Shown: positions 1 through 63,971 of the stretch, one piece after another
How positions within the stretch are numbered: the first letter of the stretch is position 1
Layout: every line of letters begins with the position of its first letter
Source: a virus
Taxonomy: Duplodnaviria > Caudoviricetes
Virus record (IMG/VR): IMGVR_UViG_3300032225_001614
Location: 1-63,971 of that record
DNA: 63,971 nt
Strand: one strand, 5' to 3'
Made by a program: the position numbers and the translations under genes
The notes under the pieces: model-generated
What the model saw: only the letters and a program-made list of their open reading frames with translations
Database searches by the model: none
Told to the model about the DNA's origin: nothing

Positions 1-109
1 CGCTGCTTGGGTTTCGTGGGTTTCGGGCATTGGTTAGCTTGGTGTTTTGTTTGTTCCTTGCCGTTGGTTGGTTGGGTTGGTTTTTGTTTGATTTTGTTTT
101 GATTATGGG

Positions 110-123
110 GGGATCTTAAGGGG
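110..123. repeat. 14-bp inverted repeat arm (GGGATCTTAAGGGG), partner at 63958-63971
   Basis: Exact reverse complement of CCCCTTAAGATCCC at the window end; imperfect extension to ~132 / ~63947. Confidence 0.85.
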
Positions 124-158
124 ATCTAAGGGCGGAAGAAGGTAAAAATAATTAAAAA

Positions 159-199
159 TTTGGTACCAATAATTTATTTATACTATATTTGTGGTACCA
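159..199 (+). promoter_or_regulatory. Bacteroidota sigma promoter (TTTG 159-162, TATATTTG 184-191) with two TGGTACCA palindromes (161-168, 192-199)
   Basis: Consensus -33/-7 elements 21 nt apart; palindromes overlap -33 and the predicted start site upstream of an HTH gene. Confidence 0.7.
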
Positions 200-214
200 A
201 AAAATTATATACTT

Positions 215-475
215 ATGTCAAGAGAAATTTTGTACAAAAAAACAACAGAAAAAGAAAGCGATTTAACAAATGAAAAGTCAAAAACAAACAATGCTACAGA
301 GCAGGGTTTAGTAGAATGGATTAGAAGCCATGAATTACTTAATATTTCGGCACTTTGTAAGCAAGCAGGTATAAATAGGTCAAACTTTGATAAAAGCCTA
401 AGGATGGGGCTTATTTCGCCAAAGCATGAACCTATATTAATTAAAATATTAAAAAACTATGGTTATGGAAAGTAA
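215..475 (+). CDS. XRE-like helix-turn-helix DNA-binding protein
   Basis: LNISALCKQAGINRSNFDKSL HTH pattern; ATG 215 preferred because GTG 191 lies in the promoter. Confidence 0.6.
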   Translation: MSREILYKKTTEKESDLTNEKSKTNNATEQGLVEWIRSHELLNISALCKQAGINRSNFDKSLRMGLISPKHEPILIKILKNYGYGK

Positions 476-923
476 TTTTTTAGAAAAAGACTTAGAAGAT
501 ATTATTTTTGAAAATAAAGATAAAATACATGAAAGGGGATTGCCTATACTTTATGAGGAACTAGAAAGGCAATATCAAGTTAATGGAAAATATATTGATT
601 TGTTTAACTATGAATGTGGAGATGATAATTCAATAAATTTTACAATTTTTGAATTAAAAAAGGGTAGAATAGATTTTAATGCATATACTCAAATTGTTAA
701 TTATTTTTTTGACCAATGTCTTTTTACTAAAAAACATAAAAATATTTTCAAAGTAAATCTTATTTTAATAGGTAGTTCTTTTGATGAAAGCGTCCTTTTG
801 TCTTGTATCCTAAGCGATATAATAGATATTTATATTTATAAATATGATTATGATGGAATAAGATTTGAAAGAGTTTCTAAAGGATATACTGAATTTATGG
901 GAATAATTACAGAAAATAAGTAA
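459..923 (+). CDS. PD-(D/E)XK nuclease, NucS/DUF91-like C-terminal domain
   Basis: LEKDLEDII...RQY...IDL...IFELKKG...QIVNY motif order. Confidence 0.65.
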   Translation: MVMESNFLEKDLEDIIFENKDKIHERGLPILYEELERQYQVNGKYIDLFNYECGDDNSINFTIFELKKGRIDFNAYTQIVNYFFDQCLFTKKHKNIFKVNLILIGSSFDESVLLSCILSDIIDIYIYKYDYDGIRFERVSKGYTEFMGIITENK

Positions 924-1024
924 ATTGCGCAAATGAAAGAAATATGCACCATACATAATTTATTATTAACAGATGGAGTTTGTATAAAGTGTATGGATAA
1001 TCAAAATTTTCGTAAATTAGCAGC

Positions 1025-1180
1025 ATGAAAAGTAAACTTAAAATGATGAAACGAGCTGATGGTTCGTATTCAAGACATGGACTTTGGGATTCAATTAGAG
1101 AAAATAAAGGCTCTGGTAAAAAACCTACTGCATCTATGTTGAAACAAGAGAAAAAAATTAAGGCACAAGAAAAAATGTAA
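1025..1180 (+). CDS. Small basic phage protein (51 aa, not in ORF track)
   Basis: MKSKLKMMKRADGSYSRHGLWDSIRENKGSGKKPTASMLKQEKKIKAQEKM; ends 4 nt before the next ORF. Confidence 0.7.
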   Translation: MKSKLKMMKRADGSYSRHGLWDSIRENKGSGKKPTASMLKQEKKIKAQEKM

Positions 1181-1184
1181 TTAT

Positions 1185-1469
1185 ATGTCAGAAGCTTGGG
1201 AAAGAAAAGAAGGCAAAAATCCTGCAGGTGGATTAAACCAAAAAGGTCGTGATTCATATAATCATGCTCATGGTGGTCATTTAAAGGCTCCTGTTAAAAG
1301 CGGAGTTAATCCTCGTAGAGTTTCTTTTGCTGCTAGATTTGCAGGTATGATGGGTTCTATGAAGAAGCCTAATGGAGAGCCAACTAGAAAAGCCTTAGCA
1401 TTAAAAGCCTGGGGTTTTGGAAGTATAGAAGCTGCTCGTAACTTTGCTAATGCTCATAAAAAATCATAA
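1185..1469 (+). CDS. DUF6321-like small basic phage protein
   Basis: AWERKEGKNPAGGLNQKGR...RRVSFAARF...PTRKALALKAW pattern recalled from aquatic phages. Confidence 0.7.
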   Translation: MSEAWERKEGKNPAGGLNQKGRDSYNHAHGGHLKAPVKSGVNPRRVSFAARFAGMMGSMKKPNGEPTRKALALKAWGFGSIEAARNFANAHKKS

Positions 1470-1793
1470 ATCTTTTATAATATTTGGTTCATTTGTTAAG
1501 TCAATTATATCTAATAAACTTTTTTGCTTAGTTTTATTTACAATTAATTGATAAGAAAATAATCCATCTCCCATATATTTTTTGTTTACAGTATGGGAGC
1601 CAAATGATGGTTTCCGCAGATGGCGCAATTGCGCGGAAATTGACGCAGGAGGTTCTTTTATTTGACTAGATATTTGGTCAAGAGTCCTAAATACTCCATC
1701 TTCCATTAAATTAAATATCTTTGTTTTTTGGTCTGACAACCTATTATAATCTCTTTCTTCGATATAATCGCTGCCCTTAAATTGGTTCTTCAT
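1464..1793 (-). CDS. Winged-helix DNA-binding protein
   Basis: RTLDQIS...PASISAQLRHLRKPSFG...Y pattern. Confidence 0.55.
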   Translation of the reverse strand: MKNQFKGSDYIEERDYNRLSDQKTKIFNLMEDGVFRTLDQISSQIKEPPASISAQLRHLRKPSFGSHTVNKKYMGDGLFSYQLIVNKTKQKSLLDIIDLTNEPNIIKDL

Positions 1794-2016
1794 TTGTTTC
1801 TGGATTTAAGATTAATCTACCTGCATCTGTTATTGGTCTAGCAAATATTCTAACTTTCTTGCCTGTTGTTGGGCATTGAAACGTAACTCCGCCATCCATA
1901 ATTGGTGTTACTTTTATTTCCATAAAACCTTCTGGGTTATCGGTCGCAGCAATTACATGAACATCATCATTATCAAATTGCATACAAAAATCGCATCCTT
2001 CAAAATCATTTATCAT
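1777..2016 (-). CDS. Hypothetical protein
   Basis: ORF tightly packed in the minus-strand operon. Confidence 0.6.
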   Translation of the reverse strand: MINDFEGCDFCMQFDNDDVHVIAATDNPEGFMEIKVTPIMDGGVTFQCPTTGKKVRIFARPITDAGRLILNPETNEEPI

Positions 2017-2022
2017 AAATAT

Positions 2023-2376
2023 TTAATTTTTAATTTCATTAATATCAACTATTTTAACATCTTCACCATTTAACATTGCATCTATTGTTAATTCTATTAT
2101 ATCCCTTTGTTCTGGATTTAACAATGCAACCTTTTCCACTATAGCTGGAACGGCAAAAACATCACTACGAATTTCTTTTTTAATTCCATCCCTAACTTCT
2201 TTAGTAAGAAATGGATGCGAAGAAATGTCTGTAAAAATCCAATCTATTTTTCTGCTATATAACTTAAACAATTTAGATCCTTGAGATTCTGGAAACTCTC
2301 TAATAAAATCTTCAAATTGCTCTTGTGCCATTTTTAAATTCTGAATAGCACTAACAATATTTGCTCCTTTAGCCAT
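2023..2376 (-). CDS. Hypothetical protein
   Basis: 117-aa ORF coupled to its neighbours. Confidence 0.7.
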   Translation of the reverse strand: MAKGANIVSAIQNLKMAQEQFEDFIREFPESQGSKLFKLYSRKIDWIFTDISSHPFLTKEVRDGIKKEIRSDVFAVPAIVEKVALLNPEQRDIIELTIDAMLNGEDVKIVDINEIKN

Positions 2377-3109
2377 TATTAAAATTTAAATGTGTTGATT
2401 CTATTTCGTGTAAAAAATCTCTTGCAGATAAAACTTTTTGCTGAATCCTTAATATATCATCTTCATTTCTTGGAACGTGAAACATTAAAACTCTTTCAGC
2501 AATATCTATATCATCAAATTTCATATTAAACTCTATGTTTATTGCTGCTTTTAAAAACTCTGGACTATCTTCTGAAATTACATCCATTTTTTTAAGAAGG
2601 TAATACTTTTCTTGCTCTACAATACTATCAGGTGTACTAACTAAGCAATAAGCAATAGTAGCTCTCTTTGCTCCTGTAAGCCACATATAAGACTGCATTT
2701 GCCAATAGTATAAACTATCCAACTTATCAGGCATATTGCCTAGAAATGTCCATAAATCATAACTAGACTTAATATCAATGATAGCAACTCCATCTGAAGT
2801 AGTTTCAATAATATCTGGATGCCCGGTAATGTAATCATTGGAAAATCTTTCTTCATTTTTCTGAAAATCTCTATTAAGGTATTTAGATAACAAATTAATT
2901 GAATCCTGTTCAGCGTCTATTCCTTTCTTCATTTGCTTGGTTTGTATATCTCTTTTACGACCATACCTTTCTGATATATAAACATCTAAAAGATATTTTT
3001 GCGTTGTCTTAGATAACCTACCAGCATCTTTGTCTGCTTTTGATTGTGGATCTGTCATTAAATACCCAACAGAACTAGCTCTTATTAAGGTTTCAGAAAA
3101 ATTAATCAT
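2369..3109 (-). CDS. YqaJ/lambda-Exo-like recombination exonuclease
   Basis: RASS...KGIDAE...GHPDII...IDIKSS...YYWQMQSYMWLTG motifs. Confidence 0.85.
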   Translation of the reverse strand: MINFSETLIRASSVGYLMTDPQSKADKDAGRLSKTTQKYLLDVYISERYGRKRDIQTKQMKKGIDAEQDSINLLSKYLNRDFQKNEERFSNDYITGHPDIIETTSDGVAIIDIKSSYDLWTFLGNMPDKLDSLYYWQMQSYMWLTGAKRATIAYCLVSTPDSIVEQEKYYLLKKMDVISEDSPEFLKAAINIEFNMKFDDIDIAERVLMFHVPRNEDDILRIQQKVLSARDFLHEIESTHLNFNNG

Positions 3110-3110
3110 C

Positions 3111-3485
3111 TTATTTATTTTTAAGTTTTAGCAATTTATTATTGTAATATTCCTTTAATTCAGAACTATTTTTAGACATCAATTCCCATGCCTTTAAATC
3201 TTCTATTGTTTTACACTCGTCTATAAATTGCTTTGTTTTTTCTGCAAGTGTTTGTGGAGATTGTGTTTTAATAACATTAGAAACTGGATATTCTACTAAA
3301 TGTTCGTAATCAGGAGAGATGGTAACCAAATGTCTTTTATGGTACTCTTCTACTAATTCTTTAGCAATATCTAAAGCTTTATCTGCTGATTCTCCTTGAT
3401 GAAGAACTAATTCTACTCCTATTTTTTCTGAAGTATAATTTCCTAAATTAAATGTTTTTTGATAATTAACTTTTTCTATGTGCAT
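3111..3485 (-). CDS. Hypothetical protein (recombination module)
   Basis: ORF with TFNLGNYTSEKI motif, adjacent to the exonuclease. Confidence 0.7.
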   Translation of the reverse strand: MHIEKVNYQKTFNLGNYTSEKIGVELVLHQGESADKALDIAKELVEEYHKRHLVTISPDYEHLVEYPVSNVIKTQSPQTLAEKTKQFIDECKTIEDLKAWELMSKNSSELKEYYNNKLLKLKNK

Positions 3486-3490
3486 AGTGT

Positions 3491-3688
3491 TTATTTTATT
3501 CTACTAACAAATGTTTTTCCGTCAACGTATTTAATTTTAAAAATCTTTTCAGCATGGTCTTTTTTCTTTTTTAATAAGGAAACCATAACCATTACTGAAG
3601 TATATGGATTTTCAAAAGTTAATGTTTGATTTACATCGATTCTAGCAACTCTTGATGATACTGAATCTGGAGATGATTGTCTTGCCAT
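3491..3688 (-). CDS. Small basic protein, possibly DNA-binding
   Basis: 65-aa ORF, first gene after a TAACTTTG element (3705-3712, minus strand). Confidence 0.6.
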   Translation of the reverse strand: MARQSSPDSVSSRVARIDVNQTLTFENPYTSVMVMVSLLKKKKDHAEKIFKIKYVDGKTFVSRIK

Positions 3689-3763
3689 TTTTTTTAATTT
3701 TAATCAAAGTTAATTAATTAATTTAATTAAAAAAATAAATTTAATTAAAACCTACAAAGACGA

Positions 3764-4309
3764 TTACTTCTGTAAAATGAATTTCTTTTTTACTAAGTTT
3801 AGCTTTGATCTATATTCAATAATCAAAGATTTAAGCTCGTCTTTTGTAGGTTTATTAATTTGCCTGGCTAGCTCTTTTAAATATTCAACAACTGCATTGT
3901 TTTCTTCGTGTAATTTCTCTTCAAATACTTCTAGGTTACCCATTTTAAAGTAGTTATCATCCATACTTTGTGGCCTGCAATTTGCTTCTAACCACCTGGT
4001 TCCTAAGTTTGCTCTTGGTATAAAATGACCGCATTGTATCTCAGTCCATTTTAGTTTTTTACCTGATGTATAACACTCTACAATACCTTCCTTATCAGCA
4101 TATTTACATCTTATATATTGGCTAAAAACATAATCTAAATCACTTACTAAATTTTGAAAACTCTCTGCATCTTCTTCAAATTCATCCATTCTTTTGCTTG
4201 TGCTAAATACAATTGCGCATTGTTTACACATCTTTTTTGAAAAATGATAATCAATATTTCCGCAATTTACGCAGCGTTTCTTCTTAACAATAATGGTACT
4301 ATTTCTCAT
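3764..4309 (-). CDS. ninG: NinG/Rap-like recombination endonuclease
   Basis: LDYVFSQYIR...CYTSG...QCGHFIPR...TRWLEANCRPQ...N; extra N-terminal Cys4 zinc ribbon. Confidence 0.8.
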   Translation of the reverse strand: MRNSTIIVKKKRCVNCGNIDYHFSKKMCKQCAIVFSTSKRMDEFEEDAESFQNLVSDLDYVFSQYIRCKYADKEGIVECYTSGKKLKWTEIQCGHFIPRANLGTRWLEANCRPQSMDDNYFKMGNLEVFEEKLHEENNAVVEYLKELARQINKPTKDELKSLIIEYRSKLNLVKKKFILQK

Positions 4310-4434
4310 TCAGTTAGTTTATGTAATTCTCCATTAATAAATTTAAACTTTCCAATATAAATATCATCTCTCCATACTTCTATTACCATATCTAATCTCT
4401 TCGCCATTTCATAAACCATTTCTCTATTTTCCAT
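4306..4434 (-). CDS. Small hypothetical protein (42 aa, not in ORF track)
   Basis: MENREMVYEMAKRL...; ATGA overlap with ninG; ATG 4 nt after a TATCTTTG element. Confidence 0.55.
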   Translation of the reverse strand: MENREMVYEMAKRLDMVIEVWRDDIYIGKFKFINGELHKLTE

Positions 4435-4438
4435 AAAT

Positions 4439-4533
4439 CAAAGATATAAATTAATTTAATTAAAACAAACTTTTTTATAAAAAAATAAAATTATATTTTT
4501 TTTTGCATTATCAAATATTTGCATTTACATTTG
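4439..4533. promoter_or_regulatory. Divergent promoters: minus TTTG-N19-TATCTTTG (4439-4469), plus TACATTTG (4526-4533)
   Basis: Bacteroidota consensus between divergent operons. Confidence 0.65.
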
Positions 4534-4554
4534 TATTTCATTAAATTAATTATT

Positions 4555-4749
4555 ATGGAAAAAGAACAAGAATTACTTTTTCATCAAAAGGTTAAAATAG
4601 CCTTAGATGGCAGGAAAAACAAATGGCTTGTTGAACGATCTGGAATTCAATCTTCTGAAATTTCAAGAATATTAAATGGAAGATTAATACCTACTGACAG
4701 GCAAATAGAAAAAATTAGAGCCGCATTTCCTTTTAACGTAAATTTCTAA
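4555..4749 (+). CDS. Cro/XRE-family HTH regulator
   Basis: KWLVERSGIQSSEISRILNGRLIPT; ATG 4555 preferred. Confidence 0.8.
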   Translation: MEKEQELLFHQKVKIALDGRKNKWLVERSGIQSSEISRILNGRLIPTDRQIEKIRAAFPFNVNF

Positions 4750-4758
4750 AATTGTCTT

Positions 4759-5499
4759 ATGGCAAGACCTATAAAAAATTATTGTGAATATTTTCCTCAT
4801 GATAGGGATATGAGAAATCATAGGAAAGTAAAAGCTATTAGAACAAAATTTGGTGCAATAGGATATGCTATTTGGTCTATGATATTAGAGTATTTAACAG
4901 GCATTGACGGTAATGAATTTGAATATTCTGATGTAGAATTAGAACTAATGGCAGGTGATTTTGGAGTTTCTGTAGCAGAAATACGGAACGTGATTGATTA
5001 CTGCATCAAACTGGAGATGCTATTTAATAATAATGGTTTTATTAACTCAGAATCACTTGATGAAAGATTAAAACCTGTATATGAAAAAAGAGGTAAAAGT
5101 AAGGATTTATGTAAGAAACAACAACGCAACAACGGTAAATTTATATCCAATAACACCGTATCTATCGGAGTTTCTGCTACAGAAATGCCGCAAAGTAAAG
5201 TAAATAAAAGTAAAGTAAATAAAAAGATAGGTTATAGGGATAATATATTTTTGTCTGAAAAAGAACATGAACAATTAATTGTTGATTTTGGTAAAGAAAA
5301 AGTTGAAAATATTTATAATTTTCTTAATTCTTACAAAATAGAAAAGTCTTATAAAACAAAATCAGATTACCTAACCATAAGAAGATGGGTTGTAGATGCT
5401 GTTTTAAAGCAAAATAAGACCACTTCTATACAAAATGGCAATACTTATCAAGATAAAGTAAGAGAAGCTGCAATTAACTTTAAACCACTACCACAATGA
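4759..5499 (+). CDS. DUF4373/Lin1244-like replication initiator
   Basis: YFPHD...KVKAIRTKFGAIGYAIWSMILEYL N-terminus; SKVNKSKVN linker; located upstream of the helicase. Confidence 0.75.
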   Translation: MARPIKNYCEYFPHDRDMRNHRKVKAIRTKFGAIGYAIWSMILEYLTGIDGNEFEYSDVELELMAGDFGVSVAEIRNVIDYCIKLEMLFNNNGFINSESLDERLKPVYEKRGKSKDLCKKQQRNNGKFISNNTVSIGVSATEMPQSKVNKSKVNKKIGYRDNIFLSEKEHEQLIVDFGKEKVENIYNFLNSYKIEKSYKTKSDYLTIRRWVVDAVLKQNKTTSIQNGNTYQDKVREAAINFKPLPQ

Positions 5500-7358
5500 T
5501 AACAATTTTTAAGAATATCTTTTCAAAGGAGCCGCATTACATAACTGTAGAGGAAGCCTTGAATAGAATTCAAACTGGAAAGAGTAAACAAATAGTTTCT
5601 GAAATAAGAAATACACTCGATAAGGAAAAAGCAAATAAGATTAAGGCGAATCTACCATCTGTTTGTTTTAGTGGTCAATTTGGTTCAGATAGAAAGGATG
5701 AACAATTGATTTTACATAGTGGATTTATTGTTTTGGATTTTGATGATGTTTCTGAATTAAGAGAAAAGCAAACAGAGATAATTTCTAATAAGTTTGTTTA
5801 TGCTTGTTGGATAAGTCCTTCTGGTAAAGGATTGAAAGCTCTTATTAGAATTGCTGATGGTTCAAAACATAGAGAGCATTTCCAGGCATTACAAGAAGTT
5901 TTTCCTGAAATAGATAGAAGTGGCATTAATCCTAGCAGAGTTTGTTATGAAAGCTATGATACTGAAATTTATGTAAATAAAAACGCTGAAATATTCAAAA
6001 AGGTTAAAAAAACTGAAAAAATAGTAACTTATGAAAGAACTGATGATGAACAAAAGATATTTAAAAACATTTTAACTTGGTTATCGAATAAAAATGAAGC
6101 GTTTGTAACAGGAGAGAGAAATAATTTTATTTTTAAGTTAGCATCTGCTTGTTGTAGGTTTGGTATTAATGAATTTTCTGCTAATGCAATGATTAGCAAT
6201 GAGTTTATATCAAATTCAGAGTTCACAAAAAATGAGGCGGATCGCGCGGTAAAATCCGCGTACCGAATAAATGCATCAAGATTTGGTAGTGCATCATTTG
6301 ATAAAGAGATGTTAATTGACAAAGTTACAAGACAAGAATTACAGGTAGATAAGGCTGTTTTTGATGAAGGGATTAAGTTAAAAGATGTTATTTATGGAAT
6401 TGATGTAAAAGAACAAGCATTAAGTATTTATGATAGTGGTTATGCGCAGGTAGATGGAATTGGAGTGCCTGATTTAGATGATAAATTTAAGCCAAAAAGA
6501 GGTGAGATTACAGTTCTTACCGGAATAGGCAATTATGGTAAATCTTCTTTCAAGAAATGGTATCAGGCAATGCGAATTCTTATATATGGAGAAAAATTTG
6601 CTTCTTTTGCTCCTGAAGATAATCCTCCCGAAGAATATTACCACGATTATGTTGAAATTATATTAGGCTGCGATTGTAGTCCATCAAATCCAAATAGACC
6701 ATCAAGACAAGTTTATGAATCAGTATATGATTTAGTATGTAAGCATGTTTTTTATGTTTATCCAAAAGATGTTTCACCTACTCCCCAATATGTTATGGAG
6801 GTATTTTTAGAATTAATTATTAAAGAACATATTGATGGAGTGGATATTGATCCTTTTAATCAAATGACAAATAATTATCAAAACTTTGCAGGCAGAGATA
6901 AGTATCTCGAGTGGGTTTTAACATTGTTTTCTAGGTTTGCTCAAATAAATAATGTTTACTTTTGGATAGTAGCACATCCAGTCAAAATGCAAAAAGGAGC
7001 AGATGGAAATTATCCTTGTCCAGATGTATTTGATTTAAGTGATGGTGCAATGTGGTCAAATAAAATGGATAATATTTTAGTTTATCATAGACCTTTTGCT
7101 CAAACAGATCCACAAAATCCTACTTGTGAATTTCATAGTAAAAAAATTAGAAGGCAAAAAGTAGTTGGTAAAAAAGGTTTTATCATATTTGAAATGCTAT
7201 TCAGAACAAGAAGATTTTTCGTTAATGGTTTAGATCCATTGCAAAAATGTCTTAATGACCAAAATGTAGATTTTAAACAAAAGGCTCCCACCCAACAGGT
7301 TATTGACGCAGGATGGGTTCCTTTTAAAGATGAAAATGGTGAAGAAAATATTTTTTAA
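5496..7358 (+). CDS. Primase-helicase (BT4734/VirE-N-like domain + PriCT-like domain + SF4-type helicase)
   Basis: LPSVCFSG...HSGFIVLDFD...SPSGKGLK; GERNNFIFKLA; Walker A GIGNYGKS; IDPFN; VAHP. Confidence 0.8.
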   Translation: MITIFKNIFSKEPHYITVEEALNRIQTGKSKQIVSEIRNTLDKEKANKIKANLPSVCFSGQFGSDRKDEQLILHSGFIVLDFDDVSELREKQTEIISNKFVYACWISPSGKGLKALIRIADGSKHREHFQALQEVFPEIDRSGINPSRVCYESYDTEIYVNKNAEIFKKVKKTEKIVTYERTDDEQKIFKNILTWLSNKNEAFVTGERNNFIFKLASACCRFGINEFSANAMISNEFISNSEFTKNEADRAVKSAYRINASRFGSASFDKEMLIDKVTRQELQVDKAVFDEGIKLKDVIYGIDVKEQALSIYDSGYAQVDGIGVPDLDDKFKPKRGEITVLTGIGNYGKSSFKKWYQAMRILIYGEKFASFAPEDNPPEEYYHDYVEIILGCDCSPSNPNRPSRQVYESVYDLVCKHVFYVYPKDVSPTPQYVMEVFLELIIKEHIDGVDIDPFNQMTNNYQNFAGRDKYLEWVLTLFSRFAQINNVYFWIVAHPVKMQKGADGNYPCPDVFDLSDGAMWSNKMDNILVYHRPFAQTDPQNPTCEFHSKKIRRQKVVGKKGFIIFEMLFRTRRFFVNGLDPLQKCLNDQNVDFKQKAPTQQVIDAGWVPFKDENGEENIF

Positions 7359-7375
7359 TTATAAAAACAAAACAA

Positions 7376-7726
7376 ATGTTAAAAATTCAAACAATTGCTA
7401 GATTAGGTCAAGACGCTACTTCTAACAACGTAAATGGTAAAAACGTAATTAACTTTTCTGTTGCTCATAGTGAAAAGTTTAAAAACCAACAAGGTGCAGA
7501 AGTGGATAAAACAACTTGGATTTCTTGCGCTTATTGGACAGAAAGGTTAAATTTATTGCCATTTCTTAAAAAAGGTACTTTAGTTTATATTGAAGGAAAA
7601 CCTGAAGCAAAAACTTATTTAAATAATTCAAATACTACTTTACCGCAATTACACGCAAGAATTAGTATATTGCAGTTGTTATCGAGTGGAATAAATAAAA
7701 ACGAAACCGAAGAAACTCCTTTCTAA
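7376..7726 (+). CDS. ssb: Single-stranded DNA-binding protein
   Basis: OB-fold motifs RLGQDA, NFSVA, TTWISC, LKKGTLVYIEG; acidic ETEETPF tail. Confidence 0.9.
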   Translation: MLKIQTIARLGQDATSNNVNGKNVINFSVAHSEKFKNQQGAEVDKTTWISCAYWTERLNLLPFLKKGTLVYIEGKPEAKTYLNNSNTTLPQLHARISILQLLSSGINKNETEETPF

Positions 7727-7957
7727 ATGTATATTCACGAATTAATAAACCCAATAGATGTAGAAACCCCTCTTGGATATGGAAAAGCAATTGCATGGAT
7801 TGATTACGGAAGCCAAGTCAACACTGTTTGGAAAGTCATATTATACGACAGTGGCATCGTACGGAACTTTTACGATGATTCAATCAGAGTGTATGCAAAT
7901 AAAATGGATGGAGGTTCCATACAGATACCTGAAGATTGGATTAAAAGTAAATCATGA
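7727..7957 (+). CDS. Hypothetical protein
   Basis: Translationally coupled ORF. Confidence 0.7.
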   Translation: MYIHELINPIDVETPLGYGKAIAWIDYGSQVNTVWKVILYDSGIVRNFYDDSIRVYANKMDGGSIQIPEDWIKSKS

Positions 7958-8196
7958 AAGCGCAATTACAATTTAACTTAGAAGATTTAGAAGATTTAAA
8001 TGCAATCAAAAGGTGCATACAATCAGATAGTATGGCATTAATTCTTTGGGAATTAGTTCATAATAGTAAGAAAAAATTGGAGTGGGCAATGGAATCTGAT
8101 ACTATTAGTAGGTACGATGCACTAGATATGGTATTTGAAAGAATAAACGATTTGTTAGAAGAGCATGGTATTAATATAGATAAAATAACTTTTTAA
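7954..8196 (+). CDS. Hypothetical protein
   Basis: ATGA-coupled ORF starting MKAQLQFNL. Confidence 0.7.
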   Translation: MKAQLQFNLEDLEDLNAIKRCIQSDSMALILWELVHNSKKKLEWAMESDTISRYDALDMVFERINDLLEEHGINIDKITF

Positions 8197-8207
8197 GTTT
8201 TTTAATT

Positions 8208-9197
8208 ATGCCTAATAACAAAAGATTCTATCCAAAGATTACAATGGCACGCACTTATCGTGACACTCACGGAATGGAAATGCCTACGCTAAAATTGGCT
8301 CGTATTTTATACGCGGAAAATAATTTATTATTTAAAAACGTTGAAGATGCTAGAAGTACATTAAGACAAATAGAAGGCAAAAAAAACAATTTATATAAAG
8401 TTACACACCCATACCCCGAAAGGTCTAAAAACCCATATAATTTACCGGCAAGCGACGAACTCGAATACGAGCCTTTTGAAATTAAGTGTCATAAAAGAAT
8501 CGCTATTTTTTCAGACATACACGTTCCCTATCATAGCATTGATACTATTACAGCCGCGCTTGATTATTGCAAGAAAGAAAAACCAGATGCTTTACTATTA
8601 AATGGCGATACGATAGATTGCCATAAGTTGTCACGATTCATAAAAGATCCGAAAAAAAGAAACTTTGCGTTAGAATTAGACACGTTTCGCGCGTTATTTG
8701 ATGTATTTGAAAAGGAATTAGATTGCAAAATATATTTTAAGATTGGCAATCACGAGGAGCGTTACGAGCATTTTTTGCAAGAAAAAGCGGGTGAACTTAT
8801 CGGTGTGCAAGAATTTGACTTTAATAATATAATAAAAGCGCGTGCGAAAGGTATTGAAATAATAGGCGACAAACGACCTATGAAATTTGGCAACTTGTGG
8901 GGAATACATGGACACGAATACATCGGTGGCATCACTGCGCCTGTGAACCCAGCGCGTGGCTTGTTTTTAAAATCTAAAGTTTCGTGTTTTCAAGGCCACA
9001 ATCACCAATCGTCAGAACACACTGAACCAACGTTATCGGGCAAAATGGTCACAACCTGGTCATTGGGTTGTATGTCTGAATTGCACCCAGCGTATATGCC
9101 GTTAAATCGCTGGAATCATGGATTTGCGATGATTGACATTGACGGCGATGACTTTGAGTTTAGAAACAAAAGAATATTTAAGGGTAAAATAGTGTAA
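8208..9197 (+). CDS. Calcineurin-like metallophosphoesterase
   Basis: DIH, GDTID, GNHE, HGH and GHNH metal-binding motifs. Confidence 0.9.
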   Translation: MPNNKRFYPKITMARTYRDTHGMEMPTLKLARILYAENNLLFKNVEDARSTLRQIEGKKNNLYKVTHPYPERSKNPYNLPASDELEYEPFEIKCHKRIAIFSDIHVPYHSIDTITAALDYCKKEKPDALLLNGDTIDCHKLSRFIKDPKKRNFALELDTFRALFDVFEKELDCKIYFKIGNHEERYEHFLQEKAGELIGVQEFDFNNIIKARAKGIEIIGDKRPMKFGNLWGIHGHEYIGGITAPVNPARGLFLKSKVSCFQGHNHQSSEHTEPTLSGKMVTTWSLGCMSELHPAYMPLNRWNHGFAMIDIDGDDFEFRNKRIFKGKIV

Positions 9198-9201
9198 TAA
9201 T

Positions 9202-9354
9202 ATGTTGCCCGATGATTTTTTGTTGTTAAGTGAAGAAAAAAAATTGGAATTTGCAATTCGCGAAATGAATAGAATGTACGAAATTTACGAGTATTGGAAA
9301 CAAATTGCTCAAAATCAAAGACAAATCATTGAAACAAGAAGAAGAAGGATTTGA
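9202..9354 (+). CDS. Small hypothetical protein (50 aa, not in ORF track)
   Basis: MLPDDFLLLSEEKKLEFAIREMNRMYEIYEYWKQ...; starts 4 nt after the upstream stop. Confidence 0.5.
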   Translation: MLPDDFLLLSEEKKLEFAIREMNRMYEIYEYWKQIAQNQRQIIETRRRRI

Positions 9355-9559
9355 ATACATTGACGCAACATCTTGCTATGATTATATAGCAGCGGCTCAT
9401 TATGCGATTTCAGCCATTGACGGAATAGACGAGGTGATGCTAGAAAAAAAAGAAAAATCAAAGATAAAATTAATTCGTTCACGTTCTATCGCAATCATTT
9501 ATTCGGCTATTCTTGAATTGTACGAAGAGCGTTTTCCACCGATTGAAGAAACAACATAA
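9305..9559 (+). CDS. Hypothetical protein
   Basis: 84-aa ORF; TTG start uncertain. Confidence 0.55.
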   Translation: MLKIKDKSLKQEEEGFEYIDATSCYDYIAAAHYAISAIDGIDEVMLEKKEKSKIKLIRSRSIAIIYSAILELYEERFPPIEETT

Positions 9560-9594
9560 TTAATTATTTAAGTAGTAATACTACCTAAATCAAA

Positions 9595-9738
9595 CTATTT
9601 ATCAACTTCTATATTATATATAGGTGCTAATCCTCTCTTTATTTTACCACATTTACGACATCTCCAATCAGCAAAAGTTCCATATTTATATATACATCTC
9701 CATCTATGATGGCAAAAAATATGATTTAACCAAATCAT
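9595..9738 (-). CDS. Small Cys/His zinc-ribbon protein (DUF1660-like, not in ORF track)
   Basis: MIWLNHIFCHHRW...CRKCGKIK. Confidence 0.5.
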   Translation of the reverse strand: MIWLNHIFCHHRWRCIYKYGTFADWRCRKCGKIKRGLAPIYNIEVDK

Positions 9739-9752
9739 AAATAAAAAATTAA

Positions 9753-9785
9753 AAAAGCCCCTATTTAAAACAGGGGCTTTTATTT
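9753..9785. terminator. Rho-independent terminator, probably bidirectional
   Basis: AAAAGCCCCT...AGGGGCTTTT stem flanked by A and T runs. Confidence 0.75.
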
Positions 9786-10023
9786 AAGCATTTGACAATA
9801 AAGTAAGAGCAGTAACAGTTAAGCTTGATTGAAGAAAAGTTGAAACTTGATTCAATCCTGAAGGTAATACTTCAACAGTTGTGATATAAGTTGTTCCATT
9901 TAATACAAGTGGAGTCTTTAATGGATATGCTAAAAATGTATTAGTTGCCAAAGAAACTTGTCCTAATGGAATTGCAGTGGATTTTCTTCCTCTTGCTACA
10001 TAAATTGAAATATGATTTGCCAT
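9784..10023 (-). CDS. Small beta-rich protein, probable paralogue of 10056-10355
   Basis: Shared NG...GLNQ...T.LT.L.N pattern. Confidence 0.7.
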   Translation of the reverse strand: MANHISIYVARGRKSTAIPLGQVSLATNTFLAYPLKTPLVLNGTTYITTVEVLPSGLNQVSTFLQSSLTVTALTLLSNA

Positions 10024-10055
10024 TTTTTTAATTTTAATTTTGTTTTTTAATTGCT

Positions 10056-10355
10056 TTAAGGTGCAGTTGTAGTTGTAGTTGTAGTTGTAGTAGTAGGTTC
10101 TACAGTTCCATTAGCATAATTGTTAAGATTGGTCAATGTGTAAGTAGTATAAAATACTCTTGCCAATTGATTTAATCCTGGTGCTTGAAGGGTAATAGTA
10201 GAATTCATTAATACACCATTAACATAAATTCCTTGAGATGAAATGTCAAGATACTGTGTATTGCTAACGGGGAATGAATACAATACTCCTCCTGCTGGAA
10301 GATCATTGATACCTACTCTAAAAATAGGTGCATAAATTTGTGATGTTGTTGCCAT
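10056..10355 (-). CDS. Small protein with C-terminal poly-Thr tail, putative virion decoration protein
   Basis: Ends EPTTTTTTTTTAP; own promoter element TATATTTG (minus, 10398-10405). Confidence 0.7.
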   Translation of the reverse strand: MATTSQIYAPIFRVGINDLPAGGVLYSFPVSNTQYLDISSQGIYVNGVLMNSTITLQAPGLNQLARVFYTTYTLTNLNNYANGTVEPTTTTTTTTTTAP

Positions 10356-10468
10356 TTTTTTTATTTTTTATAGTTATTAAATGATTGTTTGGCGATTCAA
10401 ATATAATCAATAAAAATGTATCTCTAAAATTATTGTTATATTAAAAAAATTAATTTAATTTTGATTAT

Positions 10469-11155
10469 ATGAAATTAATTGCACCTTCTAACAAAGTAAT
10501 AATTAAAGTAGATATTGAAAGTAAAAATAGCCATACTTTCCAAGATGGAACTAAGATAAGGCTAGAGAGAGTTTACGATAATTTTAATATGCGTTATGTA
10601 AAGCCAGTAAATGCAATTGTTGTAGATGGCGGAGGTATGCCGAAGGGGGCAGAAGTGCTAATACATCATAACTCAACCCATGATACATATAGAATATTCG
10701 ATTATAGGTCTTTTACCGAAGAAGCATCATCCGAAGTGAAATATTATTCAATTCCAGAAGTAGAATGTTTTTTATGGAGAGAGGGTAATGGAGAATGGAA
10801 AGCATTAAACAATTTTGTTACTGCTCTTCGTGTTTTTAAGCCATATACAGGTTTTTTAGAAAACATTTCTCCAACTTTAATTAGTGATAAGCTATATATA
10901 ACTAGTGGAGATTTGAAAGGAAATGTTGTTTCTACATTAAAGGCATCTGACTATCAAATCATTTATCAGGGAAATGATGGTAAAGAAGAAAGTATGATAA
11001 GGGTAAGATATTTTGAGGATGGAAGCGATAGGAATGAAATTATAGCAATAGAGCATCATTTGACAGAAATGGTTGAAAGCGGTGAGCTTTTTGTTGGGTA
11101 CACAATTTCAGATGCAGCTAAATTAGTAAAATTAACAAGTGAAGTATGTCAATAG
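10469..11155 (+). CDS. GroES-like domain protein (possibly two tandem domains)
   Basis: N-terminal APSNKVIIKV...AIVV...KGAEVLIHHN layout; lies upstream of the terminase. Confidence 0.5.
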   Translation: MKLIAPSNKVIIKVDIESKNSHTFQDGTKIRLERVYDNFNMRYVKPVNAIVVDGGGMPKGAEVLIHHNSTHDTYRIFDYRSFTEEASSEVKYYSIPEVECFLWREGNGEWKALNNFVTALRVFKPYTGFLENISPTLISDKLYITSGDLKGNVVSTLKASDYQIIYQGNDGKEESMIRVRYFEDGSDRNEIIAIEHHLTEMVESGELFVGYTISDAAKLVKLTSEVCQ

Positions 11156-11541
11156 AAGAGTTAGAATTAAGGATTAAAGATTTAGAAAAGTCTAATTTAT
11201 ATTTAACTAATAAGTTAGATTATTATGAGCAAGATGGAGTAGGTAAATTGTATTATAGCCTTCAAAGAAAAGCCAATGAAATGGCTGATTTGTTAAATAA
11301 GACAAAGCTTACAGATGTTGATATTGATGATCCAAAAAATAAAACATTTGAAAGGCTGCAAAAGATTTGGGTAGATGCAGGGACTATTTCAAGTTCTATA
11401 AAATCTCTTGAAACTTTAGCCGGAATTAAAGATGAAGATGCTACTGATAAAATTGTTATTAAAGAAAAAGTAATAAATAGACCATTTTCTCCAGAAAGCG
11501 TTGCTGATGCGGTTGGCGAATTAGCAGGTAAAAGAATATAA
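11146..11541 (+). CDS. Putative terminase small subunit
   Basis: Helical 131-aa ORF directly upstream of TerL (positional inference). Confidence 0.45.
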   Translation: MSIEELELRIKDLEKSNLYLTNKLDYYEQDGVGKLYYSLQRKANEMADLLNKTKLTDVDIDDPKNKTFERLQKIWVDAGTISSSIKSLETLAGIKDEDATDKIVIKEKVINRPFSPESVADAVGELAGKRI

Positions 11542-11543
11542 TT

Positions 11544-13592
11544 ATGTACGAAAAGCTTGATAATGGCACAATAATAAACGTACAAGGGTTAGATTGCAAT
11601 CTTCCGCCAGAAGGATATGTTTATAATATATTAACTAAACAAGTAGAATTTAGGGGTGTATATAAGCGTTCTGAATTAAAAGAAGAGCAGTATTGGAAAA
11701 GGGTTCCACATCCATCTTGGTATGCAGATACTATGAAAAAGTGGGAAGAGTATGATAAGAAAAAGAAAGAAGAAGAGCCAGAATTTTACGATGAAAGACT
11801 AGAAGAGTATAAAAAACAAGAATGGGATAGAAGGTTAAATGGGTTTTGGTATATGAATAATGGCGTTCCGACTTTTTTAACAGGAATGCATTATTTGTAT
11901 TTGCAATGGTGGTCAATAGATATAGGTTATCCAAAATTTAGAGTTCCAGACCTTGAGAAGTTTTATTTTATGGATTATTGCATACAAGATCCGCTTTGTA
12001 TGGGCATGCTAGAGGTTACAAAAAGAAGATTTGGTAAGTCATTTGTAGCAGGGTTATTCGTAACTGAATATACTACTAGAACTAAAATGACTAATGGTGG
12101 CATTCAGTCTAAGACTGGTTCTGATGCTAAAAAGTTCTTTGCAAAAACAGTTGTTAATCCTTTTAGAAGGTTGCCAAAGTTTTTTAGACCTGAATATGAT
12201 ATGTCTTTAGGGGTGAATCCTAAATCAGAAATGCGTTTCCAAAAAACTAACGTAAGAGGCAAAAAAGCAGAAGAAAATATTGATAAAGATGAATTAGGTT
12301 CAGTAATTGACTATCAATCAGCCGATACAGTAGCCTATGATGGACAAAAACTACACAGATATATAGCAGACGAGTGTGGAAAAACCACTGAAGTAAACGT
12401 ATATGATAGACACGAGGTTGTACGTTATTGTTTATTAGATGATGAAGGTCAAATAATTGGTAAGGCATTATATACAACTACTGTAGAAAAGCTTACTACT
12501 GAAAAAGATGGTGTACAAGATGCATTTAAACTATTGTGGGAAGAAAGCAATCAAGATAAAAGAAAAGACAATGGAACTACATCAAGCGGATTATATAGAT
12601 TCTTTATGTCAGCCAAAAGAACTAGAAATTTTGATGATTTTGGCTTTCCAGATGAAAATAAAACTTTAGACCAAATTTTAGCAGATAGGGAAACAGTTAA
12701 GAATAATACTAGAGCATTATCGGCTCGTATTAGGAAAGAGCCACTAACTATTGATGAAGCATTTAGTACAGATTCAGATAAGTGTATATTCAATGCAATA
12801 AATATAGGAGAAAGAGAAGCTTATTTAAAGGAAAATCCTGTTATAAAAAGGCATTTATGGTTTTATAGAGATATAGACCAAACGGTAAGATGGAGAGAAG
12901 CAACAGACAAAGAGCAGGATTTCCATTGGGTTATTACGCAATTACCGCCGAAAGGAGAGGAGAATAAATTTACTTATGAGCTAAAAAACAAAAAGCCAGG
13001 AAGAGTAGAAGATGGAGCAATTGCTATTGATGGATATAGTAATAGTCAAGGTGGTAAGTTTGGCTCAAAAGCATCTGCTTGGATAGGTAGAAGATATAAT
13101 CTATTGAATCCCGAAAATACAGGGAAGCCGATAGGTCATTTATATGGCAGACCACAAATTAAAGAAACGCTACACGAACAAGTAATGTTAGCGGCTGAAT
13201 TTTATGGTTATCAAGCAACTTTTGAGCATAATAGTGATGATTATTTAGCTTATTTTAGAGAAAGAGGAAGGCTTCTTTACTTAGGTATATATCCAAAATC
13301 AGTTATAGATCCTGCAAAGTTTGAAACTACAGAACGGCATAAAGGATTTCCAACAACTCCGTTTAGTTTAAATAAACAAACAGATGCAGGTATAATGTAT
13401 TTTGAATACCATTGCGATTCGATAGACTTTGAAAATTTATTGGAAGATGCAAAGAAATTTGATCCTAATGATAGAAATGAATATGATATAACTGTATCAT
13501 TTTTAATGTTAATAATTCTATTAATGGAAACAACTCCTGTTAAGAAAAAAATAGAGCCATTAGTAAGAAGTTATGTTCCAAATTTAACTTAA
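11544..13592 (+). CDS. terL: Terminase large subunit
   Basis: Walker A KRRFGKS, Walker B YIADECGK, C-terminal nuclease AIAIDGY...YDITVS. Confidence 0.93.
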   Translation: MYEKLDNGTIINVQGLDCNLPPEGYVYNILTKQVEFRGVYKRSELKEEQYWKRVPHPSWYADTMKKWEEYDKKKKEEEPEFYDERLEEYKKQEWDRRLNGFWYMNNGVPTFLTGMHYLYLQWWSIDIGYPKFRVPDLEKFYFMDYCIQDPLCMGMLEVTKRRFGKSFVAGLFVTEYTTRTKMTNGGIQSKTGSDAKKFFAKTVVNPFRRLPKFFRPEYDMSLGVNPKSEMRFQKTNVRGKKAEENIDKDELGSVIDYQSADTVAYDGQKLHRYIADECGKTTEVNVYDRHEVVRYCLLDDEGQIIGKALYTTTVEKLTTEKDGVQDAFKLLWEESNQDKRKDNGTTSSGLYRFFMSAKRTRNFDDFGFPDENKTLDQILADRETVKNNTRALSARIRKEPLTIDEAFSTDSDKCIFNAINIGEREAYLKENPVIKRHLWFYRDIDQTVRWREATDKEQDFHWVITQLPPKGEENKFTYELKNKKPGRVEDGAIAIDGYSNSQGGKFGSKASAWIGRRYNLLNPENTGKPIGHLYGRPQIKETLHEQVMLAAEFYGYQATFEHNSDDYLAYFRERGRLLYLGIYPKSVIDPAKFETTERHKGFPTTPFSLNKQTDAGIMYFEYHCDSIDFENLLEDAKKFDPNDRNEYDITVSFLMLIILLMETTPVKKKIEPLVRSYVPNLT

Positions 13593-13625
13593 TTAAATAT
13601 TTTGACAAAATTGTAGGATATTTAT

Positions 13626-13633
13626 TATATTTG
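13626..13633 (+). promoter_or_regulatory. TATATTTG -7 promoter element; also at 20351, 27934, 38643, 49591 and 49972
   Basis: Exact match to the Bacteroidota TAnnTTTG consensus, repeatedly just upstream of gene starts. Confidence 0.7.
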
Positions 13634-13654
13634 ACACAATAAAATTGAGCAAAA

Positions 13655-16048
13655 TTGTCCGATAGCCCATTATACATAAGTGCAGGGAATAGTAGTGGTC
13701 AGTCAATGAAAGACTTCCAGATAACTACCGACATTGCGTCTAAGTCAGATTTTATATATGGAATGAGGGTTGCGCAAAATATTTATTCAACCATTTATGG
13801 TAATCAATCTTATTTCTGGATTAGAAATAATCGTTTTAGAAAGAATAGACAGATTGCTAATGGAAAGATTGATATGAGTGTTTTTCTTGACAGACTTGAA
13901 ATGAATGGCAAAAATAACTATGTAAATATTAATTGGAAATCAATTATTATTGGTAATACTATTGTTGCTAGAATAGTAAGTTCTTGGATGTCAAGAAGAG
14001 AAAAAATTTCTGTTACTGCTGTAGATCCTGCATCCGTTCAAATGAAAAAAGATGCAGCAGATGAAGCAGAATTTGTTTATCAAAATAAAGAAGTTTTAGC
14101 TCAATTGCAAGAAGAGTCGGGTGTTCAGATTATACCTAAAGACCAATTTATCGCTGAAGATAAAGATGATTTAGATAGATGGACAACAGAATTCAATCAT
14201 CTGCCTGAAGAAATAAAGTACAGCATGGGTTGTAATAATGTTTTTGAGGCAAATGGTTGGAACGATGTTTTAAAAGAAAGAATTCTACACGATTCAGCAG
14301 AAGTTGGATTGGTTTGTACATATACTTGGATGGATGAAGAAGGTGAAATTCATGTAGATTGGATTAGACCTGAAAATGCAATTTATTCATATTCTGATTA
14401 TCCTGATTTTAGAGATACTACTTATAGAGGTCATATCTTATCTATGAAGATAAGTGAATTAAGAGCTAGATATAGTATTGCTGCAGGCGGAAAATTAACA
14501 GAAGAAGATATTTTTAGGCTTGCTCAATCTTGTAAAGAATACCAATTAACTGATAAGATTAAGTGGATGCAAGATTGGAATGTTGCGTATTTAAGACCTT
14601 ATGATGAATGGAATATTGATTTAATGAACTTTGAAATAAGGACATTAGATTCAGATGGTTATACAGTTACAAAGACAAAAAAGAACGGAAGCACTATTAT
14701 CAAAAGAGGTAAACCTGAAAAGTTAGATGATAACCAACAGTACCTTGAAGAGAAAAAGTGGAATATATATAAAGGTGTTTATTGTCCTGTTACAAAGACA
14801 ATGCTTGAATGGGGTATAAAAAAGAATATGATTAGACCACAAGATCCAAAAGAAATTGGTAATGTGGAATTCTCATATAGCTTTTATATGTATCAGAACT
14901 ATGATATGCGAAATGTCGCTATCCCCGAAAAGATTGAAGAACCAATTGAGCAAATGATTTTAGCCCGTTTGAAGATTCAGCAAATGGTATCTAAAATGGT
15001 ACCAGCAGGAGCTTCAATTGATGTAGATGCTTTGCAAGAATTAGATTTAGGTCTAGGAGATTCTGTTAAACCTTTAGATGTTCAAAAGATTTGGGAGCAA
15101 ACTGGCAAACTTTATTATCGTGGTAGAGATGCCGAAGGAAATAGAATTCCTGTTCCAATTAATGAGTTGGCTAATTCAGGATTTGCTCCACAATTAAATG
15201 CATTAATTCAATTGTATCAATTCCATTATCAGGTACTGAAAGATGAATTGGGAGAAGATCCAAACTTAATGCAAGCAGCTTCTCAGCCAAGAGTAACTGC
15301 ACAAAACATAGCAACTTCTCAACAATTAGCAAATAACGCAACAGAATATATGTATGATGCATATATGTATGTAATGGAAGAAACAGGTAAAAAAGTTGCT
15401 TGTTTATTAAATAAAAGCGTTACTCATGGAGCTAAAAAATACAGAGAGATTTTAAAAGAAGAAGATGTAAAAGATAAAAACTTTGTAGCAAAAATAAATA
15501 TGTTGCCTACAGATATGGAAGTAGCAAAATTAGAAGCTATGATGAATAATGCTATAACATCTAATCCTCAATTGATTCTTTATATGGATCCTTTTAAGGT
15601 TATGAGAATAGCTAAAGAAAATGTTGAATTAGCAGAACTTTACTTTAGACAGGCTCAAAAGAAATATATAAAAACAGAGCAAGAAAACGCTACAACAAAT
15701 AGTCAGCAAAACGCTAAGATTCAGCAAGCAAGTATGCAAGCTAAAGCTCAGGGAGATTCTGCATTAGAAGATAAAAAAACGCAAGCCAAACAAAGAGAAA
15801 TTATTATTCAAGGTATGTTCGATTTAGCAAAAGCTAATATACCTTTACCACAGGAATTAATGCCGTTGGTTAATGAATTATTGCAAAGTATTGAAGTGCC
15901 TTTAGAGGTTCAAAATCAACAAATGATGCAAGCTATTCAGCAACAGCAACAACAAGAAGCCCAAGCTGCTCAACAAGAACAAGAGCAACAAGGTCAAGAA
16001 CAACAGGAACCGCAACAACAAGAACAACAAGAATTACAAACAGCTTAA
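13655..16048 (+). CDS. Portal protein (crAss-like)
   Basis: 797 aa directly after TerL; NINWK..I motif; Q-rich coiled-coil C-terminus; TTG start. Confidence 0.85.
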   Translation: MSDSPLYISAGNSSGQSMKDFQITTDIASKSDFIYGMRVAQNIYSTIYGNQSYFWIRNNRFRKNRQIANGKIDMSVFLDRLEMNGKNNYVNINWKSIIIGNTIVARIVSSWMSRREKISVTAVDPASVQMKKDAADEAEFVYQNKEVLAQLQEESGVQIIPKDQFIAEDKDDLDRWTTEFNHLPEEIKYSMGCNNVFEANGWNDVLKERILHDSAEVGLVCTYTWMDEEGEIHVDWIRPENAIYSYSDYPDFRDTTYRGHILSMKISELRARYSIAAGGKLTEEDIFRLAQSCKEYQLTDKIKWMQDWNVAYLRPYDEWNIDLMNFEIRTLDSDGYTVTKTKKNGSTIIKRGKPEKLDDNQQYLEEKKWNIYKGVYCPVTKTMLEWGIKKNMIRPQDPKEIGNVEFSYSFYMYQNYDMRNVAIPEKIEEPIEQMILARLKIQQMVSKMVPAGASIDVDALQELDLGLGDSVKPLDVQKIWEQTGKLYYRGRDAEGNRIPVPINELANSGFAPQLNALIQLYQFHYQVLKDELGEDPNLMQAASQPRVTAQNIATSQQLANNATEYMYDAYMYVMEETGKKVACLLNKSVTHGAKKYREILKEEDVKDKNFVAKINMLPTDMEVAKLEAMMNNAITSNPQLILYMDPFKVMRIAKENVELAELYFRQAQKKYIKTEQENATTNSQQNAKIQQASMQAKAQGDSALEDKKTQAKQREIIIQGMFDLAKANIPLPQELMPLVNELLQSIEVPLEVQNQQMMQAIQQQQQQEAQAAQQEQEQQGQEQQEPQQQEQQELQTA

Positions 16049-16060
16049 AATAAAAATAAA

Positions 16061-16696
16061 ATGGCAACATCAGTAAGTAAGCTATTAATTAGACTTCAAA
16101 AATTCAGTTCAAAAATTAGTACGCTTGTAGATGCTACCGCATCATTCAATCAAGGCGGTTTTTATATACAAGATTTATCTGGATGGGATTCAGCAGTTGT
16201 ACAATTTGGAACTATTACAGATGGCCCGATTGAATTTTATACAACAAATGATAATGGAGCATTATCTCCTTCTCAATTATTACCTGCTCCACAAGTTCCT
16301 GCAAATTTTTTACAAGTAAAAGGTATTGACTTATCCACAAAAGGAGATGTTTTAGTTGCTAGTAATGATTCTATAATTGAATTTGGTATAATTGGAAAGT
16401 ATTTATCATTAGCAGGTGATACATTGACATACCCATTGAGTTATGCTTATGTTTTATCTAAAAATATTTACACTACCGCAGGTGAAGCGTATAATTTTGG
16501 AATAGTTCAAGGGACTAAAATAGTATATACTACAACAAATACATTGAGTACTTCAAATATATTATATGCTGATAGTAGATTGACGCAACCAATTTTTGGA
16601 GATGGCACAAATTGGTATGGTATAAAGTTATTAAATAATTCAGATTCTAAATATGCCATTACTATTGATGGTTCAGGTGCAATAATTATAGATTAA
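16061..16696 (+). CDS. Hypothetical virion protein
   Basis: Beta-rich ORF in the head module. Confidence 0.6.
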   Translation: MATSVSKLLIRLQKFSSKISTLVDATASFNQGGFYIQDLSGWDSAVVQFGTITDGPIEFYTTNDNGALSPSQLLPAPQVPANFLQVKGIDLSTKGDVLVASNDSIIEFGIIGKYLSLAGDTLTYPLSYAYVLSKNIYTTAGEAYNFGIVQGTKIVYTTTNTLSTSNILYADSRLTQPIFGDGTNWYGIKLLNNSDSKYAITIDGSGAIIID

Positions 16697-16711
16697 CCAA
16701 AATAAGCATTT

Positions 16712-17854
16712 ATGCAAGAAAACAATAACATGCCAAATTCTATCGAATTGGCAGAAGGCTACAATCCCTTTGGGGATGAAGCACCACAGGTGCAGCAAAT
16801 AAACACAGCAGAAGTAGCCCCTGCTAATGAAGAAGTACAAAATTCTAATTCTGAAGAGGAAAATGTACAACAATCTTCACCATCATTTGATCCAAATCAA
16901 TTTGTTAGAGAAAGATTTGGTTTTGATAGTGTAGAGCAAGCTGAAGAAGAGTTTAAAAGAGTAAAAGATTTTAAAGAGCCTGAATTTAGTTTTAAAGATG
17001 ATATTAGTAGAACCTTATTTGATGCAATTAGAGAAGGTAAATCTGATGAAATTTATGATATATTAAATCAGCAAAAAAAACTTGATAAATTAACTAGTGC
17101 AGAACTTAATCCTAGTCTTGCAGTTGATATTATCAAAACAAACATTCAAAATAAATATAAAGACTTAACTTCTGATGAAGTTGACCTTTTATTTTATGAA
17201 AGCTATTATACCCCTCAAAAGCCAGAACAAGGGTATGATGAAACTGATGAAGATTATGCAACAAAATTAAAAACTTGGCAATCTCAAGTAGATTATGTTG
17301 ACAAGAAAATGATTATTGATGCAAAAGTAATTAGACCAGAGCTGGCAAAATTAAAAAGTGAATTAAAGTTACCAGATATTTATGGACTTGAGCAGCAAGA
17401 AGCTCAATCGCAAGAGGAATTTGCGATTGCACAACAAGCTCGGTCAGTCTATGAAAGAACACTTGATTCTGAATTCCAATCATTTAGTGGATTTAAAGTT
17501 TCGGTTAAAGACGAGGAAGTTGATATACCGATTTCATTTAATGTAGCTGAAGATGAAAGATTGGCAATTAAGAATACGCTTTCTGATTTCGATAGCGATA
17601 TTTATTTTGGGGATAGATGGTTTACCGAAGATGGCAAACCAAAAGTTCAGCAAATAATGGCAGATAAATATCTGTTAGAAAATCGTGATAAAATCTTACA
17701 GAAAGTGGCAAATGAAGCAGCATCTCAAAGATTGTTGGCTCATTTAAAAAAGACGGGTAATATTAATTTAAACCAAACAACTCCACAAGGAACTCCTACA
17801 CCAAATGCTAATGCCGAAAGGGATAGATTAGCAGCTTGGGCGTTTAGTGTGTAA
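16712..17854 (+). CDS. Putative scaffolding protein
   Basis: Acidic, helical protein immediately upstream of the MCP. Confidence 0.6.
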   Translation: MQENNNMPNSIELAEGYNPFGDEAPQVQQINTAEVAPANEEVQNSNSEEENVQQSSPSFDPNQFVRERFGFDSVEQAEEEFKRVKDFKEPEFSFKDDISRTLFDAIREGKSDEIYDILNQQKKLDKLTSAELNPSLAVDIIKTNIQNKYKDLTSDEVDLLFYESYYTPQKPEQGYDETDEDYATKLKTWQSQVDYVDKKMIIDAKVIRPELAKLKSELKLPDIYGLEQQEAQSQEEFAIAQQARSVYERTLDSEFQSFSGFKVSVKDEEVDIPISFNVAEDERLAIKNTLSDFDSDIYFGDRWFTEDGKPKVQQIMADKYLLENRDKILQKVANEAASQRLLAHLKKTGNINLNQTTPQGTPTPNANAERDRLAAWAFSV

Positions 17855-17902
17855 CTTAAATATCGCCACTGGAAAAGGCATTAAAACAAAAATTTAAATA
17901 AA

Positions 17903-19312
17903 ATGGCTGGAATACCTACATCCAATATCCTGCAGCCGGGTTCGATATCCCTGCAGACTCAGAATAGGCAACTTATGGTTGACCTACAATTATTGACACC
18001 TCAGTATTATAAGCAATATACCGAGAAGTACGGAAATGAAGATTTTACATTTTGGTTAGCAGCTCACGCTGGTATGGAAGAAGTGAAAAATCAGAATTTC
18101 TTTTGGTTTGAAAATAGAGGTAAATTAATGCCTGCTGTTACAAATAATGCAACAGTATCTGCAGGAGTTGGCGCAACCGTTACTCTTACTTTAGGTTCTG
18201 AAGCATATTATAATAATGGTACTCAAAGTCCATTAAGGGTTAAAGAAACTTTGCGTATTGCTTCTTCTAATGTAGAAGGTGTTATCTTGTCTATTGATAG
18301 TTCAGTTCCAGGAGCATTTACATTTAATGTAGCTCCTAAAGAAACTAATCAAAGATTTGCTTCTGCTGGATCTAATAACTTGTTAGCAGGTGAAGTTTTA
18401 TTATTTGGTGGTGATGTTGATGCTGGTGAAGCTTCTCAACAAATCAATCCTTTGATTCCTTTGGATCAAAAATATAGCAATAACATTACTGAAATTAGAG
18501 ATGGTTGGAGTAATACAGATTTAGCTCAAATGGCTGAAACTTATTATGAATTCCCTGTTTCTGCTGATATGGCTGCTAATGGTGTAACTGCGTTTACTTA
18601 TAAAGGAATGTACAAGACTCTTGTTCGTTTCAAGAATAACGTAGAAGCTAAGTTAATGCGTGGTAACTACCAAAATAACACTGCAATCAACAATTCAGTA
18701 GGTACTGTAGGTATTATCCCTAAAGTTGTAGCTGATGGTGAAACTGTAGGATATACTCCTGGTACACTTGATATTGCAAAATTGCATGAAATCACTCGTA
18801 TTATGGATGTTAATGGTTGTGCTAAACAATCTGCTTGGTTAACTGATATTTTCCAAAGACAAGATTTCAGCGATGGTATCTTTGCGGCTTATCCTGCAGG
18901 TGCCTTTGTTTATGGACAAGGCGAAAAATCAAAAGAGGCTTCTGTTTCTTATGGTTTCCAAGAAATCTTTATTGATGGATATTTATTATCTGTTAAAAAA
19001 TATTCCCAATTCAATACTGAAGTAACTACAGGTTTAACACCTCAAAATGATTACTTCCGTAATTTTGGTCTTATTTATCCAATGGGTGAAACTAAAGATA
19101 GCCGTACTGCTACTACTTACAAGAATATTACAATCATGTATCAAGAGCCGCCTAAAGGTGGAACTGTTGGTAATGGTATTCGTGTATGGCAATATGGTGG
19201 TGGTTCTCCAAACCCAACTGACGGTACAATGACTAACCAAATCGCTATGATTACATATCGTGCGACTCGTGTTTGTGCTGCAAATCAGTTCATCATTGTT
19301 CAAGGAAGCTAA
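17903..19312 (+). CDS. Major capsid protein
   Basis: 469 aa; position after scaffold; FFWFENRG and GIIP...G motifs; CGT/GGT/AAC-rich codon bias; followed by a strong terminator. Confidence 0.85.
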   Translation: MAGIPTSNILQPGSISLQTQNRQLMVDLQLLTPQYYKQYTEKYGNEDFTFWLAAHAGMEEVKNQNFFWFENRGKLMPAVTNNATVSAGVGATVTLTLGSEAYYNNGTQSPLRVKETLRIASSNVEGVILSIDSSVPGAFTFNVAPKETNQRFASAGSNNLLAGEVLLFGGDVDAGEASQQINPLIPLDQKYSNNITEIRDGWSNTDLAQMAETYYEFPVSADMAANGVTAFTYKGMYKTLVRFKNNVEAKLMRGNYQNNTAINNSVGTVGIIPKVVADGETVGYTPGTLDIAKLHEITRIMDVNGCAKQSAWLTDIFQRQDFSDGIFAAYPAGAFVYGQGEKSKEASVSYGFQEIFIDGYLLSVKKYSQFNTEVTTGLTPQNDYFRNFGLIYPMGETKDSRTATTYKNITIMYQEPPKGGTVGNGIRVWQYGGGSPNPTDGTMTNQIAMITYRATRVCAANQFIIVQGS

Positions 19313-19333
19313 TTAGTAACCTTATATTTATCG

Positions 19334-19370
19334 GGTAGTGGCAACTTTATTGATTGCCACTACCTATTTT
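19334..19370 (+). terminator. Rho-independent terminator after the MCP
   Basis: GGTAGTGGCAA...TTGCCACTACC stem followed by TATTTT. Confidence 0.8.
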
Positions 19371-19390
19371 AAACAATTAAAACCCATTTT

Positions 19391-20281
19391 ATGGAAAGTT
19401 TAAAGGCAACTCAGTTATCTGATGTACATTTTGCTTCGCAAGAAGAAGTCGTAAGACAAACAAGACAAGAAGAAGAATCTACGCTTGCTATGGATAGTTC
19501 TGTGCAAACAGCAACTACCTATAAAATATTTAAGTTATCTGATACAAATAAGAATGGAAAATACCACATGGAAGGTATCGATGATGTTTTGAATCCTGCT
19601 AAAAATAGGATGGAACGCATTAGACTTTTAAGGGGTTATCCTAGTATTTGGGTAGAAGATCAAAAAGGATTAGAAAAGTCATTTATAGAGTCTAATAGAA
19701 GGAGTTTAATATTTGATAGAAGAATTCTTAGAATTCCTGATTACGATACTACTGCTATTGAATTTTTGGAACTATGTAATGCAAATGTGGATAATCCAAA
19801 TAGAAGAGGAACAAGAAAATTAACTTTTTTCCAATGGAATCCATTAAGACAAGCAGAAGTTGAAAGAGCTAAAAGAGTTGCTAAGATTGAAGCTATTAAA
19901 TTTGCTTCATCTACAAGCGATGAAGATATGCGCAAACATTGTAATTATTTAGGAATATTATTTAATGATGAATTAGGTATGCCTAAATCAAATGAAGCAT
20001 TGAGAAATGATTATGAGTTGTATGCAGAATCTCAGCCAAATAAATTTATGATTAGTGCTGGAAGTAAAGAAGTAGAGGTAGCTTATGCTGTTAAAAAAGC
20101 TATTATTGACAATAAAATAGACCTTAATATAAAAAGAGGATCTGCTTATTGGGCTGGAGATGGTGGATTTATATGTAAAATTCCTTCAACCTCAAGACCA
20201 CAAGATTATTTAGTTGAATTTGCTATGATGCCACAAGATGAAAGTAAAGCCTTTCTTGAGCAATTGAAGAAGTTTAAATAA
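19391..20281 (+). CDS. Head-module protein following the MCP
   Basis: Position matches crAss-like gene order. Confidence 0.6.
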   Translation: MESLKATQLSDVHFASQEEVVRQTRQEEESTLAMDSSVQTATTYKIFKLSDTNKNGKYHMEGIDDVLNPAKNRMERIRLLRGYPSIWVEDQKGLEKSFIESNRRSLIFDRRILRIPDYDTTAIEFLELCNANVDNPNRRGTRKLTFFQWNPLRQAEVERAKRVAKIEAIKFASSTSDEDMRKHCNYLGILFNDELGMPKSNEALRNDYELYAESQPNKFMISAGSKEVEVAYAVKKAIIDNKIDLNIKRGSAYWAGDGGFICKIPSTSRPQDYLVEFAMMPQDESKAFLEQLKKFK

Positions 20282-20304
20282 TATTCCCCCCGAATATATC
20301 AAAG

Positions 20305-20342
20305 AAGTCTGTAGTCCAAAGATTACAGGCTTTTTTATTTTT
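20305..20342 (+). terminator. Rho-independent terminator
   Basis: AAGTCTGTAGTC-CAAA-GATTACAGGCTT stem followed by a T run. Confidence 0.7.
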
Positions 20343-20379
20343 GTTTTTCGTATATTTGTTTTGAATATAATTCATAAAA

Positions 20380-21066
20380 ATGGATATAAACACAATGTAT
20401 CAAATATGCCAATACGCTATTAATAAAGCGCAAAATGGCTATTTTACTCCAGATGAATTTAATTTATTAGCTAATCAGGCGCAAATAAGTTATATGGATT
20501 ATCTTTTAGGGGAATTCCAACAATATCAATATGGCCGACCTCAAGCAAGGGTAAACTATAGTCAAAATAGTGATACAAGACAAAGATTAACTCCATTTAT
20601 TAAGCAAACTACATTAACTATAGATTCCGCAGGTCATAGTAATTATCCTAGTAATTATTTAGAAACAGATGCTATAAGGACAAGTGCAAATGATAGGATT
20701 AGATTTGTGCAGCAGGATAGTCTTTATTCTTATTTAAAGAGTGGCATTGATCCCGTAGCAACAAATCCAATTTATTTATTAGCTAGTATAACTTCAACTT
20801 ATTCTAATGGTGGATTTCAATTTTATCCAATCAATCTTGGAACTGCAATATTAGATTATATAATTATAACTCCAACTATGTTGTGGGCATATACATTAGA
20901 TGGAAACGGCAGACCTGTATATAATGCTGGAGCTAGTATTCAACCACTTTGGTATGATGTTGATAGATTGGAAATAATATCTAGAATATTAAAGTTAGTA
21001 GGGGTTAATTTACAAATAGCACAAGTAGAACAATACGCTAATCAAATAACACAAACAGGCCAATAA
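20380..21066 (+). CDS. Tail tubular/ring (head-tail adaptor) protein
   Basis: INKAQNGYFTPDEFNLLANQAQ pattern and position. Confidence 0.65.
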   Translation: MDINTMYQICQYAINKAQNGYFTPDEFNLLANQAQISYMDYLLGEFQQYQYGRPQARVNYSQNSDTRQRLTPFIKQTTLTIDSAGHSNYPSNYLETDAIRTSANDRIRFVQQDSLYSYLKSGIDPVATNPIYLLASITSTYSNGGFQFYPINLGTAILDYIIITPTMLWAYTLDGNGRPVYNAGASIQPLWYDVDRLEIISRILKLVGVNLQIAQVEQYANQITQTGQ

Positions 21067-21698
21067 TGACTAGATATGTATTTATAGAAAGGATTTTAAG
21101 GCAAATTTATAATGGTCAACCAACTGATGATTCTAGTATAACTTTTAATCAAGTTAACCAATGGCTAAATGATGGTATTGGTGTTGCTGCTAAAAAGAAT
21201 TATACAGATAGTATTCAAATGGATGGTGTGGCTTATGTCAATAATTCATTCTATACTACATTCAAAAACTTGCCAATAGCAGCAGAAACTGTTGATAATT
21301 TAACTTATAGTATTGCATTGCCACAGATTCCTATTGCTTTAGGTACAAATGAAGGAATTTCTACGTTGCAATTTGTCGGTGATAAGAAAACATCTCAAAC
21401 AGCTATTCCTTTAAGCATAAATCAAGTTGCTTATATAGATAACTTAAGACCTATTCAAAATAAAATTCTTTATTGGGTTGAGGGAAAAAGTATTTACGCA
21501 AAAAGTACAATTCCATTAACTTCATACAAAGCAACATTGAGAATGGTAAGTGGTGGAGATTCAAATGATTTACAATCAACATTGATTGTTCCAGATGATT
21601 ATATTCCAATGATAGTTGAATATATTAAAGCGCAACTTGCATTTGAAAGGTCAAGACCGATAGATACTAGTAATGACGGAGTTGATAATAATAATTAA
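21066..21698 (+). CDS. Tail ring/structural protein
   Basis: TAATG-coupled; ring-protein size and position. Confidence 0.55.
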   Translation: MTRYVFIERILRQIYNGQPTDDSSITFNQVNQWLNDGIGVAAKKNYTDSIQMDGVAYVNNSFYTTFKNLPIAAETVDNLTYSIALPQIPIALGTNEGISTLQFVGDKKTSQTAIPLSINQVAYIDNLRPIQNKILYWVEGKSIYAKSTIPLTSYKATLRMVSGGDSNDLQSTLIVPDDYIPMIVEYIKAQLAFERSRPIDTSNDGVDNNN

Positions 21699-21703
21699 CA
21701 TAT

Positions 21704-21976
21704 ATGAAACCACTTAGAGATTTAGTTTTAGTTAAACCATGTCCTTCTCCTGAAATTACAGAAGGCGGATTATATATACCTGAAAATGCAAGAGAAAGAA
21801 GCTCAAAAGCAGAAGTAGTAGAAACTGGTAATGGAACTAGTAAAATTAAAATGGAAGCAAAAAAAGGCGATATTGTGTTTCATATAAAAGGAGCAGGTGA
21901 TTTATTTATAGTAGATAACGAACCTCATTATTTAATTCGTCAGGCAGACATATTATCTTATGTTTCAAATAATTAA
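21704..21976 (+). CDS. groES: Co-chaperonin GroES
   Basis: KPLRDLVLVKP...TEGGLYIP...AEVVETGNG...KKGDIV...LIRQADIL. Confidence 0.92.
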   Translation: MKPLRDLVLVKPCPSPEITEGGLYIPENARERSSKAEVVETGNGTSKIKMEAKKGDIVFHIKGAGDLFIVDNEPHYLIRQADILSYVSNN

Positions 21977-21978
21977 AA

Positions 21979-22752
21979 ATGTCATCTCAAGCAAGAAATT
22001 ACATAACCCTAGATTCAGTCATTAATGATTATATTGATGAAAGTGAACAATCGGTAAGCAAGTATGCCAAGCTATATAATATAGCGTATAGAGGTATGGA
22101 AAAGCTAGGGTTGGATTTTTTTTATAAAATTAGATCTATCAAAATACCAATTGATACTACTAATTATACGGCGCAGCTTCCAAATGATTATATCAGTTAT
22201 ACTAAAATAGGTGTATTAAATTCAAAAGGAGAAATAATTCCATTAAAGTTCAATAATAAGTTGACATTTTTTGCAGACCAATTACCTAATAGACTTGAAT
22301 TAACTCAAGATAATACCTTATCTACTTGGTATCAAAATGATGTACCATTGTTTTATAATTATTGGGATGGATATGGATTTACTAATATTTATGGTATTCC
22401 TTCTGGTTCACCTAATGTTGGTTCGTTTAATATTGATGATGCTAATGGAGTAATTCTATTAAATGAAAATTTCTATTACGATTATATAATGATTGAATAT
22501 TTAGCTTCTGCAAATCCAGAAGAAAAGTATATGATTCCAATTCAATTTAGAGAAGCTCTTATTGCTTGGTTGTCATGGAGAGATATTGCAACTTTACCTA
22601 GTACGAGAAAAGGTAATTTAGGAGATAAAAGAGAAAGAGAAAGAAATTTCTACAATCAAAGAAGATTAGCAAATGCTCAATTTAAACCATTGTATTTGAT
22701 GCAAGCATACGAATGGAATTTAGAAAATCAACGAATGACTGTAAAAGCATAG
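21979..22752 (+). CDS. Tail ring/structural protein
   Basis: LPNDYISYTKIG and IEYLA patterns; position in the tail module. Confidence 0.6.
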   Translation: MSSQARNYITLDSVINDYIDESEQSVSKYAKLYNIAYRGMEKLGLDFFYKIRSIKIPIDTTNYTAQLPNDYISYTKIGVLNSKGEIIPLKFNNKLTFFADQLPNRLELTQDNTLSTWYQNDVPLFYNYWDGYGFTNIYGIPSGSPNVGSFNIDDANGVILLNENFYYDYIMIEYLASANPEEKYMIPIQFREALIAWLSWRDIATLPSTRKGNLGDKRERERNFYNQRRLANAQFKPLYLMQAYEWNLENQRMTVKA

Positions 22753-22758
22753 AAACTA

Positions 22759-25700
22759 ATGCCAATAATAAACAATCCCTTTAATGGTAAATTAAACTTA
22801 GATGTAGCTGATTATCGAATAGATAATGGAGATTACATTGATGCTTTAAATGTTACAAAAGATAGTGAAGGATCCGGGGCAGATAGAGTAGTTGCTAGTA
22901 TATTAGGTAATTATATTTTGCCTTACACTTTGCCGTCAGGGAATAATAAAATTATTGGTTTTCATGGAGATAAAGTAAGAAATAGAGCATACTATTGTTT
23001 ATGGAATAGCAATGGATTTAATAGTATTTTATACTATGATGTAGATAAAGATGTTACAGTAAAAGTATTTGAAAGTAAAACAGATAGTGATGGAATTGAT
23101 ATTTTAAATTTTAATCCATCTTATAAAGTTTTATCTATTAATATTTTTTATAGAGATAATGAAGGAGATTTATTTTATTTTAATGATGGATTAAATCCTC
23201 CTAAATATATCAATGTTAAAGGTAATTATGGAACATCTTGGAAATATGAGTATTTATTAGTTATTAAAGCACCGCCAATTATGCCACCAAAAGTGGTTTA
23301 TGAAAACGATGAAACAATAACTATTAATAATCTTCGCAACTCATTATATCAATTCTCATATAGATATGTTTATGATAATAATGAAAAATCTGTATGGAGT
23401 TCAAAGAGCATAGTTCCATTGCCGCAACAGCCAACACAAAATTTAACTGAAAATACTTTTACATTAAACTCAAGAATTTCAATTTCAGTTTCAACAGGAG
23501 GAGCAGATGTAAAAGGCATAGAAATTGCATTTAGGCAAACAAATAATGGAGTTACTAGTGATTGGTTCTTAATATCATTATTTAATAAAAGTTTGCTTGG
23601 AATTTTAGATAATGATATTTTTACGTTTAAGTTTTATAATGATAGCGTATATTTTCAGCAAGATGTAATAGAAACTACCCAATTACAGGATTATGTTCCT
23701 CAAAAAGCAAATGCAGCAGAATTAGCGAATGGTAACATATTGTTATATGCAGGCATTACTGAAGGATATAATAAAACTGAAATGAATTTAACCACAACGG
23801 TAAATTCTAATAGTGATGGTTTTTATTTTGATTATTGTGGTTTATTGTTTTTTGCTACTTGTAAAGGTAATGATAGCGGAGTTTCTGGCACTATAATGAA
23901 TATTTATCTTTATGGAACAGGAACAAATACATTGGGAAATGTAACTACCCTAGACAACGCAGCAGGTATTTATAATATAAATGTTGTTAACTTAAGCGGA
24001 ACCAATATCGGAATTTCATATACAAATTCCGTAGTTAATCCTTTGGTTTCAACCATTTTAACTGATATAAAAAATTTATTAGTTGCAAATGGATGGATTT
24101 TTGGTTCATTAAATGGGAATGTTTTAACAGTTTCTTATGCAAATGGATTTTTATTGTATTCAAGTGGAGTAAAATATACTACATCAATTGTAGATAATAC
24201 TGTATTTGCAAATGCATGGGACTCTGGTTACCAATATGCAATTCAATATTTTGATGCACAAGGGAGAACTATCGGTGGGCAAACAGATACTCTTGCAGCA
24301 TATAATACACCTGCATCCAATGGAAATAGATTTTGTCAGCCATATATTCAGATAAAAAATAGACCTCCTTTAGAGGCATCTTATTATCAAGTTTTAAGGT
24401 CTAATAATACTACTTATAATAAAAGATTGTTTTGGGTAAGCGAATCAGCATTTGAAGGTATTGCCACTTCTTCTGCAATAGATTTGAAATATGCTTACAT
24501 TGGTATTAGTAATATTAATGCTTATAATTTAGATATTAGCTCTACTGCAAACGTAGTTTCATATACTTATACTGCTGGAGATAGGATTAAATTTTTAAGA
24601 AGATTTGATTCAACGGTTGAGCCATTTTCATTAAAAGTGGTTGATTATGAAATAGTTGGAGTTGAATATACAATAAGACATACAATAACTAATCCACTTG
24701 CTCCTAATTATGATACTTATACAAAAACAGGTGTATTTCTTAAAATAAAATATCCTTATAACGATATAACAGCTCCAACAAATGCAAATGGTTCGTTTTC
24801 TTTTTGTGGATTAGAAGATTTTCAACACTATGAAATATTTTTATACAATTATAAAAATAATGCAACAATAACTCAACGTACATTTTTTGAATTTGGAAAA
24901 TGTTTTGGAATTGGTAATGCTGGTACATATAATGCTTATCATATAGGTCTTGAGCAAACTCAAAGTGCAACAAATCCTAACATACCTGCAATTATATCTT
25001 CAACAAATGGTGATTTATTTTGGAGGAAAAGAGTTGTTTCATTCAATTATGAGTATAGTTTCCAATCGGGAAATGAAAATATCGAATGGCTTAATCAATT
25101 GCTGAATATTAATGTTCCTGCTATTCCTGTAATAAATAATTCTTCATTTCAAATACAATCACAAGTATATTCAGGTAGTCGTGTTATAATTAGCTTAAAT
25201 AACCCATCTGTTTATCCAACATTTTCTGATACTGATCAATTTTTTTATAATAAACTATCTAATAAAAGTCAAAAAATATCATTAAAAGGACAATTTTCTA
25301 TTATTAAAAATACTAGCGGTAGTGTTGTTTTTTCTCTTTATGCTATTGTTTGTGTAAATAAAATTCCATTTTCTCCAAAATATTATTTATCAATTTTAGA
25401 TAATGAATTTACTACCATACAATCTGGAACTACAGTAAATTTTAATCTTGATAAGGTTATAGATCTTCCTCCTAATAGTAAGATGTGGATTGTTACAAAT
25501 ATTTCTGGTTACAATGATTTACAAATGACTGGGTTTTTATTAAATACAATAGTATATAAGAACGCTGAAATAGAAATTATAGAACCTAGTTTTAATGATA
25601 CATATAATTTAGTTACAAATAGCAATGGTAGGCCTTCTGTTGTAGATGAAAATGCTGCTCAAGTTTATTATCCAACAATGATAAGATTTGGACAGGCTTA

Positions 25701-26604
25701 TCAAGCCAATACTAATTTAAATAATATTAATAGATTTTACTTTGAAAATCTTGATGAATATGATAGAAGTTTTGGAGATGTAATAAGATTGCATGTTCGA
25801 GATAGGTACTTAAAAGTTTATCAAAAGTTCAAAGTTGGTAATGTTCCAATTTTAACTCAAATTATTAAGGATAGCGCAAATAATCCATTACAGGCTAATA
25901 CTGACCAATTAATTAATAAGATTCAATATTACGCCGGTGATTATGGAATTGGTGATGCTGGAACGAGCTTAGCTTGGAATAATTTTTCCGACTATTTCGT
26001 AGATAACTATAGAGGGGTAGTATGTAGATTAAGTCAAGATGGAATTACTCCATTAAGTATTATTTATAATACAAATGCATTTTTTACAGCCAAACTACCT
26101 TCATATAGACAAGAGTTAAACAATGGTGTTTATAGTTCTACTGGTAATCCTTGCATTTATGGTGTATTTGATGCTTATACTAATAAGTATATCATTGCAA
26201 TGGAAGAAATAAATAGATATTCTGATTGCGTGTTTAGCGGCGGAGTTTGTCATTTAGTTGCCGTAATTCCGACAACTACAACAACCACAACCACAACTAC
26301 AACTCTTGCTCCAAGGATAAATAATTGTATTAATCCACAATTAAATAATGAAACAATAGGAGTGCAGGTATTTGTAAGATTAACAGCTTCTTATACATTG
26401 ACATCAACTGTAACTGTAAATGTTACTGTTGTAACTCAATACGCATCTTATCCTGAGTATAATGTGTGTCCAAATGGAACAATTACAAGTAATCATAAAT
26501 TTGTATTTACTTCAGGTAATGCAGATGAAAGTGCATATTTAGTAGTAATAAATTCTATTTCTCCATCAAGCGATTCAACATATAATTACATAAATTGCAT
26601 ATAA
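22759..26604 (+). CDS. Tail stabilisation/muzzle protein, N-terminal part, ending in poly-Thr and a ~100-aa extra domain
   Basis: GKLNLD..., DGLNPPKYIN, FSYRYVYDNNEKS, YAGDYGI and GVVCRLSQDGITPLS motifs. Confidence 0.8.
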   Translation: MPIINNPFNGKLNLDVADYRIDNGDYIDALNVTKDSEGSGADRVVASILGNYILPYTLPSGNNKIIGFHGDKVRNRAYYCLWNSNGFNSILYYDVDKDVTVKVFESKTDSDGIDILNFNPSYKVLSINIFYRDNEGDLFYFNDGLNPPKYINVKGNYGTSWKYEYLLVIKAPPIMPPKVVYENDETITINNLRNSLYQFSYRYVYDNNEKSVWSSKSIVPLPQQPTQNLTENTFTLNSRISISVSTGGADVKGIEIAFRQTNNGVTSDWFLISLFNKSLLGILDNDIFTFKFYNDSVYFQQDVIETTQLQDYVPQKANAAELANGNILLYAGITEGYNKTEMNLTTTVNSNSDGFYFDYCGLLFFATCKGNDSGVSGTIMNIYLYGTGTNTLGNVTTLDNAAGIYNINVVNLSGTNIGISYTNSVVNPLVSTILTDIKNLLVANGWIFGSLNGNVLTVSYANGFLLYSSGVKYTTSIVDNTVFANAWDSGYQYAIQYFDAQGRTIGGQTDTLAAYNTPASNGNRFCQPYIQIKNRPPLEASYYQVLRSNNTTYNKRLFWVSESAFEGIATSSAIDLKYAYIGISNINAYNLDISSTANVVSYTYTAGDRIKFLRRFDSTVEPFSLKVVDYEIVGVEYTIRHTITNPLAPNYDTYTKTGVFLKIKYPYNDITAPTNANGSFSFCGLEDFQHYEIFLYNYKNNATITQRTFFEFGKCFGIGNAGTYNAYHIGLEQTQSATNPNIPAIISSTNGDLFWRKRVVSFNYEYSFQSGNENIEWLNQLLNINVPAIPVINNSSFQIQSQVYSGSRVIISLNNPSVYPTFSDTDQFFYNKLSNKSQKISLKGQFSIIKNTSGSVVFSLYAIVCVNKIPFSPKYYLSILDNEFTTIQSGTTVNFNLDKVIDLPPNSKMWIVTNISGYNDLQMTGFLLNTIVYKNAEIEIIEPSFNDTYNLVTNSNGRPSVVDENAAQVYYPTMIRFGQAYQANTNLNNINRFYFENLDEYDRSFGDVIRLHVRDRYLKVYQKFKVGNVPILTQIIKDSANNPLQANTDQLINKIQYYAGDYGIGDAGTSLAWNNFSDYFVDNYRGVVCRLSQDGITPLSIIYNTNAFFTAKLPSYRQELNNGVYSSTGNPCIYGVFDAYTNKYIIAMEEINRYSDCVFSGGVCHLVAVIPTTTTTTTTTTTLAPRINNCINPQLNNETIGVQVFVRLTASYTLTSTVTVNVTVVTQYASYPEYNVCPNGTITSNHKFVFTSGNADESAYLVVINSISPSSDSTYNYINCI

Positions 26605-27447
26605 ATGAGAGATATATTTGTAAAATTAAATTCAGGGCAAGGAGCTAGTTTAGGACCAGACTTTACATTAACAACAAATAATGGTGCCATTACTCCAAGT
26701 GCATCTACTTTGTCCGAACTTTTAATTGGTAGAAATTTTATTGTTGACGATTTGTGTACTAATGTTACTATTACTTCAGTTGGAACTTGTACTAATTCAT
26801 TGACTTTAAATATTGATCCGATTCCATTAACAACAACTACTACATCAACTACAACTACAACATCGACAACTACTACTACATCAACCACAACAAATGCATA
26901 TAATTTTTACAATGTAGAGGTTTATGATTGTTCAATATTAAATAGTTGTAGCAGTCCTATTTCTTATACAATAGTTAAATCTCCATTATCTTCACCTTTA
27001 ACTATTGGTAATTATTATAATATTTCAAGTAATTCTATTTGGTATAAAATAATTTCATCAGCACTTCCGCAGGTGGCTATTGATTTAGTAGGAGCAATTT
27101 CATCTATGTCTTGCCCTTGTACTGGAACTACAACTACCACAACAACTTTATCGCCTTTAACAACTAATTGTATAACTCCTACATTAAATTCGGAAATAGT
27201 TGGAACAGAGATTTTTGTACTTCTTAGTGCTTATTTTGCATTGACATCTAATCAAACTGTTAACGTAACAGTTACAACTCAATATCGTACTTATACTCAA
27301 AATAATGTATTTAATACAGGAAATATTAATCAAAACTTTAAATATCCATACACTTCAGGAAATCCTGATGAAGCTGCATCTTTAGTTGTTATAAATTCTA
27401 TTGCTCCTGGATATGATTTAAATTATAATTATTCAACCTGTATATAA
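26605..27447 (+). CDS. Thr-rich modular virion protein inserted in the muzzle locus
   Basis: Two poly-Thr linkers; C-terminal domain paralogous to the end of 22759-26604. Confidence 0.7.
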   Translation: MRDIFVKLNSGQGASLGPDFTLTTNNGAITPSASTLSELLIGRNFIVDDLCTNVTITSVGTCTNSLTLNIDPIPLTTTTTSTTTTTSTTTTTSTTTNAYNFYNVEVYDCSILNSCSSPISYTIVKSPLSSPLTIGNYYNISSNSIWYKIISSALPQVAIDLVGAISSMSCPCTGTTTTTTTLSPLTTNCITPTLNSEIVGTEIFVLLSAYFALTSNQTVNVTVTTQYRTYTQNNVFNTGNINQNFKYPYTSGNPDEAASLVVINSIAPGYDLNYNYSTCI

Positions 27448-27989
27448 TGAGTTTAATATTTCATCAAGATCCATATACAATATCCTTTGACGAGGAAAAA
27501 AACTCTTTTGAGTCATTTTATTCTTATCATCCAGAAATGATGGGTAGCCTTAATATAACACTATTTTCATTTTTAAACGGCGGCGCATGGGAGCATAAGT
27601 CTACTGTTTATTGTAATTTTTATGGAGTTCAATATCCTGCAAGTATAACAACTGTATTTAATTCAGCAAGCTTAGATAAAAAGACATGGATTTCAGTAAT
27701 GGAAACAGGTAATACTATTTGGGAATGCCCAATTATCTATACTCAAATGAATAGCTATAGCTCTGTAAGGCAGGAAAGCTTATTAAAAAGCTATGATTTT
27801 AATACATTAGAATCTGAATATCATGCTTCATTTTTAAGAGATACTAATAGTCAAGGAGGGTTATTGCAAGGTATTCAATTGAAAGGAGGGTATATGGTCA
27901 TAAAATTTGAAAAAGCAAATGCTAATACTTTCGTATATTTGAACAGCGCAAGTGTTAAATACATTAATTCACCTTTGAATAATAGATGA
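27447..27989 (+). CDS. Tail stabilisation/muzzle protein, C-terminal part
   Basis: YTISFDE...FESFYSYHPE...NFYGVQY...ITTVFN...LKGGY, a pattern I recall at the C-terminus of single-chain homologues. Confidence 0.65.
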   Translation: MSLIFHQDPYTISFDEEKNSFESFYSYHPEMMGSLNITLFSFLNGGAWEHKSTVYCNFYGVQYPASITTVFNSASLDKKTWISVMETGNTIWECPIIYTQMNSYSSVRQESLLKSYDFNTLESEYHASFLRDTNSQGGLLQGIQLKGGYMVIKFEKANANTFVYLNSASVKYINSPLNNR

Positions 27990-28411
27990 TAGATTACAAC
28001 TTAATATTATACGCATTTGAAGAGGATGATGAAATAAGTAAATATTGTGATCCAGAAGATGAACACAAATCAATTAAAAATTTAGTTGATAGTATTTATG
28101 AAAAACTATTGGATTATAATCAATTTGGAAATTGTTCTTTTAATGAATTGAAGATTGGAAATGAAGTAATCGGCTTTTATTTTTGTTATAAAAACATATT
28201 AGTTAGTTTCGGAATTAATAAGAACCACAGAACAAAAGAAAAATTGATTGAAGTTTTTAATATAATTAAAGACAAATTTGGCGGAGAGTTTGAATCTTAT
28301 ATGTGGGAAAGGAATGAAAGGGCTATAAATTGGCTAAAGAAATGTGGAATGGAAGAGGAGGAATTTAAAGTAGATAAAGTTAAAAAATTAAAATATACAT
28401 TATGCCAGTAA
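27986..28411 (+). CDS. GNAT-fold protein (T7 gp13-like position)
   Basis: IGFYF...SFGINKNHR...NERAINWLKKCG motifs; precedes the ejection genes. Confidence 0.65.
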   Translation: MIDYNLILYAFEEDDEISKYCDPEDEHKSIKNLVDSIYEKLLDYNQFGNCSFNELKIGNEVIGFYFCYKNILVSFGINKNHRTKEKLIEVFNIIKDKFGGEFESYMWERNERAINWLKKCGMEEEEFKVDKVKKLKYTLCQ

Positions 28412-29124
28412 CAATAGGTTTAGTAGCTTCAGGAGTGCAATTGGCAACTGGATTAGGCCAAACTTTATCTAGTGGAAGAGGAAAAGCGGAAAGGGATTTT
28501 GAAGCGCAAGCTAGAAATAATCCATTAGCCCAAGAAAGTAAATCTTTAAATGATTACTATCAACAAGCTAGAGGTCGTTATGAGCAAAACCCTTATCAAT
28601 CTCAACAATATCAAATAGGAGCAAATAATATTATGAGGTCAACTGCTCAAGGAATTGCTGCTCTTCAAAGCAGAGGTGCTGCTATTGGAGGTGTAGGAAA
28701 GTTAGCAGGAATACAACAAAATCAATTAGGAAATTTAGGCGCATCTGCTGAAGCGCAAAGAAATGCTTCTTTTGGTCAATATGGACAAGCGGCTCAAATG
28801 AAAACAGCCCAAGATAAATATCTTTTTGATGTAAATCAAATGACTCCTTATAATAGAATGCTGCAAGTAAAGCAAATGAAAGCTCAAGCAGCAAATGATA
28901 GAGCAAATGCAGGTATGCAAATGGTTGGTAGTGCTTTAGGTAATGCTGCTAATATTGGAATGGCTAGTGCTTACGCTAATCCAACTATTAAACCTCCTGT
29001 AGATTACCAATCTATAAATCAAAATAAATTAAATACATTTATATCAAATAGAGGTGCCGTAAATCAGGCTCCTGATTTTTCTGCATATCGATTATCAGGT
29101 CGCACACCCTATCTAGGACAATAA
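28402..29124 (+). CDS. Internal virion/ejection protein
   Basis: Gly/Ala/Gln-rich with hydrophobic N-terminus, like T7 gp14 / P22 gp7. Confidence 0.6.
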   Translation: MPVTIGLVASGVQLATGLGQTLSSGRGKAERDFEAQARNNPLAQESKSLNDYYQQARGRYEQNPYQSQQYQIGANNIMRSTAQGIAALQSRGAAIGGVGKLAGIQQNQLGNLGASAEAQRNASFGQYGQAAQMKTAQDKYLFDVNQMTPYNRMLQVKQMKAQAANDRANAGMQMVGSALGNAANIGMASAYANPTIKPPVDYQSINQNKLNTFISNRGAVNQAPDFSAYRLSGRTPYLGQ

Positions 29125-29136
29125 GAAAATAATAAA

Positions 29137-30504
29137 ATGGCAAGTACAGGATTATTAGGATTTAACCCATATCAAAAAGGAGTAAATATAGATTTTTCTT
29201 CTAAGCCTGCGGCAATGGCTGTCCAATTAATACAACATGAAGCAGCTAAAAAAGAAGCTCTTGATAAGTATTATAAGGATTATGAAAATAAATTGACATC
29301 GACTGGAATGAGAAATCAAGACACAGATGTTTTTTTGAATAAATTAGGAGAAGCCAAACAATATTATTTACAAAATAGAGATAAAATATTAAATCCTGCT
29401 AAATACGGAGCAGATGCTCAAGCTCAATATAATTCATTGTTAAAAGGAACTCAAACCGCCGTTAGTCAATCTAAGCAATTGGCAGCTACAGATAAAGTAG
29501 ATGCAGAGCATTTTTATCAAGCTATGCAAAAGGGATTAGATGTTCCAGATGGTTATATGGAGGCAGCTCAAAGAGCAAGACTACCAATGAATCATCCTCA
29601 ATTTCAACCATTAGATCCTTATCAATATAATTTTACTAAGCCATTTAATGAAGCAGAATTTGCTAAAAATTTAACAGCAGGATTAACTCCAAGCGAAAAC
29701 AAACAATATATAAGACCAAAAGATTTTAATAATCCAAACTCACCTGATTTTGGGTATAATAATGTTATAACCACATCAGCTTTTGATAATAAAGCAAAAG
29801 ATGTAATAAGAAGCAAAGGTGAATTAGCATATCAGACAATTCCGGGAGTTACTAATATAACCAATAAAGTTATAAAAAACGGTCAAATTGGAGATTATCA
29901 AAACCAATTTAACGAACTATATCCCGGTCAAAATATAAATAATGCAAAACCACCTCAAATTGCTGCTGCAATAGGATTAAGTATAACCTCGCATGGAAAA
30001 ACAGCAACATCAAGAGAGCCTGATTGGTTGACAAGAACAAACTATAAAGATGTACTAACAAAGCAAAATATAGGATTAAATAAAGCAGCTCAAGTGCCTA
30101 TTGGTGATCCCGTTTTAGAGTATATCGAAAACTCGAAAAGTGGAAAATTATTTGATTCGGAAGGTGGAAATCAAACTACAATTCAAAGATTAAATTTGCC
30201 AGAATCTGTTACGAATGATTTTAAAACTAAAGAATATAGGAATCCAGTATTAGGAATGGATGAAAGTGGTAAAGTATATAAAATTGTTCTTCAAAAAGAA
30301 ATAGATCCAAAAACAGGTAAGGCTACAGGTAATTTAACAAATAAAATTGATTGGGCAAATACTGAAGAAGCTAAAAATATAAGAACATCAGTAGTTCAAC
30401 ATGGCTTGACTAGTGCGGCTAAGGCTAAATTAGCTGAAGGCGGAACAGGTAGATTAACTATAGAAAATTCTAATAAAGGGAAAAAAGTTATAAAAGGTTT
30501 TTAA
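29137..30504 (+). CDS. Putative internal virion/ejection protein
   Basis: 455 aa; position in the ejection block. Confidence 0.55.
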   Translation: MASTGLLGFNPYQKGVNIDFSSKPAAMAVQLIQHEAAKKEALDKYYKDYENKLTSTGMRNQDTDVFLNKLGEAKQYYLQNRDKILNPAKYGADAQAQYNSLLKGTQTAVSQSKQLAATDKVDAEHFYQAMQKGLDVPDGYMEAAQRARLPMNHPQFQPLDPYQYNFTKPFNEAEFAKNLTAGLTPSENKQYIRPKDFNNPNSPDFGYNNVITTSAFDNKAKDVIRSKGELAYQTIPGVTNITNKVIKNGQIGDYQNQFNELYPGQNINNAKPPQIAAAIGLSITSHGKTATSREPDWLTRTNYKDVLTKQNIGLNKAAQVPIGDPVLEYIENSKSGKLFDSEGGNQTTIQRLNLPESVTNDFKTKEYRNPVLGMDESGKVYKIVLQKEIDPKTGKATGNLTNKIDWANTEEAKNIRTSVVQHGLTSAAKAKLAEGGTGRLTIENSNKGKKVIKGF

Positions 30505-30505
30505 T

Positions 30506-33500
30506 ATGGAAGATATAAACGTAAATAGTCAAGATCCAATTAATAAAACTAAGATATTGTATGATGCAGTATCTAAAGATTATAATGTTGGTTCGTTTGA
30601 TGAATTTTCAAAAAAACTTCAAGATCCATCAAAAAGAGAAGCTTTTTATAAAGGAGTAGGAAGTGAATATAATTTAGGTTCTTACGATGAATTTTCTAAA
30701 AAAATTGGTCTTGTTGAAAAAAAAAATCTTGGTGGCACTCTTTCCCCTACAGAATTACCTGCAAGTTTACCTTCTCAATTACCAAAAAGACTTAATGTAG
30801 ATGTTTTAGCTTATGCTGATGATGGTCAAAAAGCAGCAGCTCCACAACCAACTACTATAACGGAAAAGTTATTTGGTAATGTCAGACCTGAAAAGCAAAA
30901 ACTAGATGTAACTCCTAAAGTTAGAAATGTAGAAAAAGAAATAGAAGCAGAACAAACAGGAAAGAAAATAACTTCAGATGCCATTAATAATACTGTTAAG
31001 GCCTATAAAGATAGACTAAGTGGAGATGGAGCATATAAAATATCAGATACAGATCCTGCTCTTATTAATCAAAAAAATGACTTAGAAAAAGATTTAAAAG
31101 AAGGTAATTTACAAGTAGTAAAAAGCCAAAAAACAGGTCAATATATATTAGCTAGAAAAAATGGCGCTCTTCAAAGTATTTCTCAAGCATATAACAATGT
31201 AAAAGAAAAAGAAGCAGACGATAAATATGTAGCAAGTCTTAGTACAATAGATAAGATAAAACATTTTGATAATAAAGCAGCTTTAGTTAAAGACGAATAT
31301 TTACCTTCTCAACCATCAGGTTTTGGCGGTGCTTTTGGTACTCTTATAGGTGAAAATGCAACTCCATTAGTTAAGATGGGAGCTATGGCAACTGCTGCCG
31401 GTAAGGTCGGTGAATATTTAGGATTAACTGGTACTGCTTTAGCAAATGCTGAAAAATTTGGTTCATTCCTTGCTTTTGCCAACGATGCAGGATATAGTGG
31501 ATATTCTAATAATACAGAAAAAGTTTACAATGCACTTCGTAAACAAAACCCAAATGGCGATAAGATAGACCAAATGCAACGTGCCGAAAGAGCAGGGTTA
31601 GTTGGAGAAGTATCAGGTATAGCAACAGCAGGTGCCATGACAGGTGCTTTTGCTAAATTAACCAATGCGGCTAAAAACGTAAATGTTCAGCCATTAGTTA
31701 GTTCGCTTGAGCAATTGGCGCATCATACTGTAAAAGAATCTGCTATTCAAGGTGGATTTGCGGCAGGCGGTTCTCTTGTATCTGACTTAGGAGCAATTAG
31801 TCAAGGGGTTAAGATGAAGCCATCAGAAGTGGTTGGAAATGCATTTGAAGCAGGTAAAGGAATGGCGGAATTTACATCAGTAATGGGTTCGGCTATGGGT
31901 ATTGTGGCAGGATTAGCAAATGTTCCTAAATATGTAAAAGCTCAAGCAACAGGAACTTTGGCTAAATTAGATCCTGTATTAGTTAATGATGCATATAAAG
32001 AAGCAGAAGCAAATGGAGCATTAGATCCCGGTACTGCTGAAAAAGCTATGCAGCAAATTAATGGATTTAAAGAAGCGAAAAATAAAGTTCCTACTGATTT
32101 GCCTGACGAAAATGTAAATGCAATTGCAGGTATTCAACAAAAAATAGATAAGTTAGAAGCACAAAAGAAAACATTAGCACCACAATTCCATGATAGAATT
32201 GATGCTGTTATTGATTCACTTAGAAATAGGTCAAAAGAAATAGCGTCAACCGATAAGCCATTAGAAAAAGAAGTAGATGATATAACTCAACAGCCTACAA
32301 ATGTAAGGATAGAACCTGCTGTAGAAGAAAAGCCAATAGATATTAAAGTTGGAGATGAAGTAAATGTAACAGCAGCAGATGGGACAATTTTAGGAGAAAA
32401 AACAAAAGTAACTGCAATAAGTCCTGATAATAAATTTATACAAACAGAATTGGGTAATGCTTATGTTCCTGCTGAACAAATAGAATTACCGAAAGCGAAA
32501 GAAGAAGTTAAACCTACTGAAGTAAAAGATGGGTTTGATTATGTTAGAAATAAATTTATGAAAGATGGTAGTGGTGGTAAAAGATTATCAGATAAAGAAT
32601 CAAACATATTAAATAAAGAAGTAGATAAGCTTATCGAAAGAGCTGAAAAAGAAAATGGAGTAAAAAGAAATGAACTTAAACAATCAACTTGGAAAACTAA
32701 TGATGGTTATACTATAAATGAATTTTTTGAAAATGGTCGTGGTGGAACAAGAGTAATAACTCCAAAAGGAGAAGAAATAAATTTATTTGACAATAAATAT
32801 AAAGGTGAAAGTGGAAAAGATATTTCTTATTTTCCAAAAGCACATGAAGAAGTTAAACCTACTGAAGTAAAAGAAACAGCTAAATTACTTGAAAATAAAA
32901 TAAAAGAAAATTCAAGTGCATTTGATAAAATAAAAGATAAAATATCTAAATTTTCTTTAAATGATATAAAAGAGTTTTTTCATGCATCTGAAAGTAAAAG
33001 AATTGGAAAATTAAAGAAAGGGGAAGCTGCACAATTTGGAGAAGGTATTTATTTTTCTACTGATAAGGATACTGTAAAAGATAATTTTGGAGAAGAAGTA
33101 ACAAATGTATTGTTAAACATAGAAAATCCTGTATTTACTAATACGAAAGAATGGAATAAAGTAGAAGATTTAGCACTTAAAATGGCTAATGAAGGAAAGC
33201 GAATAGATGAAGATGGTTATATAGAAGGCGGTGAAACTGATATAGCTGAAATTAAGCCTAAGTTTATTTCAAATGCAGCAAAAGAACTTGGATATGATGC
33301 TATTGTAGATAAGAATAGCCAACATGGTAATGAAATATCAGTAATAGATGATTCTAAAATAATTTATGAAGAAGATTTACCAAAAGCCATTGCTGAAGCA
33401 TATCATAAAGCTAAAATAGATGGAAATAATCCTGAATTAGTAAAATCAGTAGAAGAGCAATTAAAACCAAAAGAAAAAGTTAAAAATGAAGTAGAAGTTT

Positions 33501-35068
33501 TTCATGGCGGAACGATAGATAAACCAGAAGATTTAGCTGAAGGAGAGCCATTATTTGTATCAGAAAGCAAGTCGCAAGCGAAAGAATACACTAAAGAAAA
33601 CGAAGGGAAAGTAAAAGGATTTAAAATTGACAAAAACAAAATTGCAACCGAAGAAGAAGCGAGGGATGTAATTAAAAAACTAGATTTAAAACCTAAAGAA
33701 GAAGGTTGGGATGCAGAGGAATTGAATTTATTTGAATTAATAGATCCAAAATTTGAAACATCATTAAGTGAAGATGATATTCAAAAAGTTTTCAATGAGT
33801 TAAAGAAAAAAGGTTATGAAGGTGTTTCTTTTATGGACACAAATCTTAAAACGCTTAAACAAGATATTCAGAATATTGCAATTTTTGATCCAAAAGAAAC
33901 TTTATTTAAAGAAAAACCAAAAGAAAATGCCATACAAAAGCCAAGCACAGGAGAGGTTCTTCAACGCGAACCGAAAACAACTAGAATCGAAGGGGGTGAA
34001 CGTGGAAGAGTGGAACCAAGCAAGCAAGGGGAAGCAATTGCCGAAAAAGGTAAGCAAGTTGAAGGCAATGAAGAAGAAGTAAAACCAAAAGAATATACTT
34101 CTAAAACAGGCAGACAAAAAATAGTATATGATGAAAAAGGTAACTCTAAAGTAATTGATACTAAAACAGGTAAAGAGGTTAGTCGTGAAACAGCTAAAAA
34201 AGTGTATAATGAAGCTGCGGATAATTATGATTTTTCAAAAGGCAAAAAAGCATCTTTTGAAGGCGCAGAACTGAAAGACGAAAGAGAAGTTGAAAACTAT
34301 ACAATAGACAATAGCTCTAATCCAGCAGAAATTGCAGAAGTATATGCTAGACAAGAACTAGAGCCACCTTCATTAAATAGTGCCGAAGCCGCAATAGTAA
34401 ATCATGGTATCGGAAAGGTAGATGTAAAAAGTTTCAAAAGATTTAATGATGAAAATAATATAACATTTGGTTTAGCTAAAAATTGGTTTCAAAAAGGCGG
34501 AAAAGGATCTAAATTAGATGCCATAGCCGAAGAAATTTCAGCAAAAACAGGTGTAAATGTAACCCCAGAAGATATAGGGAATTTCATGGTTAGATTTCCA
34601 TCAGGCGCAAGAGCTGAAAAATTAGTAGAAAATGATATTGCTTATAATGCTAGAAATAAATTTGAAAAATTAACAGGGCTACCATTAACAGAAGAGATAG
34701 CTCACAAAGCCATAGACTATGAATTTAATAAACTTACTAAGGAACAACAAGCCATTGCAGAACAAGACTCCAAAACAAGAAAACAACTTGAAGATGCCTA
34801 TTGGGCAGAACAACCAGGAGCCATTAAGCCTGCTCCAGAAAAAGGCAATAATATTGCAGCTAAGCAGGCAAGAAAAGCCGAAAAAGGATTAAAAGAACCT
34901 ATTGTAGAGAAAAAACCTCTTGAGGGTATTCAGCAAGAATATCAAGAAGTTATAAATAAAACAGGCGAAAAGGTTAGAGAAAAAGCAAAATTAGAATTTG
35001 TAGAACGTAACTTTGATTCTATATTAGATAAATTAAAAGAAAAAATTAAAGAAAAATGTCCAACGTAA
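30506..35068 (+). CDS. Giant polyvalent ejection protein with two ADP-ribosyltransferase-like domains
   Basis: FHAS...GEGIYFS...GYDAI and FHGG...LFVS...GYEGV...AIFD modules; Gly/Ala-rich hydrophobic region. Confidence 0.65.
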   Translation: MEDINVNSQDPINKTKILYDAVSKDYNVGSFDEFSKKLQDPSKREAFYKGVGSEYNLGSYDEFSKKIGLVEKKNLGGTLSPTELPASLPSQLPKRLNVDVLAYADDGQKAAAPQPTTITEKLFGNVRPEKQKLDVTPKVRNVEKEIEAEQTGKKITSDAINNTVKAYKDRLSGDGAYKISDTDPALINQKNDLEKDLKEGNLQVVKSQKTGQYILARKNGALQSISQAYNNVKEKEADDKYVASLSTIDKIKHFDNKAALVKDEYLPSQPSGFGGAFGTLIGENATPLVKMGAMATAAGKVGEYLGLTGTALANAEKFGSFLAFANDAGYSGYSNNTEKVYNALRKQNPNGDKIDQMQRAERAGLVGEVSGIATAGAMTGAFAKLTNAAKNVNVQPLVSSLEQLAHHTVKESAIQGGFAAGGSLVSDLGAISQGVKMKPSEVVGNAFEAGKGMAEFTSVMGSAMGIVAGLANVPKYVKAQATGTLAKLDPVLVNDAYKEAEANGALDPGTAEKAMQQINGFKEAKNKVPTDLPDENVNAIAGIQQKIDKLEAQKKTLAPQFHDRIDAVIDSLRNRSKEIASTDKPLEKEVDDITQQPTNVRIEPAVEEKPIDIKVGDEVNVTAADGTILGEKTKVTAISPDNKFIQTELGNAYVPAEQIELPKAKEEVKPTEVKDGFDYVRNKFMKDGSGGKRLSDKESNILNKEVDKLIERAEKENGVKRNELKQSTWKTNDGYTINEFFENGRGGTRVITPKGEEINLFDNKYKGESGKDISYFPKAHEEVKPTEVKETAKLLENKIKENSSAFDKIKDKISKFSLNDIKEFFHASESKRIGKLKKGEAAQFGEGIYFSTDKDTVKDNFGEEVTNVLLNIENPVFTNTKEWNKVEDLALKMANEGKRIDEDGYIEGGETDIAEIKPKFISNAAKELGYDAIVDKNSQHGNEISVIDDSKIIYEEDLPKAIAEAYHKAKIDGNNPELVKSVEEQLKPKEKVKNEVEVFHGGTIDKPEDLAEGEPLFVSESKSQAKEYTKENEGKVKGFKIDKNKIATEEEARDVIKKLDLKPKEEGWDAEELNLFELIDPKFETSLSEDDIQKVFNELKKKGYEGVSFMDTNLKTLKQDIQNIAIFDPKETLFKEKPKENAIQKPSTGEVLQREPKTTRIEGGERGRVEPSKQGEAIAEKGKQVEGNEEEVKPKEYTSKTGRQKIVYDEKGNSKVIDTKTGKEVSRETAKKVYNEAADNYDFSKGKKASFEGAELKDEREVENYTIDNSSNPAEIAEVYARQELEPPSLNSAEAAIVNHGIGKVDVKSFKRFNDENNITFGLAKNWFQKGGKGSKLDAIAEEISAKTGVNVTPEDIGNFMVRFPSGARAEKLVENDIAYNARNKFEKLTGLPLTEEIAHKAIDYEFNKLTKEQQAIAEQDSKTRKQLEDAYWAEQPGAIKPAPEKGNNIAAKQARKAEKGLKEPIVEKKPLEGIQQEYQEVINKTGEKVREKAKLEFVERNFDSILDKLKEKIKEKCPT
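32501..32874 (+). repeat. 29-bp exact direct repeat (32501-32529, 32846-32874) flanking an in-frame module
   Basis: GAAGAAGTTAAACCTACTGAAGTAAAAGA twice, 345 nt apart. Confidence 0.9.
33927..34082 (+). CDS. Probable nested small basic protein in an alternative frame
   Basis: MPYKSQAQERFFNANRKQLESKGVNVEEWNQASKGKQLPKKVSKLKAMKKK; A-rich start context; resembles MP(F/Y)KSxAQ small phage proteins as I recall them. Confidence 0.6.
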   Translation: MPYKSQAQERFFNANRKQLESKGVNVEEWNQASKGKQLPKKVSKLKAMKKK

Positions 35069-35556
35069 AATCATTATTGAGTGCAACCATGAAAAAGTGG
35101 TTGCAAAAATCAATAGAAAGCGAATTATATGCTTCTAATTTTTATAAGCATGCAGCCAATCAATTACAAAGATTAGGTTTTTTTGGTGCTCAAAAATATT
35201 ATTTAACTGAAAGCGCAGACGAACTTGAGCATTATCAAGGAGTAGTTGATTTTGTTAATGATATGGGTGATGTGGCAAGTGTTCCAAAGGTAGATGCAAT
35301 AACAGATAAGATTCAATCTATTGGAGATTCATTAGACTTAGCTTATGAATTAGAATTAGATTTATTTAATCAGTATAAAGAATTCTATGAAATTGCTGAA
35401 GATGAAGATGTGGCTGTTGCAGAATTTTTACTTAAATATATCAAAATTCAAAGAAAATCTGTTGGTCAATACGGAGATTTAATTTCTCGTTATCAAAAAT
35501 GTGGCGAAAACGAAGCTGCAATTCTTGGGTTTGACCACTATCTATCAAAATTATAA
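35056..35556 (+). CDS. Ferritin (non-haem, FtnA-like)
   Basis: ELYASNFY...ESADELEH...AYELE...FL...IQ four-helix ferroxidase pattern. Confidence 0.85.
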   Translation: MSNVKSLLSATMKKWLQKSIESELYASNFYKHAANQLQRLGFFGAQKYYLTESADELEHYQGVVDFVNDMGDVASVPKVDAITDKIQSIGDSLDLAYELELDLFNQYKEFYEIAEDEDVAVAEFLLKYIKIQRKSVGQYGDLISRYQKCGENEAAILGFDHYLSKL

Positions 35557-35565
35557 TTATAAAAC

Positions 35566-38500
35566 ATGGCTGGTTGCATATATACAATTGACGGAAGAGA
35601 GTTTGATGAAGAAGGTCTTAAAAAATACATTGCAGATAATTTAGACCAATTTGCAGGTGATTTAGGATTAGGCGAATTGACTCCTGAAGCAAAAGGTATT
35701 ACTCATGCTGCTAATGAAATAAGAAGAAAAGCATTGGGAATGGGGGAGCGTGATACTGAAACCATTTCAATGATAGATACAAACAGAGAGGCTCAAAGAA
35801 TATTATCTAAAGGTGATTACAATGTAGATGCTTTATTGGATAAGGCTTTAGTAGATAAATATTTATCTCCTGTAGAAATAGAAATTGTAAAAATTGCAAT
35901 GGCAACATTGGATGCTGAAATTGCAAAAAAACCAACCAATGATTTAATCAATAAGCAAAAAAAATTAATTAGCATAAGCGATATGGTTGGTAAGGCGGCT
36001 GGTACGGCATTGGCTTTTAGAAAAGGAATGGCAGATCCAATGGATACAGTATCTGGATTCTATGTAGATAAAATGGAAAAAAACAAGGTCAATGAGCTTA
36101 CTGAGCAGCAAATGGCAGAAGCAAAAGCCGACTTTGAGAAAAAAATGAGTGCTGAAAAAGATGTAGCAGATAAAAAAGCAGCTATTGATAAATTTGAAAA
36201 TGATGAAGTAAAGAAGTTAGCTCAAGAAAATTTTGAAAAACAAAAGAAAGCTACACCAAAAGTAAAAAGAGATTTTGCTGCAGAAAGAAAATCAGTAGTT
36301 GATAGTATAAAAGACAAATGGAAAAAGGCAGGTAAAGTTGACAGAGATATTTTAATGTCATCTTTACCATTAGTAAAAGAAGCAGGAACTTTAGCGAAAC
36401 AACTTATTGAAGTAAGTCCTGATGTCGCTAAGTTAATGAAACTTTATATTGAAGAAGGAGTTAGTGAATTTGGAGATTTAGTTAATAAAATTTATGAAGA
36501 TTTAAAAGATATTGAAGGTCTTAAAAAAAGCGATACAGTTGATTTGATTGCTGGTAGGTATAATAAAAAGAAAGAAACCAAAAGTGAATTACAGGTTAAA
36601 ATAGCTGACCTTAAAAAAGAAGCAGATTTACTTTCTAAAATTGAAGATGTAAAAAATGGGGTTCCTAAAACTGAAAAAGAAACAGTAAGGAAAAACCAAA
36701 AAATATCTGCCTTGCAAAAAGAGTTAGCTGATTTAAAAAAAGAAACTCCGGGCTATTATGATTTGCAAAAAATAAAAAATGCAATAAATAGGGTTCAATC
36801 AGATATTAAAAAAACACAAGAAAGAATTGCTAATAAAGATTTTGCAGAAAAGCCAAAATATATATCCATTGCAGAAGATAGAGAGTTAAGAAGAAGAAAC
36901 CCAGAATTATACAATAGCTATTTGGATGCTATTGATAAGAAAGATAAAATAAACCATGAGTATCAGATAAAAATGGCTGATGAAGCTATGAATTCAAAAA
37001 CTAAATGGGAAAGAAAATTAGCAGAAGGAGGTCAGATTGGAAAAGAAACACTTAATACAGTAAAAGCCCTAAAAGCAGGTATAGATAACTCTGCCGTATT
37101 TGTTCAAAGTGGTATTGCTGTAATGAATCCAATGAACTATAAAGCTACATTAAAAGCATTGGCATCTCAACCAAGTCAATTTATAAGCGAAGGTAATTTT
37201 AGAAGAAGAATATTAGAAGTGCATGCAAATGAGCCTTTATGGAATATGATTCAAGAGTCTGGATTAGATTATATTGATCCAAGAGGTTATGCAAAAGAAG
37301 TGCATGAAGAACAATTCGGTGGAAAAACATTATTAGAAAGAGTTAAAATAGGTGATAAAGATTTAAGTAAATACACTACTGCTCCATTTGAAAGATTATT
37401 TACAGGTTTTACCAATGAATTTAGATTACAATTATTTATTAAAGGAGCAAATGAATTAATGAGGGATGGTTTAACCATTGATAAAAATCCACAAGAATAT
37501 AAAGATTTAGCTAGTTATATAAATAATATAACAGGTAGAGGTAAATTAAAAGAAGGCAAAATTAGGCAAGCAGAAAATGCTATTTCAGCCGTAATTTGGG
37601 CGCCAAAATTAATAGCATCTAGCTTAAATATGATTGGCTTGGGGGATGCAGCTAATTTAAGAGGAAATTTAGGTATAGAAGGTAAGGCAAAAGGCTACTA
37701 TGGCAGTATGACTCCTAGAATGAGAAAATATGCCATTAAAAATACAGCAGCAGGTATTGGAACAGGAGTTTTACTGATGGCTGCTTATGCTATGCAACCG
37801 AATAAAGAAGTTGATTTTGATCCAGAAAGCGTAACATTTGGTCAAATAAAAGATACTAAAACAGGATGGGCAATGAATCCATTTGGAAGATTGACTCCTA
37901 TTGTAAGATATTTGTCAATGATGACAATGGCAGCGAAAAGTATTGGCGGTAAGCCAATTAAATTTAATCCTATAATGGAATCGTACAAATTTCTTAGAGG
38001 TAAAATGGCTCCTGTAACTGGAATTGGAACTGATATTGTAATGCGAAGAGATTTTCAAGGAAAACCATATAGTTTAGGCAAAGTAAAAGTAGCAGATGTA
38101 ATTGAGCCAATGTTTGTAAATGATATGGTTCAACAATTACAAGTTGATGGTACAGCAGCAATGCTTTATGCAATACCTACATTCTATGGTATGAAAGTTA
38201 CCAATGAAAAAATGTATGATAAAAGAGATTTGCAATCATTATTAGATGATGCTCAAACTACTTCAGCAACAGATAAGAATTTAATGGTTAACTATAATAA
38301 TGGAGCTAAACCAGTAACTTCAGATGAATTTAAAGAATTTGTCAAAAAGAATGATGATGAAATTGGAAAATTAGTAAAAAATATTTACGATAATGGTGTT
38401 CCTATTGAAGAAAATGGAAATGTGATACATAAATCTATAAAAGACTTAACTAAAGATGAATTATCTAAAGAAATGAGTAGGCTCAAATCAATAGCTACCG

Positions 38501-38613
38501 CAAAAGTTAAAAAAGATTTGTTTGGGGAAAAAGAACCACAAGATGAATATATAAAAAAAGAAATTGATTATTTAAGAGAAGAACAAGGAATAGGCAAGCA
38601 ACAGGAGGAGTAA
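35566..38613 (+). CDS. Large internal virion/ejection protein
   Basis: 1015 aa with coiled coil; INNITGRG and FLRGKMAPV patterns. Confidence 0.6.
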   Translation: MAGCIYTIDGREFDEEGLKKYIADNLDQFAGDLGLGELTPEAKGITHAANEIRRKALGMGERDTETISMIDTNREAQRILSKGDYNVDALLDKALVDKYLSPVEIEIVKIAMATLDAEIAKKPTNDLINKQKKLISISDMVGKAAGTALAFRKGMADPMDTVSGFYVDKMEKNKVNELTEQQMAEAKADFEKKMSAEKDVADKKAAIDKFENDEVKKLAQENFEKQKKATPKVKRDFAAERKSVVDSIKDKWKKAGKVDRDILMSSLPLVKEAGTLAKQLIEVSPDVAKLMKLYIEEGVSEFGDLVNKIYEDLKDIEGLKKSDTVDLIAGRYNKKKETKSELQVKIADLKKEADLLSKIEDVKNGVPKTEKETVRKNQKISALQKELADLKKETPGYYDLQKIKNAINRVQSDIKKTQERIANKDFAEKPKYISIAEDRELRRRNPELYNSYLDAIDKKDKINHEYQIKMADEAMNSKTKWERKLAEGGQIGKETLNTVKALKAGIDNSAVFVQSGIAVMNPMNYKATLKALASQPSQFISEGNFRRRILEVHANEPLWNMIQESGLDYIDPRGYAKEVHEEQFGGKTLLERVKIGDKDLSKYTTAPFERLFTGFTNEFRLQLFIKGANELMRDGLTIDKNPQEYKDLASYINNITGRGKLKEGKIRQAENAISAVIWAPKLIASSLNMIGLGDAANLRGNLGIEGKAKGYYGSMTPRMRKYAIKNTAAGIGTGVLLMAAYAMQPNKEVDFDPESVTFGQIKDTKTGWAMNPFGRLTPIVRYLSMMTMAAKSIGGKPIKFNPIMESYKFLRGKMAPVTGIGTDIVMRRDFQGKPYSLGKVKVADVIEPMFVNDMVQQLQVDGTAAMLYAIPTFYGMKVTNEKMYDKRDLQSLLDDAQTTSATDKNLMVNYNNGAKPVTSDEFKEFVKKNDDEIGKLVKNIYDNGVPIEENGNVIHKSIKDLTKDELSKEMSRLKSIATAKVKKDLFGEKEPQDEYIKKEIDYLREEQGIGKQQEE

Positions 38614-38668
38614 TTTTTTGAATAATATACCTATAAATTTCTTATATTTGGAGTAAAATTTAAGCACA

Positions 38669-39205
38669 ATGGCTATTTCCCCAAGTTTTTCCATGTCCCA
38701 AAATAGTGGCACTCCTAATATTATAACCGCAACGGATACATCAACTGGGATAGACACAAGTATAACTAAAAGAAGAATTTATCTTTTGCAATCTGATGGT
38801 ACTTATTTAGTTCCACCGGGTACAACTACAAATTATTCAGAATGGGCAATTACAAATACATCTACAAGGCAGCCACTTACTATTAGCTTAGATGTATTAA
38901 GTCAAGATACTGCACTTAGTATTACCGTTCAATGGTTAAATGTTTCTAATGTAGTGGTAAATACAGTAACAAATTCATACGCATTCACAGCCTATAATGA
39001 AACTTTTTATTATGGTCTTACTGAAAGTCAAGTTGCAAATGCAAATCTAACAGCTAGTACAAATTGGTATCAAACTAAAATGATACTTAGGGTTGAGTTA
39101 GACTCAGCCAATCAAGCTATTATTTTTGCATCAGATATATTTAGCGCACAAGCAGCTCTCAATAGAGCCACATATATTTCTACAAATCAAAGTTTTTTCT
39201 TCTAA
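38669..39205 (+). CDS. Putative tail structural protein
   Basis: Ser/Thr-rich beta protein starting the fibre operon. Confidence 0.55.
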   Translation: MAISPSFSMSQNSGTPNIITATDTSTGIDTSITKRRIYLLQSDGTYLVPPGTTTNYSEWAITNTSTRQPLTISLDVLSQDTALSITVQWLNVSNVVVNTVTNSYAFTAYNETFYYGLTESQVANANLTASTNWYQTKMILRVELDSANQAIIFASDIFSAQAALNRATYISTNQSFFF

Positions 39206-39215
39206 ATAATTAGCA

Positions 39216-39743
39216 ATGTCAATACCAGCAGAAGTAGTTTCAGTAGCTAAAATAGCAGAATATTTATGGAATGATTCTATACCTAAAGAGAAAGGTTTTT
39301 TTAATGGTACAATAGATCCAAGAAAACCTGTGCAATTGTATATGGAAAGAATCGCCTTACAATATGGTATTTCTCAAGATTTAAATGGTATTCCAGGTGT
39401 TACTAATTATGTTTATGCGCTTTGTGGGGCTAAATTACTTCTTTCAAAAGAAATATTAGCTAATGGTAGTTCAGGTGGAACAGTAATTCCTGGTGGTGGT
39501 GGTTTTGGAGTTAGGGAGTTTGGTTCATTTGCATCAGCTAATCAATATAGCATTTCATTCCCATTAGCTACTAATACTACATTGCTTTATGCATCAAGAA
39601 GTGCGAATACGGTTACAACTATATTAACTTCTGGTACTCCTGTTGACCAACAAGTAGTTTGGGATTCTGTTACTGGTACTTTAAGTTTTGATAGTGCGCT
39701 TCCGTTTTATGACAATGAATACATAAGAATTTTAGTAAAATAA
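39216..39743 (+). CDS. Putative tail structural protein
   Basis: Position; Gly-rich linker. Confidence 0.55.
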   Translation: MSIPAEVVSVAKIAEYLWNDSIPKEKGFFNGTIDPRKPVQLYMERIALQYGISQDLNGIPGVTNYVYALCGAKLLLSKEILANGSSGGTVIPGGGGFGVREFGSFASANQYSISFPLATNTTLLYASRSANTVTTILTSGTPVDQQVVWDSVTGTLSFDSALPFYDNEYIRILVK

Positions 39744-39755
39744 AAATACTTTAAA

Positions 39756-41717
39756 GTGAGCCTTCAAAATATAATTAGTGGTGCATTAAAATTAAGAAAC
39801 GAAAATGGTGTCTTAGTTGCCATTGATGGTATTGTTTCGGCAGATACTTCTGGAACAATAGGAACATCTGGTTCTAGTGGTACAAGTGGATCTAATGGTT
39901 CAAATGGTACAAGTGGAACTAGCGGAACAACAGGAACGAGTGGAACAAGTGCGACTAGTGGTACAAGTGGAAGTTCAGGTATAGATGGTACTTTTGGCAC
40001 TTCAGGCACAAGTGGCTCTTCGGCAACAAGCGGAACAACAGGCACAGGAGGTACTTCTGGTACATCGGGTACATCAGCTACAAGTGGCTCAAGTGGAACA
40101 ACAGGTACTAGCGGTTCAAGTGGAACTAGTGGGAGTTCAGGAACTAGTGGTACAACAGGCACTTCAGGTACAAGTGCAACTAGTGGGAGTTCAGGAACAA
40201 GTGGTACAAATGGAACCGGTGGAACTAGTGGAACATCTGGTTCTTCAGGATCTAGTGCTACATCAGGTACTAGTGGTTCAACAGGAACTAGTGGTACATC
40301 TGGAAGTAGCGGAACAGCAGGCACTAGTGGAACAACAGGCACTAGTGGAACAAGTGGTACAGGTGGTACATCTGGAGTTAGTGGTATAAGTGCAGGTCAA
40401 ATATATTATCTAAATCAATCTATACTTACAAATACAAACTTCGGTACTCCTACTTATAAGCAAATGTCAACTTTGACATCAGGAGCTGCTGAGCAAACAC
40501 TTGTATTTTCTGTTCCTGCAAATTCAACAGGAAATCTATGGCAAACATTTGCTACAAATAGTAATGTTCCAAATTTAACATTATTGCCTTCAGGTATATG
40601 GGGGTATAATGTAAATATTTTATCAAATGTTACTCATACCCCAGATATATCTATTTACGCACAATTGTATAAATATACAATAGGTGGTGTATCAACTTTG
40701 ATTGCAACATCAGGAGTTGTTCCATTGATAAGAAGTGCTAGTATTACATCTTATTATTTTGATGGTTTTGTGCCATCAACAACAATGAATTTAACAGATA
40801 GATTATATGTTAAATTATTTGCAAATAATAGTAGTGTAGGAGCTGATTCATTCACTTTTTATACAGAAGGTTCTGCTAATTATTCTTATATAACAACATC
40901 ATTAAATGCTCCTTCAGGAACAAGTGGTAGTAGTGGTACATCAGGAGTAAATGGAACTAGTGGTACATCAGGTTCTACAGGAACTAGTGGCTCAAGTGGG
41001 GTGAGTGGTTCTAGCGGTACAACAGGTACATCTGGAACAACAGGTACTAGTGGCTCTTCAGGAACTAGTGGAACTTCTGCTACCAATGGTACAGGTGGAA
41101 CTAGTGGAACTTCGGGTTCAACAGGAACTAGCGGAACTAGTGGCACAACAGGAACTTCAGGTTCTAGTGGCACAAGTGGCACATCTGCAACAAGTGGAAC
41201 TACAGGTACAAGTGGAACTTCTGCAACAAGTGGAAGCAGTGGAACTAGTGGCGGAACAGGAAGTTCTGGCTTAAGTGGATCCAATGGAACTTCGGGAACT
41301 AGCGGAACAACAGGAACAAGCGGTTCATCAGGAACGAGTGGTGGAACAGGAAGTTCTGGTTTGAGTGGCTCTAATGGAACTTCAGGAACTAGTGGAACAA
41401 CAGGAACAAGCGGCACATCAGGAATTGGAAATCCTGTTATATTAATATCCGTATCTGGTACACAAAATAGCGTTAATAAAACCTTTACACTAGCAAGTAT
41501 CCCAACAGGTATTACACAACAGTTTTTTATAAATGGTCAATTAATGACCTATACAAGTGATTATACATTTTCTAGCACTACATTAACCATTTCATCAGAA
41601 AGACCTGCACCAAGTGCAACAGATATATTATTATTTTATGGTTCTACTGGAAGTGGTGGAAGTGGTGGAACTACAAATATTTTACAGGTAGCATTAATTT
41701 CACAAGTTTTTGGATAA
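39756..41717 (+). CDS. Collagen-like (Gly-Thr-Ser)n fibre protein
   Basis: Two long, mostly Gly-X-Y tracts (~39850-40395, ~40915-41425) with X/Y almost only Ser/Thr, separated by a globular domain. Confidence 0.8.
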   Translation: MSLQNIISGALKLRNENGVLVAIDGIVSADTSGTIGTSGSSGTSGSNGSNGTSGTSGTTGTSGTSATSGTSGSSGIDGTFGTSGTSGSSATSGTTGTGGTSGTSGTSATSGSSGTTGTSGSSGTSGSSGTSGTTGTSGTSATSGSSGTSGTNGTGGTSGTSGSSGSSATSGTSGSTGTSGTSGSSGTAGTSGTTGTSGTSGTGGTSGVSGISAGQIYYLNQSILTNTNFGTPTYKQMSTLTSGAAEQTLVFSVPANSTGNLWQTFATNSNVPNLTLLPSGIWGYNVNILSNVTHTPDISIYAQLYKYTIGGVSTLIATSGVVPLIRSASITSYYFDGFVPSTTMNLTDRLYVKLFANNSSVGADSFTFYTEGSANYSYITTSLNAPSGTSGSSGTSGVNGTSGTSGSTGTSGSSGVSGSSGTTGTSGTTGTSGSSGTSGTSATNGTGGTSGTSGSTGTSGTSGTTGTSGSSGTSGTSATSGTTGTSGTSATSGSSGTSGGTGSSGLSGSNGTSGTSGTTGTSGSSGTSGGTGSSGLSGSNGTSGTSGTTGTSGTSGIGNPVILISVSGTQNSVNKTFTLASIPTGITQQFFINGQLMTYTSDYTFSSTTLTISSERPAPSATDILLFYGSTGSGGSGGTTNILQVALISQVFG

Positions 41718-41735
41718 AATTTAAAATATAAATTA

Positions 41736-42101
41736 ATGGCAACAAATATTGACAAGGTAGTTTTAAGCGGCTCAACAGGTGGAATGCCTATTAAAGTAGT
41801 AGCTACTGCAACAACAGGAACAACTATTCATACAACAGGAACAAGTGCATCTATTATTGATGAAGTTTGGTTATATGCTACTAATACAAGTGCAGCAACT
41901 GTAACATTAACTATTGAATATGGTTCAACTACTGCACCTGACCAAAATATTATTGTAGGTATTCCATCAAAGAGTGGCTTATCTATTTGTGTAGCAGGTT
42001 TAATATTAGCAGGTACAGGTTCGGTAGGTAGGACAATAACTGCTTTTGCAGGAACGGCAAGTGTAATAAATATTGCAGGATATATAAATCGTATTTCATA
42101 A
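41736..42101 (+). CDS. Small virion protein
   Basis: LSGSTGGMPIKV...IDEVWLYATN...AGYINRIS pattern; position in the fibre operon. Confidence 0.6.
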   Translation: MATNIDKVVLSGSTGGMPIKVVATATTGTTIHTTGTSASIIDEVWLYATNTSAATVTLTIEYGSTTAPDQNIIVGIPSKSGLSICVAGLILAGTGSVGRTITAFAGTASVINIAGYINRIS

Positions 42102-42934
42102 TGGGAAGGTTTGATATAAGAACACGAACAGGATTAATATATCCTATCATTCAAGGTTTATCTGCTGTATCTTATGATGATGATGCACAAGCATTTTTTA
42201 ATAGGGTAACTGCCGCAGGTGGAACTCTTACTTCAACTGAAAAAGATGCAGTGAATCAACTTGTTTTAGATTTAAAAGCAAACAGTATTTGGACATCAAT
42301 GTTGGCTATTTACCCAATGGTTGGTGCTAGTGCAGCATCTTGTGCGCAAAATTTAGTTAGTAGTTCTTATACAGGAACATTTAGCGGAGGTTGGACTTTT
42401 GTAAGCACAGGTATAACAGGTAATGGTACTAATACTTTTATGAATACAGGTTTAGTACCAAGTGCTGTGGTTAATCAAAATTCAAATCATTTATCTTTTT
42501 ATTCTCGTTCTAATGTTGCAGCAAGTAACATGGTGGCATTGGGTAGTTATAGTATATCAACTATTTCCTATTTCCATATGCATCCATATTACACAGGGAA
42601 TATTATTTATAATTTATTAACATCAAATACCGCCGTAGGTCCTACAAACACTAATTCTTTAGGCTTTTTCAATGGTAATAGAACATCAGCAACTAACATA
42701 TCTAACTTTAAAAATGGAACTAATTTAGGTAATGTAACTTCTCCAAGTGTTTCAGTTTCCCCAAACACTTATAACGTCTATGTAGGAGCATTAAATGAAG
42801 TAGGTTCAGCTATCCTTTATAATAATTATCAATGTGCATTTGCATCAATAGGAGCAGGATTATCAGACACACAAGCATCTAATTTTTATACAAACGTTCA
42901 AACTTTTCAAACTTCGTTAAGCAGAAATGTTTAG
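42101..42934 (+). CDS. Tail/fibre-associated beta-sandwich (lectin-like) protein
   Basis: DDAQAFF...AIYPMVG...FQTSLSRNV. Confidence 0.55.
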   Translation: MGRFDIRTRTGLIYPIIQGLSAVSYDDDAQAFFNRVTAAGGTLTSTEKDAVNQLVLDLKANSIWTSMLAIYPMVGASAASCAQNLVSSSYTGTFSGGWTFVSTGITGNGTNTFMNTGLVPSAVVNQNSNHLSFYSRSNVAASNMVALGSYSISTISYFHMHPYYTGNIIYNLLTSNTAVGPTNTNSLGFFNGNRTSATNISNFKNGTNLGNVTSPSVSVSPNTYNVYVGALNEVGSAILYNNYQCAFASIGAGLSDTQASNFYTNVQTFQTSLSRNV

Positions 42935-42954
42935 GAATTTAAAATTTATAATAT

Positions 42955-43179
42955 ATGTTAGGTTACATACTTACAGATTTACAAAAAGATAGTATTCAAG
43001 GTGTAGAATATGCACCTTATCAAGCATTTAATTGTGTACAAGACATTGATGGTATTTGGTACACTTTTCTAAGTGACGATGATAAAAGATTAATAATAGG
43101 CACAGAATGGGAATGGATATTAGGTTGTCCTCAAGGGGAATATGTACCACCATTGCCACCACCTTTCCCACCACAATAA
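42955..43179 (+). CDS. Small protein, possible fibre assembly chaperone
   Basis: FNCVQDIDGIW motif and Pro-rich tail. Confidence 0.5.
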   Translation: MLGYILTDLQKDSIQGVEYAPYQAFNCVQDIDGIWYTFLSDDDKRLIIGTEWEWILGCPQGEYVPPLPPPFPPQ

Positions 43180-43204
43180 ATAAATTTTAAATCAAAACTT
43201 TAAA

Positions 43205-44974
43205 ATGATAACAAGATTAGGAACATATTCAGAGATAAAAGGAAGTAGTATTAAAATTCCTTGTGTGGTTGCTACAACAGGAGCAATTACTCTTAGTGGT
43301 ACACAAACCATTGATGGTATAGCTGTAATTGTAGGAGATAGAGTTTTGGTTAATAATCAAGGTACGGCATCTACTAATGGTATATATGTTGTATCAGCTT
43401 CTACATGGTCAAGAGCTATTGATATGTCTTTAGATGATGATGTTTATACAGGATTACAAATCTATATAACATCTGGAACTGCTAATGGTGGAAAGTTTTT
43501 TGCATTAACAACAGCTAACCCAATAACTCTTGATACAACATCTCTTTCTTTTGCTATTAGTGCTGCCCCTAGTTCAAGTATATCAGGTACACTTAATTAT
43601 GTTGCTAAATTTACAGGTAGTGGAACAACAATAGGTAATAGTAATTTAATAAATGACGCTTCAGGCAATTTAGGATTAGGAGTTACACCTAGTCCGTGGG
43701 GAAGTTTATATAAAGCCATACAAATTTCTGCGGGTGCATCATTTTACGGAATAAATTCTGATTCTAGATATGCCGTAATGGGTGCTAATACATATAACAA
43801 TAACACTAATGATATTTACATCGGAAGTGGTGCAGCATCTTTATATGTACAAGGTATTGGTGCGCATCAATGGTTTACCGCTACTTCAGGAACAGCAGGT
43901 AACGCTATATCCTTTACCCAAGCAATGACTTTAACGGCTAGTGGTAACTTAGGTATAGGAACAACAAGTCCTACATTCCAATTAGACGTACTAGGAAGTA
44001 TTCCCTTAAGAGTTGTAAGTAACTCAAATGCATCTAGTGCTACTTATGGTGCTTCGCAAATTTTTAGACAATCAAATACAATAGGAAATGGAGTTGGTAT
44101 TGCGTTAGGAATGTGGAATTCATCAAATTCAAATACAGAAACTGCTTATATAGGTACAATAATCACAACAAATACACTAGGTGCAGAGCGTGGGGATTTA
44201 GTTTTTTACACAACAAATAATGGAAGCGCAAGAAATGAGGGATTTAGATTAAATAGTAGTGGTAATGTATTAATAGGAACTACTACTGATGCAGGTTACA
44301 AATTAGATGTAAATGGTACAGGAAGGTTTAGTGATGCATTAGACGTTACAGGCATAATCACAGCTAATGCCAATGTTTCAGGACAATCTGCTCTTATATT
44401 AAATAGAACGACAAATACTAATAATGGGTATTTAATGTGGAAAACAGGTGCAACATATGATTGGTTATTATCACAATCACCTTTGGCTGCTGCTACATCT
44501 GATTTAACACTATATTCTTACGGCACATCTAGCATAGTTTTAACTATAGCAAGAGCCACAGGAGCAGCTACATTCTCTAATACAATAGGAATTAACGGAG
44601 TAGCTGATAATATTAAGAGTGGAACATATACACCAACTGCGGGAGATTTTACAAACATAAGTTCAGCAACTGTTTATACAGCTCAATACACAAGAGTAGG
44701 AAATGTCGTAACTGTTAGTGGAAAAGTTGAACCTGTAACAACAACAGCTTCCACACTTTCTTATTTTACATTATCGTTACCTACTACTATGCCTAATTTT
44801 AACGCAGAAGAACAAGCAGCAGGAAGTGGAATGATTAAAAACAATGTTACAAATGATGTTAATGCTGTTGTTTATGCAGGGGTAGGAAGTACCAAGGTTC
44901 AATTTCAATTTACTCCATTAGTGTTAGCAGGTTCTCGTCCTATATTTTACCAATTCACTTATTTAATAAGATAA
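43205..44974 (+). CDS. Tail fibre protein
   Basis: ITLSGTQTIDG...GDRVLV...NGIYVV N-terminus; GNLGIGTTSP, GNVLIGTTTD and YKLDVNG repeats; YTRVGNVVTV C-terminus. Confidence 0.85.
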   Translation: MITRLGTYSEIKGSSIKIPCVVATTGAITLSGTQTIDGIAVIVGDRVLVNNQGTASTNGIYVVSASTWSRAIDMSLDDDVYTGLQIYITSGTANGGKFFALTTANPITLDTTSLSFAISAAPSSSISGTLNYVAKFTGSGTTIGNSNLINDASGNLGLGVTPSPWGSLYKAIQISAGASFYGINSDSRYAVMGANTYNNNTNDIYIGSGAASLYVQGIGAHQWFTATSGTAGNAISFTQAMTLTASGNLGIGTTSPTFQLDVLGSIPLRVVSNSNASSATYGASQIFRQSNTIGNGVGIALGMWNSSNSNTETAYIGTIITTNTLGAERGDLVFYTTNNGSARNEGFRLNSSGNVLIGTTTDAGYKLDVNGTGRFSDALDVTGIITANANVSGQSALILNRTTNTNNGYLMWKTGATYDWLLSQSPLAAATSDLTLYSYGTSSIVLTIARATGAATFSNTIGINGVADNIKSGTYTPTAGDFTNISSATVYTAQYTRVGNVVTVSGKVEPVTTTASTLSYFTLSLPTTMPNFNAEEQAAGSGMIKNNVTNDVNAVVYAGVGSTKVQFQFTPLVLAGSRPIFYQFTYLIR

Positions 44975-44985
44975 AATAAACAAAT

Positions 44986-45330
44986 ATGAAAACAATTCAA
45001 CCAGTAACTTCTTGGGCAAATGGACAATCAACAGAAGCAAAAATTTTAAATGCGTATGTTATCAATGATAACTTAATAAGTTCAGCAACATTTTATTATG
45101 CTTTGCTTTCTGAAAATGCAGATGGAACAGTAGGTTCAGGAGTGGCACAAGGAAACCTAACTATGACAGGAGAAGCGTATAGTGCTTATGGAACAAATCC
45201 GTTTGCGTGGGATTGGGTTGCGAATCAACTTCATTTAACAATCATAGGAGATTATGTGCCACCAACTACAACAACCACAACAACTGAAACTCCAGTAGAA
45301 ACAACAACTACCACCACTTTGCCTATTTAA
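44986..45330 (+). CDS. Fibre-associated protein with C-terminal poly-Thr tail
   Basis: Ends VPPTTTTTTTETPVETTTTTTLPI. Confidence 0.65.
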   Translation: MKTIQPVTSWANGQSTEAKILNAYVINDNLISSATFYYALLSENADGTVGSGVAQGNLTMTGEAYSAYGTNPFAWDWVANQLHLTIIGDYVPPTTTTTTTETPVETTTTTTLPI

Positions 45331-45378
45331 TTTTTTTAATTTAATTAAATAATCTATTTTTGTAGAAACAAATTAATT

Positions 45379-45555
45379 ATGAATCAAGAACAAAAACAAC
45401 TACCGGTACCACCATTAACTCAAGAGCAAGTTCAAGTATTAATGAATTATGCTAATGAGCAATTACCAACTAAATATGGTAAAGAAATTCTATTGTTTAT
45501 TGAAAAAGTAGCAATAGAAATTGAAGGTAAAAAAGAAGATATACAAGAAGCTTAG
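45379..45555 (+). CDS. Small hypothetical protein (58 aa, not in ORF track)
   Basis: MNQEQKQLPVPPLTQEQVQVLMNYANEQLPTKYG...; TATTTTTG element at 45355. Confidence 0.6.
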   Translation: MNQEQKQLPVPPLTQEQVQVLMNYANEQLPTKYGKEILLFIEKVAIEIEGKKEDIQEA

Positions 45556-45569
45556 TAAATGAAAAATCC

Positions 45570-45608
45570 AAAAAAAAAGAGCAGGCTAATAACCTGCTTT
45601 TTTTATTT
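45570..45608. terminator. Bidirectional terminator between convergent operons
   Basis: A-run, AGCAGG-CTAATAA-CCTGCT stem-loop, T-run. Confidence 0.75.
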
Positions 45609-47592
45609 GTTCTATAACCATACTAGCTGGTATTGACCTCTGACATTCAAAGTCTTTATTTCTAGGACACCATAACCAATGTGGATCTAATTTAATATTT
45701 GGATCATTCCAACAGCCATTGCATACATCAGGTTTGGTTACTCTATAACAATCAAATTCATGGTCTGATTCAGTAAAGTTGGCAATCATAACTACCTTTT
45801 GATTTAATGCCCAAGCTAACCAAGATAAGCCTGAAGATAAACCTATAAAAAACTCTCCACTAGATATTACTCTCATAGTAAATTCAATAGATGTATCATA
45901 TATTTTAGTGCAATTATCAAATAGATTATCTTCTTTTGAAACATTAATTACATCATATCCTAATGAGCACAGATAATTGATAACTTCTTGCCATCCACTA
46001 CGATTCCAAAACTTACATTCCATTGTTGAATTAGTCGCAATGGTTACATACTTTTTATCAGATGCTACTCCATTATGTTTTTTTAGCTTTGGCTTTAATT
46101 CATAATAATCCAATCCAAGTATATTAGTAGCAGCTTGCTGAAGTGGTATTGTATTACATAGTACAGGTTCTTTATTACTATCCCACTTCCATCCAATCCT
46201 ATATAAAGCATAACAATTAACAACAACACCTGGCTCAACCATTTCTAATTCTGGATAGTCTAATATGTGATTCCAAAACGTAGATACTACAACCTTGCAA
46301 TTATGCTTTTTTTGAAACTCTAATGCGTATGGAATCCATGCAATTGTATCGCCTAATGATTTGCTATCAATTACTATGAAAACTGTCTTATTTGCCAGAT
46401 TTAAAGTGTATTTATAAATCAAATGTCCATCTTGCCAAACCTTTGCAGTCCACTTTGTATAATATTGCCTATCTAATCGTACCCAAGAATTACTTTTAAT
46501 AGTGGCATCATAATGGCATTTACCTTGTTCGTCATAGAATTTAACTAAAAAATTACTATCTGATATACCCTTTATCTCAAGGAATGGTTGGTCAACAAAG
46601 TGCTGATTGATTTTTACTTCCTGTTTTTGAGCAGGATATTCTAATATCTTTTTATAGGCTTCTTCATGTCTTAATGCAAAAATAAATGGGGTGTAATCAG
46701 TAGGTACTTTGTAATTACATTGTACGCTATTTAAATCTGAATCAATAGGATTGATGAATCCATCATACATTCCGCCATACTGCGGAAGATTCCGCGCGAC
46801 AATTGGAAGTCCATAACCAATCGCTTCTCTCAAAACTAAAGGGTTGCATTCCCATGTAGAATTAAACATAAAAATATCAGCCTTTCCCATCCAAGCATCT
46901 ATATCATTTCTTTCGCCCCAAACTTTTACATTAGGTGGTAAGTCTTTCATTAGCGGTTCCCAATAGTCCTTGAAGTTACCTGCTTGGTTACCAATAAAAT
47001 TAAAATCCATATCAGGATATTTACGAGCAATCTCGATTCCTTCACCTTGATTTTTACCTTTAGTCCATAAGCCAACATTAAGAACTTGTTTTCTACCTTC
47101 TATTTTATGCGATTCCTTTTTTTCTATGGGATACAGTATTGTTACAAATTTAGAATCCATATCAGCAAATGTTTGCTCATGGTATGGAGTGCAAAATGAA
47201 TATAAGTCTGGGTGAAATAACTTTTCATTATTTGGATCAAACATAATATCATGGCAAGTTTCTACAATCCTGTATTTCCTAGTAGGATTATATAGTTTCT
47301 TTATCATTTCCCTATTCAATCTTTCGGATGGCTCGTCTATATGAATAATGTCTGGTTGCCATTCTTCAATAACTTTAAATAACCCCATCTTATCCTCATA
47401 TAAGGTAGTAAAGTTTTCTCCTAGTAAACCCTTAATTGCATTGCGTTGAACTACAAAATCTAAACTATGGCATTGATATTCCATAACATAATATTCATTA
47501 TCAGTATATTCTTTAAGGCTCTGTATTCTTTTAAGTACAAATTGGGGCATTCCGCCAGTTGACGCATGTGGCATCAAATATAATATCCTCAT
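45586..47592 (-). CDS. Fusion of a GT4-like glycosyltransferase and a TibC/Aah-like (autotransporter O-heptosyltransferase) domain
   Basis: STGGMPQ and ECNPLVLREA (GT4 EX7E); SLGDTIAW, FFIGLSSGLSWLAWAL and CNGC...C...C iron finger. Confidence 0.85.
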   Translation of the reverse strand: MRILYLMPHASTGGMPQFVLKRIQSLKEYTDNEYYVMEYQCHSLDFVVQRNAIKGLLGENFTTLYEDKMGLFKVIEEWQPDIIHIDEPSERLNREMIKKLYNPTRKYRIVETCHDIMFDPNNEKLFHPDLYSFCTPYHEQTFADMDSKFVTILYPIEKKESHKIEGRKQVLNVGLWTKGKNQGEGIEIARKYPDMDFNFIGNQAGNFKDYWEPLMKDLPPNVKVWGERNDIDAWMGKADIFMFNSTWECNPLVLREAIGYGLPIVARNLPQYGGMYDGFINPIDSDLNSVQCNYKVPTDYTPFIFALRHEEAYKKILEYPAQKQEVKINQHFVDQPFLEIKGISDSNFLVKFYDEQGKCHYDATIKSNSWVRLDRQYYTKWTAKVWQDGHLIYKYTLNLANKTVFIVIDSKSLGDTIAWIPYALEFQKKHNCKVVVSTFWNHILDYPELEMVEPGVVVNCYALYRIGWKWDSNKEPVLCNTIPLQQAATNILGLDYYELKPKLKKHNGVASDKKYVTIATNSTMECKFWNRSGWQEVINYLCSLGYDVINVSKEDNLFDNCTKIYDTSIEFTMRVISSGEFFIGLSSGLSWLAWALNQKVVMIANFTESDHEFDCYRVTKPDVCNGCWNDPNIKLDPHWLWCPRNKDFECQRSIPASMVIEQIKKAGY

Positions 47593-48965
47593 ACGTTAAA
47601 TTTATTTAATTTATTTACATCCTTTTCTCCATGGTAGAATAAATGGTTTTTCTCTAATGGAACTCTTACCCATTCTTTAAGAAAATATTCATGGTTTTTA
47701 TATTCTAAATTATTATGTAGTCCATTGATGTAGCAATATGGTAATCCATTATATGCTTTGTAGTCGTAGAGAATTGTTTGTAGAATTGTTTCTTCATTAA
47801 AACTAGCATATTTAGCATTATTTTTAAGTATAATTGGATGGTTGCATCTGTAAGACCAAAGTTCTAAAAAATCAATACATTTTTGTCCTGCAACAAAATA
47901 ACCAGTTTGTCTATATCCAGTATTATGCCTTTCCATTTGATTTGAGCCAAATAATTCACAAGCAGGGGCTTCCAACGTGCCACTTAAATCATCTTTACTA
48001 TCAGCACCACCACGACCATTAACTATTAAATATTCATAAATACCTTCAGTAAAGTAAGGATATAATGAATCATTGTCAAAGTAATCAAATATGCTATCTA
48101 TACGTTCTGTGGCTATGCTATCAGTATCAATATAAGCAACTACTTCAGCATACTTACTTAATGCATCTTTAATTATTTTAGGTCTTTCTATAAGTATCTT
48201 GTAAATCTGTTTATCCTCTCTTTTAATAAATTTGTTCCTAGTTTTTAATGGTCTAATATCACATTCCCAATATATAATTTCTATGTTTTCAATGTCTATA
48301 TCAACATCAGGATCAACAAAGGCTGAATCTTTTGGTCTTAAAATATAAAGACAAATTGGAGTTTCACTATGCTTTCTAATAGACTGGCAGCAAATAGTAG
48401 CAATATCCAAATACGATTCATCAAAATACAATACAAAAGCCTTTTTTACTTTTTGTTGTTTTCGGATATAGTAACCATAATATTCATTAGAATATAAAAG
48501 TTGTAGTTCTGGATATCTTTCTTCGATTACTTTAGGAGTTAAGTCAGGTTGTAAATGAGTTTCATAAATATTATCTTCATGTATTCCCTGTTCCATTTGA
48601 TATGGTACCGCAACAAGCATATTAATGCTCATATTATACAGGTTATTTATTAAAAGTTCAGCTTTTTCTACAGAGATATGCTCAAGAATATCACCCATAA
48701 TTATAAAACCATAATTTTCTAGGAAAGTTGAAGAAGTATTGGCAATATCTCCAATAAAGACTTCCTTATATTTAGATGTTAAATTGTACTTATCTACATA
48801 AGGCTCCCATATTTCAATGGCATTTATGTAATAACCATACGGAGATAACAAATCACTATATGTGCCTTGTCCCGGACCTACATCTAATATCGGAGATGTT
48901 TGAGATACGTTTTCCAATATCCAATCTTTGACTTCTTCTTTAAAATAATTGTATGATGTAGGCAT
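47589..48965 (-). CDS. SAM-dependent methyltransferase + GT-A glycosyltransferase fusion
   Basis: ILDVGPGQG and GDILEH; YIDTD DxD motif; FNEETI; FYHGEK. Confidence 0.8.
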   Translation of the reverse strand: MPTSYNYFKEEVKDWILENVSQTSPILDVGPGQGTYSDLLSPYGYYINAIEIWEPYVDKYNLTSKYKEVFIGDIANTSSTFLENYGFIIMGDILEHISVEKAELLINNLYNMSINMLVAVPYQMEQGIHEDNIYETHLQPDLTPKVIEERYPELQLLYSNEYYGYYIRKQQKVKKAFVLYFDESYLDIATICCQSIRKHSETPICLYILRPKDSAFVDPDVDIDIENIEIIYWECDIRPLKTRNKFIKREDKQIYKILIERPKIIKDALSKYAEVVAYIDTDSIATERIDSIFDYFDNDSLYPYFTEGIYEYLIVNGRGGADSKDDLSGTLEAPACELFGSNQMERHNTGYRQTGYFVAGQKCIDFLELWSYRCNHPIILKNNAKYASFNEETILQTILYDYKAYNGLPYCYINGLHNNLEYKNHEYFLKEWVRVPLEKNHLFYHGEKDVNKLNKFNV

Positions 48966-48966
48966 A

Positions 48967-49275
48967 TTAAATGGTTTCTAATTCAGTTTGTTTAAGTAAT
49001 TCATCCATTGAAAAGTCAATATCTTCGCAATCTTTAATCAGTTCAATCAGTTTCAATAAATTTTCTTCAGTAAAGGCAAACCTATGAGAACTAAAATATT
49101 CATAAGGTAGTTCTGCATCAGTAAGTTCTATTTCTGCCAACTGAAAAGCCAGTATCTTCTGTGGCAAAACAGTGCAAGTAAAAATTACATTATACTTATT
49201 TCCTTCTTTTACCCATTTATTAAATGGTATTTCTTTAGGTCTTTTATTGTGGTCAATGCAAATACATTCTATCAT
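48967..49275 (-). CDS. Hypothetical protein
   Basis: 102-aa ORF with CICID...RF pattern. Confidence 0.65.
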   Translation of the reverse strand: MIECICIDHNKRPKEIPFNKWVKEGNKYNVIFTCTVLPQKILAFQLAEIELTDAELPYEYFSSHRFAFTEENLLKLIELIKDCEDIDFSMDELLKQTELETI

Positions 49276-49286
49276 AGATTATTTAT

Positions 49287-49530
49287 GTTATTTATTATAG
49301 GTTATTTGTTTTAATTTAAAAATATTTTTAATGTTTTACCTCCATCTTGGAATGATAATTCAACTGAATTAAAATCACCTAATTCTTTATATAAAGTTAA
49401 TAATCTACCAATAGGTTTATCATTCTTAGCATGATTAATAACCTCTACTCTTGTTATTGGTTTTGGCATTGGTTGCTCTTCCATATTATCTTTGTTTTTC
49501 ATAGGTTATTTATTATAGGTTATTTGTTTT
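49287..49530. repeat. Gene-boundary direct repeat (49287-49312, 49505-49530; third copy 55791-55819)
   Basis: GTTATTTATTATAGGTTATTTGT shared; reads ...CAAATAACCTATAATAAATAAC(CTATG) on the minus strand. Confidence 0.9.
49311..49502 (-). CDS. Hypothetical protein
   Basis: TRVEVINH...SFQDGGKTLKIF pattern; flanked by direct repeats. Confidence 0.65.
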   Translation of the reverse strand: MKNKDNMEEQPMPKPITRVEVINHAKNDKPIGRLLTLYKELGDFNSVELSFQDGGKTLKIFLN

Positions 49531-49601
49531 GGTAAAAATAAACAATTAATTAAATTAAAAAAATTAAATTAATTATTTCTATTAAATTAGTATATTTGGA
49601 T

Positions 49602-49964
49602 ATGAAAATAGAAGTAAGCATTGGTGAAATAGCCGACAAATACACTATACTAGTAATTAAGTCAATGATGATTAATAGTCCAGAAAAATTAGTAAATATT
49701 ACTAAAGAGTATGACCATTTAAGAGAAAGAATGGTTGAATTGGATTTATTAGAAGATTCTGATGTGGCAGAGCTATTAGAGATAAATAAAGAATTGTGGG
49801 AAGTGGAGAATGTATTAAGGATGTATGAAAAAAAAAATTATTTTGGCAAAGACTTTATAGATGCAGCTAGAAGTGTATATAAATTGAATGATTCTAGGGC
49901 ATTGACAAAGAAAAAAATAAATTTTAGATATAATTCTGATTTTGTTGAAGAGAAGTCTTACTAA
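49602..49964 (+). CDS. DUF6165-like protein
   Basis: VSIGEIADKYTILVIK...LWEVE...ARSVY..ND.R...KKKIN...EEKSY; ATG 49602 preferred. Confidence 0.75.
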   Translation: MKIEVSIGEIADKYTILVIKSMMINSPEKLVNITKEYDHLRERMVELDLLEDSDVAELLEINKELWEVENVLRMYEKKNYFGKDFIDAARSVYKLNDSRALTKKKINFRYNSDFVEEKSY

Positions 49965-49994
49965 AAAACTTTATATTTGGTGTAAAATTTAACC

Positions 49995-50564
49995 ATGTAT
50001 AAAAATATCGCCATAGTTGCATTGATACTATTGCTGTTTTTATTGTTAAAATCAAAAGGAGATAGTATTTCTCCAGGCTCTACGACAACTGTTACCATTA
50101 CCAAAATAGATACTTTTGTTAAATTAAAAGACACTACTATTTTCAAAAAAGGTAAAGATATTCGCCATGACTCTACCATTTATGTAGAGATACCTACAAC
50201 TATACATACATTAGTCGATACATTAGCAATATTAAAAGACTATTTCTCAAAAATAGTCTATAGAGATACTCTTAAATTTTCAGAAGGAACAGTAATTATA
50301 ACTGATTTAATATCTGAAAACAAAATACAGGCTAGATCAGTCAATCCAAAAATCAACCAAAAAACAGTCATTATAACCAATGATGTAACTCATACAATAA
50401 AGCCAAAAGCAGCATTGTATTGGGGTTTAATAGGAACCAAACAAGATAATCAATACGGTTATGGCGGTGGATTAATGTACAAATCAGCAAATAAAGGAGT
50501 CATTCAATTGAACTTAACCAATACCAATCAAATCCAATTAGGTTATTACACTAAAATATTTTAA
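49995..50564 (+). CDS. Membrane-anchored lysis-module protein (spanin-like)
   Basis: N-terminal TM segment; DT repeats; beta-strand C-terminus; upstream of holin and lysin. Confidence 0.5.
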   Translation: MYKNIAIVALILLLFLLLKSKGDSISPGSTTTVTITKIDTFVKLKDTTIFKKGKDIRHDSTIYVEIPTTIHTLVDTLAILKDYFSKIVYRDTLKFSEGTVIITDLISENKIQARSVNPKINQKTVIITNDVTHTIKPKAALYWGLIGTKQDNQYGYGGGLMYKSANKGVIQLNLTNTNQIQLGYYTKIF

Positions 50565-50566
50565 TT

Positions 50567-50770
50567 ATGAAATTTGGTTTATCAGAATACATGCAACCAA
50601 CTCCAAAGAAAGTAAGAAAAATAGCAGATAGTTTAAGTGCTGCTGCTCTTGCTACTTCAGGAATTGCTTTTACACAAGATTATAAAGTAATGGCTTATGC
50701 GGTTTTAGTGGCTGCATTTGCAGGTAAATTTTTCTCTAACCTTTTTTCCGAAGATAATGGCACAATTTGA
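50567..50770 (+). CDS. Putative holin
   Basis: 67 aa, two TM segments, PTPKKVRKIAD; overlaps the endolysin start. Confidence 0.65.
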   Translation: MKFGLSEYMQPTPKKVRKIADSLSAAALATSGIAFTQDYKVMAYAVLVAAFAGKFFSNLFSEDNGTI

Positions 50771-51269
50771 TAGTTTATTTCCGCATATTTTAGAATCAGA
50801 AGGAACAGAATTTGAATGGGATCCAGTAGATACTGCTGGGGCAACTCGTTGGGGCTTAATTATAGATGATTTAAAAGTTTATTACAAAGACCAAACAAAA
50901 GATTGGCAAGATGTAAAAAACCTTACCCAAGACGAAGCTTTTAAAATATACAAAAAACTTTATTGGGATTATTTTAAGGCAGATGAAATTAAAAACGATA
51001 GTCTAGCTCATTTTATTGTGGATGGCGCAATTAATCAAGGAAAACCAACTATAACTAAGTATTTGCAGCAAATATGTGGTGTAACTGCTGATGGAATTTT
51101 TGGTAACCAAACACTAGCAGCCGTTAATAACCATGACGCAAAAGACCTCTTTGACCAACTAAAACAAAAAAGAATAGATAAGTATCATAGGATAGTAGAA
51201 AATAATCCAAGCCAAGTTAAGTTTATCAAAGGATGGTTACGAAGAGTAAATTCAATTTCTTTCAAATAA
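50757..51269 (+). CDS. Endolysin, GH108 lysozyme with PG-binding domain
   Basis: EG...D.AGATRWG, YKKLYWD, DGAINQG, ADGIFGNQTL, FIKGWLRRV; ATG 50757. Confidence 0.88.
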   Translation: MAQFDSLFPHILESEGTEFEWDPVDTAGATRWGLIIDDLKVYYKDQTKDWQDVKNLTQDEAFKIYKKLYWDYFKADEIKNDSLAHFIVDGAINQGKPTITKYLQQICGVTADGIFGNQTLAAVNNHDAKDLFDQLKQKRIDKYHRIVENNPSQVKFIKGWLRRVNSISFK

Positions 51270-51296
51270 TTTATATAAATCAATTATCTTTATATC

Positions 51297-51599
51297 ATGC
51301 AAGTTCAAACCGAAATATCACTACTAGACCACAGACTATCTACTATGGAGGATCAACTAGAAGAATTAAAATCTCAAATTCAAGAATTAAATAATAAAAC
51401 TAACCAACTTTTGGATGCATTAGTAGGAAATCCTATTTCACAAGCAAAAGGTTTGGCAGCAGAATTTAAAGAAATTAAGAAAAAAGTTTATGAGCATGAA
51501 CAGGTTTTAAAAAGAGCAAAATGGTTTTGGGCAGGTGTTTTAGCGGTGGGAGCAGTATTGGCTATTATAATAAATTTTCTATTGCAATTAATTAAGTAA
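51297..51599 (+). CDS. Coiled-coil protein with C-terminal TM segment (XhlA/holin-like)
   Basis: Coiled coil followed by a hydrophobic tail. Confidence 0.55.
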   Translation: MQVQTEISLLDHRLSTMEDQLEELKSQIQELNNKTNQLLDALVGNPISQAKGLAAEFKEIKKKVYEHEQVLKRAKWFWAGVLAVGAVLAIIINFLLQLIK

Positions 51600-51627
51600 C
51601 TTTTCTCTGTGTTCATAGTGTGTTTTT

Positions 51628-51664
51628 GCCCTCTTCCTTAAAAAAGAAGGGGGTTTTTATTTTG
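51628..51664 (+). terminator. Rho-independent terminator after the lysis module
   Basis: GCCCTCTTC...GAAGGGGGT stem followed by a T run. Confidence 0.65.
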
Positions 51665-51695
51665 TTAATTTAATTAATTTAATTAATTTTGGTAA

Positions 51696-53087
51696 ATGAA
51701 TGTATTAAGTTTATTTGATGGTATGTCTTGTGGTCAACAGGCACTAGAACGAATTGGAATAAAAGTTAATAATTATTATGCTAGTGAAATAGACAAATAT
51801 GCTATACAGGTAACTATGGCAAACTATCCAAATACTATTCAATTAGGAAGTGTAGTTAATGTTGATGGATATTCATTGCCAAAAATAGATTTGTTAATTG
51901 GTGGATCACCTTGTCAATCTTTTAGTTTTGCAGGTAAGCGCAAAGGTATGTCAACAAAAGACGAGCAAGAAATACTAACGCTTGAACATTATTTACAACT
52001 TAAATCAGAAGGTTTTGAATTTGAAGGTCAATCATATTTGTTTTGGGAGTATATGCGATTATTGAATGAAGTCAAACCTAAATATTTTTTGCTTGAAAAT
52101 GTTGAGATGGGGGAGAAATGGGAAAAAGTTTTGAGTAAGGCGATAGGGGTTAATAGTATTCATATTAATTCAGCATTAGTATCTGCTCAAAATCGTAAAC
52201 GTATTTATTGGACAAACATCGGCATGCAGCCTGCAGGGTTATTTGGTGATATGCATTCTATTATTAAGCAACCAAAAGATAAAAGTATATTACTTAAAGA
52301 TATTTTAGAAATTGATGTTGATAAAAAGTATTTTTTGAGTGATAAAATGATATCAGGATTTGAAAGGCATAAGGAAAGGCATAATAATAAAGGAACAGGA
52401 TTTGGTTATGTTCCCAAAACTGAAATTGATAAAGGAAATTCATTAAGGGCAAATGCTGCACTTTGTCCTACTGATAATATGATTATAATAAAAAGTCAAA
52501 CTGAAAAATTATTAGAAAAAACAGGTATTGATATTAGTAATATAATGGAACCAACTATTTTAGATGTTTATAATAAAACGCTAAAAAATGATGGAAAATG
52601 CATAACATTAACTGATCCATGTCATAATAATTTAAGATTAGTTGTTCCAAATATTTCGGTTGAAATAGTTGCACAACGTGGCAGAGGAGAAAATAACGTA
52701 CAGCAATTAGAGTCTAGGAATGATGGCAAAACAAATTCTTTAACAAGTGTTCAGAAGGATAATTTAGTTAGAGAAATAAAACAAATTAGTCATAATAATA
52801 AATCAAATGGAGGTACTCAGCCATATCAACAAGATAGAATTTATGATATAGATGGAATATCTCCTGCACTTTCATCAGGCAAAAGTGATTTAATGATATC
52901 GATAAAAGAAAATTCAGAAAATACATTAACATCTCGCATTCGCAGATTAACTCCAATAGAATGTGAAAGATTACAAACAGTTAAAGACAATTATACAAAT
53001 TACGTTTCCGATTCGCAGCGATATAGAATGTTGGGCAATGGTTGGACTATTGATGTAATTTCACATATTTTTTCTTATATAAAATAA
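51696..53087 (+). CDS. C5 cytosine DNA methyltransferase
   Basis: LSLFDG, EID, GGSPCQ, ENV, QNRKRIYW, RRLTPIECERLQ and LGNGW motifs. Confidence 0.93.
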   Translation: MNVLSLFDGMSCGQQALERIGIKVNNYYASEIDKYAIQVTMANYPNTIQLGSVVNVDGYSLPKIDLLIGGSPCQSFSFAGKRKGMSTKDEQEILTLEHYLQLKSEGFEFEGQSYLFWEYMRLLNEVKPKYFLLENVEMGEKWEKVLSKAIGVNSIHINSALVSAQNRKRIYWTNIGMQPAGLFGDMHSIIKQPKDKSILLKDILEIDVDKKYFLSDKMISGFERHKERHNNKGTGFGYVPKTEIDKGNSLRANAALCPTDNMIIIKSQTEKLLEKTGIDISNIMEPTILDVYNKTLKNDGKCITLTDPCHNNLRLVVPNISVEIVAQRGRGENNVQQLESRNDGKTNSLTSVQKDNLVREIKQISHNNKSNGGTQPYQQDRIYDIDGISPALSSGKSDLMISIKENSENTLTSRIRRLTPIECERLQTVKDNYTNYVSDSQRYRMLGNGWTIDVISHIFSYIK

Positions 53088-53092
53088 TAATT

Positions 53093-54019
53093 ATGGAACT
53101 AAACTATATAATGGCGCAACCAGCCATAAAATACTATTCGTGGCAAGTAGAAGTTTGCATAAACAATTTAATGGATAGTGGCATCAATCCAAAAAATATC
53201 CATGTAGTATGTCATGCTCAAAATGAAATACCTTCTGAATGGGTTAAGCTGAAAGAAGGTTATCCTGTTAATTTTTCCTTTTATAAAGACACTAGGGTAA
53301 CCAAGTATTATATTTCATCAATCAGACCAAACATATTAAAGCAGCACTTTGAACTTCATCCTGATTTAGAACAGTCAGCCATATTCTATATGGATTGTGA
53401 TATTGTATTTACAAAACCAATTAACTGGGAACAATTTCTAAATGATGATAAATGGTATGGATCTGATTGCCGTTGGTACATAGGCCATGACTATATAATC
53501 AGCAAAGGAGAAGATATATTAGATAAGATGTGTGAAATAGTAAGCATACCAAAGCATGTTATCCACAAAAACGAATTAAACTCAATTGGGGCGCAGTATT
53601 TAATGAAGCGCGTCAATGCGCGGTTTTGGGCGGAAGTTGAAATTGATAGCGAAAGATTGTACAAAGAAATAACTGAAATTAACAATATAAAGAAAAGAGA
53701 AAATCCTGCTTACCATGAGTTGCAAATTTGGACAGCCGATATGTGGGCGGTATTATGGGGCGGTTGGAAAATGGGAAAAGAAACAGTTTGCCATGCAGAC
53801 CTAGAGTTTTCATGGGGAACCAGTACATTAAGGGATTGGGAAAAGTTAGGTATTTACCACAATGCCGGGGTAGTTTCTTCAGGTGAAGGATTATTTTATA
53901 AGTCAGAATACATGAATAAATTGCCCTACAATGAACCATTGCAAATAAAAGAAGGAACTGCATCAAAAAAGTATTGGGAAATAATTCAAAAAGTAGCTAA
54001 AAAATCAGTATTGTTATGA
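53093..54019 (+). CDS. GT-A glycosyltransferase resembling plant peptidyl-Ser galactosyltransferase / Hyp arabinosyltransferase (GT96/GT95)
   Basis: YISSIRPNILKQHF...YMDCDIVFTKP...WTADMWAVLW...IYH motif order. Confidence 0.6.
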   Translation: MELNYIMAQPAIKYYSWQVEVCINNLMDSGINPKNIHVVCHAQNEIPSEWVKLKEGYPVNFSFYKDTRVTKYYISSIRPNILKQHFELHPDLEQSAIFYMDCDIVFTKPINWEQFLNDDKWYGSDCRWYIGHDYIISKGEDILDKMCEIVSIPKHVIHKNELNSIGAQYLMKRVNARFWAEVEIDSERLYKEITEINNIKKRENPAYHELQIWTADMWAVLWGGWKMGKETVCHADLEFSWGTSTLRDWEKLGIYHNAGVVSSGEGLFYKSEYMNKLPYNEPLQIKEGTASKKYWEIIQKVAKKSVLL

Positions 54020-54876
54020 TAATTACCAAAGCTACTTATGGCGGAAAGGATTGTTTATCCTATATACATTCTCTTGTTGTTGATAATAGATTAGTGGTTA
54101 GAGCAAGTAATAACTTGGTTGGTGATCCATCAGTTGGTCAAGTCAAGTATTTAGAACTAGAAATAGACGGCATTAAGACTAAAACTATGGAAGGTGATAC
54201 ATTTGTATATCCCGAATCAAAGAATCGAATCTTGGGTATATTCTATTCCAATAACAATAACCATAAGATATGGCCTTCAATTTACAAATCATTAGACACA
54301 ATTAAGATAGCATCAGAAGGCAAAGCTGATATATTAACTTGTATGTGGGAGCCATTGCCAGGGAATCCATTTCTGCAGATAATTAGTTGGTACAAAAGTC
54401 AATCTCACCTTAACCAATTGCTGCAAATTTTACAATGTTTATATTCAGCAAAGGATATTAGCAGTTACGATTATGTTTGTTTCCTAGAGCATGATGTTAT
54501 GTACCCAAAAGGATATTTTGATTTTCCCGAATTTGAGAAAGGTCAAATACTAACCAATATGAATTATGGTGGAATCTGCCCTAATGGTTGGCAAGAGAGA
54601 GGGCAAAATGACGAGCCATTTCACCAAATGACTATGCACTTTGATGATGCTATCCAGCATTGCTTGAATATTCTTCCCAATGCATTAAAAACAAATTCAG
54701 GTAACATAGAGAGCCAAACACTAGAAAGAATCCAATGGCGGTGCCAAAATGAATGTATCCATATCAATCATGGAATCCATTTTACTAGCCATAATTCAAT
54801 ATATAAAAAAGATAACTTAACTTTAGTTCATCCTTATTGGGGTAACCATTTAGAATACGCAAACTTATTTATATGA
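54016..54876 (+). CDS. Lectin-like N-terminal domain + GT-A glycosyltransferase
   Basis: IITKATYG...GDPSVGQVKYL (SUEL/DUF3395-like); FLEHDVMYP; IHINHG..FT. Confidence 0.65.
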   Translation: MIITKATYGGKDCLSYIHSLVVDNRLVVRASNNLVGDPSVGQVKYLELEIDGIKTKTMEGDTFVYPESKNRILGIFYSNNNNHKIWPSIYKSLDTIKIASEGKADILTCMWEPLPGNPFLQIISWYKSQSHLNQLLQILQCLYSAKDISSYDYVCFLEHDVMYPKGYFDFPEFEKGQILTNMNYGGICPNGWQERGQNDEPFHQMTMHFDDAIQHCLNILPNALKTNSGNIESQTLERIQWRCQNECIHINHGIHFTSHNSIYKKDNLTLVHPYWGNHLEYANLFI

Positions 54877-55094
54877 ATAAAGTAAAAGAAATAATACTTT
54901 CCTATGCTGCTAAAATAAATCCAACTGATGAACAAAAAGCATTAGCTGAAAAAAGATTAGAGGTTTGTGTAGGTTGCGATAAATGGGTACAAGGATCTAT
55001 TAGGGATTTTTGTTCAGTATGTGGTTGTACTACTAGTGCTAAAATTTTTTCACCTGTTCGGGCAGCTTGTCCAGAAAATAAATGGCAAGAATGA
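54873..55094 (+). CDS. Cys-rich metal-binding protein (DUF6171-like)
   Basis: RLEVCVGC...CSVCGC...K...CPENKW. Confidence 0.7.
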   Translation: MNKVKEIILSYAAKINPTDEQKALAEKRLEVCVGCDKWVQGSIRDFCSVCGCTTSAKIFSPVRAACPENKWQE

Positions 55095-55240
55095 AAACGT
55101 ATAGAGTATTTTTCATAAAAAACGGCATAAAACTAACTAAGTTAGTCTATGCCGAATCTTTGCTCAATGTAATAAATTTGTTCCCCAATATCAATATCAT
55201 TTCAATCGTGGAAATCGATATTCCTTCTGAAGAAGATTAA
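55091..55240 (+). CDS. Small hypothetical protein (49 aa, not in ORF track)
   Basis: ATGA-coupled; MKTYRVFFIKNGIKLTKLVYAESL... Confidence 0.5.
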   Translation: MKTYRVFFIKNGIKLTKLVYAESLLNVINLFPNINIISIVEIDIPSEED

Positions 55241-55375
55241 TATATCTTTTGCCAATATTCCAGTCATTGTCATTGAATAAACAATAATAAAAACCGGTAC
55301 ACTAATTATAAAAAATCTAGCAATTTGAAAACTTCTTGGGCAATTTAAGCCCTTACATTTAGTTATATCTGTCAT
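55202..55375 (-). CDS. Small membrane protein with MTDITKC..CP N-terminus, possibly chimeric or a remnant
   Basis: TAATG-coupled to the upstream gene; Cys motif followed by a TM segment. Confidence 0.4.
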   Translation of the reverse strand: MTDITKCKGLNCPRSFQIARFFIISVPVFIIVYSMTMTGILAKDILIFFRRNIDFHD

Positions 55376-55794
55376 TATTCTTGATTTAAAGGTTTCCACT
55401 TTCTATCGCCCTTGCAGTCATTACAAAGAACGCTTATCCATCCACTTGTAATTCCTAGGTCTTTTCTGCTACCACAAGACTGACAGGTATTCTCTGATAG
55501 ATATTCAGCATACCCAATCATACCCTCTATTATTTCACTTTCGTTTTTACAATAGAATCTTAGTCCACCAAACTTCTCTTTCATTTGAGTACAGGTTACT
55601 TGTTCATGATGTTTCCATAGCTTAGACTTTTCGTCATATCTTCTCATGCGGTCTATGTAGTTCTGAATACTTCCACATAGGTCATCTACTAGCTGAATCC
55701 ATCCATTAGGTACATCCCAGTTGCATCTATCAGGATTCCCTTCATAGTTCTGGAATATCTTAGGGTACTTGTTTATTAGTTCTTCTTGTGTCAT
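55375..55794 (-). CDS. Conserved phage hypothetical protein
   Basis: GW..L...QMKEKFGGLRFY...CQSCG...GWISVLCNDC. Confidence 0.8.
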   Translation of the reverse strand: MTQEELINKYPKIFQNYEGNPDRCNWDVPNGWIQLVDDLCGSIQNYIDRMRRYDEKSKLWKHHEQVTCTQMKEKFGGLRFYCKNESEIIEGMIGYAEYLSENTCQSCGSRKDLGITSGWISVLCNDCKGDRKWKPLNQE

Positions 55795-55864
55795 AGGTTA
55801 TTTATTATAGGTTATTTGTGTTATAATTATCTTTCATAAATTTGTTATTTTTAACATTTATAAG

Positions 55865-55933
55865 AAATGGGGGGACAAATTGTCCCCTAGTTGGTTATCG
55901 ATGACAGAATGCGGGGCAATCTTCAACCCATTT
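55865..55933. ncRNA. Candidate structured RNA element
   Basis: GC-rich intergenic 69 nt that folds by hand into five nested helices. Confidence 0.4.
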
Positions 55934-55940
55934 AATTTTA

Positions 55941-56351
55941 TCATATAATTGATTTTAATTTTTTCAAATCATTTGAATAAGTATCATCAAATGGATTGGT
56001 TAATTGTTTACGAATTTCATCAATGGCATAAATACAAGTAGTATGATCTCTATTGACTATTTTTCCAATTGATTTTAAAGAAAGATTAGTTTTTTCCCGA
56101 ATAAGATAGATAATAAAATATCTGGGAGCCATAAATTCCCTATTACGTTTTTTAGACATAACATTTTCTTTATCTAGGTTAAAATATTTGCACGTTACCG
56201 ATATAATATTTTGTATTAATATTTCTATTTCATCACTAGTAACTGCCACTGTTAGATTTTTGATTGAAGGTGCTATCCAATAATTTGGTTTCCAATTCTC
56301 GAATCTTATCTTTAAGGGTTTTAATTCTTTCTTTGAGTTCTTCATTTTCAA
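55941..56351 (-). CDS. DnaA C-terminal (domain IV) HTH protein
   Basis: SKKRNREFMAPR...YLIREKTNLSLKSIGKIVNRDHTTCIYA. Confidence 0.85.
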   Translation of the reverse strand: MKMKNSKKELKPLKIRFENWKPNYWIAPSIKNLTVAVTSDEIEILIQNIISVTCKYFNLDKENVMSKKRNREFMAPRYFIIYLIREKTNLSLKSIGKIVNRDHTTCIYAIDEIRKQLTNPFDDTYSNDLKKLKSII

Positions 56352-56393
56352 TTTTTATAATCGTTAATTCTTTGAGTTCGTAGTAATTGTTTT

Positions 56394-56594
56394 TCATATT
56401 TGCAATACTGACTCCTTATTCAGATAATTTTCCAATAATTCACTTTCAAAATCATAAATATCTTTTTCAGATAAGCCATCTTTTGCTAGTCTGAACTTAA
56501 ATAATGCTATTAATATTTCACATACTTTAAGCTGATCTAAATTGGTACATGAGTTAATGCAATTGATTACCCATTGTGCGTTTGAATTTTCCAT
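56394..56594 (-). CDS. Hypothetical protein
   Basis: ORF in the early operon. Confidence 0.6.
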   Translation of the reverse strand: MENSNAQWVINCINSCTNLDQLKVCEILIALFKFRLAKDGLSEKDIYDFESELLENYLNKESVLQI

Positions 56595-56604
56595 AATTAG
56601 TGTT

Positions 56605-56811
56605 TTATAATTTAAAAGGTGCTGAATAGTTTTCTATTTTGTCTTTTAATATTGATATGTTTTCTTTTTCTTTTATGTACATATTAAATAAAAAATCATC
56701 TTCTTTATCCTTATATATTTCAATCATTTTTTCAATATTATCTAATTTAATAGTTAATGCTACAAGCAAAATAACTTTTTCATTAAGTGTTAATTTTAGT
56801 TCAGTTGTCAT
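56605..56811 (-). CDS. Hypothetical protein
   Basis: ORF in the early operon. Confidence 0.6.
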   Translation of the reverse strand: MTTELKLTLNEKVILLVALTIKLDNIEKMIEIYKDKEDDFLFNMYIKEKENISILKDKIENYSAPFKL

Positions 56812-56813
56812 TT

Positions 56814-57017
56814 TTAAAAATTTGAATTTACTGTTAATACATGAACTTTACCAACCCTATTGTACTTAATTACTTCTGGCAATGGTAGTCCGTTTTTTAT
56901 CCTGTATTTAATTGCTTGAACTGTTATTGGTGCGTCTGGGTATTTCCTATTCAATCTGAATTCCTGTGGATCAACTTTTGACGCATATTCCAAAACACTA
57001 ATTTGTTTTGTTTTCAT
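56814..57017 (-). CDS. Small HTH-like protein
   Basis: SVLEYA...ITVQAIKYRIKNG. Confidence 0.55.
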   Translation of the reverse strand: MKTKQISVLEYASKVDPQEFRLNRKYPDAPITVQAIKYRIKNGLPLPEVIKYNRVGKVHVLTVNSNF

Positions 57018-57154
57018 TTTTAATTTTTAAGTATTCTTTAGTTAATATAAGCATTTCTTGGTAGTCAGTTGACCTTCCAATTTGCCTATCTAATTCTCTT
57101 AATCTTTTAGATTTTTCATCATTACCTAAAATAAATTCAAAAAATTTAGCTATT

Positions 57155-57511
57155 TTATTCATTTACTTCAATGGTTTTAAGTACGTTAATAATTGGCTCT
57201 GATGATTTAAATGAAACAAGTTTTTCAAGCATTTCTTCTGCTTCCGCTAAATTTTTAGTGCTGCTTTGTCCTACATACTGACCATTTATATTAATAGAAT
57301 ACCAGACATCACCTAAAAAATCAGTTTTCTCAATCAATTCATAAGCTGACTTTTTAATAGGTGGTTTTGATTCTTCTATCCATTGTTCAACTAATTCTTT
57401 AGCTGCATCTCTGCAATTATTTATTTCCCCTAATTCCATATCGGGGTTGCTCATAAGTAAATTAAAAATCTTTTCCTGTAATTTTTCAATTTGTTCAATG
57501 TTAATTTTCAT
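57155..57511 (-). CDS. Hypothetical protein
   Basis: 118-aa ORF. Confidence 0.6.
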   Translation of the reverse strand: MKINIEQIEKLQEKIFNLLMSNPDMELGEINNCRDAAKELVEQWIEESKPPIKKSAYELIEKTDFLGDVWYSININGQYVGQSSTKNLAEAEEMLEKLVSFKSSEPIINVLKTIEVNE

Positions 57512-57524
57512 GTGTTTTTTGTTT

Positions 57525-58187
57525 TTAAAAATTATATACTTTGGTTGGTTTGCGGCATTTTACTTGCCAGTCATTGTTATTTAATTCTTGAAATCCAAAA
57601 CCTAATTTGCTATCAATTTTTTTCAATACCAATCCTTCATAAAGATCCGTCTTGGTAATATCAGCAAATAGTTTTTCAAATTGGTTTGTATAGCTAGGTA
57701 CCTTATATATTCCATTAAGGTTTGTTAAGCATATATGGGTGTAAATTTCCATTATACCATTTTCATCTACCTTTCCTCTAACTGACGGATAAAGTATCTC
57801 TAATAGGTCTAATCTTGCGTTTAATGGCTCATTAATAAGGTATTCACCTTCATGAACTAAAATATCCCAAATAATGAATTTATCCCTCTCAATAATACCT
57901 GTTTCGCCTTTCTTGGCTTTGTTAAGATATTCGCCTACATATACATTCCATTTTTCAGTCTTTGCTAGTCCATTAAAATCAATATCAATACTATACTTGC
58001 TTAATGGCTGCTTTTTCCTGTTATAAACAAGGGTATCAGTTCCATTAGTAAATACTACACAACAAGTGCCATTATACTTTGGCTGCGCTAAATATTCTCC
58101 ATTATCGAATTTAAATAGATCCGTTGGCGGTATCTTAAATTCTGGTCGTGGTGGAAATATATAATTGAAATTTAAATAAGGTACCAT
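57525..58187 (-). CDS. ATP-dependent ligase-like nucleotidyltransferase (adenylation domain only)
   Basis: Motif I QPKYNG, III VGEYL, IIIa FIIWDIL, IV EGLVLK, V WQVKCR. Confidence 0.75.
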   Translation of the reverse strand: MVPYLNFNYIFPPRPEFKIPPTDLFKFDNGEYLAQPKYNGTCCVVFTNGTDTLVYNRKKQPLSKYSIDIDFNGLAKTEKWNVYVGEYLNKAKKGETGIIERDKFIIWDILVHEGEYLINEPLNARLDLLEILYPSVRGKVDENGIMEIYTHICLTNLNGIYKVPSYTNQFEKLFADITKTDLYEGLVLKKIDSKLGFGFQELNNNDWQVKCRKPTKVYNF

Positions 58188-58188
58188 A

Positions 58189-58410
58189 CTAAATATCGGT
58201 TTCTATGCTATTTGTAATTTCATTTAATACACTAACTGGCAAGTATCGGGTAATATCAATACTATCTTTTTCAGTTACAATTTCTACTTTAGTAATTTCT
58301 ATTTCATTGTAGTTTCCTAATTCGTGGTAGCCATGTCCTTCCTCAATTTGTGAAGGTATATGTTGAATTGTGTAGGAAATAATTGTTTCAAAGGTGGTTT
58401 CTAATTTCAT
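58189..58410 (-). CDS. Hypothetical protein
   Basis: 73-aa acidic ORF. Confidence 0.6.
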   Translation of the reverse strand: MKLETTFETIISYTIQHIPSQIEEGHGYHELGNYNEIEITKVEIVTEKDSIDITRYLPVSVLNEITNSIETDI

Positions 58411-58415
58411 AATAA

Positions 58416-59000
58416 TTATTTTTTAAGTGCAACAATTGGGTTAATTAGTTCAAATACTTGTTTTGGATCATTAAACTGCATTAATCTATCAATACTACCT
58501 TTGGCAACTGAATAGCTTTTTTCTCCGCTAATTAAGTTCCCTTTATCAATATCATCTATATTAGGGCAATTCAGGATCAATTCGCTTAATACTTGGCCAT
58601 ATTTTTCAACCAATTCAGCATTGAATTTATACACTACATTTTCAGCCAATAAGCCGTCATAACTACCTAAAATATGCGCCTTATTTTCATCAACAATAGT
58701 GTACTTATCCATTACAATAAGCATACATGAATTACCGGTGCTATCCTTAATCTTAAAATTGTCGGGTGTGTTTTTATATTTCAGATATTCAGCCATAAAC
58801 ATTTCCTTTCCGGTGGCTTTAATATCCCCTTCAATCATTTTAAGCTCTCCTGTTGCGCTATCTATTAACTGCTTTAATTCAGCATACTTTTGGATCTTAC
58901 TGCCTAATTCTGGTGCATCTAATACCTTTTTATCGGTTTTCTTAATTGTTTCTTTAACCTTTGTTGCGGCTGCAAATAGGTTTGTTGTTTGTGTTTGCAT
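58416..59000 (-). CDS. Hypothetical protein
   Basis: 194-aa ORF. Confidence 0.7.
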   Translation of the reverse strand: MQTQTTNLFAAATKVKETIKKTDKKVLDAPELGSKIQKYAELKQLIDSATGELKMIEGDIKATGKEMFMAEYLKYKNTPDNFKIKDSTGNSCMLIVMDKYTIVDENKAHILGSYDGLLAENVVYKFNAELVEKYGQVLSELILNCPNIDDIDKGNLISGEKSYSVAKGSIDRLMQFNDPKQVFELINPIVALKK

Positions 59001-59077
59001 ATTAGTGTTTTTGTTTTTAGAAAATTAAAATTAAGTCTTTCTTTTGATTCAGCAAAATAATTTAATTAAATTAATAT

Positions 59078-59425
59078 TTATGCGTATTTTGTTTCGGTTA
59101 CTGGTTTACCTTTCCACAATTGACCAATACCTGCGCCTGCGTAATTGCCAAAACCAATATAAAAGTTTTTGCCGTCATAAGATGGTCGCAATTTTTTTCT
59201 TGCTGGTTTTACGTTATATCTAATTTCATTCGGTTTTACTTCGCAAGCCATAAAACTAGTTTCTTGACTATAAAATTTAGTCATTGGAAGTATTTTGATC
59301 CATTCGCCTTTAACTTCCACTACACAATAAAAATCAATGTTAGTTTGGTCGTATCCCCAACTATGTGTAATAATTGCGCCTAACTGATATTTGTCTGCTG
59401 CTATTGGTGTTATTTCGTTTTTCAT
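59078..59425 (-). CDS. Hypothetical protein
   Basis: SWGYDQTNIDFY.VV pattern recalled from early phage genes. Confidence 0.7.
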   Translation of the reverse strand: MKNEITPIAADKYQLGAIITHSWGYDQTNIDFYCVVEVKGEWIKILPMTKFYSQETSFMACEVKPNEIRYNVKPARKKLRPSYDGKNFYIGFGNYAGAGIGQLWKGKPVTETKYA

Positions 59426-59430
59426 ATAAT

Positions 59431-59622
59431 TTAATTATTTGATTTTAATTCGTTTTGAAAATTTTTATTTCTTTCTTTTTTTGTTTTATACCAAAATACT
59501 TCTAAAATTTCTTCATTTTGTACTAATTCAAAACCATATATATAACCTTCGTTATTATCTGATTTTGGTAATTTTAAATTTTCTCTTACATTTTCCCAAT
59601 GAATTTTATTTAATTTTGTCAT
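59431..59622 (-). CDS. Hypothetical protein
   Basis: Early-region ORF. Confidence 0.55.
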   Translation of the reverse strand: MTKLNKIHWENVRENLKLPKSDNNEGYIYGFELVQNEEILEVFWYKTKKERNKNFQNELKSNN

Positions 59623-59730
59623 ATTTTTAATTGTTATAAATAATAAATATTATTACTATTGCCACGAACCAAAATATAAAATAATCAATATAATGGTAGT
59701 GTTTACTTCTTTTTTTTAATTGTTTTCTGG

Positions 59731-59922
59731 TCATATTTTGCATTTTTCAATTATAAAATAATATTCGTCATAAAGATTATTAAAAATATCCTGCGCTGGC
59801 TCTGAATAGATTAAACAGTCATTACCATCATTAATCCATATTTCAGTCAATTCAGTATTTTTTTCCAATTCATTTTGGGCTAATTCTGCTGCCAATTCTA
59901 CTATGTTTACTGTAATATTCAT
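59731..59922 (-). CDS. Hypothetical acidic protein
   Basis: Early-region ORF. Confidence 0.55.
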   Translation of the reverse strand: MNITVNIVELAAELAQNELEKNTELTEIWINDGNDCLIYSEPAQDIFNNLYDEYYFIIEKCKI

Positions 59923-60236
59923 AAAATTTAATTTAGTTATTTAATAATTTAATTTTTTCAATTGCCATAACTACCAATAAGTTAATTAAGGAAATGCTAA
60001 AGACTGCCGATAAGGTTACATAAATAATAAAAGTTGTCATTGTGTTTTTGGTTTTAGTGTTATTTGGATAAATAATTTTCGTAAGCAAATAATTCGGTTA
60101 ATTCGTTTAACTGGCTTTTAAGTTGTTTAATCTTGTTTTCTACTGCGTAAATGTTTTTGACTTGACCTTGTTGGATCTTTAAATTCAAGGCCTTAATTTG
60201 ATTTTTTAATTTGATAATTTTTTGTGTCATGGTATT

Positions 60237-60458
60237 TTATTTTATAGTTTGTAAAAAATTAGGTTTTGTATTCAGATCTATTATTGAAGTTCTTAATCTA
60301 TTGTAGCCGTTGTTAGCTGCCCAAACTTTACCTTTTTCAATTAGTTCACTTAAATTAGTGTAACCTTTGCACTGGTATAAAACTTCTTCCATGTAGTCGG
60401 GTTGGTCTATTTTACAGCCATAAAGTAGGGTTTCGGTTGTGTGTGGTTGTATTTTCAT
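60237..60458 (-). CDS. Hypothetical protein
   Basis: Early-region ORF. Confidence 0.6.
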   Translation of the reverse strand: MKIQPHTTETLLYGCKIDQPDYMEEVLYQCKGYTNLSELIEKGKVWAANNGYNRLRTSIIDLNTKPNFLQTIK

Positions 60459-60517
60459 TGTGTTGTATTTTATTTATTAAAATTACTTTTATTTGAGCAA
60501 ACTAAATGTTAATGAAA

Positions 60518-60961
60518 TTATAAAAGTCCTTCATCTATAAAAGAATAATATCCTTTAGCGGTTAAAATAATATGATCTAAAACTTTACAGTCGAATAATG
60601 CAAGGGTATTTTTAACTTTTTCAGTTAAAATTTTATCCGCTTGACTGGGCTGCAGGTTTCCGCTTGGGTGGTTATGGCATAAAATAACTCCACTACTTAA
60701 TGTATCTACTGCATATTTTGCTATCAGTATTGGATCGCATAAAGTTGCCGCCAATCCGCCCGAACTGATTTTTACATATCCTGTTGTTATGTTTGCTCTA
60801 TTCAATAACACTAAAAAAAAACTTTCAAAAATTTCTATATCATCCGAATAAAATTGCCGTATAAAATTTGCGGCGGTTTCACTACTGGTTATTTTAGTGT
60901 TTTTAAATTCAGTTTCGTTTTTCTTTAATGCGTAAACTTTTAAGCTAGTTTCTTTTTTCAT
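60518..60961 (-). CDS. radC: RadC-like JAB domain protein
   Basis: ESFFLVLLNRAN...GG...HNHPSGNLQPSQAD...VLDHIIL...YYSF. Confidence 0.9.
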   Translation of the reverse strand: MKKETSLKVYALKKNETEFKNTKITSSETAANFIRQFYSDDIEIFESFFLVLLNRANITTGYVKISSGGLAATLCDPILIAKYAVDTLSSGVILCHNHPSGNLQPSQADKILTEKVKNTLALFDCKVLDHIILTAKGYYSFIDEGLL

Positions 60962-60962
60962 A

Positions 60963-61235
60963 TTAGTTTAATTTTATTGTATCGGTACATCCAATTTTAT
61001 TAAGCCTTGCGAAATATCCTTCGCCGCCACCATTTTTAGATCCTTGTAAGTGGTTTTTGTTTCCAGTATAAAAAATAGAATACCCGTTTTTTGTGTCTTT
61101 GAAATATTCGCTACATCCGTATTCAGATTTTAAATAATTATTATAAATTTCTTTTTTCAATTCAGAAAATTTTTTGCCAAAAAAATCGGGTACATATTTA
61201 TTGATTATTATTTTTTTAACTTCTTGCTTTGTCAT
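60963..61235 (-). CDS. Hypothetical protein
   Basis: Early-region ORF. Confidence 0.55.
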   Translation of the reverse strand: MTKQEVKKIIINKYVPDFFGKKFSELKKEIYNNYLKSEYGCSEYFKDTKNGYSIFYTGNKNHLQGSKNGGGEGYFARLNKIGCTDTIKLN

Positions 61236-61508
61236 ATTGTTTTTTTAGTGGGTAAAAATCAGCCAATTAATCAGCCAATTTTTACCCGATTATTATGTTT
61301 TATAAAATTATTTCTAAATCTATTTTAACTATTTGCATTAATGCTCTTTTACTTCTACATTCAAGTAGATAAATAGCTTCCTCTTTGGATCTTGCTTTTA
61401 CTTCCACTTGTCTTTTATCGTTTGTATATGTAACTATAAATTTAAAAGTTTTCATTTGTGTTTAATTTAATTTAATTAATAAAATAGTTAATAAAATAAT
61501 GCTATTTT

Positions 61509-61748
61509 TTAGTATGCTATTTCCTCAATAAATTCAAAGGTTATTTCTTTTAATACGTTTTTAATATCCTCCTGTTTGTATTTTTCATCTTGTAAAATTT
61601 CTTCTAATTCTTCAACTATATACCAAAGGTTTTGGCTATCTGGTAATGTGTCTATGTCCATGCCGCAAACATTAAGTAAGCGCATATTGACTAATTTTTC
61701 GGCCGTTTTTCTTGCGCCATTAATTTCTAAATAATCTGCTAATTTCAT
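61509..61748 (-). CDS. Hypothetical acidic protein
   Basis: Early-region ORF downstream of a repeated leader. Confidence 0.6.
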   Translation of the reverse strand: MKLADYLEINGARKTAEKLVNMRLLNVCGMDIDTLPDSQNLWYIVEELEEILQDEKYKQEDIKNVLKEITFEFIEEIAY

Positions 61749-61820
61749 TGTGTTTGTTTTTATTGTTATTTGATTTTATAAAATTACTTTTGTTTTAGCA
61801 AAGTAAAAGTTAAAGGATTG

Positions 61821-62006
61821 CTAATATTCATTAAAAAATTGCAAATAATCTGCGTTTATATAGTCCTCTTGCCTATAAAAAGTACCAAAATATCCCTTAT
61901 TAATATACTTATCAACTTCTTTGCTACTGTTTGTGTCTTTTACTTTTTCAGCATAAACACTATAAATACTTTCATTGTTTAAGATCCAAATACTATATTT
62001 TTTCAT
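61821..62006 (-). CDS. Hypothetical protein
   Basis: Early-region ORF. Confidence 0.55.
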   Translation of the reverse strand: MKKYSIWILNNESIYSVYAEKVKDTNSSKEVDKYINKGYFGTFYRQEDYINADYLQFFNEY

Positions 62007-62017
62007 GTGTTTAAATT

Positions 62018-62227
62018 TTAGATTTTATTTAATGCGCTTTGTAGATCTGTTTTTAATGCGGTTATTTTTGGGTATATATCCGTTGAAACATGGGCGAAGT
62101 CGTTTTCGTGTCCAAAAAATTTATCAGACAAAAAATAACTTTGCATTTCAATAATTTTTTCAATCGCAAAATTTAGATCGTCTTTTAACTGGTTGTTTTC
62201 TTCTTGTAGTCTTTTAGTGTAGTGCAT
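62018..62227 (-). CDS. Hypothetical protein
   Basis: Early-region ORF. Confidence 0.55.
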   Translation of the reverse strand: MHYTKRLQEENNQLKDDLNFAIEKIIEMQSYFLSDKFFGHENDFAHVSTDIYPKITALKTDLQSALNKI

Positions 62228-62237
62228 TGTTAAGGTT

Positions 62238-62432
62238 TTAAATTTGTTTTAATTTTTTGGCTTTTGCTATCATATCAAAAATATTATTTGTTATTTCATT
62301 TTTTAAATTATAATTGTATTGGCTTATAAAAAATTTTATAGATTCTTTTTTTGTGTAGTTTAATTTTTTCATTCTATCTAAATAAATTATAGCAAATTTT
62401 TCTAAAAATCCTTTTTCTATTATTGTTTTCAT
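62238..62432 (-). CDS. Hypothetical protein
   Basis: Early-region ORF. Confidence 0.5.
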   Translation of the reverse strand: MKTIIEKGFLEKFAIIYLDRMKKLNYTKKESIKFFISQYNYNLKNEITNNIFDMIAKAKKLKQI

Positions 62433-62443
62433 TGTTTAAAGTT

Positions 62444-62632
62444 TTAAGGTAGGTAGTCTATTCTATTATCAAATTCAGTGTCTAACTTTTTGCTAAAATC
62501 ATTTATTTGTTTTGTTAGTGTTTTTGGCAAGTATTCGTTAACGTGTCCATAATCATTAATGCGGTTTTTTATTTGGTTTATTAGTGCCATAAGTTCCTCA
62601 AGCGAATTTTGATTAATTTTTTTGATGTTCAT
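62444..62632 (-). CDS. Hypothetical protein
   Basis: Early-region ORF ending YLP. Confidence 0.55.
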   Translation of the reverse strand: MNIKKINQNSLEELMALINQIKNRINDYGHVNEYLPKTLTKQINDFSKKLDTEFDNRIDYLP

Positions 62633-62642
62633 TTTTAAAGTT

Positions 62643-62969
62643 TTAAGGTAGGTAATTTAATAAGGTTTTACATTCGTTTATATCTTCTTCAGTATATCCG
62701 TAAAAATTAGAAGGGTTTAACTTGCTTACATTTCCCCAAAAAGTTTTGAGGTGTGTAGTAATTATATTACTCTGGTGCGGTTTATGAAAGTCGTTTGGCT
62801 CTAGATCAATTGATCCGCTTATTTCTTTGCCGTCCTCAAATTCTATTGAGTAGTATAAATCAGACCAATATTGACGCTTTAAAATTGATTTTGCGGCTAT
62901 ATTTGCATTATCCCAACTGTTTACAATTGCAAATATTTTTTTATTGCTATTTGATAATGTTATTTTCAT
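62643..62969 (-). CDS. Hypothetical protein
   Basis: Early-region ORF ending YLP. Confidence 0.6.
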   Translation of the reverse strand: MKITLSNSNKKIFAIVNSWDNANIAAKSILKRQYWSDLYYSIEFEDGKEISGSIDLEPNDFHKPHQSNIITTHLKTFWGNVSKLNPSNFYGYTEEDINECKTLLNYLP

Positions 62970-62973
62970 TTTA

Positions 62974-63222
62974 TTAAGGTTTTAAGGTGTTTAATTCTTT
63001 GCGGTTAATTAATCGTGTAGGGTATCCTAGTGTTCTATATTCATTTAGATCGTGTCCAATTAGGCTAATTTCTACAACTTTGCCGTATTTGTTTACTCTA
63101 GTTTTCCCGCTTTTTTCAAAGTTTAAAAATTTGCTATTGCTTTCGTAATGGCTTACATCTTCCCACCCTTGTCCGTAATGTTGTTGAATTACTTGGTAAT
63201 ATGTGTATTTATTTGCTTTCAT
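62974..63222 (-). CDS. Hypothetical protein
   Basis: VIQQHYGQGWEDV...EYR pattern. Confidence 0.6.
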   Translation of the reverse strand: MKANKYTYYQVIQQHYGQGWEDVSHYESNSKFLNFEKSGKTRVNKYGKVVEISLIGHDLNEYRTLGYPTRLINRKELNTLKP

Positions 63223-63240
63223 TTTACTAGGTTTTAGTTA

Positions 63241-63615
63241 TTAATATAAATTTGAGTAATTAACTTTATTTTGTTTGCATAATTGAAAAAATTTAACTGC
63301 CATAAAATTGAAATAATTATCTATAATTTTATCTTCTTGTTTTTCGGTTGCGTTTTCTGGTAAACTTCCCCAACTTTTAGCCAATTGTAAAATATCATAA
63401 TTAGAAAATACAATATTTAAGCAACTTGGAAGGCCTTGTAAATATTCAGCGAATCGGTTTTGTAAATTTGGTATATATCTTTTATTGTAGTCGTGGTTAT
63501 ACTCACTATTAAAAGAATTCAAAACAAAATTTATTTTTTCTTCGTTGGATCCTTCAAAATCAATTGAGTTAAGTAAGTAGGCAAAAACTGGGTGCAATTT
63601 GTTGTTTGTTTTCAT
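63241..63615 (-). CDS. Hypothetical protein
   Basis: EYLQGLPS pattern; first major early gene. Confidence 0.7.
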   Translation of the reverse strand: MKTNNKLHPVFAYLLNSIDFEGSNEEKINFVLNSFNSEYNHDYNKRYIPNLQNRFAEYLQGLPSCLNIVFSNYDILQLAKSWGSLPENATEKQEDKIIDNYFNFMAVKFFQLCKQNKVNYSNLY

Positions 63616-63878
63616 GGTGTTTTGTTTTAGTGTTTTATTTGATTTTATAAAATTACTTTTGTTTTAGCAAAGTAAATGTTAAGGAAAACTTAAAGTATAT
63701 TTTTGTTATTAATAAATAATACAGTAGCACTAATAAAAAATAAAATTTCACTAACTGCAAATAAATTAATGTTAGTAATAATTAAACTAACTAATAATAA
63801 AATAGAACTAATAAATAAGATCAAAAAAAATGTTTTACTGGTTGTCATGTTGTTTATTTTAATTGTTATTTGATATAT

Positions 63879-63911
63879 CAAAGATAGGTAACTATTTTAC
63901 AATTAAGCAAA
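63879..63911 (-). promoter_or_regulatory. Early-region promoter (TTTG-N21-TATCTTTG on the minus strand)
   Basis: CAAAGATA at 63879-63886 and CAAA at 63908-63911. Confidence 0.6.
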
Positions 63912-63971
63912 ATAAAATAACCATTAACAAAACTTTAACAAATTATCCCCTTAAATACCCCTTAAGATCCC

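Follow-up and report, generated by a model that had tools for sequence, protein, structure and literature searches.

The locus considered here raises the question of whether a 51-aa open reading frame (ORF) lying inside the coding sequence of a giant virion-module protein is a gene in its own right, read in a different frame from its host, or an accident of sequence. The window, which is the whole 63,971-bp stretch of the IMG/VR virus record IMGVR_UViG_3300032225_001614, is rated 100% complete, and the ORF is its only copy of the protein family described below. Comparison with related phages indicates that the segment at 33927-34082 is, very probably, a genuine coding gene lying within the giant gene in frame +1, with both readings used. 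The dual-coding region proposed in a preliminary description is supported by homologues, by intact nested frames, by substitution ratios, and by an open giant frame.

Table 1. Coordinates of the nested gene, its host, and associated features in the window.
Feature	Coordinates	Strand	Description
Giant host ORF	30506..35068	+	1520 aa, uninterrupted; virion structural module
A-rich, weakly structured leader	33891..33926	+	Inside giant CDS; proposed Shine-Dalgarno-independent initiation site
Dual-coding island	33913..34084	+	G+C 0.46 vs 0.31 for the window
Nested small gene	33927..34082	+	51 aa; predicted three-helix N-terminal domain and basic tail; MPYKS family
Gap before 178-aa gene	38614..38668	.	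Free-copy site in L002, L007, L014, L016, L057, and others; empty here

The small ORF runs from an ATG at 33927 to a TAA at 34080-34082 and lies wholly within the giant ORF on the same strand, with 3421 giant bases before it and 986 after it. Since (33927-30506) mod 3 = 1, it occupies frame +1 of the giant ORF; the coordinates and translation agree with the preliminary description. Between its flanking stops the small frame spans 92 open codons, the longest such stretch in the two alternative forward frames of the giant (the runner-up in +1 spans 58 codons, and the longest in +2 spans 30). An upstream ATG at 33816 would extend the product to 88 aa; the 37 additional residues have no counterpart in relatives, and a stop occurs no more than 10 codons upstream of the small-gene ATG in 16 of 23 nested loci. 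ORFs of 30-57 aa occur commonly in the alternative frames of the giant, as would be expected if this one had opened by chance. However, the window fits the family profile (from alignment A2) with E = 1.5e-30, the match covering exactly 33927-34079 and positions 1-51 of the 52 in the profile, and the product has hundreds of homologues, which refutes a chance origin and leaves it next to no probability.

The predicted product belongs to a large, unnamed family of ~50-aa phage proteins ('MPYKS') whose N-terminal motif is M-P-Y-K-S. Among called proteins, the window peptide had 73 small matches (best E 4e-17), and the 71 that scored E<1e-5 are 60-88% identical to it. An exhaustive profile search found 1494 cluster representatives that pass E<=1e-3, of which 456 also pass E<=1e-10. 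Across 77 family sequences, P2, S5, Q8, V26, E28, G35, and P39 are invariant and M1, Y3, K4, F12, W29, and N30 are near-invariant; the window peptide has every one of these residues. Free forms of 46-60 aa are common, and among the top 150 representatives there are 77 longer than 110 aa, 75 of which carry the domain within their first 60 residues. Such long forms were represented by two hits in a word-based search, whereas the exhaustive profile search found them to be common. The domain heads many otherwise unrelated large phage proteins, with bodies that include NUDIX, DUF6321, and glycine-rich hydrophobic segments, and the gene always sits in packaging or virion modules.

Assignment to a named family was attempted at several levels. 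Pfam and PHROGs searches with the peptide and 77 family members returned no family, with phrog_25121 at E 0.24 as the only entry listed. DUF3008 (PF11450) proteins are short and have an M-P-x-K-S-like start, resembling the MPYKS family, and one of the 30 nearest Atlas clusters (score 0.89) has DUF3008 in 15% of its members. However, the Pfam model matches none of the 77 members, nor the window peptide, at E<=1, so that by Pfam's own test the peptide is not a DUF3008 member. In tblastn and blastn searches against 50,697 GenBank phage records, the peptide, a 2-kb stretch, and the neighboring 178-aa protein were all unmatched, and the peptide of a related locus (L002) gave a single marginal match (E 0.8). 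As far as these sequence searches reach, the family appears to be found in metagenomes only, with no cultured phage among the GenBank phage records carrying it. The fold prediction gives three short helices and, after them, a disordered tail rich in lysine, with a conserved module of ~45 aa; a fold search with the AF2 model (mean pLDDT 78) gave a best E of 7.8 in PDB and of 0.25 in BFVD, where all matches were uncharacterised proteins. Neither the family nor the arrangement turned up in searches, mainly of open journals, for work on overlapping or nested genes in phages and on polyvalent proteins, so that an earlier description is possible.

The state of the gene in relatives was surveyed across the best 80 of 351 confirmed IMG/VR loci. 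In 57 of these the gene lies outside any covering ORF, which, together with the 73 small called proteins, provides the stand-alone homologues anticipated in the preliminary description; in the other 23 it lies wholly inside a giant ORF on the same strand. The nested frame, which could have proved broken in relatives, is intact in all 23. With the window included, all 24 nested copies occupy frame +1, all retain the ATG and the stop of the small gene, and none has a stop in the -1 frame across the small ORF, the covering frame extending 49-1999 codons upstream and 319-2004 codons downstream. By contrast, the 57 free loci have 1-47 stops in the matching -1 frame. In an independent collection, 3 of 20 loci were nested, although two of these look like L034 and L038 again.

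A comparison of these relatives indicates that both readings of the overlap are kept by selection. The small frame is conserved as protein to nearly the same degree in both states, with a pairwise amino acid identity of 0.718 for nested and 0.721 for free copies. In nested copies, dNN/dSN is 0.13-0.14 in the small frame, whereas over the same bases dNN/dNS is 1.22-1.37 in the giant frame, the ratios having been derived from substitution classes on non-independent pairs with the synonymous class near saturation (dSN 1.1-1.6). Thus, the expectation that the nested frame would be the more constrained one was borne out, and the giant frame over the overlap appears to be free of amino acid constraint. 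The signature of the giant frame lies instead in composition. At small-frame third positions, nested copies have 1% T and 49% G, as compared to 25% T and 20% G in free copies from equally AT-rich loci, and this drop in T indicates that the giant frame is kept open. Likewise, in 22 of 24 nested copies the ORF has a G+C of 0.45-0.53 within a locus of 0.31-0.43, whereas free copies match their locus.

This composition also bears on the suggestion that the giant is not one gene but two genes flanking the small one, with the frame between them open by accident or through misassembly. The C-terminal domain of the giant does occur without the nested segment in close relatives, and in three loci (L010, L023, and L051) the large ORF begins only ~50 codons before the small gene. 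However, no stop is present that could end the upstream reading, and the frame is open in 24 independent assemblies where AT-rich free copies have 5-14 stops, in addition to the near-loss of third-position T. Even in L010, L023, and L051, the 45-49 residues preceding the small gene are conserved as protein and start with an ATG right after a stop. A split giant is therefore considered most unlikely.

The region preceding the small gene is consistent with independent initiation. The A-rich tract noted in the preliminary description is real: the 20 bases before the ATG (-20..-1) are 75% A, a value reached by 0.3% of giant positions and by 1 of 106 other ATGs in the giant. The minimum free energy (MFE) of the segment from -30 to +30 is -0.1 kcal/mol, whereas the background within the giant averages -5.2. 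For every one of the 24 nested copies, the upstream A fraction exceeds the giant mean and the local MFE is weaker than the giant mean (mean -3.5 vs -8.3 kcal/mol), and 10 of the 24 have a stop 0-1 codons ahead of the ATG. Shine-Dalgarno-like motifs, found at 4 of 24 nested loci, occur at the chance rate of the giant-ORF background (0.08-0.21) and so add nothing to the evidence for a start. Because such a motif precedes none of the 40 window genes, an A-rich unstructured leader appears to be the usual start of this phage. The small protein would accordingly be translated from its own ATG after the A-rich leader. A look-up of RNA runs containing this stretch listed none.

Conservation of the segment could in principle reflect a silent relic, or selection at the level of DNA or RNA, such as on a recombination module or an mRNA structure. 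In metagenome contigs, 33913-34084 is a conserved block with unlike sequence on both sides, as a recombining module would be, with loose ends before 33913 in contigs X4 and X13 and behind 34084 in X2 and X13 (seen in contigs only). In contrast to what a relic or a nucleic acid element would show, substitutions concentrate at small-frame third positions (0.252, 0.160, and 0.383 at positions 1, 2, and 3), the small-frame ratio is 0.13, the ATG and stop are universally kept in nested copies, and the ATG region has less predicted structure than the sequence around it. Furthermore, the phage has no second copy of this gene, which is retained by its syntenic relatives. Such an explanation is thus very unlikely, and a protein-coding gene is preferred.

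A further possibility is that ribosomes starting at MPYKS enter the giant frame by a -1 shift close to where the small ORF ends, so that the domain heads the last ~330 residues of the giant, perhaps beside a free 51-aa protein. The required shift is -1, the usual direction of frameshifting in phages, and a product of this kind would resemble the 77 long forms described above, 75 of which have the domain within their first 60 residues. A-runs arising from the lysine-rich tail (A AAA AAG or A AAA AAA) also occur near the stop in L023, L025, L029, and L051. However, an X XXY YYZ heptamer in the small frame is present in only 9 of 24 nested copies, as against 12 of 52 free copies; its position varies (codon 35, 44, 45, or 55), and it is absent from the window. 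Regions of the 24 giants on either side of the overlap show no BLASTP similarity (E<=1e-4) to the bodies of the 77 long forms, and the common free forms of 46-60 aa imply that the domain works alone. Since the domain is so often the N-terminus of a large protein, a fused product may also be made here, but frameshifting is regarded as an improbable account of the locus as compared to a separately initiated nested gene.

If the nested gene is real, what does the giant protein do with the same bases? Giant residues ~1141-1192 are read from the bases of the small gene, one base earlier, and the giant-frame stretch there reads ENAIQKPSTGEVLQREPKTTRIEGGERGRVEPSKQGEAIAEKGKQVEGNEEEV, in agreement with the preliminary description. 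The giant gene, whose product is a putative ejection protein in that description, lies between virion structural genes on one side and tail-fiber genes on the other, and its only significant family match is phrog_24532 (function unannotated), at residues 11-73. Its C-terminal domain (residues 1191-1520) is 41-43% identical to giants of syntenic phages that lack the nested gene. The linker-like character ascribed to the overlapped stretch agrees with these homologues, since the sequence is unrelated there in L009 and the alignment begins at residue 1191 in L002, and likeness among giant proteins is restricted to the overlapped stretch. The small frame would carry the information, in the form of the conserved ~45-aa module, and the giant frame would read the overlap as a Glu/Gly/Gln-rich spacer between folded parts of a 1520-aa protein, needing merely to stay open and linker-like.

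Synteny bears on how the arrangement came about. The gene is nested in the window and in L001, whereas eight relatives (L002, L007, L009, L012, L014, L016, L019, and L057) have a giant homologue without the nested gene and carry it as a free copy immediately before the 178-aa gene, a site 3.6 kb downstream of the nested position. In some relatives the small gene lies 3-14 bases behind the giant gene, and in others it is absent from the giant. The preliminary description held that the small gene had been engulfed by the giant one. Synteny is consistent with that part of the claim; the direction of change is unproven, since the best peptide tree (44 columns) needs 11 state changes, well-supported branches force only one, and this poor resolution makes it compatible with one or many origins and with either direction. 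Nevertheless, the arrangement would most likely have arisen through the extension of a large reading frame across a small gene that was already present.

The closest familiar arrangement is lambda Rz1 inside Rz, an embedded spanin gene on the same strand, in the +1 frame and with its own start, where both products are needed. To our knowledge, out-of-frame nested genes in tailed phages are textbook material for the lysis cassette alone. The present locus is similar in that a small gene lies wholly inside a larger one on the same strand and in frame +1, with its own start predicted. It differs in that the host is a 1520-aa virion-module gene rather than a lysis gene, the embedded gene has many free relatives, and the host frame over the overlap is without amino acid constraint. 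The 51-aa peptide has no cysteine, and hence no lipobox cysteine or lipoprotein signal, and no hydrophobic signal, so that it is not an o-spanin of the Rz1 type.

Overlapping genes are also known to arise by overprinting, a subject of two reviews (PMC8227390, PMC3494269). In overprinting, as in phiX174 E within D and many RNA-virus cases, the embedded ORF is young and restricted to one lineage. Here, as in those cases, two proteins share one stretch in different frames, with composition skewed by double constraint. In contrast, the embedded ORF in this locus is widespread and probably the old one, with the host linker as the probable young reading; a de novo overprinted origin was rejected, given that the family consists mostly of free-standing proteins and of domains at the head of other proteins. 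An embedded ORF older than its host linker would amount to overprinting in reverse, by read-through or fusion across a small neighbor.

A third parallel concerns function. Iyer et al. in 2017 are said to have described phage-delivered multidomain 'polyvalent' proteins with N-terminal anchoring modules such as MuF. The MPYKS domain is comparable as one short module heading unrelated large proteins in packaging or virion modules. It differs in having no sequence or fold similarity to the named modules and in being a predicted separate polypeptide here. On the basis of its N-terminal position in many unrelated large proteins and its constant association with packaging or virion modules, the small protein could, at a guess, serve to dock or target proteins carried in the virion; this prediction is plausible but short of an even chance. 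Still more tentative, and on balance doubtful, is the broader picture of an ancient stand-alone gene swallowed, perhaps repeatedly, by giant virion genes in uncultured phages likely infecting Bacteroidota, with a product that may partner the giants. A partner of this type, acting for example in docking or capsid targeting and made from the same mRNA, would explain why the gene occurs free, behind giants, fused to the heads or tails of large proteins, and nested.

This study suggests that a nested gene inside a giant virion gene recurs in about three of ten sampled relatives (among the best 80 of 351 loci) with a clean codon-level signature of double coding, and that gene callers systematically miss a real and conserved gene in these genomes. 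The nested and free copies of the same protein constitute a natural paired set for measuring the cost of overlap in each frame, and the usual history of overlap appears to be reversed, with the embedded gene as the old one. The unnamed family, comprising at least 1494 sequence clusters known from metagenomes only, occurs in free, fused, and nested states that hint at a role beside large virion-delivered proteins. If this history is true, fusion across a neighboring gene would represent a general and unannotated route for the growth of large genes in dsDNA phages, the reverse of overprinting.

The 51-aa peptide quoted in the preliminary description was confirmed as the translation of a small ORF lying wholly within, and on the same strand as, the uninterrupted giant ORF of the virion structural module, in frame +1, i.e., one base ahead. 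Between its flanking stops, the small frame runs open for 92 codons; the second-longest open run in the +1 frame of the giant gene is 58 codons, and the longest in its other alternative frame is 30 codons. The simplest account of the ORFs on the opposite strand is that they come with a stop-poor, G+C-rich dual-coding island.

Coordinates of features in the window and in related viral loci (L-numbers)
Sequence	Feature	Position	Strand	Details
Window	Nested small gene	ATG 33927, TAA 34080-34082	+	51 aa
Window	Giant ORF	30506-35068	+	1520 aa
Window	Opposite-strand ORFs	33902-34117	-	one of 71 aa and two of 35 aa, over nested gene
Window	Giant N-terminal motifs	30506-30730		residues 11-73; two ~30-aa copies, YNVGSFDEFSKKL and YNLGSYDEFSKKI
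Window	EEVKPTEVK, twice in giant	~32480-32830		residues ~660-775, ~110 residues apart
Window	GEGIYFSTD in giant	~32990-33020		residues ~830-840
Window	Block in contig joins	33913-34084		
Window	Giant/next gene overlap	35056-35068		last 13 bases of giant gene
Window	Next gene	35056-35556		166 aa, phrog_16594
Window	Terminase	11544		
Window	Portal	13655		
Window	Tail fibre	39756-41717		collagen-like repeats
L100	Fusion protein	4021-6162		713 aa, family domain C-terminal
L037	Free small gene	3853-4035		
L049	Free small gene	2320-2502		
L043	Free small gene	2704-2880		
L044	Long form	6001-6936		domain N-terminal
L045	Long form	6001-6645		domain N-terminal
L064	Long form	6001-7356		domain N-terminal

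Stand-alone homologues, as stated in the preliminary description, do exist: on metagenome contigs, 73 small proteins of 44-87 aa, each predicted as a gene in its own right, matched the peptide, 71 having E<1e-5 and 60-88% identity. This homology excludes a chance ORF. In an alignment of 77 members, P2, S5, Q8, V26, E28, G35 and P39 are invariant and M1, Y3, K4, F12, E20, G23, V24, W29, N30, S33, K34 and L38 nearly so. Searched with the family profile, 1.84 billion cluster representatives yielded 1494 hits at E<=1e-3 and 456 at <=1e-10. Pfam yielded no match to the peptide and none above noise for the 77 members, PHROG only a non-significant row for the peptide and nothing at E<=0.01 for the members, and the GenBank phage records contained no family member; as far as these libraries show, the family is known from uncultured viruses only. 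An Atlas hint pointed towards DUF3008, which we took the peptide to resemble; membership was rejected, with 0 of 77 members recovered in Pfam's own test. AlphaFold2, run with the alignment, predicted three short helices (residues 6-14, 16-22 and 26-33; pLDDT 83-90 across residues 1-30) and a lysine-rich tail of low confidence, with no fold match to the model in PDB or BFVD.

Of 599 stretches matched in an IMG/VR scan, 351 were confirmed, and the best 80 were analyzed by counting stops across the small ORF in the frame one base behind it. The counts were bimodal: 23 loci and the window have none, and in the other 57 loci the frame is broken by 1-47 stops (5-14 where, as in the window, the locus is AT-rich). 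The relative frame is identical in all 24 nested copies, in each of which the other alternative frame holds 1-7 stops; the open frame extends 49-1999 codons upstream and 319-2004 downstream, several ending at the edge of the fetched locus. That a giant gene was split or misassembled is contradicted by these 24 independent open frames, as well as by the loss of third-position T described below. In an independent collection (genome_contigs), three of 20 confirmed loci, all on MAG contigs, are nested in large ORFs, two of these resembling L034 and L038 again; another locus of this collection, L100, has the domain fused in frame to the end of its 713-aa protein.

Mean pairwise identity of the small protein is nearly the same in 23 distinct nested and 42 distinct free copies (0.718 vs 0.721). 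When substitutions were classed by their effect in both frames, the nested set gave dNN/dSN of 0.13-0.14 for the small frame and dNN/dNS of 1.22-1.37 for the giant frame, and the free set gave 0.07 (pairs up to 25% divergence) and 0.81-0.94, the latter being the expectation for a non-coding frame; these ratios are rough, because pairs are non-independent and the synonymous class is near saturation. The direction is clear: the small frame is the constrained reading in nested copies, as had been anticipated. Its third position, which is the first position of the giant frame, differs less between nested than between free copies (0.383 vs 0.584). Among AT-rich loci, third-position composition is A.39, C.16, G.20 and T.25 in 31 free copies and A.23, C.27, G.49 and T.01 in 22 nested copies; as a result, G+C is locally raised in nested ORFs (0.46 vs 0.31 in the window) but not in free copies, which match their own locus. 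With T at this position, the giant frame would in most cases read TAA, TAG or TGA, indicating that selection is holding the giant frame open across the overlap. Giant proteins resemble one another only across the overlap, and the similarity is lost gradually in either direction. Two observations contradict a silent relic or nucleic-acid element: how changes are distributed over codon positions, and the lack of any second family copy in the phage, the window being a whole virus record (63,971 bases, rated 100% complete).

From sequence features, we infer that the nested gene is expressed; a look-up of RNA runs found none containing the stretch. Its ATG is kept in 24/24 copies, and a small-frame stop lies 0-1 codons upstream in 10 of them, so that a frameshift out of the giant reading farther upstream could not yield the peptide there. 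The A-rich tract of the preliminary description is borne out (75% A in the 20 bases preceding the ATG, a level reached at 0.3% of positions in the giant gene and before 1 of 106 other ATGs there), and the A fraction exceeds the giant's mean in 24/24 loci. Predicted structure at -30..+30 is likewise weaker than the giant's mean in all 24 (means, -3.5 vs -8.3 kcal/mol; window, -0.1 vs -5.2 kcal/mol). No SD-like motif precedes any of 40 window genes, which fits the leader-dependent initiation known for Bacteroidota; such motifs before the nested ATG (4/24 loci, the chance rate) were dropped as evidence for a start.

A -1 shift from the small into the giant frame would copy the in-frame fusions common in the family: 77 of the top 150 of the 1494 representatives exceed 110 aa, with the domain in the first 60 residues of 75; beyond it, these proteins carry, among others, NUDIX, DUF6321 and glycine-rich hydrophobic segments. 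Such a shift is nevertheless very improbable, as slippery heptamers occur in only 9/24 nested copies (12/52 free), at varying places and not in that of the window, and the bodies of the 77 long forms have no BLASTP similarity to the giants' flanks. In the long forms L044, L045, L064 and P0076, the N-terminal domain precedes glycine/alanine-rich hydrophobic segments, each ending in basic residues, that resemble membrane-spanning or glycine-zipper stretches; a short Cys-Trp-x-Gly-Tyr-Glu ... Gly-Ser-Cys module is common to L045 and L064. L100, with a P-loop (GxxGxGKS-like) segment and no M-P-Y-K-S start, is the sole clear C-terminal fusion among loci seen; P0147 (586 aa) looks similar.

The giant gene sits within a tightly packed structural block of overlaps or few-base gaps, in a window that also encodes terminase, portal, virion proteins and a tail fibre. 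In the window and L001, the giant with its nested gene is followed by genes for 166, 1015, 178 and 175 aa. The giant homologue of L002, L007, L014, L016 and L057 lacks the nested gene, and a free small gene stands between the 1015- and 178-aa genes; the order in L009, L012 and L019 is giant, 1015, 166, free small gene, 178, 175. In L010 and L023, the 166-aa gene is followed by a different large ORF, whose nested small gene lies ~50 codons in, and then by 178 and 175. These two and L051 are true overlaps too, since conservation at the protein level covers the 45-49 residues ahead of the nested gene, and these residues start at an ATG directly following a stop. Alignment of the giant's C-terminal part to L002 and L007 begins at residue 1191-1193, just past the overlap; in place of the overlap, L009 has unrelated sequence. 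In G+C-richer phages, the free gene lies between large terminase and portal or just before terminase; in L049, L043 and L037 it shares ~100 bases, again in that relative frame, with the open 5' end of a downstream ORF, which is the portal gene in L049 and an unannotated large ORF in L043; the L037 locus ends too early to classify the overlapped ORF. The L049 portal match begins only at residue 67, so the true start may follow the overlap. Such partial overlaps could be intermediates towards nesting.

Elsewhere in the giant, the sole significant hit to a family falls at residues 11-73 (phrog_24532, unknown function; E 1.4e-24). A shortened EVKPKE lies just 3' of the nested gene in the giant frame, and the L002 alignment starts at EVKPTE; these EEVKPTEVK-type repeats may be linker or domain-boundary signatures of a mosaic protein. 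GEGIYFSTD resembles the Gly-x-Gly-x-Tyr-Phe motif of ADP-ribosyltransferase/PARP-like domains; Pfam and PDB sequence searches with the giant returned no match. The tail fibre matches many PHROG tail-fibre families, and alternative-frame ORFs of 134-192 aa on both of its strands are probably artefacts of repeat composition.

Among free-standing relatives, a large ORF (940-1990 aa; in L009, L012 and L019, the 166-aa gene instead) ends 3-14 bases before the small-gene ATG, so that extension of a large gene across the adjacent small one, in that presumed direction, would be a short step. A 44-column peptide tree, which cannot count origins, needs 11 state changes vs 18.7 in shuffles, its supported branches forcing only one. 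Contigs from four metagenome runs that join the overlap block to unlike sequence on either side hint at a conserved module in a mosaic gene.

The arrangement is like that of embedded spanins (Rz1 in Rz), but the peptide has no cysteine or signal sequence and is thus not a spanin, and the host is a virion gene. Unlike in classical overprinting, the embedded reading is old and widespread and the host's reading of the shared bases is young and unconstrained. In the literature listings and abstracts covered, neither family nor arrangement was found described. The domain is found as a free protein with a basic tail, immediately downstream of giant genes, nested within them, as the N-terminal part of many otherwise unrelated large proteins and, once, as a C-terminal part, always in packaging or virion modules. 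This gene context tentatively suggests that it might serve as a module that docks or targets proteins which are incorporated into the virion or delivered from it.
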